DNA from: Eledone cirrhosa | Taxonomy: Eukaryota | NCBI GenBank assembly: GCA_964016885.1 | Contig: OZ024742.1 | Span: forward strand, 378,758,001 to 378,822,000 | Length of the DNA stretch: 64,000 nt | Direction: 5' to 3' | Notes under the pieces: generated by a model | Told to the model about the DNA's origin: nothing | Databases searched by the model: none | What the model saw: the letters and a program-made list of their open reading frames with translations, nothing else | Position numbers and translations under genes: made by a program | In this document: in pieces, positions 1 through 64,000 of the stretch | Position numbering within the stretch: position 1 is the stretch's first letter | How the letters are laid out: each line of letters starts with the position of its first letter

Positions 1-250
1 TCAAAAGTGACACAGAGGAGACTGAGGTTGGCTGGACATGCTCACCGACATCCAGAGTTGACATTGCACTCAGTGCTCCTTTGGGAGCCCCTACATGGAC
101 ACACTAGAAGAGGAAGACCAAGGTTAACATATGTTGATGCCCTAAGGACAGACACTGGTCTGTTGGAGATGCAGGATATGGCAGCGATAATGAGGGACAG
201 AGACCGCTGGAGAGAACTCGTCCATGGATCTCGGGAATTTTACCCGCCTT

Positions 251-252
<2 letters not shown>
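1..252 (+). mobile_element. 3' end of an RTE-like non-LTR retrotransposon ORF (fragment cut by window edge)
   Basis: Translation QRRLRLAGHAHRH...LLWEP..G.TRRGRPRLTYVD...RDRDRWRELV resembles the typical RTE-clade C-terminus (RLRW.GH...RRGRP...DR..WR). The stop runs into (TA)n. Confidence 0.75.
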
Positions 253-306
<54 letters not shown>

Positions 307-587
307 ATAATAATAAATTTGAAGACTAAAATCCAAAGAGGATAAATATATATCAAATATATAAGAACCGTAGAGCAAATATATATTAAAATAACAGATT
401 AAAGTTTAAGCAAAGATCGCTGCTTTCACCCTTAACGGGATCTTCTGAAACTAACAAAGTCAATCTGTGAACGCAGAAGTGAATATTTCAAAAAACGTTG
501 CAACCGGAGGAAGACAGGAAGACGATACTTTGGTTCGCGGAAACGTTCCCTGGCAAAGAACGGGCATATATATATATATATATATAT

Positions 588-736
588 GAATGAAGTATTT
601 CCGTCGGAAAGGTCCAGGAAAAAAGAGTGCTCTATGTAAGTTACAGAGCTTATTAGTCATGTAATAAACAACATAAGATAATTATTTCAAGAAACCATTG
701 GTAAATGAAATAATTATCTTATGTTGTTTATTACAT

Positions 737-741
<5 letters not shown>
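588..741 (-). mobile_element. Tiny fold-back insert in (TA)n (PLE pLTR remnant)
   Basis: 36-bp perfect inverted repeat 654-689/706-741 plus an unpaired 66-nt tail 588-653, with (TA)n on both sides. The arm holds a hammerhead 3' half: GAAA-TAATT-ATC. Confidence 0.6.
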
Positions 742-813
<72 letters not shown>

Positions 814-823
814 TATATATAAA

Positions 824-887
<64 letters not shown>

Positions 888-889
<2 letters not shown>

Positions 890-1268
890 AATTAAAATAC
901 TAGAGTGCGTTGGAGTAAAACACACTCGTCGTATTATAGAAATGACAGTACAGGATATAGCTCAATGTAATACAACAGAGCCGAAAAATTATAAAAATAG
1001 ACAAAGAAGCCTTCAATACATCAAAAGTCTTTATTAGCCTACAATGTTTCGTCCCATTAATAAGGACTCTTCAGGACAATTAAACAGATAAGAAGCATTA
1101 ACGGCCAGAACAACCAAAACTCAGAAGAATAGGGAGTTCATATCCATGAAAGCTTATGAGAGATATGAAGGAAAAGCATGCTAAAGCTTTTAGCTTAATG
1201 GGACGAAACATTGTAGGCTAATAAAGACTTTTGATGTATTGAAGGCTTCTTTGTCTATTTTTATAATT

Positions 1269-1270
<2 letters not shown>
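888..1270 (-). mobile_element. Fold-back PLE remnant in (TA)n with hammerhead
   Basis: 76-bp inverted repeat 985-1060/1195-1270, tail 888-984, (TA)n on both sides; contains a complete minimal hammerhead motif. Confidence 0.7.
1037..1077 (-). ncRNA. Minimal type-I hammerhead ribozyme (canonical core)
   Basis: Minus strand: gtc CTGAAGA gtcc ttattaatg ggac GAAA cattg TA ggc. Core boxes, 4-bp stem II, GUA cleavage triplet and 3-bp stem I are all present. Confidence 0.8.
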
Positions 1271-1346
<76 letters not shown>

Positions 1347-1397
1347 TGTGAGTCAATATATATATATATATATATTGACCCACATTTCCGCCATTGA

Positions 1398-2070
1398 GCT
1401 AATCTATAAACCTCCTATTCTATAAATCAGCTATTCTATAAACCGGCTAATCTATAAACTGGCTATTCTATAAACCTGCTATTCTGTAAACTTGCTATTC
1501 TATAAACCTGCTATTCTGTAAACCGGCTATTCTATAAACCTCCTATTCTATAAACCGGCTATTCTATAAACCTGCTATTCTGTAGACCGGCTATTCTGTA
1601 AACTGGCTATTCTAAAAACCTGCTATTCTGTAAACCTGCTATTCTATAAACCTCCTATTCTGTAAACCTGCTATTCTATAAACCGGCTATTCTATAAACC
1701 TCCTACTCTGTAAACCTGCTATTCTATAAACCAACTAATCTATAAACCGGCTATTCTATAAAACGGTTATTCTGTAAACCGGCTATTCTATAAACCGACT
1801 ATTCTATAAACCGGCTATTCTATAAACCAACTATTCTATAAACCGGCTATTCTGTAAACCGGCTATTCTATAAACCGGCTATTCTATATACCGACTATTC
1901 TATAAACCCGCTATTCTGTAAAACCGCTATTCTGCAAACCGGCTATTCTGTAAAAAGGCTATTCTGTAAACCCGCTATTCTTTTAAACCGGCTATTCTTT
2001 AAACCGGCTATTCTGTAAACCGGCTATTCTGTAAACCGGCTATTCTATAAACCGGCTATTCTGTAAACCG
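1398..2070. repeat. 16-bp tandem minisatellite (TAAACCGGCTATTCTR), about 42 copies
   Basis: Direct period of 16 (e.g. tctataaacc at 1531 and 1547). Confidence 0.95.
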
Positions 2071-2180
2071 TCAAGGCAGTTGGCTACATAACTCACGACA
2101 TATCCATTCTCCTTAAATACCTTCTTTATGAAATTGTATTAATTGTTTATGGATTTAATCAACTCTGAAGATCCTGCCAA

Positions 2181-5100
2181 CTTATGGTTTATACGACAAC
2201 TGATGGTTTGTACGAGAGCTGATGGTTTGTACGACAACTGATGGTTTGTACGACAACTGATGGTTTATACGACAGCTGATGGTTTGTATGACAGCTGATG
2301 GTTTGTACTGACAGCTGATGGTTTATACGAGAGCTGATGGTTTCTACTGACAGCTGATGGTTTGTACTGGCAACTGGTGGTTTGCACTGACAACTGATGG
2401 TTTCTACGCAGCTGATGGTTTGTACTGACAGCTGATGGTTTGTACTGACAACTGATGGTTTGTACTGACAGCTGATGGTTTGTACTGACAGCTGATGGTT
2501 TGTACTGACAACTGATGGTTTACACTGACAACTGATTGTTTGTACGACAGCTGATGGTTTGTACTGACAGCTGATGGTTTGTACTAACAGCTGACGGTTT
2601 GTACTGACATCTGATGGTTTGTACGACAGCTCATGGTTTGTACGACAGCTGATGGTTTGTACCGACAGCTGATGGTTTGTACTGACAACTGATGGTTTGT
2701 ACTGACAGCTGATGGTTTGTACTGACAGCTGATGGTTTGTACTGACAACTGATGGTTTGTACTGACAACTGATGGTTCGTACGACAGCTGGTGATTTGTA
2801 CTGAAAACTGATAGTTTGTACTGAGATCTGATGGTTTGTACTGACAGCTGATGGTTTGTACTGACAGCTGATGGTTTGCACGACAACTGATGGTTTGTAC
2901 GACAGCTGATGGTTTGTACTGACAACTGATGGTATGTACTGACAACTGATGGTTTGTACCGACAGCTGACGGTTTGTACTGACAGCTGATGGTTTGTACT
3001 GACAGCTGATGGTTTGTACGACAACTCATGGTTTGTAGGACAGCTGCTGGTTTGTACTGATAACTGATGGTTTGTACTGACAACTGATGGTTTGCACTGA
3101 CAACTGATGGTTTATACGACAGCTGATAGTTTTTACTGACAACTGATGGTTTGTACGACAACAGATGGTTTGTACGACAGCTGATGGTTTGTACAACAGC
3201 TGATGGTTTGTACTGACAACTGATGGTTTGTACTGACAACTGATGGTTTGTACGACAGCTGATGGTTTGTACTGACAATTGATGGTTTGTACTGACAGCT
3301 GATGGTTTGTACTGACAGCTGATGGTTTGTACTGACAACTGATGGTTTGTACGACAGCTGATGGTTTGTACTGAGAGCTGATGATTTGTAATGACAACTG
3401 ATGGTTTGTACTGACAGCTGATGGTTTATACGAGAGCTGATGGTTTCTACTGACAGCAGATGGTTTATACGACAGCTGATGGTTTGTACTGACAACTGAT
3501 GGTATGTACTGACAACTGATGGTTTGTACTGACAGCTGACGGTTTGTACGACAGCTGATGGTTTGTATTGACAACTGATGGTTTGTACGACAGCTGATGG
3601 TTTGTAGGACAGCTGCTGGTTTGTACTGACAACTGATGGTTTGTACTGACAACTGATGGTTTGCACTGACAACTGATGGTTTATACGACAGCTGATGGTT
3701 TGTACTGACAACTGATGGTTTGTACGACAACAGATGGTTTGTACGACAGCTGATGGTTTGTACAACAGCTGATGGTTTGTACTGACAACTTATGGTTTGT
3801 ACGACAGCTGATGGTTTGTACTGACAACTGATGGTTTGTACTGACAACTGATGGTTTGTACGACAGCTGATGGTTTGTACTGACAATTGATGGTTTGTAC
3901 TGACAGCTGATGGTTTGTACTGACAGCTGATGGTTTGTACGACAGCTGATGGTTTGTACTGAGAGCTGATGATTTGTAATGACAACTGATGGTTTGTACT
4001 GACAGCTGATGGTTTGTACTGACAGCTGATGGTTTGTACTGACAACTGATTGTTTGTACTGACAGACGATGGTTTGTACTGACAACTGATGGTTTGTACT
4101 GACAACTGATGGTTTGTACTGATAGCTGATGGTTTGTACTGACAGCTGATTGTTTGTACTGACAACTGATGGTTAGTACTGACAGCTGATGGTTTGTACT
4201 GACAACAGATGGTTTGTACGACAGCTGATGGTTTATACTGACAACTGATGGTTTGTACTGACAGCTGATGGTTTGTACGACAGCTGATGCTTTGTACTGA
4301 GAGCTGATGGTTTGTGCTGACAACTGAAGGTTTGTACTGACAGCTGATGGTTTTTACTGACAGCTGATGGTTTTTACTGACAGCTGATGGTTTGTAGTGA
4401 CAGCTGATGGTTTGTACTGACAGCTGATGGTTTGTACTGACAGCTGATGGTTTGTACTGACAACTGATGGTTTGTACTGACAGCTGATGGTTTGTACTGA
4501 CAGCTGATGGTTTGTACTGACAACTGATGGTTTACACTGACAACTGATTGTTTGTACGACAGCTGATGGTTTGTACTGACAGCTGATGGTTTGTACTAAC
4601 AGCTGACGGTTTGTACTGACATCTGATGGTTTGTACGACAGCTCATGGTTTGTACGACAGCTGATGGTTTGTACCGACAGCTGATGGTTTGTACTGACAA
4701 CTGATGGTTTGTACTGACAGCTGATGGTTTGTACTGACAGCTGATGGTTTGTACTGACAACTGATGGTTTGTACTGACAACTGATGGTTCGTACGACAGC
4801 TGGTGATTTGTACTGAAAACTGATAGTTTGTACTGAGATCTGATGGTTTGTACTGACAGCTGATGGTTTGTACTGACAGCTGATGGTTTGCACGACAACT
4901 GATGGTTTGTACGACAGCTGATGGTTTGTACTGACAACTGATGGTATGTACTGACAACTGATGGTTTGTACCGACAGCTGACGGTTTGTACTGACAGCTG
5001 ATGGTTTGTACTGACAGCTGATGGTTTGTACGACAACTCATGGTTTGTAGGACAGCTGCTGGTTTGTACTGATAACTGATGGTTTGTACTGACAACTGAT

Positions 5101-8100
5101 GGTTTGCACTGACAACTGATGGTTTATACGACAGCTGATAGTTTTTACTGACAACTGATGGTTTGTACGACAACAGATGGTTTGTACGACAGCTGATGGT
5201 TTGTACAACAGCTGATGGTTTGTACTGACAACTGATGGTTTGTACTGACAACTGATGGTTTGTACGACAGCTGATGGTTTGTACTGACAATTGATGGTTT
5301 GTACTGACAGCTGATGGTTTGTACTGACAGCTGATGGTTTGTACTGACAACTGATGGTTTGTACGACAGCTGATGGTTTGTACTGAGAGCTGATGATTTG
5401 TAATGACAACTGATGGTTTGTACTGACAGCTGATGGTTTATACGAGAGCTGATGGTTTCTACTGACAGCAGATGGTTTATACGACAGCTGATGGTTTGTA
5501 CTGACAACTGATGGTATGTACTGACAACTGATGGTTTGTACTGACAGCTGACGGTTTGTACGACAGCTGATGGTTTGTATTGACAACTGATGGTTTGTAC
5601 GACAGCTGATGGTTTGTAGGACAGCTGCTGGTTTGTACTGACAACTGATGGTTTGTACTGACAACTGATGGTTTGCACTGACAACTGATGGTTTATACGA
5701 CAGCTGATGGTTTGTACTGACAACTGATGGTTTGTACGACAACAGATGGTTTGTACGACAGCTGATGGTTTGTACAACAGCTGATGGTTTGTACTGACAA
5801 CTTATGGTTTGTACGACAGCTGATGGTTTGTACTGACAACTGATGGTTTGTACTGACAACTGATGGTTTGTACGACAGCTGATGGTTTGTACTGACAATT
5901 GATGGTTTGTACTGACAGCTGATGGTTTGTACTGACAGCTGATGGTTTGTACGACAGCTGATGGTTTGTACTGAGAGCTGATGATTTGTAATGACAACTG
6001 ATGGTTTGTACTGACAGCTGATGGTTTGTACTGACAGCTGATGGTTTGTACTGACAACTGATTGTTTGTACTGACAGACGATGGTTTGTACTGACAACTG
6101 ATGGTTTGTACTGACAACTGATGGTTTGTACTGATAGCTGATGGTTTGTACTGACAGCTGATTGTTTGTACTGACAACTGATGGTTAGTACTGACAGCTG
6201 ATGGTTTGTACTGACAACAGATGGTTTGTACGACAGCTGATGGTTTATACTGACAACTGATGGTTTGTACTGACAGCTGATGGTTTGTACGACAGCTGAT
6301 GCTTTGTACTGAGAGCTGATGGTTTGTGCTGACAACTGAAGGTTTGTACTGACAGCTGATGGTTTTTACTGACAGCTGATGGTTTTTACTGACAGCTGAT
6401 GGTTTGTAGTGACAGCTGATGGTTTGTACTGACAGCTGATGGTTTGTACTGACAGCTGATGGTTTGTACGACAGCTGATGGTTTATATTGACAGCTGATG
6501 GTTTGTACTGAGAGCTGATGGTTTGTACTGGCAACTGGTGGTTTGTACTGACAACTGATGGTTTCTGCGCAGCTGATGGTTTGTACTGACAGCTGATGGT
6601 TTGTACTAACAACTGATGGTTTGTACTGAGAGCTGATGGTTTGTACTGACAGCTGATGGTTTGTACTGACAACTGATGGTTTACACTGACAACTGATTGT
6701 TTGTACGACAACTGATGGTTTGTACTGACAGCTGATGGTTTGTACTGACAGCTGATGGTTTGTACTGACAGCTGGTGGTTTGTACGACAACTGATGGTTT
6801 GTACGACAGCTGATGGTTTGTACTGACAGCTGATGGTTTGTACTGAAAACTGATGGTTTGTACTGACAGCTGATGGTTTGTACTGACAGCTGATGATTTG
6901 TACTGACAGCTGATGGTTTGTACGACAACTGATGGTTTGTACGACAGCTGGTGGTTTGTGCTGACAACTGATGGTTTGTAGTGACAACTGGTGGTTTGTA
7001 CTGACAACTGATGGTTTGTACTGACAACTGATGGTATGTACTGACAACTGATGGTTTGTACTGACAGCTGACGGTTTGTACGACAGCTTATGGTTTGTAT
7101 TGACAACTGATGGTTTGTACGACAGCTGATGGTTTGTAGGACAGCTGATGGTTTGTACTGACAACTGATGATTTGTACTGACAACTGATGGTTTGCACTG
7201 ACAACTGATGGTTTCTACGACAGCTGATGGTTTGTACTGACAACTGATGGTTTGTACGACAGCTGATGGTTTGTACTGACAGCTGATGGTTTGTACTGAC
7301 AAGTGATGGATTGTACGACAGCTAGTGGTTTGTACGACAGCTGATGGTTTGTACGACAGCTGATGGTTTGTACGACAGCTGATGATTTGTACTGACAACT
7401 TATGGTTTATACGACAACTGATCGTTTGTACGACAGCTGATGGTTTGTAAGACAGCTGATGGTTTGTACTGATAACAGATAGTTTGTACGACAGCTGATG
7501 GTTTGTACTGACAACTGAAGGTTTGTACTGACAGCTGATGGTTTGTACGACAGCTGATGGTTTGTACTGACAGCTGATGGTTTGTACTGACAGCTGATGG
7601 TTTGTACTGACAACTGGTGGTTTGTACTGGCAACTGATGGTTTGTACTGACAGCTGACGGTTTGTACTGACAACTGATGGTTTGTACTGACAGCTGATGG
7701 TTTATACGACAGCTGCTGGTTTGTACTGACAACTGATGGTTTGTACTGACAGCTGATGGTTTGTAGTGACAGCTGATGGTTTGTACTGACAACTGATGGT
7801 TTGTCCTGACAACTGATGGTTTGTACTGACAACTGATGGTTTGTACTGACAGCTGACGGTTTGTACTGACAGCTGATGGTTTGTACGACAGCTGATGGTT
7901 TGTACTGACAGCTGATAGTTTGTACTGAGAGCTGATGGTTTGTACTGGCAACTGTTGGTTTGTACTGACAACTGATGGTATCTACGCAGCTGATGGTTTG
8001 TACTGACAGCTGATGGTTTGTACTGACAACTGATGGTTTGTACTGACAGCTGATGGTTTGTACTGACAGCTGATGGTTTACACTGACAACTAATTGTTTG

Positions 8101-11100
8101 TACGACAGCTGACGGTTTGTACTGACAGCTGATGGTTTGTACTGACAACTGATGGTTTGTACTGACAGCTGATGGTTTGTACGACAACTCATGGTTTGTA
8201 CGACAGCTGATGGTTTGTACTGACAGCTGATAGTTTGTACTGACAGCTGATGGTTTGTACTGACAACTGATGGTTTGTACTGACAACTGATGGTTTGTAC
8301 GACAGCTGATGGTTTGTACTGACAGCGATGGTTTGTACTGCAACTGATGGTTTGTACTGACAGCTGATGGTCTGTACTGAAAGCTGATGGTTTGTACTGA
8401 CAACTGATGGTTTGTACTTACAACTGATGGTTCGTACGACAGCTGATGGTTTGTACTGAAAACAGATGGTTTGTACTGTCAGCTGATGGTTTGTACTGAC
8501 AGCTGATGGTTTGTACGACAACTTATGGTTTGTACGACAGCTGATGGTTTGTACTGACAGCTGATGGTTTGTAATGAGAATTGATGGTTTGTACTGACAG
8601 CTGATGGTTTGTACTGACAATTGATGGTTTGTACTGACAGCTGATGTTTTGTACTGACAGCTAATTGTTTGTACTGACAACTGATAGTTTGTACTGACAA
8701 CTGATGGTTTGTACTGACAGCTGATGGTTTGTACTGACAACTGATGGTTTGTACTGACAGCTGATGGTTTGTACGACAGCTGATGGTTTGTACTAACAAC
8801 TGATGGTTTGTACTGACAGCTGATGGTTTGTAGTGGCAGCTGATGGTTTGTACTGACAACTGATGGTTTGTACTGACAACTGATGGTTTGTACTGACAAC
8901 TGATGGTTTGTACTGACAGCTGACGGTTTGTACTGACAGCTGATGGTTTGTACGCCAGCTGATGGTTTGTACTGACAGCTGATTGATCGTACGTCAGCTG
9001 ATGGTTTCTACTGACAGTTGATGGTTTGTACTGAAAACTGATGGTTTGTACTGACAGCTGAAGGTTTGTACTGACAGCTGTTGGTTTGTACTGACAACTG
9101 ATGGTTTGTACTGAGAGCTGATGGTTTGTACTGACAGCTGATGGTTTGTACTGACAGCTGATGGTTTGTACTGACTGCTGATAGTTTGTACTGATAATTG
9201 ATGGTTTGTATGACAGCTGATGGTTAGTAGTGAAAACTGATGGTTTGTACTGACAGCTGATGGTTTGTAGGACAGCTGATAGTTTGTACTGACAGCTGAT
9301 GGTTTGTACTGACAACTAATGGTTTTTACTGACAACTGATGTTTTGTACTGACAACTGATGGTTTGTACTGACAGCTGATTGTTTGTACTGACAGCTGAT
9401 GGTTTGTAATGACAACTGATGGTTTGTACTGACAGCTGATGGTTTGTACTGACAGCTGATGGTTTGTACTGATAGCTGATGGTTTGTATTCACCACTGAT
9501 GGTTTGTACTGACAACTGATGGTTTCTACGCAGCTGATAGTTTGTAGGACAGCTGCTGGTTTGTACTGACAACTGATGGTTTGTACTGATAACTGATGGT
9601 TTGCACTGACAACTGATGGTTTATACGACAGCTGATGGTTTGTACAGACAACTGATGGTTTGTACGACAACTGATGGTTTGTACGACAGCTGATGGTTTG
9701 TACGACAGCTGATGGTTTGTACTGACAACTTATGGTTTGTACGACAGCTGATGGTTTGTACTGACAACTGATGGTTTGTACTGACAACTGATGGTTTGTA
9801 CGACAGCTGATGGTTTGTACTGACAATTGATGGTTTGTACTGACAGCTGATGGTTTGTACTGACAGCTGATGGTTTGTACTGACAACTGATGGTTTGTAC
9901 GACAGCTGATGGTTTGTACTGAGAGCTGATGATTTGTAATGACAACTGATGGTTTGTACTGACAGCTGATGGTTTGTACTGACAGCTGATGGTTTGTACT
10001 GACAACTGATTGTTTGTACTGACAGACGATGTTTTGTACTGACAACTGATGGTTTGTACTGACAACTGATGGTTTGTACTGATAGCTGATGGTTTGTACT
10101 GACAGCTGATTGTTTGTACTGACAACTGATGGTTAGTACTGACAGCTGATGGTTTGTATTGACAACAGATGGTTTGTAAGACAGCTGATAGTTTATACTG
10201 ACAAATGATGGTTTGTACTGACAGCTGATGGTTTGTACGACAGCTGATGCTTTGTACTGAGAGCTGATGGTTTGTGCTGACAACTGAAGGTTTGTACTGA
10301 CAGCTGATGGTTTTTACTGACAGCTGATGGTTTTTACTGACAGCTGATGGTTTGTAGTGACAGCTGATGGTTTGTACTGTCAGCTGATGGTTTGTACTGA
10401 CAGCTGATGGTTTGTACGACAACTCATGGTTTGTACGACAGCTGATGGTTTGTACTGACAGCTGATGGTTTGTACTGAGAACTGATGGTTTGTACTGACA
10501 ACTGATGGTTTGTATTGAGAACTGATGGTTTGTACTGACAGATGACGGTTTGTACTGACAGCTGATGGTTTGTACGACAGCTGATGGTTTATATTGACAG
10601 CTGATGGTTTGTACTGAGAGCTGATTGTTTGTACTGGCAACTGGTGGTTTGTACTGACAACTGATGGTTTCTACGCAGCTGATGGCTTGTACTGACAGCT
10701 GATGGTTTGTACTAACAACTGATGATTTGTACTGAGAGCTGATGGTTTGTACTGACAGCTGATGGTTTGTACTGACAACTGATGGTTTACACTGACAACT
10801 GATTGTTTGTACGACAACTGATGGTTTGTACTGACAACTGATGGTTTGTACTGACAGCTGACGGTTTGTACTGACAGCTGATGGTTTGTACGCCAGCTGA
10901 TGGTTTGTACTGACAGCTGATTGATCGTACGTCAGCTGATGGTTTCTACTGACAGTTGATGGTTTGTACTGAAAACTGATGGTTTGTACTGACAGCTGAA
11001 GGTTTGTACTGACAGCTGTTGGTTTGTACTGACAACTGATGGTTTGTACTGAGAGCTGATGGTTTGTACTGACAGCTGATGGTTTGTACTGACAGCTGAT

Positions 11101-14100
11101 GGTTTGTACTGACTGCTGATAGTTTGTACTGATAATTGATGGTTTGTATGACAGCTGATGGTTAGTAGTGACAACTGATGGTTTGTACTGACAGCTGATG
11201 GTTTGTAGGACAGCTGATAGTTTGTACTGACAGCTGATGGTTTGTACTGACAACTAATGGTTTTTACTGACAACTGATGTTTTGTACTGACAAATGATGG
11301 TTTGTACTGACAGCTGATTGTTTGTACTGACAGCTGATGGTTTGTAATGACAACTGATGGTTTGTACTGACAGCTGATGGTTTGTACTGACAGCTGATGG
11401 TTTGTACTGATAGCTGATGGTTTGTATTCACCACTGATGGTTTGTACTGACAACTGATGGTTTCTACGCAGCTGATGGTTTGTAGGACAGCTGCTGGTTT
11501 GTACTGACAACTGATGGTTTGTACTGACAACTGATGGTTTGCACTGACAACTGATGGTTTATACGACAGCTGATGGTTTGTACAGACAACTGATGGTTTG
11601 TACGACAACTGATGGTTTGTACGACAGCTGATGGTTTGTACGACAGCTGATGGTTTGTACTGACAACTTATGGTTTGTACGACAGCTGATGGTTTGTACT
11701 GACAACTGATGGTTTGTACTGACAACTGATGGTTTGTACGACAGCTGATGGTTTGTACTGACAATTGATGGTTTGTACTGACAGCTGATGGTTTGTGCTG
11801 ACAGCTGATGGTTTGTACTGACAACTGATGGTTTGTACGACAGCTGATGGTTTGTACTGAGAGCTGATGATTTGTAATGACAACTGATGGTTTGTACTGA
11901 CAGCTGATGGTTTGTACTGACAGCTGATGGTTTGTACTGACAACTGATTGTTTGTACTGACAGACGATGGTTTGTACTGACAACTGATGCTTTGTACTGA
12001 CGACTGATGGTTTGTACTGATAGCTAATGGTTTGTACTGACAGCTGATTGTTTGTACTGACAACTGATGGTTAGTACTGACAGCTGATGGTTTGTACTGA
12101 CAACAGATGGTTTGTACGACAGCTGATAGTTTATACTGACAAATGATGGTTTGTACTGACAGCTGATGGTTTGTACGACAGCTGATGCTTTGTACTGAGA
12201 GCTGATGGTTTGTGCTGACAACTGAAGGTTTGTACTGACAGCTGATGGTTTTTACTGACAGCTGATGGTTTTTACTGACAGCTGATGGTTTGTAGTGACA
12301 GCTGATGGTTTGTACTGACAGCTGATGGTTTGTACTGACAGCTGATGGTTTGTACGACAACTCATGGTTTGTACGACAGCTGATGGTTTGTACTGACAGC
12401 TGATGGTTTGTACTGAGAACTGATGGTTTGTACTGACAACTGATGGTTTGTATTGACAACTGATGGTTTGTACTGACAGATGACGGTTTGTACTGACAGC
12501 TGATGGTTTGTACGACAGCTGATGGTTTATATTGACAGCTGATGGTTTGTACTGAGAGCTGATGGTTTGTACTGGCAACTGGTGGTTTGTACTGACAACT
12601 GATGGTTTCTACGCAGCTGATGGCTTGTACTGACAGCTGATGGTTTGTACTAACAACTGATGGTTTGTACTGAGAGCTGATGGTTTGTACTGACAGCTGA
12701 TGGTTTGTACTGACAACTGATGGTTTACACTGACAACTGATTGTTTGTACGACAACTGATGGTTTGTACTGACAGCTGATGGTTTGTACTGACAGCTGAT
12801 GGTTTGTACTGACAGCTGGTGGTTTGTACGACAACTGATGGTTTGTACGACAGCTGATGGTTTGTACTGACAGCTGATGGTTTGTACTGAAAACTGATGG
12901 TTTATACTGACAGCTGATGATTTGTACTGACAGCTGATGGTTTGTACGACAACTGATGGTTTGTACGACAGCTGGTGGTTTGTGCTGACAACTGATGGTT
13001 TGTAGTGACAACTGGTGGTTTGTACTGACAACTGATGGTTTGTACTGACAACTGATGGTATGTACTGACATCTGATGGTTTGTACTGACAGCTGACGGTT
13101 TGTACGACAGCTTATGGTTTGTATTGACAACTGATGGTTTGTACGACAGCTGATGTTTTGTAGGACAGCTGATGGTTTGTACTGACAACTGATGGTTTGT
13201 ACTGACAACTGATGGTTTGCACTGACAACTGATGGTTTCTACGACAGCTGATGGTTTGTACTGACAACTGATGGTTTGTACGACAGCTGATGGTTTGTAC
13301 TGACAGCTGATGGTTTGTACTGACAAGTGATGGTTCGTACGACAGCTAGTGGTTTGTACGACAGCTGGTGGTTTGTACGACAGCTGATGGTTTGTACGAC
13401 AGCTGATGATTTGTACTGACAACTTATGGTTTATACGACAACTGATCGTTTGTACGACAGCTGATGGTTTGTACGACAGCTGATGGTTTGTACTGATAAC
13501 AGATAGTTTGTACGACAGCTGATGGTTTGTACTGACAACTGATGGTTTGTACTGACAGCTGATGGTTTGTACGACAGCTGATGGTTTGTACTGACAGCTG
13601 ATGGTTTGTACTGACAGCTGATGGTTTGTACTGACAACTGATGGTTTGTACTGGCAACTGATGGTTTGTACTGACAGCTGACGGTTTGTACTGACAACTG
13701 ATGGTTTGTACTGACAGCTGATGGTTTATACGACAGCTGCTGGTTTGTACTGACAACTGATGGTTTGTACTGACAGCTGATGGTTTGTACTGAGAGCTGA
13801 TGGTTTGTACTGACAGCTGATGGTTTGTACTGACAGATGATGGTTTGTACTGACTGCTGATAGTTTGTACTGACAATTGATGGTTTGTATGACAGCTGAT
13901 GGTTAGTAGTGACAACTGATAGTTTATACTGACAGCTGATGGTTTGTAGGACAGCTGATAGTTTGTACTGGCAGCTGTTGGTTTGTACTGACAACTGATG
14001 GTATCTACGCAGCTGATGGTTTGTACTGACAGCTGATGGTTTGTACTGACAACTGATGGTTTGTACTGACAGCTGATGGTTTGTACTGACAGCTGATGGT

Positions 14101-17100
14101 TTACACTGACAACTGATTGTTTGTACGACAGCTGACGGTTTGTACTGACAACTGATGGTTTGTACGACAGCTGATGGTTTGTACTGACAGCGATGGTTTG
14201 TACTGACAACTGATGGTTTGTACTGACAGCTGATGCTCTGTACTGAAAGCTGATGGTTTGTACTGACAACTGATGGTTTGTACTTACAACTGATGGTTCG
14301 TACGACAGCTGATGGTTTGTACTGAAAACAGATGGTTTGTACTGACAGCTGATGGTTTGTACTGACAGCTGATGGTTTGTACGACAACTGATGGTTTGTA
14401 CGATAGCTGATGGTTTGTACTGACAGCTGATGGTTTGTAATGAGAATTGATGGTTTGTACTGACAGCTGATGGTTTGTACTGACAGCTGATGGTTTGTAC
14501 TGACAACTGATGGTTTGTACTGACAGCTAATTGTTTGTACTGACAACTGATAGTTTGTACTGACAACTGATGGTTTGTACTGACAGCTGATGGTTTGTAC
14601 TGACAGCTGATGGTTTGTACTGACAGTTGATGGTTTGTACGACAGCTGATGGTTTGTACTAACAACTGATGGTTTGTACTGACAGCTGATGGTTTGTAGT
14701 GGCAGCTGATGGTTTGTACTGACAACTGATGGTTTGTACTGACAACTGATGGTTTGTACTGACAACTGATGGTTTGTACTGACAGCTGACGGTTTGTACT
14801 GACAGCTGATGGTTTGTACGACAGCTGATGGTTTGTACTGACAGCTGATGGATCGTACGTCAGCTGATGGTTTCTACTGACAGTTGATGGTTTGTACTGA
14901 AAACTGATGGTTTATACTGACAGCTGAAGGTTTGTACTGACAGCTGTTGGTTTGTACTGACAACTGATGGTTTGTACTGAGAGCTGATGGTTTGTACTGA
15001 CAGCTGATGGTTTGTACTGACAGCTGATGGTTTGTACTGACTGCTGATAGTTTGTACTGACAATTGATGGTTTGTATGACAGCTGATGGTTAGTAGTGAC
15101 AACTGATAGTTTGTACTGACAGCTGATGGTTTGTAGGACAGCTGATAGTTTGTACTGATAGCTGATGGTTTGTACTGACAACTGATGGTTTTTACTGACA
15201 ACTGATGTTTTGTACTGACAACTGATGGTTTGTACTGACAGCTGATTGTTTGTACTGACAGCTGATGGTTTGTAATGACAACTGATGGTTTGTACTGACA
15301 GCTGATGGTTTGTACTGACAACTGCTGGTTTTTACTGACAGCTGATGGTTTGTACTGACAGCTGATGGTTTGTACTGATAGCTGATGGTTTGTATTCACA
15401 ACTGATGGTTTGTACTGACAACTGATGGTTTCTACGCAGCTGATGGTTTGTACTGACAGCTGATGGTTTGTACTGACAGCTGATGGTTTGTACTGACAAC
15501 TGATAGTCTACACTGACAACTGATTGTTTGTACGACAGCTGATGGTTTGTACTGACAGCTGATGGTTTGTACTGACAGCTAATGGTTTGTACGACAACTG
15601 ATGGTTTGTACGACAGCTGATGGTTTGTACTGACAGCTGATGGTTTGTACTGACAGCTGATGGTTTGTACTGACAACTGATGGTTTGTACTGACAACTGA
15701 TGGTTTGTACGACAGCTGATGGTTTGTACTGACAGCTGATGGTTTGTACTGACAACTGATGGTTTGTACTGACAGCTGATGGTTTGTACTGACAGCTGAT
15801 GGTTTGTACTGACAACTGATGGTTCGTACGACAGCTGATGGTTTGTACTGACAACTGATGGTTTATACGAACCCTTGAAGGTTTGTACGACAACTGATGG
15901 TTTGTACGACAGCTGATGGTTTGTACTGACAACTTATGGTTTGTACTGACAGCTGATGGTTTGTACTGACAACTGATGGTTTGTACTGACAGCTGATGGT
16001 TTGTACTGACAGCTGATGGTTTGTACTGACAAGTTATGGTTTGTACGACAGCTGTTGGTTTGTACTGACAGCTGATGGTTTGTACTGACAACTGATGGTT
16101 TGTACTGACAGCTGATGGTTTCTACTGACAAATGATGGTTTATACTGACAGCTGATGGTTTGTACTGACAACTGATGGATTGTACGACAGCTGATGGTTT
16201 GTACTGACAGCTGATGATTTGTACTGACAACTGATCGTTTGTACTGACAGCTGATGGTTTGGACTGACAACTGATGGTTTGTACTGACAGCTGATGGTTT
16301 GTACTGAGAACTGATGGTTTGTACGACAGCTGAAGGTTTGTACTGACAGCTGATGGTTTGTACTGACAACTGATGGTTTGTACTGAGAGCTGATGGTTTG
16401 TACTGACAGCTGATGGTTTGTACTGACAGCTGATGGTTTGTACGACAGCTGATGCTTTGTACTGAGAGCTGATGGTTTGTGCTGACAACTGAAGGTTTGT
16501 ACTGACAGCTGATGGTTTTTACTGACAGCTGATGGTTTTTACTGACAGCTGATGGTTTGTAGTGACAGCTGATGGTTTGTACTGACAGCTGATGGTTTGT
16601 ACTGACAGCTGATGGTTTTTACGACCACTCATGGTTTGTACGACAGCTGATGGTTTGTACTGACAGCTGATGGTTTGTACTGACAACTGATGGTTTGTAT
16701 TGACAACTGATGGTTTGTACTGACAGGTGACGGTTTGTACTGACAGCTGATGGGTGTACGACAGCTGATGGTTTATATTGACAGCTGATGGTTTGTACTG
16801 AGAGCTGATGGTTTGTACTGGCAACTGGTGGTTTGTACTGACAACTGATGGTTTCTACGCAGCTGATGGTTTGTACTGACAGCTGATGGTTTGTACTAAC
16901 AACTGATGGTTTGTACTGAGAGCTGATGGTTTGTACTGACAGCTGATGGTTTGTACTGACAACTGATGGTTTACACTGACAACTGATTGTTTGTACGACA
17001 ACTGATGGTTTGTACTGACAGCTGATGGTTTGTACTGACAGCTGATGGTTTGTACTGACAGCTGGTGGTTTGTACGACAACTGATGGTTTGTACGACAGC

Positions 17101-20100
17101 TGATGGTTTGTATTGACAGCTGATGGTTTGTACTGAAAACTGATGGTTTGAACTGAGAGCTGATGGTTTGTACTGACAGCTGATGATTTGTACTGACAGC
17201 TGATGGTTTGTACGACAACTGATGGTTTGTACGACAGCTGGTGGTTTGTGCTGACAACTGATGGTTTGTAGTGACAACTGGTGGTTTGTACTGACAACTG
17301 ATGGTTTGTACTGACAACTGATGGTATGTACTGACAACTGATGGTTTGTACTGACAGCTGACGGTTTGTACGACAGCTTATGGTTTGTATTGACAACTGA
17401 TGGTTTGTACGACAGCTGATGGTTTGTAGGACAGCTGATGGTTTGTACTGACAACTGATGGTTTGTACTGACAACTGATGGTTTGCACTGACAACTGATG
17501 GTTTCTACGACAGCTGATGGTTTGTACTGACAACTGATGGTTTCTACGACAGCTGATGGTTTGTACTGACAGCTGATGGTTTGTACTGACAAGTGATGGT
17601 TTGTACGACAGCTAGTGGTTTGTACGACAGCTGATGGTTTGTACGACAGCTGATAGTTTGTACGACAGCTGATGATTTGTACTGACAACTTATGGTTTAT
17701 ACGACAACTGATCGTTTGTACGACAGCTGATGGTTTGTACTGATAACAGATAGTTTGTACGACAGCTGATGGTTTGTACTGACAACTGATGGTTTGTACT
17801 GACAGCTGATGGTTTGTACTGACAGCTGATGGTTTGTACTGACTGCTGATAGTTTGTACTGATAATTGATGGTTTGTATGACAGCTGATGGTTAGTAGTG
17901 ACAACTGATGGTTTGTACTGACAGCTGATGGTTTGTAGGACAGCTGATAGTTTGTACTGACAGCTGATGGTTTGTACTGACAACTGATGGTTTTTACTGA
18001 CAACTGATGTTTTGTACTGACAACTGATGGTTTGTACTGACAGCTGATTGTTTGTACTGACAGCTGATGGTTTGTAATGACAACTGATGGTTTGTACTGA
18101 CAGCTGATGGTTTGTACTGACAGCTGATGGTTTGTACTGATAGCTGATGGTTTGTATTCACCACTGATGGTTTGTACTGACAACTGATGGTTTCTACGCA
18201 GCTGATGGTTTGTAGGACAGCTGCTGGTTTGTACTGACAACTGATGGTTTGTACTGACAACTGATGGTTTGCACTGACAACTGATGGTTTATACGACAGC
18301 TGATGGTTTGTACAGACAACTGATGGTTTGTACGACAACTGATGGTTTGTACGACAGCTGATGGTTTGTACGACAGCTGATGGTTTGTACTGACAACTTA
18401 TGGTTTGTACGACAGCTGATGGTTTGTACTGACAACTGATGGTTTGTACTGACAACTGATGGTTTGTACGACAGCTGATGGTTTGTACTGACAATTGATG
18501 GTTTGTACTGACAGCTGATGGTTTGTACTGACAGCTGATGGTTTGTACTGACAACTGATGGTTTGTACGACAGCTGATGGTTTGTACTGAGAGCTGATGA
18601 TTTGTAATGACAACTGATGGTTTGTACTGACAGCTGATGGTTTGTACTGACAGCTGATGGTTTGTACTGACAACTGATTGTTTGTACTGACAGACGATGG
18701 TTTGTACTGACAACTGATGGTTTGTACTGACAACTGATGGTTTGTACTGATAGCTGATGGTTTGTACTGACAGCTGATTGTTTGTACTGACAACTGATGG
18801 TTAGTACTGACAGCTGATGGTTTGTACTGACAACAGATGGTTTGTACGACAGCTGATAGTTTATACTGACAAATGATGGTTTGTACTGACAGCTGATGGT
18901 TTGTACGACAGCTGATGCTTTGTACTGAGAGCTGATGGTTTGTGCTGACAACTGAAGGTTTGTACTGACAGCTGATGGTTTTTACTGACAGCTGATGGTT
19001 TTTACTGACAGCTGATGGTTTGTAGTGACAGCTGATGGTTTGTACTGACAGCTGATGGTTTGTACTGACAGCTGATGGTTTGTACTGACAGCTGATGGTT
19101 TTTACGACAACTCATGGTTTGTACGACAGCTGATGGTTTGTACTGACAGCTGATGGTTTGTACTGACAACTGATGGTTTGTATTGACAACTGATGGTTTG
19201 TACTGACAGGTGACGGTTTGTACTGACAGCTGATGGTTTGTACGACAGCTGATGGTTTATATTGACAGCTGATGGTTTGTACTGAGAGCTGATGGTTTGT
19301 ACTGGCAACTGGTGGTTTGTACTGACAACTGATGGTTTCTACGCAGCTGATGGTTTGTACTGACAGCTGATGGTTTGTACTAACAACTGATGGTTTGTAC
19401 TGAGAGCTGATGGTTTGTACTGACAGCTGATGGTTTGTACTGACAACTGATGGTTTACACTGACAACTGATTGTTTGTACGACAACTGATGGTTTGTACT
19501 GACAGCTGATGGTTTGTACTGACAGCTGATGGTTTGTACTGACAGCTGGTGGTTTGTACGACAACTGATGGTTTGTACGACAGCTGATGGTTTGTATTGA
19601 CAGCTGATGGTTTGTACTGAAAACTGATGGTTTGTACTGAGAGCTGATGGTTTGTACTGACAGCTGATGATTTGTACTGACAGCTGATGGTTTGTACGAC
19701 AACTGATGGTTTGTACGACAGCTGGTGGTTTGTGCTGACAACTGATGGTTTGTAGTGACAACTGGTGGTTTGTACTGACAACTGATGGTTTGTACTGACA
19801 ACTGATGGTATGTACTGACAACTGATGGTTTGTACTGACAGCTGACGGTTTGTACGACAGCTTATGGTTTGTATTGACAACTGATGGTTTGTACGACAGC
19901 TGATGGTTTGTAGGACAGCTGATGGTTTGTACTGACAACTGATGGTTTGTACTGACAACTGATGGTTTGCACTGACAACTGATGGTTTCTACGACAGCTG
20001 ATGGTTTGTACTGACAACTGATAGTTTCTACGACAGCTGATGGTTTGTACTGACAGCTGATGGTTTGTACTGACAAGTGATGGTTTGTACGACAGCTAGT

Positions 20101-23100
20101 GGTTTGTACGACAGCTGATGGTTTGTACGACAGCTGATAGTTTGTACGACAGCTGATGATTTGTACTGACAACTTATGGTTTATACGACAACTGATCGTT
20201 TGTACGACAGCTGATGGTTTGTACGACAGCTGATGGTTTGTACTGATAACAGATAGTTTGTACGACAGCTGATGGTTTGTACTGACAACTGATGGTTTGT
20301 ACTGACAGCTGATGGTTTGTACTGACAGCTGATGGTTTGTACTGACTGCTGATAGTTTGTACTGATAATTGATGGTTTGTATGACAGCTGATGGTTAGTA
20401 GTGACAACTGATGGTTTGTACTGACAGCTGATGGTTTGTAGGACAGCTGATAGTTTGTACTGACAGCTGATGGTTTGTACTGACAACTGATGGTTTTTAC
20501 TGACAACTGATGTTTTGTACTGACAACTGATGGTTTGTACTGACAGCTGATTGTTTGTACTGACAGCTGATGGTTTGTAATGACAACTGATGGTTTGTAC
20601 TGACAGCTGATGGTTTGTACTGACAGCTGATGGTTTGTACTGATAGCTGATGGTTTGTATTCACCACTGATGGTTTCTACTGACAACTGATGGTTTCTAC
20701 GCAGCTGATGGTTTGTAGGACAGCTGCTGGTTTGTACTGACAACTGATGGTTTGTACTGACAACTGATGGTTTGCACTGACAACTGATGGTTTATACGAC
20801 AGCTGATGGTTTGTACAGACAACTGATGGTTTGTACGACAACTGATGGTTTGTACGACAGCTGATGGTTTGTACGACAGCTGATGGTTTGTACTGACAAC
20901 TTATGGCTTGTACGACAGCTGATGGTTTGTACTGACAACTGATGGTTTGTACTGACAACTGATGGTTTGTACGACAGCTGATGGTTTGTACTGACAATTG
21001 ATGGTTTGTACTGACAGCTGATGGTTTGTACTGACAGCTGATGGTTTGTACTGACAACTGATGGTTTGTACGACAGCTGATGGTTTGTACTGAGAGCTGA
21101 TGATTTGTAATGACAACTGATGGTTTGTACTGACAGCTGATGGTTTGTACTGACAGCTGATGGTTTGTACTGACAACTGATTGTTTGTACTGACAGACGA
21201 TGGTTTGTACTGACAACTGATGGTTTGTACTGACAACTGATGGTTTGTACTGATAGCTGATGGTTTGTACTGACAGCTGATTGTTTGTACTGACAACTGA
21301 TGGTTAGTACTGACAGCTGATGGTTTGTACTGACAACAGATGGTTTGTACGACAGCTGATAGTTTATACTGACAAATGATGGTTTGTACTGACAGCTGAT
21401 GGTTTGTACGACAGCTGATGCTTTGTACTGAGAGCTGATGGTTTGTGCTGACAACTGAAGGTTTGTACTGACAGCTGATGGTTTTTACTGACAGCTGATG
21501 GTTTTTACTGACAGCTGATGGTTTGTAGTGACAGCTGATGGTTTGTACTGACAGCTGATAGTTTGTACTGACAGCTGATGGTTTGTACGACAACTCGTGG
21601 TTTGTACGACAGCTGATGGTTTGTACTGACAGCTGATGGTTTGTACTGAGAACTGATGGTTTGTACTGACAACTGATGGTTTGTATTGACAACTGATGGT
21701 TTGTACTGACAGATGACGGTTTGTACTGACAGCTGATGGTTTATATTGACAGCTGATGGTTTGTACTGAGAGCTGATGGTTTGTACTGGCAACTGGTGGT
21801 TTGTACTGACAACTGATGGTTTCTACGCAGCTGATGGTTTGTACTGACAGCTGATGGTTTGTACTAACAACTGATGGTTTGTACTGAGAGCTGATGGTTT
21901 GTACTGACAGCTGATGGTTTGTACTGACAACTGATGGTTTACACTGACAACTGATTGTTTGTACGACAACTGATGGTTTGTACTGACAGCTGATGGTTTG
22001 TACTGACAGCTGATGGTTTGTACTGACAGCTGGTGGTTTGTACGACAACTGATGGTTTGTACGACAGCTGATGGTTTGTACTGACAGCTGATGGTTTGTA
22101 CTGAAAACTGATGGTTTGTACTGAGAGCTGATGGTTTGTACTGACTGCTGATGATTTGTACTGACAGCTGATGGTTTGTACGACAACTGATGGTTTGTAC
22201 GACAGCTGGTGGTTTGTGCTGACAACTGATGGTTTGTAGTGACAACTGGTGGTTTGTACTGACAACTGATGGTATGTACTGACAACTGATGGTTTGTACT
22301 GACAGCTGACGGTTTGTACGACAGCTTATGGTTTGTATTGACAACTGATGGTTTGTACGACAGCTGATGGTTTGTAGGACAGCTGATGGTTTGTACTGAC
22401 AACTGATGGTTTGTACTGACAACTGATGGTTTGCACTGACAACTGATGGTTTCTACGACAGCTGATGGTTTGTACTGACAACTGATGGTTTTTACGACAG
22501 CTGATGGTTTGTACTGACAGCTGATGGTTTGTACTGACAAGTGATGGTTCGTACGACAGCTAGTGGTTTGTACGACAGCTGGTGGTTTGTACGACAGCTG
22601 ATGGTTTGTACGACAGCTGATGATTTGTACTGACAACTTATGGTTTATACGACAACTGATCGTTTGTACGACAGCTGATGGTTTGTACGACAGCTGATGG
22701 TTTGTACTGATAACAGATAGTTTGTACGACAGCTGATGGTTTGTACTGACAACTGATGGTTTGTACTGACAGCTGATGGTTTGTACGACAGCTGATGGTT
22801 TGTACTGACAGCTGATGGTTTGTACTGACAGCTGATGGTTTGTACTGACAACTGATGGTTTGTACTGGCAACTGATGGTTTGTACTGACAGCTGACGGTT
22901 TGTACTGACAACTGATGGTTTGTACTGACAGCTGATGGTTTATACGACAGCTGCTGGTTTGTATTGACAACTGATGGTTTGTACTGACAGCTGATGGTTT
23001 GTACTGAGAGCTGATGGTTTGTACTGACAGCTGATGGTTTGTACTGACAGATGATGGTTTGTACTGACTGCTGATAGTTTGTACTGACAATTGATGGTTT

Positions 23101-26100
23101 GTATGACAGCTGATGGTTAGTAGTGACAACTGATAGTTTATACTGACAGCTGATGGTTTGTAGGACAGCTGATAGTTTGTACTGGCAGCTGTTGGTTTGT
23201 ACTGACAACTGATGGTATCTACGCAGCTGATGGTTTGTACTGACAGCTGATGGTTTGTACTGACAACTGATGGTTTGTACTGACAGCTGATGGTTCGTAC
23301 TGCCAGCTGATGGTTTACACTGACAACTGATTGTTTGTACGACAGCTGACGGGTTGTACTGACAACTGATGGTTTGTACGACAGCTGATGGTTTGTACTG
23401 ACAGCGATGGTTTGTACTGACAACTGATGGTTTGTACTGACAGCTGATGGTATGTACTGAAAGCTGATGGTTTGTACTGACAACTGATGGTTTGTACTTA
23501 CAACTGATGGTTCGTACGACAGCTGATGGTTTGTACTGAAAACAGATGGTTTGTACTGACAGCTGATGGTTTGTACTGACAGCTGATGGTTTGTACGACA
23601 ACTGATGGTTTGTACGATAGCTGATGGTTTGTACTGACAGCTGATGGTTTGTACTGACAGCTGATGGTTTGTACTGACAGCTGATGGTTTGTACTGACAG
23701 CTGATGGTTTGTACTGACAACTGATGGTTTGTACTGACAGCTAATTGTTTGTACTGACAACTGATAGTTTGTACTGACAACTGATGGTTTGTACTGACAG
23801 CTGATGGTTTGTACTGACAGCTGATGGTTTGTACTGACAGCTGATGGTTTGTACGACAGCTGATGGTTTGTACTAACAACTGATGGTTTGTACTGACAGC
23901 TGATGGTTTGTAGTGGCAGCTGATGGTTTGTACTGACAACTGATGGTTTGTACTGACAACTGATGGTTTGTACTGACAACTGATGGTTTGTACTGACAGC
24001 TGACGGTTTGTACTGACAGCTGATGGTTTGTACGACAGCTGATGGTTTGTACTGACAGCTGATGGATCGTACGTCAGCTGATGGTTTCTACTGACAGTTG
24101 ATGGTTTGTACTGAAAACTGATGGTTTATACTGACAGCTGAAGGTTTGTACTGACAGCTGTTGGTTTGTACTGACAACTGATGGTTTGTACTGAGAGCTG
24201 ATGGTTTGTACTGACAGCTGATGGTTTGTACTGACAGCTGATGGTTTGTACTGACTGCTGATAGTTTGTACTGACAATTGATGGTTTGTATGACAGCTGA
24301 TGGTTAGTAGTGACAACTGATAGTTTGTACTGACAGCTGATGGTTTGTAGGACAGCTGATAGTTTGTACTGATAGCTGATGGTTTGTACTGACAACTGAT
24401 GGTTTTTACTGACAACTGATGTTTTGTACTGACAACTGATGGTTTGTACTGACAGCTGATTGTTTGTACTGACAGCTGATGGTTTGTAATGACAACTGAT
24501 GGTTTGTACTGACAGCTGATGGTTTGTACTGACAACTGCTGGTTTTTACTGACAGCTGATGGTTTGTACTGACAGCTGATGGTTTGTACTGATAGCTGAT
24601 GGTTTGTATTCACAACTGATGGGTTGTACTGACAACTGATGGTTTCTACGCAGCTGATGGTTTGTACTGACAGCTGATGGTTTGTACTGACAGCTGATGT
24701 TTTGTACTGACAACTGATAGTCTACACTGACAACTGATTGTTTGTACGACAGCTGATGGTTTGTACTGACAGCTGATGGTTTGTACTGACAGCTGATGGT
24801 TTGTACGACAACTGATGGTTTGTACGACAGCTGATGGTTTGTACTGACAGCTGATGGTTTGTACTGACAGCTGATGGTTTGTACTGACAACTGATGGTTT
24901 GTACTGACAACTGATGGTTTGTACGACAGCTGATGGTTTGTACTGACAGCTGATGATTTGTACTGACAACTGATGGTTTGTACTGACAGCTGATGGTTTG
25001 TACTGACAGCTGATGGTTTGTATTGACAACTGATGGTTCGTACGAAAGCTGATGGTTTGTACTGACAACTGATGGTTTATACGAACCCTTGAAGGTTTGT
25101 ACGACAACTGATGGTTTGTACGACAGCTGATGGTTTGTACTGACAACTTATGGTTTGTACTGACAGCTGATGGTTTGTACTGACAAATGATGGTTTGTAC
25201 TGACAGCTGATGGTTTGTACTGACAAGTTATGGTTTGTACGACAGCTGTTGGTTTGTACTGACAGCTGATGGTTTGTACTGACAACTGATGGTTTGTACT
25301 GACAGCTGATGGTTTCTACTGACAAATGATGGTTTATACTGACAGCTGATGGTTTGTACTGACAACTGATGGATTGTACGACAGCTGATGGTTTGTACTG
25401 ACAGCTGATGATTTGTACTGACAACTGATCGTTTGTACTGACAGCTGATGGTTTGGACTGACAACTGATGGTTTGTACTGACAGCTGATGGTTTGTACTG
25501 AGAACTGATGGTTTGTACGACAGCTGATGGTTTGTACTGACAGCTGATGGTTTGTACTGAAAACTGATGGTTTGTACTGACAGCTGAAGGTTTGTACTGA
25601 CAGCTGATGGTTTGTACTGACAACTGATGGTTTGTACTGAGAGCTGATGGTTGGTACTGACAGCTGATGGTTTGTACTGACAGCTGATGGTTTGTACGAC
25701 AGCTGATGCTTTGTACCGAGAGCTGATGGTTTGTGCTGACAACTGAAGGTTTGTACTGACAGCTGATGGTTTTTACTGACAGCTGATGGTTTTTACTGAC
25801 AGCTGATGGTTTGTAGTGACAGCTGATGGTTTGTACTGACAGCTGATGGTTTGTACTGACAGCTGATGGTTTGTACGACAACTCATGGTTTGTACGACAG
25901 CTGATGGTTTGTACTGACAGCTGATGGTTTGTACTGACAACTGATGGTTTGTATTGACAACTGATGGTTTGTACTGACAGGTGACGGTTTGTACTGACAG
26001 CTGATGGTTTGTACGACAGCTGATGGTTTATATTGACAGCTGATGGTTTGTACTGAGAGCTGATGGTTTGTACTGGCAACTGGTGGTTTGTACTGACAAC

Positions 26101-29100
26101 TGATGGTTTCTACGCAGCTGATGGTTTGTACTGACAGCTGATGGTTTGTACTAACAACTGATGGTTTGTACTGAGAGCTGATGGTTTGTACTGACAGCTG
26201 ATGGTTTGTACTGACAACTGATGGTTTACACTGACAACTGATTGTTTGTACGACAACTGATGGTTTGTACTGACAGCTGATGGTTTGTACTGACAGCTGA
26301 TGGTTTGTACTGACAGCTGGTGGTTTGTACGACAACTGATGGTTTGTACGACAGCTGATGGTTTGTACTGACAGCTGATGGTTTGTACTGAAAACTGATG
26401 GTTTGTACTGAGAGCTGATGGTTTGTACTGACAGCTGATGATTTGTACTGACAGCTGATGGTTTGTACGACAACTGATGGTTTGTACGACAGCTGGTGGT
26501 TTGTGCTGACAACTGATGGTTTGTAGTGACAACTGGTGGTTTGTACTGACAACTGATGGTTTGTACTGACAACTGATGGTATGTACTGACAACTGATGGT
26601 TTGTACTGACAGCTGACGGTTTGTACGACAGCTTATGGTTTGTATTGACAACTGATGGTTTGTACGACAGCTGATGGTTTGTAGGACAGCTGATGGTTTG
26701 TACTGACAACTGATGGTTTGTACTGACAACTGATGGTTTGCACTGACAACTGATGGTTTCTACGACAGCTGATGGTTTGTACTGACAACTGATGGTTTGT
26801 ACGACAGCTGATGGTTTGTACTGACAGCTGATGGTTTGTACTGACAAGTGATGGTTTGTACGACAGCTAGTGGTTTGTACGACAGCTGATGGTTTGTACG
26901 ACAGCTGATAGTTTGTACGACAGCTGATGATTTGTACTGACAACTTATGGTTTATACGACAACTGATCGTTTGTACGACAGCTGATGGTTTGTACGACAG
27001 CTGATGGTTTGTACTGATAACAGATAGTTTGTACGACAGCTGATGGTTTGTACTGACAACTGATGGTTTGTACTGACAGCTGATGGTTTGTACGACAGCT
27101 GATGGTTTGTACTGACAGCTGATGGTTTGTACTGACAGCTGATGGTTTGTACTGACAACTGGTGGTTTGTACTGGCAACTGATGGTTTGTACTGACAGCT
27201 GACGGTTTGTACTGACAACTGATGGTTTGTACTGACAGCTGATGGTTTATACGACAGCTGCTGGTTTGTACTGACAACTGATGGTTTGTACTGACAGCTG
27301 ATGGTTTGTAGTGACAGCTGATGGTTTGTACTGACAACTGATGGTTTGTACTGACAACTGATGGTTTGTACTGACAACTGATGGTTTGTACTGACAGCTG
27401 ACGGTTTGTACTGACAGCTGATGGTTTGTACGACAGCTGATGGTTTGTACTGACAGCTGATAGTTTGTACCGAGAGCTGATGGTTTGTACTGGCAACTGT
27501 TGGTTTGTACTGACAACTGATGGTATCTACGCAGCTGATGGTTTGTACTGACAGCTGATGGTTTGTACTGACAGCTGATGGTTTGTACTGACAGCTGATG
27601 GTTTACACTGACAACTGATTGTTTGTACGACAGCTGACGGTTTGTACTGACAGCTGATGGTTTGTACTGACATCTGATGGTTTGTACTGACAGCTGATGG
27701 TTTGTACGACAACTCATGGTTTGTACGACAGCTGATGGTTTGTACTGACAGCTGATAGTTTGTACTGACAGCTGATGGTTTGTACTGACAACTGATGGTT
27801 TGTACTGACAACTGATGGTTTGTACGACAGCTGATGGTTTGTACTGACAGCGATGGTTTGTACTGACAACTGATGGTTTGTACTGACAGCTGATGGTCTG
27901 TACTGAAAGCTGATGGTTTGTACTGACAACTGATGGTTTGTACTTACAACTGATGGTTCGTACGACAGCTGATGGTTTGTACTGAAAACAGATGGTTTGT
28001 ACTGTCAGCTGATGGTTTGTACTGACAGCTGATGGTTTGTACGACAACTGATGGTTTGTACGACAGCTGATGGTTTGTACTGACAGCTGATGGTTTGTAA
28101 TGAGAATTGATGGTTTGTACTGACAGCTGATGGTTTGTACTGACAACTGATGGTTTGTACTGACAGCTGATGGTTTGTACGACAGCTGATGGTTTGTACT
28201 AACAACTGATGGTTTGTACTGACAGCTGATGGTTTGTAGTGAAAGCTGATGGTTTGTACTGACAACTGATGGTTTGTACTGACAACTGATGGTTTGTACT
28301 GACAACTGATGGTTTGTACTGACAGCTGACGGTTTGTACTGACAGCTGATGGTTTGTACGACAGCTGATGGTTTGTACTGACAGCTGATGGATCGTACGT
28401 CAGATGATGGTTTCTACTGACATTTGATGGTTTGTACTGAAAACTGATGGTTTGTACTGACAGGTGAAGGTTTGTACTGACAGCTGTTGGTTTGTACTGA
28501 CAACTGATGGTTTGTACTGAGAGCTGATGGTTTGTACTGACAGCTGATGGTTTGTACTGACAGCTGATGGTTTGTACTGACTGCTGATAGTTTGTACTGA
28601 CAATTGATGGTTTGTATGACAGCTGATGGTTAGTAGTGACAACTGATAGTTTGTACTGACAGCTGATGGTTTGTAGGACAGCTGATAGTTTGTACTGACA
28701 GCTGATGGTTTGTACTGACAACTGATGATTTTTACTGACAACTGATGTTTTGTACTGACAACTGATGGTTTGTACTGACAGCTGATTGTTTGTACTGACA
28801 GCTGATGGTTTGTAATGACAACTGATGGTTTGTACTGACAGCTGATGGTTTGTACTGACAACTGCTGGTTTTTACTGACAGCTGATGGTTTGTACTGACA
28901 GCTGATGGTTTGTACTGATAGCTGATGGTTTGTATTCACAACTGATGTTTTGTACTGACAACTGATGGTTTCTACGCAGCTGATGGTTTGTACTGACAGC
29001 TGATGGTTTGTACTGACAACTGATAGTCTACACTGACAACTGATTGTTTGTACGACAGCTGATGGTTTGTACTGACAGCTGATGGTTTGTACTGACAGCT

Positions 29101-32100
29101 GGTGGTTTGTACGACAACTGATGGTTTGTACGACAGCTGATGGTTTGTACTGACAGCTGATGGTTTGTACTGAAAACTGATGGTTTGTACTGAGAGCTGA
29201 TGGTTTGTACTGACAGCTGATGATTTGTACAGACAGCTGATGGTTTGTACGACAACTGATGGTTTGTACGACAGCTGGTGGTTTGTGCTGACAACTGATG
29301 GTTTGTAGTGACAACTGGTGGTTTGTACTGACAACTGATGGTTTGTACTGACAACTGATGGTATGTACTGACAACTGATGGTTTGTACTGACAGCTGACG
29401 GTTTGTACGACAGCTTATGGTTTGTATTGACAACTGATGGTTTGTACGACAGCTGATGGTTTGTAGGACAGCTGATGGTTTGTACTGACAACTGATGGTT
29501 TGTACTGACAACTGATGGTTTGCACTGACAACTGATGGTTTCTACGACAGCTGATGGTTTGTACTGACAACTGATGGTTTGTACGACAGCTGATGGTTTG
29601 TACTGACAGCTGATGGTTTGTACTGACAAGTGATGGTTTGTACGACAGCTAGTGGTTTGTACGACAGCTGATGGTTTGTACGACAGCTGATAGTTTGTAC
29701 GACAGCTGATGATTTGTACTGACAACTTATGGTTTATACGACAACTGATCGTTTGTACGACAGCTGATGGTTTGTACGACAGCTGATGGTTTGTACTGAT
29801 AACAGATAGTTTGTACGACAGCTGATGGTTTGTACTGACAACTGATGGTTTGTACTGACAGCTGATGGTTTGTACGACAGCTGATGGTTTGTACTGACAG
29901 CTGATGGTTTGTACTGACAGCTGATGGTTTGTACTGACAACTGGTGGTTTGTACTGGCAACTGATGGTTTGTACTGACAGCTGACGGTTTGTACTGACAA
30001 CTGATGGTTTGTATTGACAGCTGATGGTTTATACGACAGCTGCTGGTTTGTACTGACAACTGATGGTTTGTACTGACAGCTGATGGTTTGTAGTGACAGC
30101 TGATGGTTTGTACTGACAACTGATGGTTTGTACTGACAACTGATGGTTTGTACTGACAACTGATGGTTTGTACTGACAGCTGACGGTTTGTACTGACAGC
30201 TGATGGTTTGTACGACAGCTGATGGTTTGTACTGACAGCTGATAGTTTGTACCGAGAGCTGATGGTTTGTACTGGCAACTGTTGGTTTGTACTGACAACT
30301 GATGGTATCTACGCAGCTGATGGTTTGTACTGACAGCTGACGGTTTGTACTGACAGCTGATGGTTTGTACTGACAGCTGATGGTTTACACTGACAACTGA
30401 TTGTTTGTACGACTGCTGACGGTTTGTACTGACAGCTGATGGTTTGTACTGACATCTGATGGTTTGTACTGACAGCTGATGGTTTGTACGACAACTCATG
30501 GTTTGTACGACAGCTGATGGTTTGTACTGACAGCTGATAGTTTGTACTGACAGCTGATGGTTTGTACTGACAACTGATGGTTTGTACTGACAACTGATGG
30601 TTTGTACGACAGCTGATGGTTTGTACTGACAGCGATGGTTTGTACTGACAACTGATGGTTTGTACTGACAGCTGATGGTCTGTACTGAAAGCTGATGGTT
30701 TGTACTGACAACTGATGGTTTGTACTTACAACTGATGGTTCGTACGACAGCTGATGGTTTGTACTGAAAACAGATGGTTTGTACTGTCAGCTGATGGTTT
30801 GTACTGACAGCTGATGGTTTGTACGACAACTGATGGTTTGTACGACAGCTGATGGTTTGTACTGACAGCTGATGGTTTGTAATGAGAATTGATGGTTTGT
30901 ACTGACAGCTGATGGTTTGTACTGACAGCTGATGGTTTGTACTGACAGCTGATGGTTTGTACTGACAGCTGATGGTTTACACTGACAACTGATTGTTTGT
31001 ACGACAGCTGACGGTTTGTACTGACAGCTGATGGTTTGTACTGACATCTGATGGTTTGTACTGACAGCTGATGGTTTGTACGACAACTCATGGTTTGTAC
31101 GACAGCTGATGGTTTGTACTGACAGCTGATAGTTTGTACTGACAGCTGATGGTTTGTACTGACAACTGATGGTTTGTACTGACAGCTGATGGTTTGTACG
31201 ACAGCTGATGGTTTGTACTAACAACTGATGGTTTGTACTGACAGCTGATTGTTTGTAGTGAAAGCTGATGGTTTGTACTGACAACTGATGGTTTGTACTG
31301 ACAACTGATGGCTTGTACTGACAACTGATGGTTTGTACGACAGCTGATGGTTTGTACTGACAGCTGATGGATCGTACGTCAGCTGATGGTTTCTACTGAC
31401 AGTTGATGGTTTGTACTGAAAACTGATGGTTTGTACTGACAGGTGAAGGTTTGTACTGACAGCTGTTGGTTTGTACTGACAACTGATGGTTTGTACTGAG
31501 AGCTGATGGTTTGTACTGACAGCTGATGGTTTGTACTGACAGCTGATGGTTTGTACTGACTGCTGATAGTTTGTACTGACAATTGATGGTTTGTATGACA
31601 GCTGATGGTTAGTAGTGACAACTGATAGTTTGTACTGACAGCTGATGGTTTGTAGGACAGCTGATAGTTTGTACTGACAGCTGATGGTTTGTACTGACAA
31701 CTGATGATTTTTACTGACAACTGATGTTTTGTACTGACAACTGATGGTTTGTACTGACAGCTGATTGTTTGTACTGACAGCTGATGGTTTGTAATGACAA
31801 CTGATGGTTTGTACTGACAGCTGATGGTTTGTACTGACAACTGCTGGTTTTTACTGACAGCTGATGGTTTGTACTGACAGCTGATGGTTTGTACTGATAG
31901 CTGATGGTTTGTATTCACAACTGATGATTTGTACTGACAACTGATGGTTTCTACGCAGCTGATGGTTTGTACTGACAGCTGATGGTTTGTACTGACAACT
32001 GATAGTCTACACTGACAACTGATTGTTTGTACGACAGCTGATGGTTTGTACTGACAGCTGATGGTTTGTACTGACAGCTGATGGTTTGTACGACAACTGA

Positions 32101-34322
32101 TGGTTTGTACGACAGCTGATGGTTTGTACTGACAGCTGATGGTTTGTACTGACAGCTGATGGTTTGTACTGACAACTGATAGTTTGTACTGACAACTGAT
32201 GGTTTGTACGACAGCTGATGGTTTGTACTGACAGCTGATGGTTTGTACTGACAACTGATGGTTTGTACTGACAGCTGATGGTTTGTACTGACAGCTGATG
32301 GTTTGTACTGACAACTGATGGTTCGTACGACAGCTGATGGTTTGTACTGACAACTGATGGTTTATACGAACCCTTGAAGGTTTGTACGACAACTGATGGT
32401 TTGTACGACAGCTGATGGTTTGTACTGACAACTTATGGTTTGTACTGACAGCTGATGGTTTGTACTGACAACTGATGGTTTGTACTGACAGCTGATGGTT
32501 TGTACTGACAGCTGATGGTTTGTACTGACAAGTTATGGTTTGTACGACAGCTGTTGGTTTGTACTGACAGCTGATGGTTTGTACTGACAACTGATGGTTT
32601 GTACTGACAGCTGATGGTTTCTACTGACAAATGATGGTTTATACTGACAGCTGATGGTTTGTACTGACAACTGATGGATTGTACGACAGCTGATGGTTTG
32701 TACTGACAGCTGATGATTTGTACTGACAACTGATCGTTTGTACTGACAGCTGATGGTTTGGACTGACAACTGATGGTTTGTACTGACAGCTGATGGTTTG
32801 TACTGAGAACTGATGGTTTGTACGACAGCTGATGGTTTGTACTGACAGCTGATGGTTTGTACTGAAAACTGATGGTTTGTACTGACAGCTGAAGGTTTGT
32901 ACTGACAGCTGATGGTTTGTACTGACATCTGATGGTTTGTACTGAGAGCTGATGGTTTGTACTGACAGCTGACGGTTTGTACTGACAGCTGATGGTTTGT
33001 ACTGACAGCTGATGGTTTGTACTGACAGCTGATAGTTTGTACAGACAACTGATGGTTTGTACGACAGCTGATGGTTTGTAGTGACAACTGATGGTTTGTA
33101 CTGACAGCTGATCGTTTGTACGGCAGCTGATAGTTTGTACTGACAGCTGATGGTTTGTACTGATAGCTGATGGTTTGTATTCACAACTGATGGTTTGTAC
33201 TGACAACTGATGGTTTGTACGACAGCTTATTCTTTATACTGACAGCTGATGGTTTGTACTGACAGCTGATGGTTTGTACTGACAACTGATAATTTGTACT
33301 GACAGCTGATACTTTGTACTGACAACTGATGGTTTGTACTGACAGCTGGTGGTTTGTGGTGACAACTGATGGTTTGTACTGACAACTGATGGTTTGTACT
33401 GACAGCTGATGGTTTGTACTGACAACTGATGCTTTGTACTGACAGCTGATGGTTTGTACTGACAGCTGATGGTTTGTACTGACCGCTGATGGTTTGTACG
33501 ACAGCTGATGGTATGTACTGACAGCTGATGGTTTGTGCTGACAGCTGATGGTTTGTATGCAGCTGATGGTTTGTACTGACAGCTGATTATTTGTACTGAC
33601 AACTGATGGTTTGTACTGACAACTGATGGTTTGTACTGACAGTTGATGGTTTGTACTGACAACTGATGGTTTGTACTGACAACTCATGGTTTGTACTGAC
33701 AACTGATGGTTTGTACGGCAGCTGATGGTTTGTACTGACAACTGATGTTTTATACTGACAACTGATGGTTTGTACGACAGCTGATGGTTTGTTACTGACA
33801 GCTGATGGTTTGTACTGACATCTGATGGTTTGTACTGACAGCTGATGGTTTGTACTGACAGCTGATGGTTTGTACGACAGCTGATGGTTTGTACTGACAG
33901 CTGTTGGTTTGTACTGACAGCTGATTGTTTGTAATGACAGCTGATGGTTTGGACTGACAGCTGATGGTTTGTACTGACAGCTGATGGTTTGTACTGACAA
34001 CTGATGGTTTGTACTGACAACTGATGGTTTGTACTGACAACTGATGGTTTGTACTGACAACTGATGGTTTGTACGACAGCTGATGGTTTGTACTGACAAC
34101 TGATGGTTTGTACGACAACTGATGGTTTGTACTGACAACTGATGGTTTGTACGACAGCTGATGGTTTGTACTGACAGCTGATGGCTTGTACTTACAACTG
34201 ATGGTTTGTACTGACAGCTGATGGTTTGTACTGACAGCTGATGGTTTATACTGACAGCTGATGGTTTATACTAACAGGTGATGGTTTGTACGGCAGCTGA
34301 TGGTTTAACTGACTGCTGATTA
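2181..34322. repeat. ~32-kb satellite array of 20-bp CTGATGGTTTGTACTGACAR with 19-bp (GTACGACA) variants, roughly 1600 units, with higher-order duplications
   Basis: Continuous tandem array. Identical variant blocks recur at offsets 2012, 1938, 9214, 2484/2503, 6771 and 2782 bp (read from identical ORF-track translations). Confidence 0.98.
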
Positions 34323-34484
34323 TTTGTTTTAAGGAAATGTTGCTACTATCTTTTAAGATATCTTTCTGTTTCAACACTATCATGTTTCTTTATTATTTTA
34401 ATCTGGTCTGCTTATTTGTGTAATAAATATCAATTTGCCTTAAAAAAAATTGGTTAGTCCCTACATTACCACTATATATAAATA

Positions 34485-34548
<64 letters not shown>

Positions 34549-34791
34549 ATATATTTTATCGTTCCTGAGGTTTTTAACCCTAGGAAAGGAAAATGCTTCT
34601 CTGATGATCTTTGTTTTTCCATTAATATCCATGTGATATCTAATGTTTTGCAAAGTGAAACTGTACAGTAAGGGCCATTTGAATAGGTAAATATTTATAT
34701 TATATTTTTTTAATTTTGATTAATTTTAATTGTAAATTTATTTTTATTTATTTTGAAAAATTGTTTGAATTTTACTTTTATCCGCTTATCT

Positions 34792-34860
<69 letters not shown>

Positions 34861-35789
34861 GATTCTCTGCCATGGGGTTAAGCTTTTACCATTTCGATAG
34901 CAAAGAAGAAAAAGACCGATTGTTCTTTTGTTTTTATTTTTTAAACTATCTCACTGATGCCTCTCATAAAAAACTAACCCCCCCCCCCCTCTTTACTTCC
35001 CTTGCGGTGTTCCTGTCCTTTAAATGTCTATGACTATCGCAGTTTACAAAATTTATGGTCTGAAACTATAATTATTTTCAAAAGTATACATTTTATCTAA
35101 TATTCTTGGAATATAGCTCCGTTTAATTTTTCGTTAAACAAATTACCACTTGTAAAGGAAAAGTTCAACGGTGTATAACATTTGTTTATGAACTATAAAT
35201 GGCCGTAATTAAAACAACTAGATTGAAGAATAAAAGTGAGAAATTATTTAGCTTCCCTAATCACCTCTGGGAGGAATCCAATAAACTAATTCTAAAGTGA
35301 GATCAAATGATAAATCAGTTGGAATTATTTAATAATATTCTCTTGTTCTTTAATTCCAAACATTTGATCAAGACAAAGGAAACAGTTTGTCTTTGTGTGC
35401 TTTCTTTGCCTCTTCCTATTAAATCAAAGAAGGGAAAGATAGTGGCGAAGGATGCTCCTTCATAATATATTTGTGTATAAATCTAATAGTTTTTGAGTAA
35501 TGTTCAGAGAAATAGGGGAAGTGAGAAGCTTTTATCGGTTGTAAACGTAATGAAAGTTTGAAAAATATTCTCAGTGATAGGAAACATTAGCCAAGGGCAA
35601 GATTTCAGCTCTGTTACTTCAAAGTAACGTAACATTCAACATTTATACACTGGTCTGTAGCTTCTCTGTGTTGTTGTTGTTGTTGTTACAGCTCACACCT
35701 ATGCAGGTTTAGTGGCCTCCTCCAAGATATATCTCGTTGGAGGTGTCTTGGGTGATTTTAATGATAGGGACCCCAATCCTATCATCTCA

Positions 35790-35920
35790 TTTCTACAGCT
35801 GGGTAAACTGGAGCAACGTGAAATAAAGTGTCTTGCTCACGGAAACAACAAATCACCCAGTCCGAGAATTGAACTCACAACCTTTTGATTGCAAGCCCAA
35901 TGTACTAAGCCATGCGCCTT
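35790..35920 (-). mobile_element. tRNA-derived SINE fragment (family 1)
   Basis: Reverse-complement similarity to the 42320-42632 copy (gtgaaataaagtgtcttgctca; gaactcacaacc). Confidence 0.7.
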
Positions 35921-36087
35921 CTCTGTGTATATCTCTGATAATTCAGTATTGCTGGAGTTAGAAATTGAACCACAACTTCTAACAACTCTTTCGTCGAGAC
36001 AACCTCTACATGACCGCTCAACTTGTTAGAAATCACAGTCAAATCTCCCTCACATCACACCTTAGAGTCTGGATAATGATATATACT

Positions 36088-36650
36088 TTAGGCACAAGGC
36101 CAATAATACTAAGGGAAGGATAAAGTAGATTAAATCGTTCTAGTAATTGATTGGTACTTTATTTTATCGACTCAGGAAGGATGGAAGGCAAAGTTGATAT
36201 TCTCGGGAATTGAAATCAAAAGGAGAAGAGCCAAAATAAATAGCGCAGTGTCATTTTATCATGGGCTGTATCAGTTCTGCTAATCCACCTTAACATGGCT
36301 AAATAAGGATTTCTAAATTAGGCACAAGGCCAGCAATTTGAACTCAGAACGTAAAGGGCCACAAAACATTGTGACCGACACCCTACGGATACTGCCAATC
36401 CACCGCCTTAGAAAATATAATGATGGTCTGATTTAGACACATGGCCAACAATTTGAGGGAGGGGAAAGTCGATTAAAGCGACCCCAGTGCGTTACTGGTG
36501 CTTTATTTTATTGACCCCGTATGGATAAAAGGCAAAGCTATAACCTTGACGAGATTTGAACTCAGAACGAAAAGGGCCGTAACTCTATGCTGCGACCTAA
36601 GTTGTCCGACTCTCTGGCGATACTGTCAATCCATCGCCCCTTACTGCCTT
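36088..36650 (-). mobile_element. Three tandem or nested copies of a second tRNA-derived SINE (family 2)
   Basis: Repeated ggcacaaggcca...tggtactttattttatcgac...aaggcaaag...ttgaactcagaac (B-box-like on the minus strand) starting near 36090, 36320 and 36435. Confidence 0.7.
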
Positions 36651-36827
36651 GATAATAAAGGAATAGATACATTATATGATGGTATGGGCGTGACTGGAAT
36701 GTCTTTGATTATAGTTATACTCAGAGTCGATCTGGGGTTAAACAACTTGAAAAAGAGGAGGTTCCATCTGACTTGGTCTTGAATAGTAATCCTCAAACTG
36801 GGATTGTTTGAAGAAGAGTTAAGTATA

Positions 36828-37090
36828 AAGGTGAATTACATAGCGGTTAGTGTGTTGGGCTTACAATCGTAATACCATGGGTTCTTTCCTTGAATCGAGT
36901 GTCGCATTGTGTTCCTGAGCGAAACACTTCATTTTACATTGCTCCAATACTACTCTGCTGAAAATGAGTAGCAGCTGTAGTTGTCGGTTAACCTTGTAAA
37001 GGATTGAGTTTCTGTCCAGGGAGGCGAGGATCTTTGTACTCTCAGTCGTTTAACGCCAATACAACTAGGATCAGCACCGGCCTGGTTTAT
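36828..37090 (+). mobile_element. Diverged tRNA-derived SINE (family 1)
   Basis: tagcggttagtgtgttggg head plus ttgtgttcctgagcgaaacactt, matching the central motif ttgtgtccttgagcaagacactt of the 42320 copy. Confidence 0.65.
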
Positions 37091-37529
37091 GACAGACCTT
37101 AACCATTAAATATGCAGGTATTCCTAAATAGGCACTGACGTTAATGTTATTCCCTTGAGAGACCCTGTGTTATTAGTTTCGCTAGTACTGAGCAATCCCT
37201 TCTATTGAGAATGTTACAAGAACGAAGATATTGCATAACAGATTTACAACCAAATCGTGTACTAGAGAGTAAATATTTGAAAATTATAGTTCCGTTCAGT
37301 CTACCTGAAAACGAAGTCATCAATAGTTAGCGAACCATCTCTATTAGAAGCCATTTCCCTATACAACAGTATATGTGTATGGATATATGTTTTCTAAGCA
37401 GTATTACTCCATGATCTTTATAGCCAAGGACGGTTGAGAGTCGGACTAATAAAGTCCCAGTAAAGTACTGGTGTCTATATAATTGTTGGCCTTGTACCTA
37501 AATCAGAAACCATTATCTTTATAACCAAG

Positions 37530-37700
37530 GGAAGTGGATTGGCAGAATCAGTAGAGCATCGAACATGATGCATAGCAGTATTTGTTCTGGTAGCTTATGA
37601 TCAGAGTACAAACACTGCCGGTGTCAACTTTGCCTTTCATCCTTACTGAATCGATAAAATAAGTACCAGTAACTCACTGGGGTCGATTTAATCAATTCCC
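37530..37700 (+). mobile_element. SINE family 2 copy
   Basis: ggattggcagaatc...gtcaactttgcctttcatcctt...tcgataaaataagtaccagt...ctggggtcgatt is shared with 42638-42835. Confidence 0.7.
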
Positions 37701-37899
37701 CCCTCATCTCCAGGAGCACCAAGAGTGAGTACTCCTTTCCTCTCGGAAATCATTATTTAACGAGGTTTTTGTATGATTTGAGATTTAAAAAAAGTTGGAA
37801 TCAAAACAGAGAAATCGCTATAATTGTTTCTACTTTTGGCACAAGGCCAGCAATTTTCCAGTGTATTACTGGTACTTTATTTTATCGACCCCTGTAGGT

Positions 37900-38140
37900 T
37901 GAGGAAAAAGAGGAAGAGAGGAAAGGAGTACTCACTCTTGGTGCTCCTGGAGATGAGGGTTGTACATTTTTTCGGGGTGTGTACAACCCCTGTGTAACAC
38001 CTCCCCCCTATTGGGGATTTCAATTGTTATTTGTTATTTTATTAATAGTTTTATTTTCATATACCTTTATGTAAACTCCCCATTCGTATGTGTCCCCTTC
38101 TTTTGTGCCCTTGTGGCTAATAAAGAAATTTATTTATCTA
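37900..38140 (+). mobile_element. Possible 3' UTR of a non-LTR retrotransposon, with a 44-bp inverted copy at 37701-37744
   Basis: Ends in AATAAAGAAAT followed by simple repeats; perfect IR 37701-37744/37916-37959. Confidence 0.35.
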
Positions 38141-38281
38141 TCTATATCTACCGCCCCCCCCCCCCCAATCTCTCTCTCTATATCTATCTATCTACTTCTA
38201 CCTCTCTCTCTTTCTCTGTCTCTCTCTCTATATTCATCTATCTCTACCTCTTTATCTCTGTGTCTCTCTGTCTCTTTTTCA

Positions 38282-38355
<74 letters not shown>

Positions 38356-38899
38356 CTCTCTCTCTCTCTAACTATCAGTCTATTTAACTAATGATCTATC
38401 TCAGTCTCTCTCATTCGCTCCCTTTTTCACTCCATGTACCTCTCTTTGTTTATGTATCTATGTATCTATCTCTATCTCTCCCTCTCAGCCCCCCCCCCCC
38501 CCCTCCCATTTCTCTATGTATCTCTCTCTTTCTCTCTCCCTATCCCCCCCCCACCTCTCTCTCTCTCCAAAGAGGAGACAAACAGTGACTGTACTAATAC
38601 CAAAACACAGACTATTCCAGTCTTGATGTGACAGAGTCCTTGTATCTGTAGCTTTATCTATACAGCAATGGCGCCTCACAAGACGAAATCTACCCAGAAG
38701 CGCTATAACAGAGAAATAATAATATAGAGGATTAAAATCCCTGCTTTGAAGATGAATACATTTTATTGTCTGTTAAAATATGTGCAATAGTTTATTAATT
38801 TAATAGAATTACACGGCAGGATATAACTGCACTGGAATGTTCTTTGAAAGATGGAGACTCCGCGATAATTTGTTTGTAAACCATTCTCTGATAAAGGAA

Positions 38900-39965
38900 C
38901 TCATACTTGTATATACACGTGTGTATACATACATACTTGTATATATATATGTGTATATACATACATACTTGTATATACACATATGTGTATACATACATAC
39001 TTGTATATACACGTGTATATACACGTGTGTATATACACATGTATGTATATACACATGTATGTATATACACAAACTTCTATATACACATACTTGTATATAC
39101 ACATGTGTGTATACATACATACTTGTATATATATACATACTTATACATACACATACTTGTATAAACCATCTCTGATAAAGGAACAGATATTTGTATATAC
39201 ACACACTTGTATACATACATACTTGTATATACACACACTTGTATATACAAGTATGTGTATATACACATGCTTGTATATATACATACCTGTATATATACCT
39301 ACTTGTATATATACATACCTGTATATATACATGTATATATATACATACCTGTATATACATATTTGTATATACACGTGTATATATACACATACCTGTATAT
39401 ACACATAATTGTATATATACATATATGTGTGTATAGTATATATACATACTTGTATATATACGCATACTTGTATAGATACATGTGTGTATATATAAACATA
39501 CTTGTATATACACATATTTGTATATACACATACTTGTATATATACATACTTGTATATATACATACTTGTATATATACACATACTTGTATATATACATACT
39601 TGTATATATACATACTTGTATATATACATACTTGTATATATACATACTTGTATATACATATACTTGTATATACACATACTTGTATATACACATACTTGTA
39701 TATATACATACTTGTATATACACATACTTGTATATATACATACTTGTATATACACATACATCACAATCACACAAATGTATATCTACACACATATCTACAC
39801 ACATATCTACACAACTATCTACACACATATCTACACAACTATCTACACACATATCTACACACATATCTACACACATATCTACACACATATCTACACATAT
39901 ATCTACACAACTATCTACACACATATCTACACACATATCTACACAACTATCGACACACATATCTA
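38900..39965. repeat. Degenerate ~16-bp (CATACTTGTATATAYA) array followed by a 12-bp (ATCTACACACAT) array
   Basis: Direct tandem periodicity; source of the many YI/CI-rich spurious ORFs. Confidence 0.9.
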
Positions 39966-40044
39966 CAGAACGTAGAGGGAAAATAGATATGTGTGAGTGT
40001 ATATAACTGAATACACACAAAGGCTCTCTCACCTACATACTTGA

Positions 40045-40065
40045 TTACATATATATACATACATT

Positions 40066-40139
<74 letters not shown>

Positions 40140-40196
40140 TATATACATATATATATACACACATATATATATGTACACACCTATATATATGTATAT

Positions 40197-40265
<69 letters not shown>

Positions 40266-40391
40266 ATATACATATATATATATATAATATACATATATAT
40301 AAACACACATACATATGTATATACATATACATAATATATATATGGTCGAACGTCATTCACACACACCAACACACACACACCAACACAAACG

Positions 40392-40463
<72 letters not shown>

Positions 40464-40815
40464 AAATGAAATGTCGTTTCATTCTTTTCCATATATATAT
40501 ATATATAATTATATATATATACACACACATGAGGTGTTTTCACCTCTGCTTCCCCCTTTCTAAACTGAAAGCTAAAGTGGATGCCGCTAGCAATTTACTG
40601 CTAAATCCTTTGATAAAGTATTAGTCTGGCACATCTAATGAGAATCATTTCAGATAAAACCATACAACACGTTCAAGGATTCTCTCATAAAAGACATGAA
40701 ATACTAAAACTGTATTACAACAGGCTGTCGATGGGAATGGTGGTGATTTAAAGGGTGTAAATATATTGTTTATATATATATATGTGTATATATACATACA
40801 TACATATATATATAT

Positions 40816-40846
<31 letters not shown>

Positions 40847-40853
40847 GTATGCT

Positions 40854-40886
<33 letters not shown>

Positions 40887-41146
40887 ACATAATATACATA
40901 TATATACATATATATGTGTGAATATATGTATACACACACACGCGCACACACACATATATGTGTGTGTGTGTGTGTGTGTGTGTATTTATATATATACACA
41001 TATAGATATATATGTATACATACACACACACATATATATATATACGTGTGCATATATAGATATATATGCGTATCTGTGTCTGTATATATATATACGTATA
41101 TATATATATACGTATATATATACATATATATATATATGTGTATGTA

Positions 41147-41240
<94 letters not shown>

Positions 41241-41436
41241 CTCATTTGTTAGCTACCACCTGTTTCTATTACAATAAAGGAATATTAGTATTTTACAAGG
41301 AATAGCTGTTGTTTCTGTTCTCCTATTAGTCTATTATTATATGGAGCATCTATTGAGCTGGCAATACTGTACCGCATAATTGGATCGTCAAGTCTTCTTT
41401 ATACACTTATACACACATGCACTTATATATATATGA

Positions 41437-41468
<32 letters not shown>

Positions 41469-41573
41469 GAATATGTATATATATATGTATATATGTATAT
41501 ATGTATATATGTATATATATATGCATATGTATATGAATAAGTGTATATATGTGTGTGTGTGTGTGTGTGTATA

Positions 41574-41630
<57 letters not shown>

Positions 41631-41731
41631 TTATACAATTGACTTATGTTTCGTCACTATATATATACATATATATAAGTATATATATACTTATATATAT
41701 GTATATATTTACATATATATGTATATCTATC

Positions 41732-41819
<88 letters not shown>

Positions 41820-41970
41820 TTCACACACACTAATACATATATATATATGTGTGGGTGTGTGTATGTGTGTGGGGGTGTCTGTGTGTGTGTCTGTGTGTGT
41901 ATGTGTGTGTCTGTCTGCGTGTGTGTGTGTGTGTCTGTGTGTGTGTGTGTGTGTCTGTATGTGTGTGTGT
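40045..41970. repeat. Compound (TA)n/(CA)n/(TG)n microsatellite tracts
   Basis: Direct inspection. Confidence 0.9.
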
Positions 41971-42319
41971 AGCGATTGACTTTAATGTTCTGACGTACAG
42001 AATAAATATATAAATATTCATTTTGTATTTCTAAACAGCATATCTGTGTGAATGTTCTTGTAATGGTCAGCCATACTCTAATGGCTGCTTCAGTGATATT
42101 GTGAATATATTGAGGACTTGATGTTTTCTAGTCCACAATGATATATAGCAGGACAATAACTACACATTATTACATTGAATATATATCAATTTAGTACTGA
42201 ATTAATATCTTTTTGTTTCATAATGGCCGACATCATTATAATGACAGAGATGACTGTGGTAAATTATGTTGCGTGTACCGAATACCTCATGTTGTGGTAT
42301 TAATGCTACCTTATGGCGG

Positions 42320-42632
42320 TGTGAAGGAGTGTGGTTTTGTGGTTAGGGTATTCTGTTCACAATCGTAAGGCCGTAAGGTCGATTTCCGGCGGCATGTTGT
42401 GTCCTTGAGCAAGACACTTTATTTCACATTCCTCCAGTCCACTCAGCTGGCAGAAATAAGTTGTACCTGTAATTTGAAGGGTCAGCCTTGTCACATTCTG
42501 TCTCACGCTGAATCTCCCTGAGAACTTACTTATGGGTACGTGTGTCTGTGGAATGCTCAGCCACTTGCACGTTAATTTCAAGAGCAAGCTGTTCCGTTGA
42601 TGGCATCAATTGGAACACTTGTCATCGTAATC
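42320..42632 (+). mobile_element. tRNA-derived SINE (family 1), near full length
   Basis: A-box-like gtggttttgtggttaggg, B-box-like ggtcgatttcc, then ttgtgtccttgagcaagacactt; an inverted homolog lies at 52250-52782. Confidence 0.8.
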
Positions 42633-42637
42633 TAAGG

Positions 42638-42835
42638 GTGGTGGATCGGCAGAATCGTTAGAGCATCGGTCACATAGAGTTACGACCCTTTACATTCTGA
42701 GTTCAAATCCTGTCTAGGTTAGCTTTGTTTTTCATCCTTACGAGGTCGAGAAAATAAAGCACCAGTAATTCACTCAGGTCGATTTAATCCACTTTCCCGT
42801 TCCCCAACATTATTTGCCTTGTACCTAAGTCAGAA
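42638..42835 (+). mobile_element. SINE family 2 copy
   Basis: ggcagaatcgttagagcatcgg...ctgagttcaaatcc (B box)...aaataaagcaccagt...ccttgtacctaa. Confidence 0.75.
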
Positions 42836-42927
42836 ACCCTTATACCGATGGTACCTCAATGACACAAAAGTAGGTCCACAAATTGATAGTTTTATTAACA
42901 ATAAACGACGTACCTGTGTTATTCCAG

Positions 42928-43001
42928 GGTTTCTTATTCCTGTTGGGGAACCTCTCCCGGGTTGACATCCACAGATTTCTGTTTGGTTTTCGTCATATCA
43001 G
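42928..43001 (+). CDS. Candidate isolated internal exon (GFLFLLGNLSRVDIHRFLFGFRHI), host gene unknown
   Basis: Acceptor tgtgttattccag| and donor CAG|gtatgt bracket a 74-nt non-repetitive segment; open in two frames. Confidence 0.3.
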
Positions 43002-43022
43002 GTATGTAGCAGTACTTACCAG

Positions 43023-46000
43023 GTTCACCCAGTTGGAGGTGAGTGAGGATATTCACCCAGTTGTAGGCTGGAAGGATATTCACCCAGTTGTAGGCTGGAA
43101 GGTTATTCAACCAGTTATAGGTTGGCGAGGATATTCACCCAGTTGTAGGCTGGAAGGATATTCACCCAGTTGTAGGCTGGAAGGTTATTCAACCAGTTGT
43201 AGGCTGGAAGGATATTCACCCAGTTGTAGGCTGGAAGGATATTCACCCAGTTGTAGGCTGGAAGGATATTCACCCAGTTGTAGGCTAGAAGGATATTCAC
43301 CCAGTTGTAGGCTGGAAGGATATTCACCCAGTTGTAGGCTGGAAGGATATTCACCCAGTTGTAGGCTGGAAGGATATTCACCCAGTTGTAGGCTGGAAGG
43401 TTATTCAACCAGTTGTAGGTTAGTGAGGATCATTCAACCAGTTGTAGGCTGGGGAGGATATTCACCCAGTTGTGGGTTACTGAGGATATACAACCAGTTG
43501 TAGGCTGGGGAGGATATTCACCCAGTTGTGGGTTACTGAGGATATACAACCAGTTGTAGGTTGCGGAGGATATTCACCCAGTTGTAGGTTGCGGAGGATA
43601 TTCAACCAGTTGTAGGTTAGTGAGGATATTCAACCAGTTGTAGTCTTTTGAGGATATTCAACCAGTTATAGAGTAGTGAGGATATACAACCAGTTGTAGG
43701 TTGGGGAGGATATTTAACCAGTTGTAGGTTAGTGAGGATATTCAGCCAGTTGTAGTCTTTTGAGGATATTCAACCAGTTATAGAGTAGTGAGGATATACA
43801 ACCAGTTGTAGGTTGGGGAGTATATTTAACCAGTTGTAGGTTAGTGAAGATATACAACCAGTTGTAGGTTGGGGAGGATATTCAACCAGTTGTAAGGTAG
43901 TGAGGGCATTCAACCAGTTGTAGGATAGTGAGGATATTCACCCAGCTATAGGGTAGTTAGGACATTCAACCAGTTGTAGGTTGGGGAGGATATTCACCCA
44001 GTTGTAGGTTAGTGAGGATATACAACCAGTTGTAGGTTGGAGAGGATATTCAACCAGTTGTAGGGTAGTGAGGATATACAACCAGTTGTAGGATAGTGAG
44101 GATATTCAACCAGTTGTAGGTTGGGGAAGATATTCAACCAGTTGTGGGTTAGTGAGGATATTCAACCAGTTGTAGGTTGGGGAGGATATTCACCCAGTTG
44201 TGGGTTAGTGAGGATATTCAACCAGTTGTAGGTTGGGGAAGATATTCAACCAGTTGTGGGTTAGTGAGGATATTCAACCAGTTGTAGGTTGGGGAGGATA
44301 TTCACCCAGTTGCGGGTTAGTGAGGATATTCTCCCAGTTGTAGATTAGTGAAGATATACAACCAGTTGTAAGGTAGTGAGGATATTCACCTAGTTGTGTG
44401 TTAGGGAGGATATTCAACCAGTCGTAGACTGGTGAGGATATTCACCCAGTTGTAGGATAGTGAGGATATACAACCAGTTGTAGGATAGTGAGGATATTCA
44501 ACCAGTTGTAGGTTGGGGAGGATATTCACCCAGTTGTAGGTTGGTGAGGATATTCGACCAGTTGTAGGTTAGTGAGGATATTCACCCAGTTGTAGGTTGG
44601 AGAGGATATTCGACCAGTTGTAGGTTGGTGAGGATATTCGTACAGTTGTAGGTTAGTGAGGATATTCACCCAGTTGTAGGTTGGGGAGGATATTCAAACA
44701 GTTGTAGGTTGGGGAGGATATTCAACCAGTTGGAGGTTAGTGAGGATATTCTCCCAGTTGTAGATTAGTGAAGATATACAACCAGTTGTAAGGTAGTGAG
44801 GATATTCACCCAGTTGTGTGTTAGGGAGGATATTCAACCAGTTGTAGACTGGTGAGGATATTCAGCCAGTTGTGGGTTAGTGAGGATATTCAACCAGTTG
44901 TGGGTTAGTGAGGATATTCGCCCAGTTGTAGGGTAGTGAGGATATTCAACCAGTTGTGGGTTGTTGAGGATATTCAACCAGTTGTAGGGTAGTGAGGATA
45001 TTCACCCAGTTGTAGGGTAGTGAGGATATTCACCCAGTTGTAGGTTAGGGAGGATATTCACCCAGTTGTAGGCTGGAAGGATATTCAACCAGTTGTAGGT
45101 TGGTGACGATATGCAACCAGTTGTATGTTGGTGAGGATATTCAGCCAGTTGTAGGTTAGTGAGGATATACAACCAGTTGTAGGTTGGTGAGGATATTCAG
45201 CCAGTTGTAGGTTGGGGAGGATATTCAACCAGTTGTAGGTTAGTCAGGATATTCAACCAGCTGTAGGTTGGGGAGGATATTCACCCAGTTGTAGGTTAAT
45301 GAGGATATTCAACCAGTTGTACGTTGTGGAGGATATACAACCAGTTGGTGTGTAGTGAGGATATTCAACCTGTTTTAGGTTAGGGAAGATATTCATCCAG
45401 TTGGAGGTTAGTGAGGATATTCACCCAGATATAGGTTGGGGAGGATATTCAACCAGTTGTAGGTTGGGGAGGATATTCAACCAGTTGTAGGTTAGTCAGG
45501 ATATTCAACCAGCTGTAGGTTGGGGAGGATATTCACCCAGTTGTAGGTTAATGAGGATATTCAACCAGTTGTACGTTGTGGAGGATATACAACCAGTTGG
45601 TGTGTAGTGAGGATATTCAACCTGTTTTAGGTTAGGGAAGATATTCATCCAGTTGGAGGTTAGTGAGGATATTCACCCAGATGTAGGTTGGGGAGGATAT
45701 TCAACCAGTTGTAGGTTGGGGAGGATATTCAACCAGTTGTAGGTTAGTCAGGATATTCAACCAGTTGTAGGTTGGGAAGGATATTCACCCAGTTGTAGGT
45801 TAATGAGGATATTCAACCAGTTGTACGTTGTGGAGGATATACAACCAGTTGGTGTGTAGTGAGGATATTCAAACAGATGTAGATTAGTGAGGATAATCAC
45901 CCAGTTGTAGGTTAGTGAGGATATAAAACCAGTTGTGGGTTAGTGAGGATATTCAACCAGTTGCAGGTTAGTGAGGATATACAACCAGTTGTAGGGTAGT

Positions 46001-46878
46001 GAGGATATACAACCAGTTGTAGGGTAGTGAGGATATACAACCAGTTGTAGGTTCGGCAGGATTTTCAACCAGTTGTAGGTTGTAGAGGATATACAACCAG
46101 TTGTAGGTTGGCGAGGATATTCACCCAGTTGTAGGTTGGGGAGGATATTCAACCAGTTGTAGGTTGGTGAGCATTTTCAACCAGTTGTAGGTTGGTGAGG
46201 ATATACAACCAGTTGTAGGTTGGAGAGGATATTCAACCAGTTGTAGGCTGTAAGGATATTCACCCAGTTGTAGGTTGGGGAGGATATTCAACCAGTTGTA
46301 GTCTAGTGAGGATATTCAATCAGTTGTAGGTTGGGGAGGATATTCACCCAGATGTAGTTTGGGGAGGATATTCAACCAATTGTAGATTGGGAAGATATTC
46401 ATCCAGTTGTGGGTTGGAGAGGATATTCACCCAGTTGTGGGTTAGTGAGGATATTCAACTAGTTGTGGGTTGGTGAGGATATTCACCCAGTTGTGGGTTA
46501 GTGAGGATATACAACCAGTTGCAGGGTAGTGAGGATATTAACCCTGTTGTAGGTTAGTGAGGATATTCAACCAGTTGTAGTCTAGTGAGGATATTCAACC
46601 AGTTGTAGGTTGGGGAGGATATTCACCCAGTTGCAGTTTGGGGAGGATATACAACCAGTTGTGGGTTTGTGAGGATATTCAACCAGTTGTAGGCTGGAAC
46701 AATATTCAACCAGTTGTAGGTTGGTGAGGATATTCAACCAGTTGGAGGTTGGTGAGTATATTCAACCAGTTGGAGGTTAGTGAGGATATTCACCCAGTTG
46801 TAGGCTGGAAGGTTATTCAACCAGTTGGAGTTTGGTGAGGATATTCAACCATTTGTAGGTTAGTGAGGATATTCAGCC
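43023..46878. repeat. 27/28-bp minisatellite (GAGGATATTCAACCAGTTGTAGGTTRGW), about 140 copies
   Basis: 27-bp units (EGYSPSCRL) at 43045-43400, 28-bp units afterwards; a 252-bp (9-unit) repeat recurs at 45239, 45491 and 45743. Confidence 0.97.
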
Positions 46879-47114
46879 GTAGTTGAGGTGGATGTCAATT
46901 GACTTTGAGGAGTTAATTACGCTCCTTTTACAGCTCCTGCTGTTTATTGTACAGCAGGTAATTCCACGAGTGTATCTTGGTCAGCCTATGCAATATCTTG
47001 CCTATAAAGTTCTGAGCCGAACCGCGTAGTTTATTTTGGGACTCCAAATAATGAGAATAAATCTGGTGTTCATGTGAGAAATATGTTCTGGATAAATTTG
47101 TCCTGGGTGTACGT

Positions 47115-48637
47115 TTGGCAACCTACCGTTCAGTTAAACATTTTCGTCACATGCTTGAAGGATCGGATTTCGTGATCTACACGGACCATGAACCACTAGT
47201 TTATGCGTTCCGTACCAAACCTGATCGACATTCACGAAGAGAACTCCGCCACCTGGATTTTGTCTCCCAATATTCAACTGATATTCGGCATATCAAGGGA
47301 TCAGACAACATAGCAGCCGACGTCCTGTCACGAATCCAGCTGAACGCAATACATGTACATTCAGGCATCGACCTTCAACAGATCGCAGCTGACCAAGAGA
47401 CTGACGAAGAGCTTATCAAGCTCCGAGATTCACCATCCCTCAAGTTTCAGCAAGTTCCCATTCCTTCCTCTCCGGGACAAATTTGGTCCGACCTTTCTAC
47501 CGGTCATGAACGACCGTACGTACCACAGATGCATCGTCGACAAGTTTTTTCTGCTTTACACTGCTTGTCTCACCCGGGAATCCGGGCTACACAGAAACTC
47601 ATCTCTGCTCGTTTTGTGTGGACTAACATTAACAAGGACGTACGCGACTGGTCCAGGAGCTGCATGGCCTGCCAGAAAGCCCAAGTCCACAGACACATCA
47701 AAACTCCACTCAACACATTGGCGCAACCTGATGCACGTTTTCATCATGTGCATATCGACATCGTTGGACCTCTACCACCATCACAGAACTACACACATTT
47801 GCTCACCTGCATAGATCGTTTTTCCCGTTGGCCTGAGGCTTTTCCCATAAGTGCTACCTCAGCAGAAACAGTCGCTAAAACTTTGGTTTTACACTGGGTA
47901 TCACGTTATGGCGCCCCAGCGAAGATAACGGACAGAGGACGCCAATTTGATTCCCACCTCTTCAGGAACTGACTCGCCTGTTAGGATGTAAACACATCCG
48001 CACGACAGCTTATCACCCGCAAGCTAATGGTCTCGTGGAAAGATTCCATCGCCAATTGAAAGCTGCAATAAAAGCATATCCAGACAAGACCCACTGGTTT
48101 GAATACCTTCCACTCATCCTTCTGGGCATTCGATCCACCGTTAAGGAGGAATTCGGACACACACCTGCAGAATTAGTGTACGGCACCACCCTTGTTCTAT
48201 CTGGTCAGATGGTTGCTCCCATCTCTCCTCAGGACGTTCCAGACCCAGGATCATATGTACACCGTCTTCGACAATATATATTTCACCTTGCTCCTGCAAG
48301 CACCCGTCAACAGAACACGGCCACACATGTACCTTCAGACATTAAAGATTGGACACACGTTTTCGTTCGAAACGACACCATCCCAGCTCATCTTCGACCT
48401 CCATATTCTGGCCCTTACCGTGTTCTAAAAAAAGATCCGAAATATGTTATTCTCGATTAAGATGGTAAACAGAATTCTGTCAGTGTGGACAGATTAAAAA
48501 AGCCATCATGGATACAGTTATAGTCTCTACACCAGAAATTCCAACAGATTGCTGTCCCAGCAAGCCACCTGTTTCATCTCCAGTCACGAGAAGTGGACGA
48601 CGTGTCTATTGGCCCGCCAAGTTGGCACAATATGTGA
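47115..48637 (+). pseudogene. Decayed Ty3/Gypsy pol: RNase H C-terminus, integrase (HHCC, DDE) and GPY/F region
   Basis: [27 protein letters not shown]...[32 protein letters not shown]. Frameshifted near 47925-47975, stop at 48460, 5'-truncated. Confidence 0.93.
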
Positions 48638-49554
48638 ATTACCGTTAACCTCAAGTGAGTTTCTTAATCATTCTTCTTGCAAAACATTTCCATTTTCCTT
48701 GTGTTTACTATTTCCAGTTTCAAATACAATGAACTTTCTGCTTGAACAATTGCAAATTTTAGTGACCATGTGCTCATGTCACGAAGAACATTATTTATTA
48801 TGAACATTATCTATTACAAACACTATTTAAGAACAAACATTGTGTATAGCATTTTTTTCTTCTCTCTCTTGTTTTGCAAAAAGTTTTATTTTTCTTGTTC
48901 TGCAATATTAATTGTGTAATTGCCATAATTTGTATATACATACAAGGCGTGTACATATTCTATTTTTCATGCACACTACACAACCACGTTTGTTTCACCT
49001 TTGGTTCATACACTGAGCAATAGATATTTTTGTCCCTCTAACTCTTACACTACAAAATGTTTTCTCTTTGATCACGCATTTCACAAATCGCATCCTCAAA
49101 ACACTGGCCTTCTTTTTTCACGTACACATTCACTCAATAGCTCGAGAATGCCTCGCTAATTTTTGCCACATGCATTCGCTCAGTCATATGCTTTGGAGCA
49201 AACTGTTACTTTTAGGCAACATGCTTACGGCCATTCATTTCACACATTACGGTTATTTTCACTGCCCTGTTAGACTTTTTGTCACGCAATTCACAGGCAG
49301 CTCAACCAAAATGCAACAGACTCATTCATCACGCCTGCATAAATCTGGTCAAAGTCATTTTATAGTTTTTTTCTCTTCCTGACACACATCTTGATATATG
49401 ACCTCTACATCCATTCTGTCCTATACTCGATGATCACCAAACTTCACAACGTACTGGACACACCTTGGGTTATTGTCATGACAAATGCACCACTGGCTCA
49501 TTACTATACGATATTTCGGTCTTTTGTTGTACAAAAGATCTGGCAGGGGGATAA

Positions 49555-49922
49555 TGTACAGCCACCGGAAATAACATGTGTGAAATAAACAGCTCCATCT
49601 ATCTGCTTAGCTAGCTACCTCACCGTGAAACAAACAACCCTTAAAATCCACCAAAATAAAACGCCTACGCAGCGACTAAACATCAAACGATTATTTCTGT
49701 ATAAATAGAGTGATTCCAAACACTTTCGCCAGTCGACCTTTGGCAGAGTCAACTCGCGTATCGTTGTTCCTCTCCTCTGCCACGCTTGTCACTCACACAC
49801 GCCTTGTACCTCTGTATCGTCGCTTCATGTATGAAAATAAACAGCTGACCGAAACTACATCTCTCGCCTTGCTCATCCTTTCAACTTGTGCTTTCGTCTG
49901 TTCAACCTTACCGTATGTGACA
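49555..49922 (+). mobile_element. Probable Gypsy 3' LTR
   Basis: Polypurine tract GGCAGGGGGATAA directly before TGT; internal TATAAATA (~49700) and AATAAA (~49836); ends ...TGTGACA. Right boundary uncertain. Confidence 0.6.
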
Positions 49923-50105
49923 ACAGTCCTTTTAAGGGCTATCCTCAGATCCGATCAGACCATATGCGATAACAGTCCTTTTAAGGGCTATTCTCGGATC
50001 CGATCAGAAGTAGTGACCAGACCGACTAACCACGTAGCTACACATACATACATACATACATACATACATACATACATACATACATACATACATACATACA
50101 TACAT

Positions 50106-50213
<108 letters not shown>

Positions 50214-50222
50214 TATATATAT

Positions 50223-50502
50223 ATATAAAGAAAAAGAGATGAAATCGAAAATGCAACTGGAGTCTTATTTTTTTTTAAAATATATAGGGTCTGTGGTTTT
50301 TAAAAACCACAGACCCTCCATCTCAACTCACCTTTTGAAAAGCAGAAGAACTGCGAAACCGGTAAAGGAACCAAATAAATATATATATTTAAAAAAAAAA
50401 TAAGACTCCAGTTGCATTTTCGATTTCATCTCTTTTTCTTTATACTTTCACTCGTGTAGGACACCTCGGTTATTTTTCATTTTTTTGTAAAAAAAACCTC
50501 AC

Positions 50503-50509
<7 letters not shown>
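50223..50509 (+). mobile_element. Miniature fold-back copy of the PLE at 57377-63310 (family A)
   Basis: Near-identical to the last ~200 bp of the long element (63110-63310), preceded by an inverted copy. Central palindrome at 50287-50316; (TA)n on both sides. Confidence 0.9.
50331..50368 (+). ncRNA. Minimal hammerhead ribozyme, U3-A8 core variant
   Basis: cctt TTGAAAA gcag aagaa ctgc GAAA ccgG TA aagg. Confidence 0.7.
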
Positions 50510-50542
<33 letters not shown>

Positions 50543-50545
<3 letters not shown>

Positions 50546-50729
50546 AAAATGTATGACCCCGACGGCAGAGTCAAGCCGTTTGGACAGCTTTTTCTGAAAT
50601 AACCGTTGAAAGGGCTTCAGCTCTGCCGTCGGGGTCATACATTTTCCTATTACCCACTCTACTACCCTAAGTATTGAGTACACTGGCGCGTTATGATTCA
50701 TCTGGTTCCTTACCACAACTTCTTCGTTA
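50543..50729 (+). mobile_element. Fold-back PLE remnant (family B)
   Basis: IR ggaaaatgtatgaccccgacggcagag/ctctgccgtcggggtcatacattttcc plus ~80-nt tail, in (TA)n; homologous to 51602-51749 and 63351 onward. Confidence 0.75.
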
Positions 50730-50748
50730 TATATATATATATATATAT

Positions 50749-51021
50749 CGAATAAGGAAAAGCGAAGTAGTTTTTCAGATGTTCAAGTCTTTTAATAATA
50801 ATGCTGTGATATATATTTCAATGGCGACACTGGCCACACTGTTCCGTGCGGAACAGTGTGGCAACTATCGCCATTGAAATATATATCACAGCATTATTAT
50901 TAAAAGACTTGAACATCTGAAACTACTTCGCTTTTCCTTATTCAATATTTACTCCGTCACTCCTATGTGGAATAAGTACGTTGAGTGCTTGAATTGAATT
51001 GCATCAATATTTACCCTAAGA

Positions 51022-51022
<1 letters not shown>
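50749..51022 (+). mobile_element. Fold-back PLE remnant (family C)
   Basis: ~95-bp inverted arms 50750-50845/50850-50943 plus 79-nt tail, in (TA)n. The arm contains a hammerhead 3' half: GAAA-TATAT-ATC. Confidence 0.7.
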
Positions 51023-51052
<30 letters not shown>

Positions 51053-51065
51053 CATACATATACAA

Positions 51066-51126
<61 letters not shown>

Positions 51127-51129
<3 letters not shown>

Positions 51130-51579
51130 GTAGAACACTGGAAGGTAATATCCGTAGTAGTAGAGCACTCAGTCCATGGGACGAGTTAGGTAGAAGTGGT
51201 TACACGTCGTGTGGACTATGTATTGATGAACGAATAAATATTCTAAAGAGATTACGCAATAGCGATTGCCTAAACTCAAGAAATGAATTCTTCACACGTT
51301 CTCCACACGTCTGGAAACACCTCTTACATAACTACAAAGCTCCGGATTGAATTACAACAGCATCCTAATTTGTTTATGAACTAGAAACTTTCGGACTTTC
51401 GCAGTTATCTCCATTATACCTCTCGCACGCAATTTAGTGAAGTGACCGTTTCTGCGCATGCGCGTTCGTACGGCTGTCCTTCCTGTTCCGTATAATCATG
51501 TCCATTACGAGCTGAGGATCCGCTAAGGTGAAACAATTGTTCACGGTATGGTGAACTAACTGTTGTGTAACCACTTCTA
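51127..51579. mobile_element. (TA)n-inserted element with hammerhead-like motif
   Basis: 15-bp IR 51191-51205/51565-51579; CTGAGGA tcc gctaa ggt GAAA caattg TT at 51512-51541. Confidence 0.55.
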
Positions 51580-51601
51580 TATATATATATATATATATAT
51601 A

Positions 51602-51749
51602 GGAAAATGTTCAGGACCCGACGGCAGAGCTCAAGCCGTTTCGACGGCTATTTCTGGACTGAAATAGCCGTCGAAATGGCTTGAGCTCTGCCGTCCGGGT
51701 CCTCTGGTGCGTTATGGTCCACCTGATTCCTTACCACACTTCCTTCGTT
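51602..51749 (+). mobile_element. Fold-back PLE remnant (family B)
   Basis: IR ggacccgacggcagagctcaagccgtttcgacggctatttc / gaaatagccgtcgaaatggcttgagctctgccgtccgggtcc; the tail resembles that of 50543-50729. Confidence 0.75.
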
Positions 51750-51823
51750 ATATATATATATATATATATAAAAACAAGAAGTGTAAGTCAACGGGTTAAA
51801 ATTAGTTTCGTTTATTCATATTC

Positions 51824-51882
51824 ACTGCAATATATATTTCAGTGATAGCCATTATTCAACAGCTATGACCTCATCAGGTAGC
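51824..51882 (-). ncRNA. Hammerhead ribozyme motif (canonical CUGAUGA) in an insert adjoining (TA)n
   Basis: Minus strand: gctac CTGATGA ggtcatagct gttgaataat ggctatcact GAAA tatat ATT gcagt. Stem II pairs 9 of 10, stem III is palindromic, stem I has one mismatch. Confidence 0.7.
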
Positions 51883-51999
51883 TAGAACAGGAAAAACAGG
51901 GAAACATAATGTTGTAATAGATTTTACCGTGTTAATTTGTTGATCCGGATACTGAAGTGTCGGTAAACAACACATACTCGAAGTTATACACACACACGC

Positions 52000-52131
<132 letters not shown>

Positions 52132-52249
52132 ATATATTTGTATGTTACAATCATTTTGAATAACTTTCCGGCCCCAACATGGGCGCTGTGTAATGACTGA
52201 AACAAATAAAATGATACATTTCTGTACAATAATTCGTAATTGGCACTCC

Positions 52250-52782
52250 GTCGGTTACGATGACGAGTGTTCCAGTTGATACGATCAACAGAACAACCTG
52301 CTCGTGAAATTAACTTACAAGTGGCTGAGCATTCCACAAACACGCTTACCCTTAACCCTCTAGCATTTAAACTGGCCATATCCAGCCAGAATTCTCTCAC
52401 CTCTTTCTGTTCAAACTGGCTGTAACCAGCCACTCATACTGATGTTAAGGTATTATTCTCAAAATAAATGACATCAAAATCTCATAGATTCGATATTATC
52501 TCTGATAATTATGTAAGGTAAAGCCTTTACCGCGAAAATATAATAGTAAATATAGAGTAATGTAAATGCTAAAGGGTTAACGTAGTTCTCAGGGAGATTC
52601 AGTGTGATACAGAGTGTGACAAGGTTGGTCCTTCGAATTACAGGTCCAACTCATTTCTGCCAGCAGAGTTGACTGGAGGAATGTGAAATAAAATGTCTTG
52701 TTCAAGGACACAGTGCGTCACTGGGAATCGAACTCACGACCTTACGATTGTGACCATAATACCCTAACCACAGAGCCACACA
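52250..52782 (-). mobile_element. SINE family 1 copy interrupted by a MITE
   Basis: Reverse complement of 42320-42632 on both sides of 52352-52580. Confidence 0.8.
52356..52576. mobile_element. TTAA-specific (piggyBac-type) MITE, 221 bp
   Basis: TTAA|CCCTCTAGCATTTA ... TAAATGCTAAAGGG|TTAA. Removing it restores the SINE sequence ccc-ttaa-cgtagttctcaggg. Confidence 0.85.
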
Positions 52783-52993
52783 CTGTACTATAACCTGGTA
52801 CTCGTGCTTATTCCAGAAAGACGGCATGAACAATGACAATATAGAGGACATATTAGCAGAAAGGATGAATGGAATAATCAGAATCATGGGAGATGGTATA
52901 AATCAATTGGTTAATGAAGCCTGATTGAAGATCGATGTCAATCAAGGTCAGATAAATCGAACTAATTAAATGATTTTTACAAGATGTCTATAG

Positions 52994-53507
52994 GTGTGTA
53001 TGTGTGTGTGTGAATATGTATGTGTGTGTATGGTGTATATGTGTGCGTGTCTACGTGTGTGTCTACGTGGGTGTGTGTGTGAGTGTATGTACGTGTGTGT
53101 GTGTGATTGTGTGTACGCGTGTATGTGTGTACGTGTGTATATATGTGTGTGTACCTGTGTGTGTGTATGTGTGTGAACGTGTGTATGTATGTGTGTGTAC
53201 TTGTGTGTATGTGAGTGTGTGTGTGTACGTGTGTGTGACTGTGTGTGTATACGTATGTATGTGTGTACGTGTGTATGTATGTATGTGTACCTGTGTGTGT
53301 CTGTACGTGTGTATGTATGTATGTGTGTATACCTGTGTGAGTGTGTGTGTACGTGTAGGCATGTGCGTGTGTATGTGTGCGTGTGTATGTATATGTATGT
53401 ATGGGTACGTGTGTTTATGTGTGTGTACGTGTGTTTGTATGTGTGTACGTGTGTATATGTGTGTATGTACGTGTGTATGTGTATATGTATGTGTATATAT
53501 GTATGTG
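52994..53507. repeat. Degenerate (TG)n microsatellite
   Basis: Direct inspection. Confidence 0.9.
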
Positions 53508-54728
53508 ATTCTAACTAATATCAGAATAGTAAGAAACTAGTCCAAGTTTAGTATATTACTGCAACTATTGTCTTGTTATATAACAATCACTCACTAATTC
53601 AACAAAAATCTCTAGCTTCTACATGGTCACCTAAATTGCTAGGAATAGTAGCTAAATCCTCCTCGAATCACACACTACAATCATTTTAAAAGGGGCACAT
53701 TAGTTGCCATTCAATTTGTTCTCTTCAGCTATCTTATATTTTCCTGATAATTATGGCCGGGCCAAAGAGCCAGACCGTTTCCTTATAGGGTATTAAGCCC
53801 ACCGACAGGAGTAGTATAGGGTGACAGCAGTTTTCACTGGTCGACTACACATACCACAAATTTTTTATTATAATAGAATCATTATAATAGAATTTCAAAG
53901 AAATTGTATATATATATATATGTATCATCATTCATCATTTCATTTTACGTCCGCTTTTTCCCTGCTTGCAAGGGTGGGACGGGAACTGATTCTGGCTTGA
54001 TTTCTACAGCTGGATGCCCTTCCTATATGTATATGTATATGTATATTTATATACATATACATGATGGCTGCCCCCTCGTTATCGATTATGGCCATTGCAC
54101 GATATACCATTATTAGTAATTATTAGTTAATTCCATCTGTACGTGAAGATTTTTTTAAAGTGAGGAAAGACTGTGCACTGAGCCAATCTCCCTCTTTGAG
54201 CGACAGTAGCTATAACTCGAAAAGAAGAAAAGATCAACATCATCGGTAACTACTGAGCCGCAGGTTTTATGTCGGAGTTATCCCAGTTTCTTGAGTTGCC
54301 TTCTCCTAGAAGAATGCCCTGACAAAGGCTAGGGGTCCTTCATTCCCAGTGGTTTAACTGCGTGATCGGGTATCCAGCCCGACTATTTCTATGTCCCCGC
54401 GCATATACAGACACATATATATGTACATGTGTATATACATATTTACACACTTTAGGATGGCCGTTGACTCTTATGAGTTCTTCCACCCTTTGTCAGGTTT
54501 TGCTTTTTGTCCTGCAGGGTGTCCAAAATCCCCCTCCTCACCAAGTAAACTTGGTGGAGTTGCCGGTTTAGTCGCCGATGACCCAACCATGCGACAGGTT
54601 GTACTGGGTTACATGTTACTAGTATCACTCAACAGTGATCCGACATATATATACGTATATATGTATATACATATATATATATATATACATACATACACAC
54701 ATATATATATGTGTGTGTGTGTGGGTGC

Positions 54729-54764
<36 letters not shown>

Positions 54765-55090
54765 TACGACGTGGTTTATACTACGCTTCCAATTACCCTG
54801 CAATTATTAGTCAAAATTGAATTATTTTGTTCGTTTATGTAGCAAAAATTTAAAATTAATTAATATAATTATGTAAATATGTACACTAAATAAACTTCAC
54901 AATTCTTTCACTTTATGTAGTTATTTTGATTCTTTACCATCAGTGATACTGGAGGCTCTGCAGGTTGCACTTAATTGTTTCATAGATAGAATTACTCCTG
55001 TTAACATCAACAACATGAATCTAACATAGTTATATATAAATGCTAAAGGATGATAAATAAAACAAAACAAGGTAATGTTTTTCTTACCCA

Positions 55091-55400
55091 ATGTATTTCA
55101 ACACAATATTCTCTGGCAAGTTGTTGCAGTCTGCAACTAATACAGTCTCTGCTGCACTTCGGCCCGAGGAGGGTAAATTTTTTAAATATCGGTCGCTCTC
55201 CGACAGGTTTTCGGTCGAACCCGTATCAGTGGAAACTACTGGTCTCCTTGGCTCTAGGTCCACCTCCCTACTCACCACCATCGGCACGAATTTGGCTACC
55301 CACAGGTGTGAGCCTCGTGAGCTGGATTGGCCGCTCTTCCAACGCATCTCCCACAACATCCTTTAGGGAAGCACCTTCTCTATTCTGTCCGCCGGGGCTG
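55091..55400 (+). pseudogene. C-terminal restriction-like-endonuclease region of a CRE-like non-LTR retrotransposon (decayed)
   Basis: EEGKFFKYRSLSDRFSVEPVSVETTGLLG...IG......EPRE....LFQRISHNIL*GS resembles the E..K..KY..L...F.P...ET.G..G...LFQRIS...QRGN C-terminus of CRE-clade RLE elements. Confidence 0.65.
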
Positions 55401-55700
55401 CAGGTGGCCAACACGTGGGCCTTCATTTGCTTATAATAGTGAGAGATGGGGAGAACGGGAGAGATGGAGGCAGTGACAATGGTAGTTTGGTTTCATTTTG
55501 TCCGGATTTGGTGTATATATTTCGGAGTTACAAACCCCTTTTCGAAACGAAGGATTGGTGGGTTCTTCCCTAGCATAGTTATAATTTAATGTAGGCCTAT
55601 GATTGTTATACATGTAAATTTCGTTATCTAATTCTTTTTTTAATTCCTTGCATCATTTGTAAAACTACACACGCATATACACACACACATACGCACACAT

Positions 55701-55767
<67 letters not shown>

Positions 55768-56129
55768 TAGACACATGAAGTCACATGAATAACAATGTAA
55801 CAGAAAATACATATAGTACAATAAACAATTATGTGATTTAATCCCGTTTTAACTAACTCACCTCCCCAAATTCTCTAATACCCCGTCCATTATCACACCC
55901 CTAGATTCCTATCGCTTTCTCTTTTCATTAGCAGCTTCTCTTACAACTAAGACATGCCGACTATATATGCTCACTCCACTTTTCCCTTCACTGCTCTGTA
56001 TACACACATACACACCCTTATATTAACATACTTTTGCTCGTAGCTTCGTACTTACATGCACACACACTCTTTTACTCACATTTATACACACACTTTTCTT
56101 CTTAGCTTCGTACGGACGTACAATAACAC

Positions 56130-56197
<68 letters not shown>

Positions 56198-56465
56198 ACA
56201 CACACACACACACACATACATACATACACACACATGCTTACGCACATGCGCAAGTTTAGCTCCTTTTACAAAACGTTTTTTTTTTCCATTCCAGGTAGAC
56301 GCGCTCCATCATCCACTTTTCTAAAAATTAAATCATACACAAAACGCCAGCACCAACAGTTTTGCAAGAGATGTCAGCATGAATGCACCTGTTATATTTA
56401 TCTAAAGACATTTTTTTCCAATTCCAGCCAGCCCGTCCCCTCAATCTATCTTACTTCCCATTCTT

Positions 56466-56501
56466 TCTTCCGACGAAGGACTAGCGTCCGAAACGTTAAG
56501 A
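56466..56501 (+). ncRNA. Hammerhead-like motif, atypical core, in a probable PLE pLTR remnant
   Basis: tctt CCGACGAA ggac tagc gtcc GAAA C GTT aaga. Stems I and II pair; stem III forms only via the AACGTT palindrome. Confidence 0.5.
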
Positions 56502-56593
56502 CCCTCTTCCTGCTATTTCAAACGTTAACCTAATATATCCCTTCCATATACTGTACCGATTGTATTGTTATTTTAGTTTACCTTTTACATACA

Positions 56594-56634
<41 letters not shown>

Positions 56635-57337
56635 AGAGGAAAATGCGAAGTTGTAGATGTGAAAGCGTTTATTAATTGAGCCGTTATACATATTTCCATG
56701 ACGATAGATTGAGTAAAGGGTAACGTTTCCGAGGCGGAAATGGGTGGAAGAGCGTGGACTAAAAATGATGAATGTTTCTGCTTTGGTTGTCCACAAAGGT
56801 GTCAGAGCATTTGTCGGGGCTTGGAATAATTCGCTGTGAAAGAGCCTACACCCTCGGGGACAGTATCCGAGGCACCTGAGAAAGCGAATCATGACATCTG
56901 GCTCAACAGAGGCAGTTGGTGCGCCTGACTGGTTGAGATGGATTAAGTTCTCTGACAGAGAATCACATCAGACCCTTTAATTTTCTGCTGTTCTGAAGGT
57001 TAGGCGGAGAAATCTGGCACTGGCTCGCAACATTAGAGACATTAAATTTTGTGCAGGAGTTTCATCGCCTACATGATTGAGTGGTTGTGAGTAGCTCTGG
57101 TGTTGCTGTAGCATGGGCTGAAACAGCTACAAAGTTACTTCACTAGCTGAATCGAAGTACACAAATGTCTTTACCAAGTACATGTAGATAGAAATAGCTA
57201 TGGAAACTGTAGATGGTCGTATGTTTTGATTTATGGTGCCAATTAAATGTGAGGGCAACAAATTGAAGATCCCACCAGAAACTCTGGTAACGTGTGAAAG
57301 TGATTATAACTCGCTGTAAGAATGATTCTAAATGATA

Positions 57338-57380
<43 letters not shown>

Positions 57381-57452
57381 AAGAAAAAGAGATGAAATCG
57401 AAAATGCAACTGAAGTCTTATTTTTTTTTAAAATATATATATTTATTTGGTT

Positions 57453-57490
57453 CCTTTACCGGTTTCGCAGTTCTTCTGCTTTTCAAAAGG
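57453..57490 (-). ncRNA. Minimal hammerhead, U3-A8 variant (inverted-arm copy)
   Basis: Reverse complement of 63139-63176. Confidence 0.7.
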
Positions 57491-58014
57491 TGAGTTGAGA
57501 TGGAGGGTCTGTGGTTTTTCTCACATCTGGTTGGTCTCTGAATGTTACTTGTTTTATATGGAAAAAGTGGCTCGAAATTCCAGGTTTTTCGAGAAGTAAT
57601 TTGATTGGTTTGTCAATAATTATAATAAATTTCGCGCCAGTTCGCGTTACAATAGTTCTTCAAATAAGAGAGGGGGGGGGGGGGGGTTGTCAGAGGTTGT
57701 TTTTTCATATATGAGTGTTTGAATTTCTTTTTACTTGAAAAAAGGAGGCTCACGAAGGCTTTTTTTTGGTTGGTTATAAATGAAATTTGGCTGTCACGTG
57801 AACAAGTTTTTATTACATTTTTGCGCCCTTATTTGGAAAACTATTCTGTAGTCTTTATAGTAAATTGTTATGACAATGGAGAGATAGTGGTCAAGAGAAA
57901 GGGGATTGGGAGAAATGTTCTGGTTCAGTGAATATGGCCAGCTCGCCGGGGTGTCAGAGTTCAGATTTTCTATTGAGACTGAAGATATGTATGTTTATTT
58001 GTGTGCTTGTGTGT

Positions 58015-58101
<87 letters not shown>

Positions 58102-58586
58102 GGAAGATGATTCTATTAGTAGAGATTGGGGAGGGAGTTGTGTGTGTGTGTATATGGGTGTTATGTGTGTGTGTGCGAGTATGTTAAGATGGAGAGAATA
58201 TATATTTTGTGTGTGTGTATATATATATGTGTGTAGGAAAGTGGTTCTATTAGTAGAAATGGGGAGGGAGTTGTAGGTGTGGGGGTTGTTATGTGTGTGT
58301 ATGGGTGTTATGTGTGTGGGAGTATGGTTAGCATGTTAAGATGAAGAGAATATATATATATATATATATATATATTGTGTGTGTGTGTATGTGTGTGTGT
58401 AGGAAAGTTATTCCTTTAGTAGGAATATTTTTGAATGAACATATTTTCCTTACTTTTTCGTGTTTGCTGTTGTATTGCCAGTGCAAACGTATGTTAAGGT
58501 TTATTTAGTTCGGGTTTTTATTTTCTAAAGTAGAAGGTGTTATGTGTGTGTGTGTATGTCATATTGTGGTGTTGACATAATGTATA

Positions 58587-58889
58587 TTAAACCTTATTTA
58601 ATGTTGGTCTATATTTTTGAATAAACATATTTTCCTTATTTATTCGCATTTGTTCTGTTGTATTGTTAGCGCAAAGGTAAAATGGGAAGACTTGGAATGT
58701 GGGTGTCTTATTACTTGCGCAAATGTCTAGATGTGCACTTAGTGGTATCTGTCTCGTGGTTGGATCTCGTAATTGTTGGCGATGAACTGTCATTCTGTTT
58801 CTGAGTGTGAGTTTAGTTTGTCCTATATAATCTTCATTGCATCCTTTACATTTAATGGCATAAATTAGATTTTTTGATGAGCAAGTGAA
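58587..58889 (-). pseudogene. Inverted duplicate of the GIY-YIG C-terminus within the PLE arm
   Basis: Translation identical to the last ~100 aa of the 59790-62060 ORF. Confidence 0.9.
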
Positions 58890-59823
58890 AAACACCCTAA
58901 TCAACATATGGACTCAAAAGCTCACAGCCCGCAAATTCGCCCTTTGGAATCTCCTAAAAAATAATGGCAAGGCAGACATATATGAAAAGTGGCTAAACTC
59001 TACCCCAATCATCCTCCCCAAAAAACTCAAAATAAAACCCATCCCAAATGAACCAGAAAACCAACAAAGACTTAGGGAAAAGATGGCATTGGAAAAATTT
59101 TAAACAGAAATAGAACTGTTGCGATTAAGAGCCAACTCCAACGAAGAAAAATTCAAGTCACTCGACCAACAGATGGACACAGAAATCTCAAAGCACTCTG
59201 AAGGCCTACTCTACAAAAAAACCCTAAAACTTTGGAAAGAAAACTGTGAGGATGAAGAACTAACATCCCTCCAGCGATGGGAAAAAAACGCCATCTGGTT
59301 CAACAACTACGAAATGGACTTCAAAAATGAACAACATACAGGTAACCCATTTTTAAAACAAACTAAAACTCACACACCACATGCACAACAAATAACAAAA
59401 AAAGTAACAAAACGTCCAACATACCCCCAGCAAAACTATAACGATAATCCCAGAAACCATAGACAAAACTATAACCCTACTAACAAAAACCAAAGATCCC
59501 CGAACACGAGGCAGGACCTGATCCGCAGATCACAACCCACACAAAACCTATTCCAAAACCGTAGACCCCTGCCCACACAGAGCCTGTTCCAAAACCGTAG
59601 ATCCCAACCCACACAAAGGAACCAAATCTACAACCCGGACTATCAACAAACCGAACCTCAATACGTCCGAAACTTATATACAAGACCACACAACAACAGG
59701 GGAAATACCATTAGATATAATAATACCAATGAAAAAACATTCCAGAAAAATCATTTTTTAGACCAAGGCTACAGGACTCACGACACTCGGTGGCACAAAC
59801 CGATTTTGAAAAACCGAAAATAA
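58890..59823 (+). CDS. PLE upstream ORF (5'-truncated, one in-frame TAA at 59101): charged helical region followed by a Q/N/R/P-rich low-complexity region
   Basis: ORF-track 58885-59103 and 59119-59823 share a frame. The ORF overlaps the RT ORF, which is in the -1 frame. Confidence 0.65.
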
Positions 59824-62060
59824 TTAACATTTCAAATACAAACCTCTCAGCCCAACAAGTAAAAATTCTCTCCAAAGGTCTGAAATTCACACCAACACCA
59901 CAATACCCTAACCCCAACGAGATAAATGACGATATCTCACACTTCTATAGAAAATTACGTCTCACAGAGGAATTCTTTGACAAGGAGAATAACGACGAAT
60001 CAATTGTACGGAATAAAAGCAGCTACAACCCAACAAAAGGTAGAAACAGAGTTCTGGACAAATGTTGTGACCACATAGCTACCTTCCCATACCATGAACT
60101 ACCGCAACCTAAACCCAAACCCAACACAAGTCGAAGGGAATGGGAGATTATCCATGAACTAAAAAACAATACGGACATTGTAATTAAGGAAGCGGACAAG
60201 GGAAGTACTGTTGTCATTATGGAGGCTGAAAAATATAAAAATTCTATGTTCTCTCTCTTACAAAATACTAATTACTATGAAAGAGTAAAAAACTACCAGC
60301 AATCAAAAATAATGACCAAATTAAACACATTGATTTATCGATATCAGGAAGACCTAACTAAAAAGGAACGCGATTATTTAACAAATTTTGAATACAAAAC
60401 CAGCAACCCTTACGGACTTCCGAAGATCCACAAATCTAAAATAATCAACGATGCCTGTAAACAATCCACCTCAGCCTGCGTGAACACACAATACCCCACA
60501 GACCTTAAATTAAGACCAATTGTAGCGGGCCCACAATGTGAAACACACAGATTGAGCAACTTTATAGACATACTACTGAAACCAATACTGAAACACATAC
60601 CAAGCCTTGTAAGAGACGATCTGGATCTCTTAAACCACCTCCCAAAACATGTCAACAACGACACTATTATTGTGTCTTTCGATGTAGTGAATCTCTACAC
60701 AACGATCCCACACCAATACGGACTAGAAGCAATAGGATTCTGGCTAGAGAAATATCCCAATGAGATACCTGACAGAATAGAAAAAAGCTTCATCACCGAG
60801 GGATTAAAATTCATCCTACAGAACAACTTTTTTGATTGCGATGGCAATACTTACAAGCAAATATCGGGGACTGCGATGGGCACAAAAGCCGCTCCAACTT
60901 ATGCCAACTTAGTCATGGCATACTTAGAAGTCCAGATATATGAACAGTCCAAATCAAAATACGGATTGAACTTCCACAAATATTTATCAGAGAATTGGAA
61001 ACGCTACTTGGATGATTGCCTCATTCTTTGGTCCCACACACTCGACCAACTGAAGGATTTCAAAAACTTAATACACGGCATCAATAACCACATCCAATTC
61101 ACAATGGAATACAGCCAAGATCAACTCCCATTTCTGGACATCTTAATCACAAAAAAAGACACAAATATCGAAACTGACATACACTACAAACCAACAGATT
61201 CCAAACAATATCTGCTATTCACCTCCAACCATCCAAAGCACACGAAGACGAACATTCCTTTTAACCTAGCAAGAAGAATTTGCACAATTGTCTCCAATTA
61301 TGAAACGCGAAATAAAAGACTTCAAGAATTAAAGGAAATTCTACTTGAGAGAGAGTACCCACTATTACTAATAAATAATGGAATAGAAAGGGCTAAAGCA
61401 ATAGGCATTGATGAATTACGAAAACAGAAACAAATTCAAGGTACGTCCAATATTCTATCATATATCTCAACACACAACCCAAGAAATGCGGAAGCTTACA
61501 ACACTATTCACAATAACATCCCACTACTAAAACAAAACCCAAGAAGGAAAAAAGCCCTTGAAACACACAAAATAATCAAAAGCAAAAGACAACCAAAATC
61601 ACTGAAAACATTACTCACCAATGCCAAATTACCTACCACAAACCCACAACCAAGTATCAAAAAATGTGGTCGCTCTAATTGTGGAACCTGCACTCACCTC
61701 ATTGAAGGCAACATGTATACATTTAAATCAGGACAAAATTTTACTGTAAAAAATCACTTCACTTGCTCATCAAAAAATCTAATTTATGCCATTAAATGTA
61801 AAGGATGCAATGAAGATTATATAGGACAAACTAAACTCACACTCAGAAACAGAATGACAGTTCATCGCCAACAATTACGAGATCCAACCACGAGACAGAT
61901 ACCACTAAGTGCACATCTAGACATTTGCGCAAGTAATAAGACACCCACATTCCAAGTCTTCCCATTTTACCTTTGCGCTAACAATACAACAGAACAAATG
62001 CGAATAAATAAGGAAAATATGTTTATTCAAAAATATAGACCAACATTAAATAAGGTTTAA
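59733..62060 (+). CDS. PLE reverse transcriptase + GIY-YIG endonuclease (open frame; ORF-track start is GTG 59790)
   Basis: LSKGLKF, IKEADKGS, YGLPKIHK, RPIV, SFDVVNLYT, GTAMG, RYLDD, LPFLD; linker CGRSNCGTC; NLIYAIKCKGC..YIGQT...R..H...H...E...LN. Confidence 0.97.
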   Translation, partial: KNIPEKSFFRPRLQDSRHSVAQTDFEKPKIINISNTNLSAQQVKILSKGLKFTPTPQYPNPNEINDDISHFYRKLRLTEEFFDKENNDESIVRNKSSYNPTKGRNRVLDKCCDHIATFPYHELPQPKPKPNTSRREWEIIHELKNNTDIVIKEADKGSTVVIMEAEKYKNSMFSLLQNTNYYERVKNYQQSKIMTKLNTLIYRYQEDLTKKERDYLTNFEYKTSNPYGLPKIHKSKIINDACKQSTSACVNTQYPTDLKLRPIVAGPQCETHRLSNFIDILLKPILKHIPSLVRDDLDLLNHLPKHVNNDTIIVSFDVVNLYTTIPHQYGLEAIGFWLEKYPNEIPDRIEKSFITEGLKFILQNNFFDCDGNTYKQISGTAMGTKAAPTYANLVMAYLEVQIYEQSKSKYGLNFHKYLSENWKRYLDDCLILWSHTLDQLKDFKNLIHGINNHIQFTMEYSQDQLPFLDILITKKDTNIETDIHYKPTDSKQYLLFTSNHPKHTKTNIPFNLARRICTIVSNYETRNKRLQELKEILLEREYPLLLINNGIERAKAIGIDELRKQKQIQGTSNILSYISTHNPRNAEAYNTIHNNIPLLKQNPRRKKALETHKIIKSKRQPKSLKTLLTNAKLPTTNPQPSIKKCGRSNCGTCTHLIEGNMYTFKSGQNFTVKNHFTCSSKNLIYAIKCKGCNEDYIGQTKLTLRNRMTVHRQQLRDPTTRQIPLSAHLDICASNKTPTFQVFPFYLCANNTTEQMRINKENMFIQKYRPTLNKV

Positions 62061-62268
62061 TATACATTATGTCAACACCACAATATGACATACACACACA
62101 CACATAACACCTTCTACTTTAGAAAATAAAAACCTGAACTAAATAAACCTTAACATACGTTTGCACTGGCAATACAACAGCAAACACGAAAAAGTAAGGA
62201 AAATATGTTCATTCAAAAATATTCCTACTAAAAGAATCACTTTCCTACACACACACATAGACACACAC

Positions 62269-62311
<43 letters not shown>

Positions 62312-62561
62312 TCTTCATCTTAACATGCTAACCATACTCCCACACACATAACACCCATACACACACATAACAACCCCCACACCTACAACTCCCTCCCCAT
62401 TTCTACTAATAGAACCACTTTCCTACACACATATATATATACACACACACAAAATATATATTCTCTCCATCTTAACATACTCGCACACACACACATAACA
62501 CCCATATACACACACACACAACTCCCTCCCCAATCTCTACTAATAGAATCATCTTCCAATA

Positions 62562-62630
<69 letters not shown>

Positions 62631-63138
62631 GCACACAAATAAACATACATATCTTCAGTCTCAATAGAAAATCTGAACTCTGACACCCCGGCGAGCTGGC
62701 CATATTCACTGAACCAGAACATTTCTGCCAATCCCTTTATCTTGACCACTATCTCTCCATTGTCTTAACATTCACTATAAAGACTACAAATAGTTTTCCA
62801 AATAAGGGCGCAAAAATGTAATAAAAACTTGTTCACGTGACAGCCAAATTTCATTTATAACCAACCCCAAAAAAGCCTTCGTGAGCCTCCTTTTTTCAAG
62901 TAAATAGAAATTCAAACACTCATATATGAAAAAACAACCTCTGACAACCCCCCCCCCTCTCTTATTTGAAGAACTATTGTAACGCGAACTGGCGCGAAAT
63001 TTATTATAATTATTGACAAACCAATCAAATTACTTCTCGAAAAACCTGGAATTTCGAGCCACTTTTTCCATATAAAACAAGTAACATTCAGAGACCAACC
63101 AGATGTGAGAAAAACCACAGACCCTCCATCTCAACTCA

Positions 63139-63176
63139 CCTTTTGAAAAGCAGAAGAACTGCGAAACCGGTAAAGG
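63139..63176 (+). ncRNA. Minimal hammerhead ribozyme, U3-A8 core variant, in PLE 3' pLTR
   Basis: cctt TTGAAAA gcag aagaa ctgc GAAA ccgG TA aagg. Stem I 4 bp, stem II 4 bp, palindromic ACCGGT at stem III. Confidence 0.75.
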
Positions 63177-63303
63177 AACCAAATATATATATTTTTTTTA
63201 AAAATAAGACTTCAGTTGCATTTTGGATTTCATCTCTTTTTCTTTATACTTTCACTCGTGTAGGACACCTCGGTTATTTTTCATTTTGTAAAAAAAACCT
63301 CAC

Positions 63304-63350
<47 letters not shown>

Positions 63351-63352
<2 letters not shown>

Positions 63353-64000
63353 AACCAGTAAGACCCCGACAGCTGAGCTCAAGCCGTTTCGACGGCTAAT
63401 TCTGGACTAAATGAAAATTTATCCTGGTATTTAAATAGCCGATCTTCTCAAGGGGTAATTCCAGATATGGTCAAAGTGATTGTCAAAAATCAGTAGTAAT
63501 TCTGTGGTTGCAAATTAGTAGGGGAGATGGTGGCTAAACCTGCCAGTAGGAGAAAGAGGGTAGGGGGTGGAGTAGACCCAATCAAGCGTTGGTAGTGCCA
63601 GCTACAGCTGGGCATGAGGTCAAAGAAGATACAGGGGAGGGGGAGGGGGAGGAAGTCGGAACGGTAGGTAGAACAATGGGGGGTAGAAATATATAGGAAA
63701 GAAAAAAAATACTGAGAGTGAAGAAAAGCAAATAAGTGTAAAGAAAAAAGTAAAGTAAATTAAATTCTACGACCTAGGTCTCAGGCTATTGTTAGGCTAG
63801 AATAAAATAAAGAAAGAAAGAAAGAAAGAAGTAAAGAAAGAAATAAATAAAGAAATAACGAAATAAGTAAAAGAACTAGGTGGGACGAAATAGGCAAGGA
63901 CCCTTTTAAGAGGTATAAGTACGTAAATGATACGGTGACGGGTCAACAAAAGAGGCCAAAATACTAAAGAGACAATAATGTACGAGATAATGATACTGAG
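63351..64000 (-). mobile_element. Inverted pLTR arm of a family-B PLE continuing past the window
   Basis: Begins at (TA)n, is homologous to the starts of the 50543 and 51602 inserts, and holds a full hammerhead motif. Confidence 0.65.
63363..63456 (-). ncRNA. Extended type-I hammerhead ribozyme, U3-A8 core variant
   Basis: Minus strand: acccc TTGAGAA gatcggctattt...aattagccgtc GAAA cggct tgagctc agctg TC ggggt. Stem I 5 bp, long stem II, stem III 6 bp, GUC site. Confidence 0.8.

What the first reader, a model, noticed from the sequence alone, without database searches (positions are those of the whole stretch)
50223..51990. Chain of six ribozyme-bearing mini-inserts, five of them fold-backs, stacked in one (TA)n tract
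Seen: six consecutive 150-450 bp inserts separated by (TA)n-rich runs. Five share the plan 'inverted arm + arm + unpaired 45-80 nt tail', although they belong to at least four unrelated sequence families. One is a miniature of the coding PLE 7 kb away. All carry a full or half hammerhead motif. Inference: several (TA)n-specific PLE families repeatedly hit the same microsatellite, regenerating targets and building a ribozyme- and hairpin-dense island. These may be truncation products or a non-autonomous ribozyme-based retroelement class.
Basis: partly seen in the sequence, partly recalled or inferred. Interest (0 to 1): 0.75.

Follow-up and report, generated by a model that had tools for sequence, protein, structure and literature searches.

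The report
Stacked head-to-head Penelope retrotransposon stubs
Six short inserts packed between TA repeats are head-to-head end pieces of five families of Penelope-like jumping genes, a published insertion layout; the sharp point at which the commonest stubs stop likely marks where the element's RNA begins.

Summary
The six inserts are real and belong to five Penelope-like element (PLE) families: one canonical, three Hydra-type, one an ORF-less 1.3-kb unit. Four are true fold-backs, not five; all six are head-to-head pairs with one tail-less and one tailed end. Of 112 such pairs, 94 are tail-less plus tailed, 0 tail-less twice, 3 tailed twice, 15 unclassified. This fits published PLE insertions (inverted truncated copy, one-sided tail, two RT start sites, (TA)n targets). 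The stubs are not a self-copying fold-back class: 59 stubs show 55 different apexes and both arms share subfamily variants. Three inserts hold a full hammerhead motif (one passes my descriptor), three a half. Added here: in the commonest family 52 of 66 TA-ended arms stop at one spot, while 0 of 23 copies lying before the ORF stop there. That suggests run-off at a linear RNA's 5' end for stubs and an endless (circular or multimeric) template for long copies; no RNA data could test it. Stacking is modestly enriched. The scan reported this architecture before on other DNA.

The parts
50136..50227 (.). (TA)n run left of the chain
50228..50508 (+). Insert 1, family 1 (canonical PLE, same as 57377-63310): inverted tail-less arm 50228-50286 with an internal deletion, small apex hairpin 50286-50317, sense arm to 50440, tail 50441-50508
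50330..50369 (+). Complete minimal type I hammerhead motif with U3-A8 core and palindromic stem III; predicted cut after 50364
   Evidence: passes descriptor; same motif in 17 of 33 family copies that carry the 3' half
50509..50543 (.). (TA)n spacer
50545..50727 (+). Insert 2, family 2 (Hydra-type): inverted arm 50545-50594, sense arm 50596-50646, tail 50647-50727; 3' half hammerhead from 50608, mutated
50728..50748 (.). (TA)n spacer
50750..51021 (+). Insert 3, family 3 (ORF-less 1.3-kb unit): inverted arm 50750-50845, sense arm 50850-50943, tail 50944-51020; apex inside hammerhead stem II, 3' half hammerhead 50876-50892
51022..51126 (.). (TA)n-rich spacer with a short interruption
51127..51577 (+). 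Insert 4, family 4 (Hydra-type): inverted tailed arm 51127-51205, sense tail-less arm 51205-51577
51219..51350 (+). Last 43 codons and stop of the family 4 RT-endonuclease ORF
   Evidence: same peptide ends the ORFs of longer copies
51507..51547 (+). Complete but atypical hammerhead motif (2-bp stem II, U17, one stem I mismatch)
   Evidence: only 6 of 82 family copies pass the descriptor
51578..51601 (.). (TA)n spacer
51602..51749 (+). Insert 5, family 2, another subfamily: inverted arm 51602-51659, sense arm 51661-51703, about 40 nt missing, tail remnant to 51748; 3' half hammerhead from 51673
51749..51770 (.). (TA)n spacer
51771..51946 (-). Insert 6, family 6 (Hydra-type): tail-less arm in antisense with a complete, mutated hammerhead motif at about 51882-51824
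51947..51985 (+). Insert 6: last ~38 nt of the family 6 tail in sense
57377..63310 (+). Long family 1 copy with the same plan: 1.5-kb inverted tail-less arm, 4.4-kb tailed arm with the 775-codon RT-GIY-YIG frame 59733-62060
63351..64000 (-). Tail-less arm of a long family 2 copy that runs 2.7 kb past the window and holds a Hydra-type ORF
   Evidence: L160

Best explanation
The chain is six separate head-to-head stubs of five Penelope-like element families lying in one TA microsatellite, each likely made when the element's enzyme primed copying on both DNA strands at two neighbouring start sites on its RNA. Shown: each family has two fixed 3' termini, a short one and one 65-98 nt further on (the tail); nearly every pair joins one of each; both arms carry the same subfamily variants; junctions differ between copies; flanks are TA. 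Inferred, from published in vitro work on another PLE (PMC11167929): the protein nicks both strands of AT-rich DNA, one cDNA starts at the tail end and the other at the inner site, both stop early and are joined end to end, leaving inverted arm + arm + one tail. Inferred: each insertion leaves TA on both sides, so the tract stays a target and stubs of different ages pile up. Inferred and untested (about 0.4): the sharp apex of family 2, and weaker ones in families 1, 4 and 6, is the 5' end of a linear transcript from a promoter inside the pseudo-LTR, so priming near the 5' end runs off as a stub, while long copies come from circular or multimeric RNA. The stubs are likely dead; half-hammerheads would not self-cleave alone.
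For: Two-peaked 3' ends in all five families. 94 of 112 pairs short+tailed, 0 short+short, 3 tailed+tailed, 15 unclassified; without the window and the loci picked by the whole-insert query 62 of 77 (3 tailed twice, 12 unclassified); among pairs met by chance in flanks 25 of 34 (9 unclassified, none of another class). In the 3 tailed-twice pairs one arm runs on into the element body. Arms co-vary: 2.3 mismatches per 21 nt within a stub against 4.4 +/- 0.18 in 1000 shuffles; 55 apexes among 59 stubs. The tail-less arm reaches over 20 nt further upstream than the tailed arm in 20 of 94 pairs, the reverse in 5. ORF links: family 1, 2, 4, 6. Ages differ: best other copy 100% (insert 1 tail), 90% (insert 2), 100% (insert 3 tail), 99% (insert 4 end), 93% (insert 6). 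Apex: 7 of 10 family 2 insertions in 600 kb of evenly spaced DNA stop at -51 to -59; 52 of 66 TA-ended arms against 0 of 23 ORF-preceding copies, p 5e-12; 0 of 13 arms of the young subfamily outside ORF-picked loci pass it; the hot spot has no constant position relative to the hammerhead. Literature: PMC8557442 (passages, section 11, supplement rows), PMC11167929 (parts 1-2 of 4), PMC2377424 (passages, section 15), PMC4209133 (parts 1-2 of 4).
Against: No RNA or biochemistry for these families. The pass-through contrast is significant only for family 2 (family 1: 10 of 31 against 0 of 10, p 0.08; family 4: 15 of 58 against 1 of 12, p 0.27); two arms of one stub are not independent, and the two sets were picked by different queries. 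A simple mRNA that starts at the hot spot would give full-length copies starting there, and 1 of 45 does, so the start-site reading needs the extra assumption of an endless template. No cap-derived extra G is evident at solo junctions (by eye). Family 3 shows no clear hot spot and no ORF-bearing parent was found. 15 of 112 pairs could not be classified. Uneven arms could also come from later deletions. Stacking enrichment could reflect a favoured region: the chain is about 94 kb from the end of its contig.
Confidence: 0.85

Rival explanations
1. Same stubs, but the apex hot spot is a reverse-transcriptase stall at RNA structure that affects only a freshly started, poorly processive enzyme.
For: The family 2 hot spot and the apex of insert 3 lie inside hammerhead stem II; only 1 of 45 ORF-preceding copies begins at a hot spot, which a start-site model explains only with an endless template.
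Against: Hot spots of families 1, 4 and 6 lie about 45, 20 and 130 nt upstream of the hammerhead core; in family 2 cDNAs of about 57 and 137 nt stop at the same base, in mid-stem and in subfamilies with different upstream loops.
Confidence: 0.3
2. One cDNA is primed at the tail, folds back on itself and copies itself toward the target; a nick or jump at the inner site ends the second arm.
For: Both arms share subfamily variants; 69 of 94 pairs have arms of similar reach.
Against: In 20 of 94 pairs the tail-less arm holds upstream sequence that the tailed arm lacks, including insert 6 and the 3-kb arm of L160; two start sites and extension of both strands are shown in vitro for another PLE (PMC11167929).
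Confidence: 0.08
3. The fold-backs are a self-propagating, non-autonomous ribozyme mini-element class (retrozyme- or MITE-like) with fixed ends.
For: About 50,000 family 2 copies (10 in 600 kb; Poisson range 20,000-85,000) of nearly constant 160-210 bp size; family 3's parent is ORF-less; a short RNA from a stub could be re-primed and rebuild a new apex each time.
Against: 55 apexes in 59 stubs, the same apex in different subfamily backgrounds; most family 2 stubs lack the catalytic half of the hammerhead (20 of 176 copies pass); long ORF-bearing relatives exist for four families; stubs are not in tandem arrays.
Confidence: 0.06
4. The palindromes are assembly or library artefacts.
For: Locus-specific apex words of inserts 2 and 3 were not covered by contigs of four runs at 100% likeness.
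Against: Arms differ by substitutions and deletions; ends fall on family-specific positions at many loci; short-read contigs of three runs of one sample hold another family 3 fold-back junction.
Confidence: 0.01

Closest known systems
Complex insertions of endonuclease-bearing Penelope-like elements (Craig et al. 2021, PMC8557442, Fig. 2 legend)
   Same: Inverted 5'-truncated copy next to the element, tail at only one end, hammerhead in the pseudo-LTR, partial tandems, (TA)n targets.
   Different: Tails are 65-98 nt rather than 30-40; most family 2 insertions are only the two ends, with a sharp common upstream limit.
Hydra clade PLEs, including Hydra-1_Obim (PMC8557442 section 11 and supplement)
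   Same: Families 2 and 4 have RWR and DKT motifs, families 4 and 6 the CxCx5C linker; (TA)n insertion; family 4 protein resembles Hydra-1_Obim by eye.
   Different: Not identical to Hydra-1_Obim (three family motifs had 0 hits in the supplement); the family 2 unit is 3.54 kb; no tree was built.
Poseidon element of Anolis in vitro (Frangieh et al. 2024, PMC11167929)
   Same: Two RT start sites bounding the tail, both DNA strands cut and extended, hammerhead cleavage not needed for insertion.
   Different: Another clade and host; that paper does not treat head-to-head stubs or an apex limit in the parts I read.
Minimal type I hammerheads of metazoan PLEs (Cervera and de la Pena 2014, PMC4209133)
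   Same: Short palindromic stem III, U3-A8 core variant, pairs of motifs 100-700 bp apart on opposite strands ascribed to truncated PLEs.
   Different: Here two unrelated families use U3-A8, and stubs often keep only the 3' half.
Non-LTR retrozymes (bioRxiv 10.64898/2026.07.22.740005, part 1 of 5 read; PMC7229834, search listing only)
   Same: Non-coding, hammerhead-bearing, PLE-related; family 3's ORF-less head-to-tail unit works like a long one.
   Different: The six inserts are single head-to-head pairs, not tandem repeats with a full ribozyme per unit.

Membership tests
Endonuclease-bearing Penelope-like elements | Parent ORF with RT and C-terminal GIY-YIG-type endonuclease | tested here: met
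   Family 1: RVT_1 E 1.3e-6 (just under its cut-off) and GIY-YIG E 7e-6. Families 2, 4, 6: ORFs 38-48% alike to each other and to the Hydra pattern; Pfam gave only a weak RVT_1 hit for 1 of 3. Not met for family 3.
Endonuclease-bearing Penelope-like elements | Partial tandems forming pseudo-LTRs | tested here: met
   Pseudo-LTR or tail directly before the ORF in 27 of 30, 23 of 30 and 12 of 20 loci; arrays of period 3544.
Endonuclease-bearing Penelope-like elements | Inverted 5'-truncated copy and one-sided tail | tested here: met
   94 of 112 pairs.
Endonuclease-bearing Penelope-like elements | Hammerhead motif in the pseudo-LTR | tested here: met
   Descriptor passed by 17 of 33, 20 of 176, 25 of 43, 6 of 82 and 26 of 42 copies of families 1, 2, 3, 4, 6; no Rfam hit.
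Endonuclease-bearing Penelope-like elements | RT groups with PLE/telomerase RTs in a tree | not tested
   No reference set of PLE proteins was in the script box.
Hydra clade (families 2, 4, 6) | RWK-like and DKT motifs | tested here: met
   RWR and DKT read in families 2 and 4; that part of family 6 was not fetched.
Hydra clade (families 2, 4, 6) | CxCx5C linker, no CCHH | tested here: met
   Linker in families 4 and 6; no CCHH seen by eye; the family 2 copy examined is broken there.
Hydra clade (families 2, 4, 6) | Generally under 3 kb, (TA)n insertion | tested here: inconclusive
   Family 4 about 2.5 kb, family 2 unit 3.54 kb; TA flanks met.
Non-LTR retrozymes | Head-to-tail tandem units, each with a complete type I hammerhead | tested here: not met
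   Inserts are single head-to-head pairs, three with half motifs. Met in part by the 1.3-kb family 3 unit.
Non-LTR retrozymes | Circular RNA and self-cleavage | not testable with these tools
   No RNA holder listed.
MITE / fold-back DNA transposons (features recalled) | Terminal inverted repeats at both ends and a fixed inherited interior | tested here: not met
   One end is an unpaired tail; 55 apexes in 59 stubs.

The most novel reading that the evidence does not exclude
The stubs are a genomic fossil record of the PLE replication cycle: priming is possible only at the pseudo-LTR/ORF junction, so a linear transcript that starts inside the pseudo-LTR yields two run-off cDNAs and a stub whose apex marks the transcription start, whereas long and tandem copies come from hammerhead-made circular RNA that has no 5' end. 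Tens of thousands of stubs would then map PLE start sites and make the open question of the hammerhead's role directly testable.
Probability: 0.35. Interest if true: 0.65.

Novelty: new member of a known kind. Interest (0 to 1): 0.33.

Why it matters
As a structure the chain is an ordinary, if unusually long, pile of dead PLE stubs (1 chain of six; among other loci 344 singles, 24 pairs, 1 triple). Its value is as evidence on mechanism: how PLEs form inverted and tandem insertions is named as open in PMC8557442, and the role of their hammerheads is unsettled (PMC11167929, PMC4209133). The one-tail rule and the stop/pass-through contrast give predictions that 5'-end mapping and circular-RNA assays can test. 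About 100,000 such insertions of these five families (20 in 600 kb) also make them a large source of potential hairpin RNA in this genome; expression is untested.

Tried and rejected
Rfam: whole window (150 of 195 matches shown, none a hammerhead) and the chain alone (70 matches, none); the miRNA hits are generic hairpins below gathering scores. Genome search with 50315-50440 returned nothing, not even itself (common words are skipped), and the family 1 tail query only 9, so family 1 counts are not copy numbers. No RNA holder listed. Laying four runs on the chain showed only family-level cover; apex words of inserts 2 and 3 had no cover, which proves nothing. Apex = hammerhead cut site: rejected, the cut lies about 17 nt from the short terminus and few arms end there. 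Apex = splice acceptor: rejected by eye, copies keep the AG and bases before it and show no shared upstream exon. Apex = 5' end of the template of long copies: rejected. Cap-derived G: not evident. A recurrent one-base arm asymmetry among the first 30 family 2 loci was set aside as selection by the query. The family 3 peak at -50 is an interruption by another repeat, not a truncation. The Neptune-like ORF next to L147 is a separate element, not family 6's parent. Paper searches listed nothing on a fixed apex or on these stubs in octopus; the library lacks most subscription papers and Repbase reports, and bioRxiv supplements were not read. The octopus host is inferred from repeat content and the scan's earlier notes, not tested.

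Full report
Observation. Between 50228 and 51985 six inserts of 148-451 bp alternate with TA runs. Inserts 1, 2, 3 and 5 are fold-backs with arms matching 58/59, 43/50, 91/94 and 41/42; insert 4 has a 15-16 bp overlap only and insert 6 none. Insert 1 is the 3' end of the long element at 57377-63310, whose 775-codon frame hits RT and GIY-YIG profiles. Inserts 2 and 5 are one family, so there are five families.

Families. Searches of the window's own genome (3.0 Gb) gave 1772 and 1244 candidates for family 2, 1007 for family 3, 250 for family 4, 2203 for family 6 and 9 for the family 1 tail; at most 40 were scored each and up to 30 fetched. Longer copies tie families 2, 4 and 6 to ORFs with the motifs that PMC8557442 (section 11) gives for the Hydra clade; insert 4 itself holds the last 43 codons of its ORF. 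They resemble but are not Hydra-1_Obim (compared by eye). Family 1 has a C-x4-C-x2-C linker as in Neptune/Nematis-type elements (no tree). Family 3's unit is about 1.31 kb, occurs head to tail and has no RT frame; its tail shares an 8-nt motif with families 2, 4 and 6, so a Hydra-type enzyme likely moves it (inference). The young family 2 subfamily has 40 of 40 scored copies identical over 151 nt and arrays of period 3544.

Two termini, one tail. Each family's copies end at a short terminus or 65-98 nt further on. Among 112 head-to-head pairs in 177 loci and the window, 94 join one of each, none two short ends, 3 two tails, and 15 could not be classified; in the 3 exceptions one arm continues into the element body. 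Removing loci picked with the whole insert leaves 62 of 77; pairs met by chance in flanks give 25 of 34 with 9 unclassified. All 94 have TA on at least one flank, 82 on both. Five of the six inserts are classified this way; insert 5 lacks about 40 nt at the tail base and was left unclassified. This is the layout drawn in PMC8557442 (inverted truncated copy, tail at one end), and PMC11167929 shows for an Anolis element two RT start sites bounding the tail with both DNA strands cut and extended.

Made anew each time. Of 59 family 2 stubs, 55 have different apexes, and the two arms of a stub differ by 2.3 of 21 bases against 4.4 when shuffled: one source per insertion, no inherited fold-back master. 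In 20 of 94 pairs the tail-less arm reaches further upstream than the tailed one, in 5 the reverse, which a single self-primed hairpin cannot give without later deletion. Two target-primed cDNAs joined at their ends is the best fit (inference).

Hammerheads. Full motifs lie in inserts 1, 4 and 6, 3' halves in 2, 3 and 5. Insert 1 passes a type I descriptor; family copies pass in 17 of 33, 20 of 176, 25 of 43, 6 of 82 and 26 of 42 cases. Families 1 and 2 use the U3-A8 core already reported in PMC4209133, which also mentions pairs of motifs on opposite strands near each other. Rfam finds none. Activity is untested.

The apex. Family 2 arms stop 51-60 nt upstream of the short terminus: 123 of 214 arms (includes selected loci), 7 of 10 insertions in 600 kb of evenly spaced DNA, 52 of 66 TA-ended arms outside the first 30 loci. 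Copies that lie before the ORF read through the same spot, 0 of 23 stopping (p 5e-12), and the young subfamily makes stubs with the same limit. Families 1, 4 and 6 have weaker peaks at other distances from the hammerhead; their contrasts are not significant (0 of 10 and 1 of 12 against 10 of 31 and 15 of 58). The family 2 limit falls on an initiator-like hexamer (consensus recalled), and Penelope has an internal promoter in its pseudo-LTR (PMC2377424, section 15). I read the limit as the likely 5' end of a linear RNA, with long copies from circular or multimeric RNA as proposed in PMC4209133; a stall of a newly started enzyme is the main rival. No RNA run was available.

Stacking. In random DNA these five families give about 20 insertions per 1034 TA tracts, none with a different neighbour; 16 of 150 focal loci have one within 150 nt against 3.8% expected. 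Outside the window the longest chain was three. The inserts differ in age (90-100% to their nearest copies). The chain lies about 94 kb from the contig end, and a second stack of four elements starts at about 56400, so local density may contribute as much as target regeneration.

Verdict. Real, largely explained by known PLE biology, and noted before by this scan on other DNA (unchecked AI notes, whose one-tail rule I tested independently). A search of those notes for an apex/start-site reading returned none. New families of a known kind, with one testable addition on where stubs stop.

Noticed in passing
window 2184-34320: 32-kb satellite of a 20-bp unit, about 1628 copies; also a 16-bp array at 1398-2070 and a 28-bp array at 43024-46875.
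   Followed up: no
window 47061-48460: Broken frames that look like RNase H and integrase of a Gypsy-type LTR retrotransposon (label from recalled motifs, not tested).
   Followed up: no
window 56400-64000 and L160: A second stack: a hammerhead-bearing end of another family at about 56470-56595, an antisense arm 75-77% like family 3 from 56631, the long family 1 copy, then a long family 2 copy, each separated by TA.
   Followed up: partly
L164:7219-8755, L166, L091: Family 3 is an ORF-less 1.3-kb head-to-tail unit with one full hammerhead and long stem II: a non-autonomous PLE or long retrozyme-like element with at least 1007 candidates.
   Followed up: partly
L080, L087, L090, L094, L097, L098: A 100-190 bp SINE-like repeat sits again and again in the same ATT run just downstream of the family 3 hammerhead (14 arms break at -50); inherited or recurrent is unresolved.
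   Followed up: no
tails of families 2, 3, 4, 6 (window 50647-50727, 50944-51020, 51127-51190): An 8-nt motif (TGAGT-purine-CT) is shared by the tails of four otherwise unrelated families and absent from family 1; a candidate protein-binding site.
   Followed up: partly
G000:C2:320551231-320558469 and C2:11106885-11110581: Tandem arrays of the young family 2 element with periods 3544 and 3546; 40 of 40 scored copies identical over 151 nt, so it is likely still active.
   Followed up: partly
window 59104-59823 and 59733-62060: The long family 1 copy has an upstream frame overlapping the RT frame, as described for some PLEs with a frameshifted ORF1.
   Followed up: no
window 49910-50008: A 49-bp direct duplication just left of the tract.
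   Followed up: no
L174:1353-4115 and L169:2322-3812: Long Neptune-like RT-GIY-YIG frames of further PLE families directly beside family 6 and family 3 copies.
   Followed up: no
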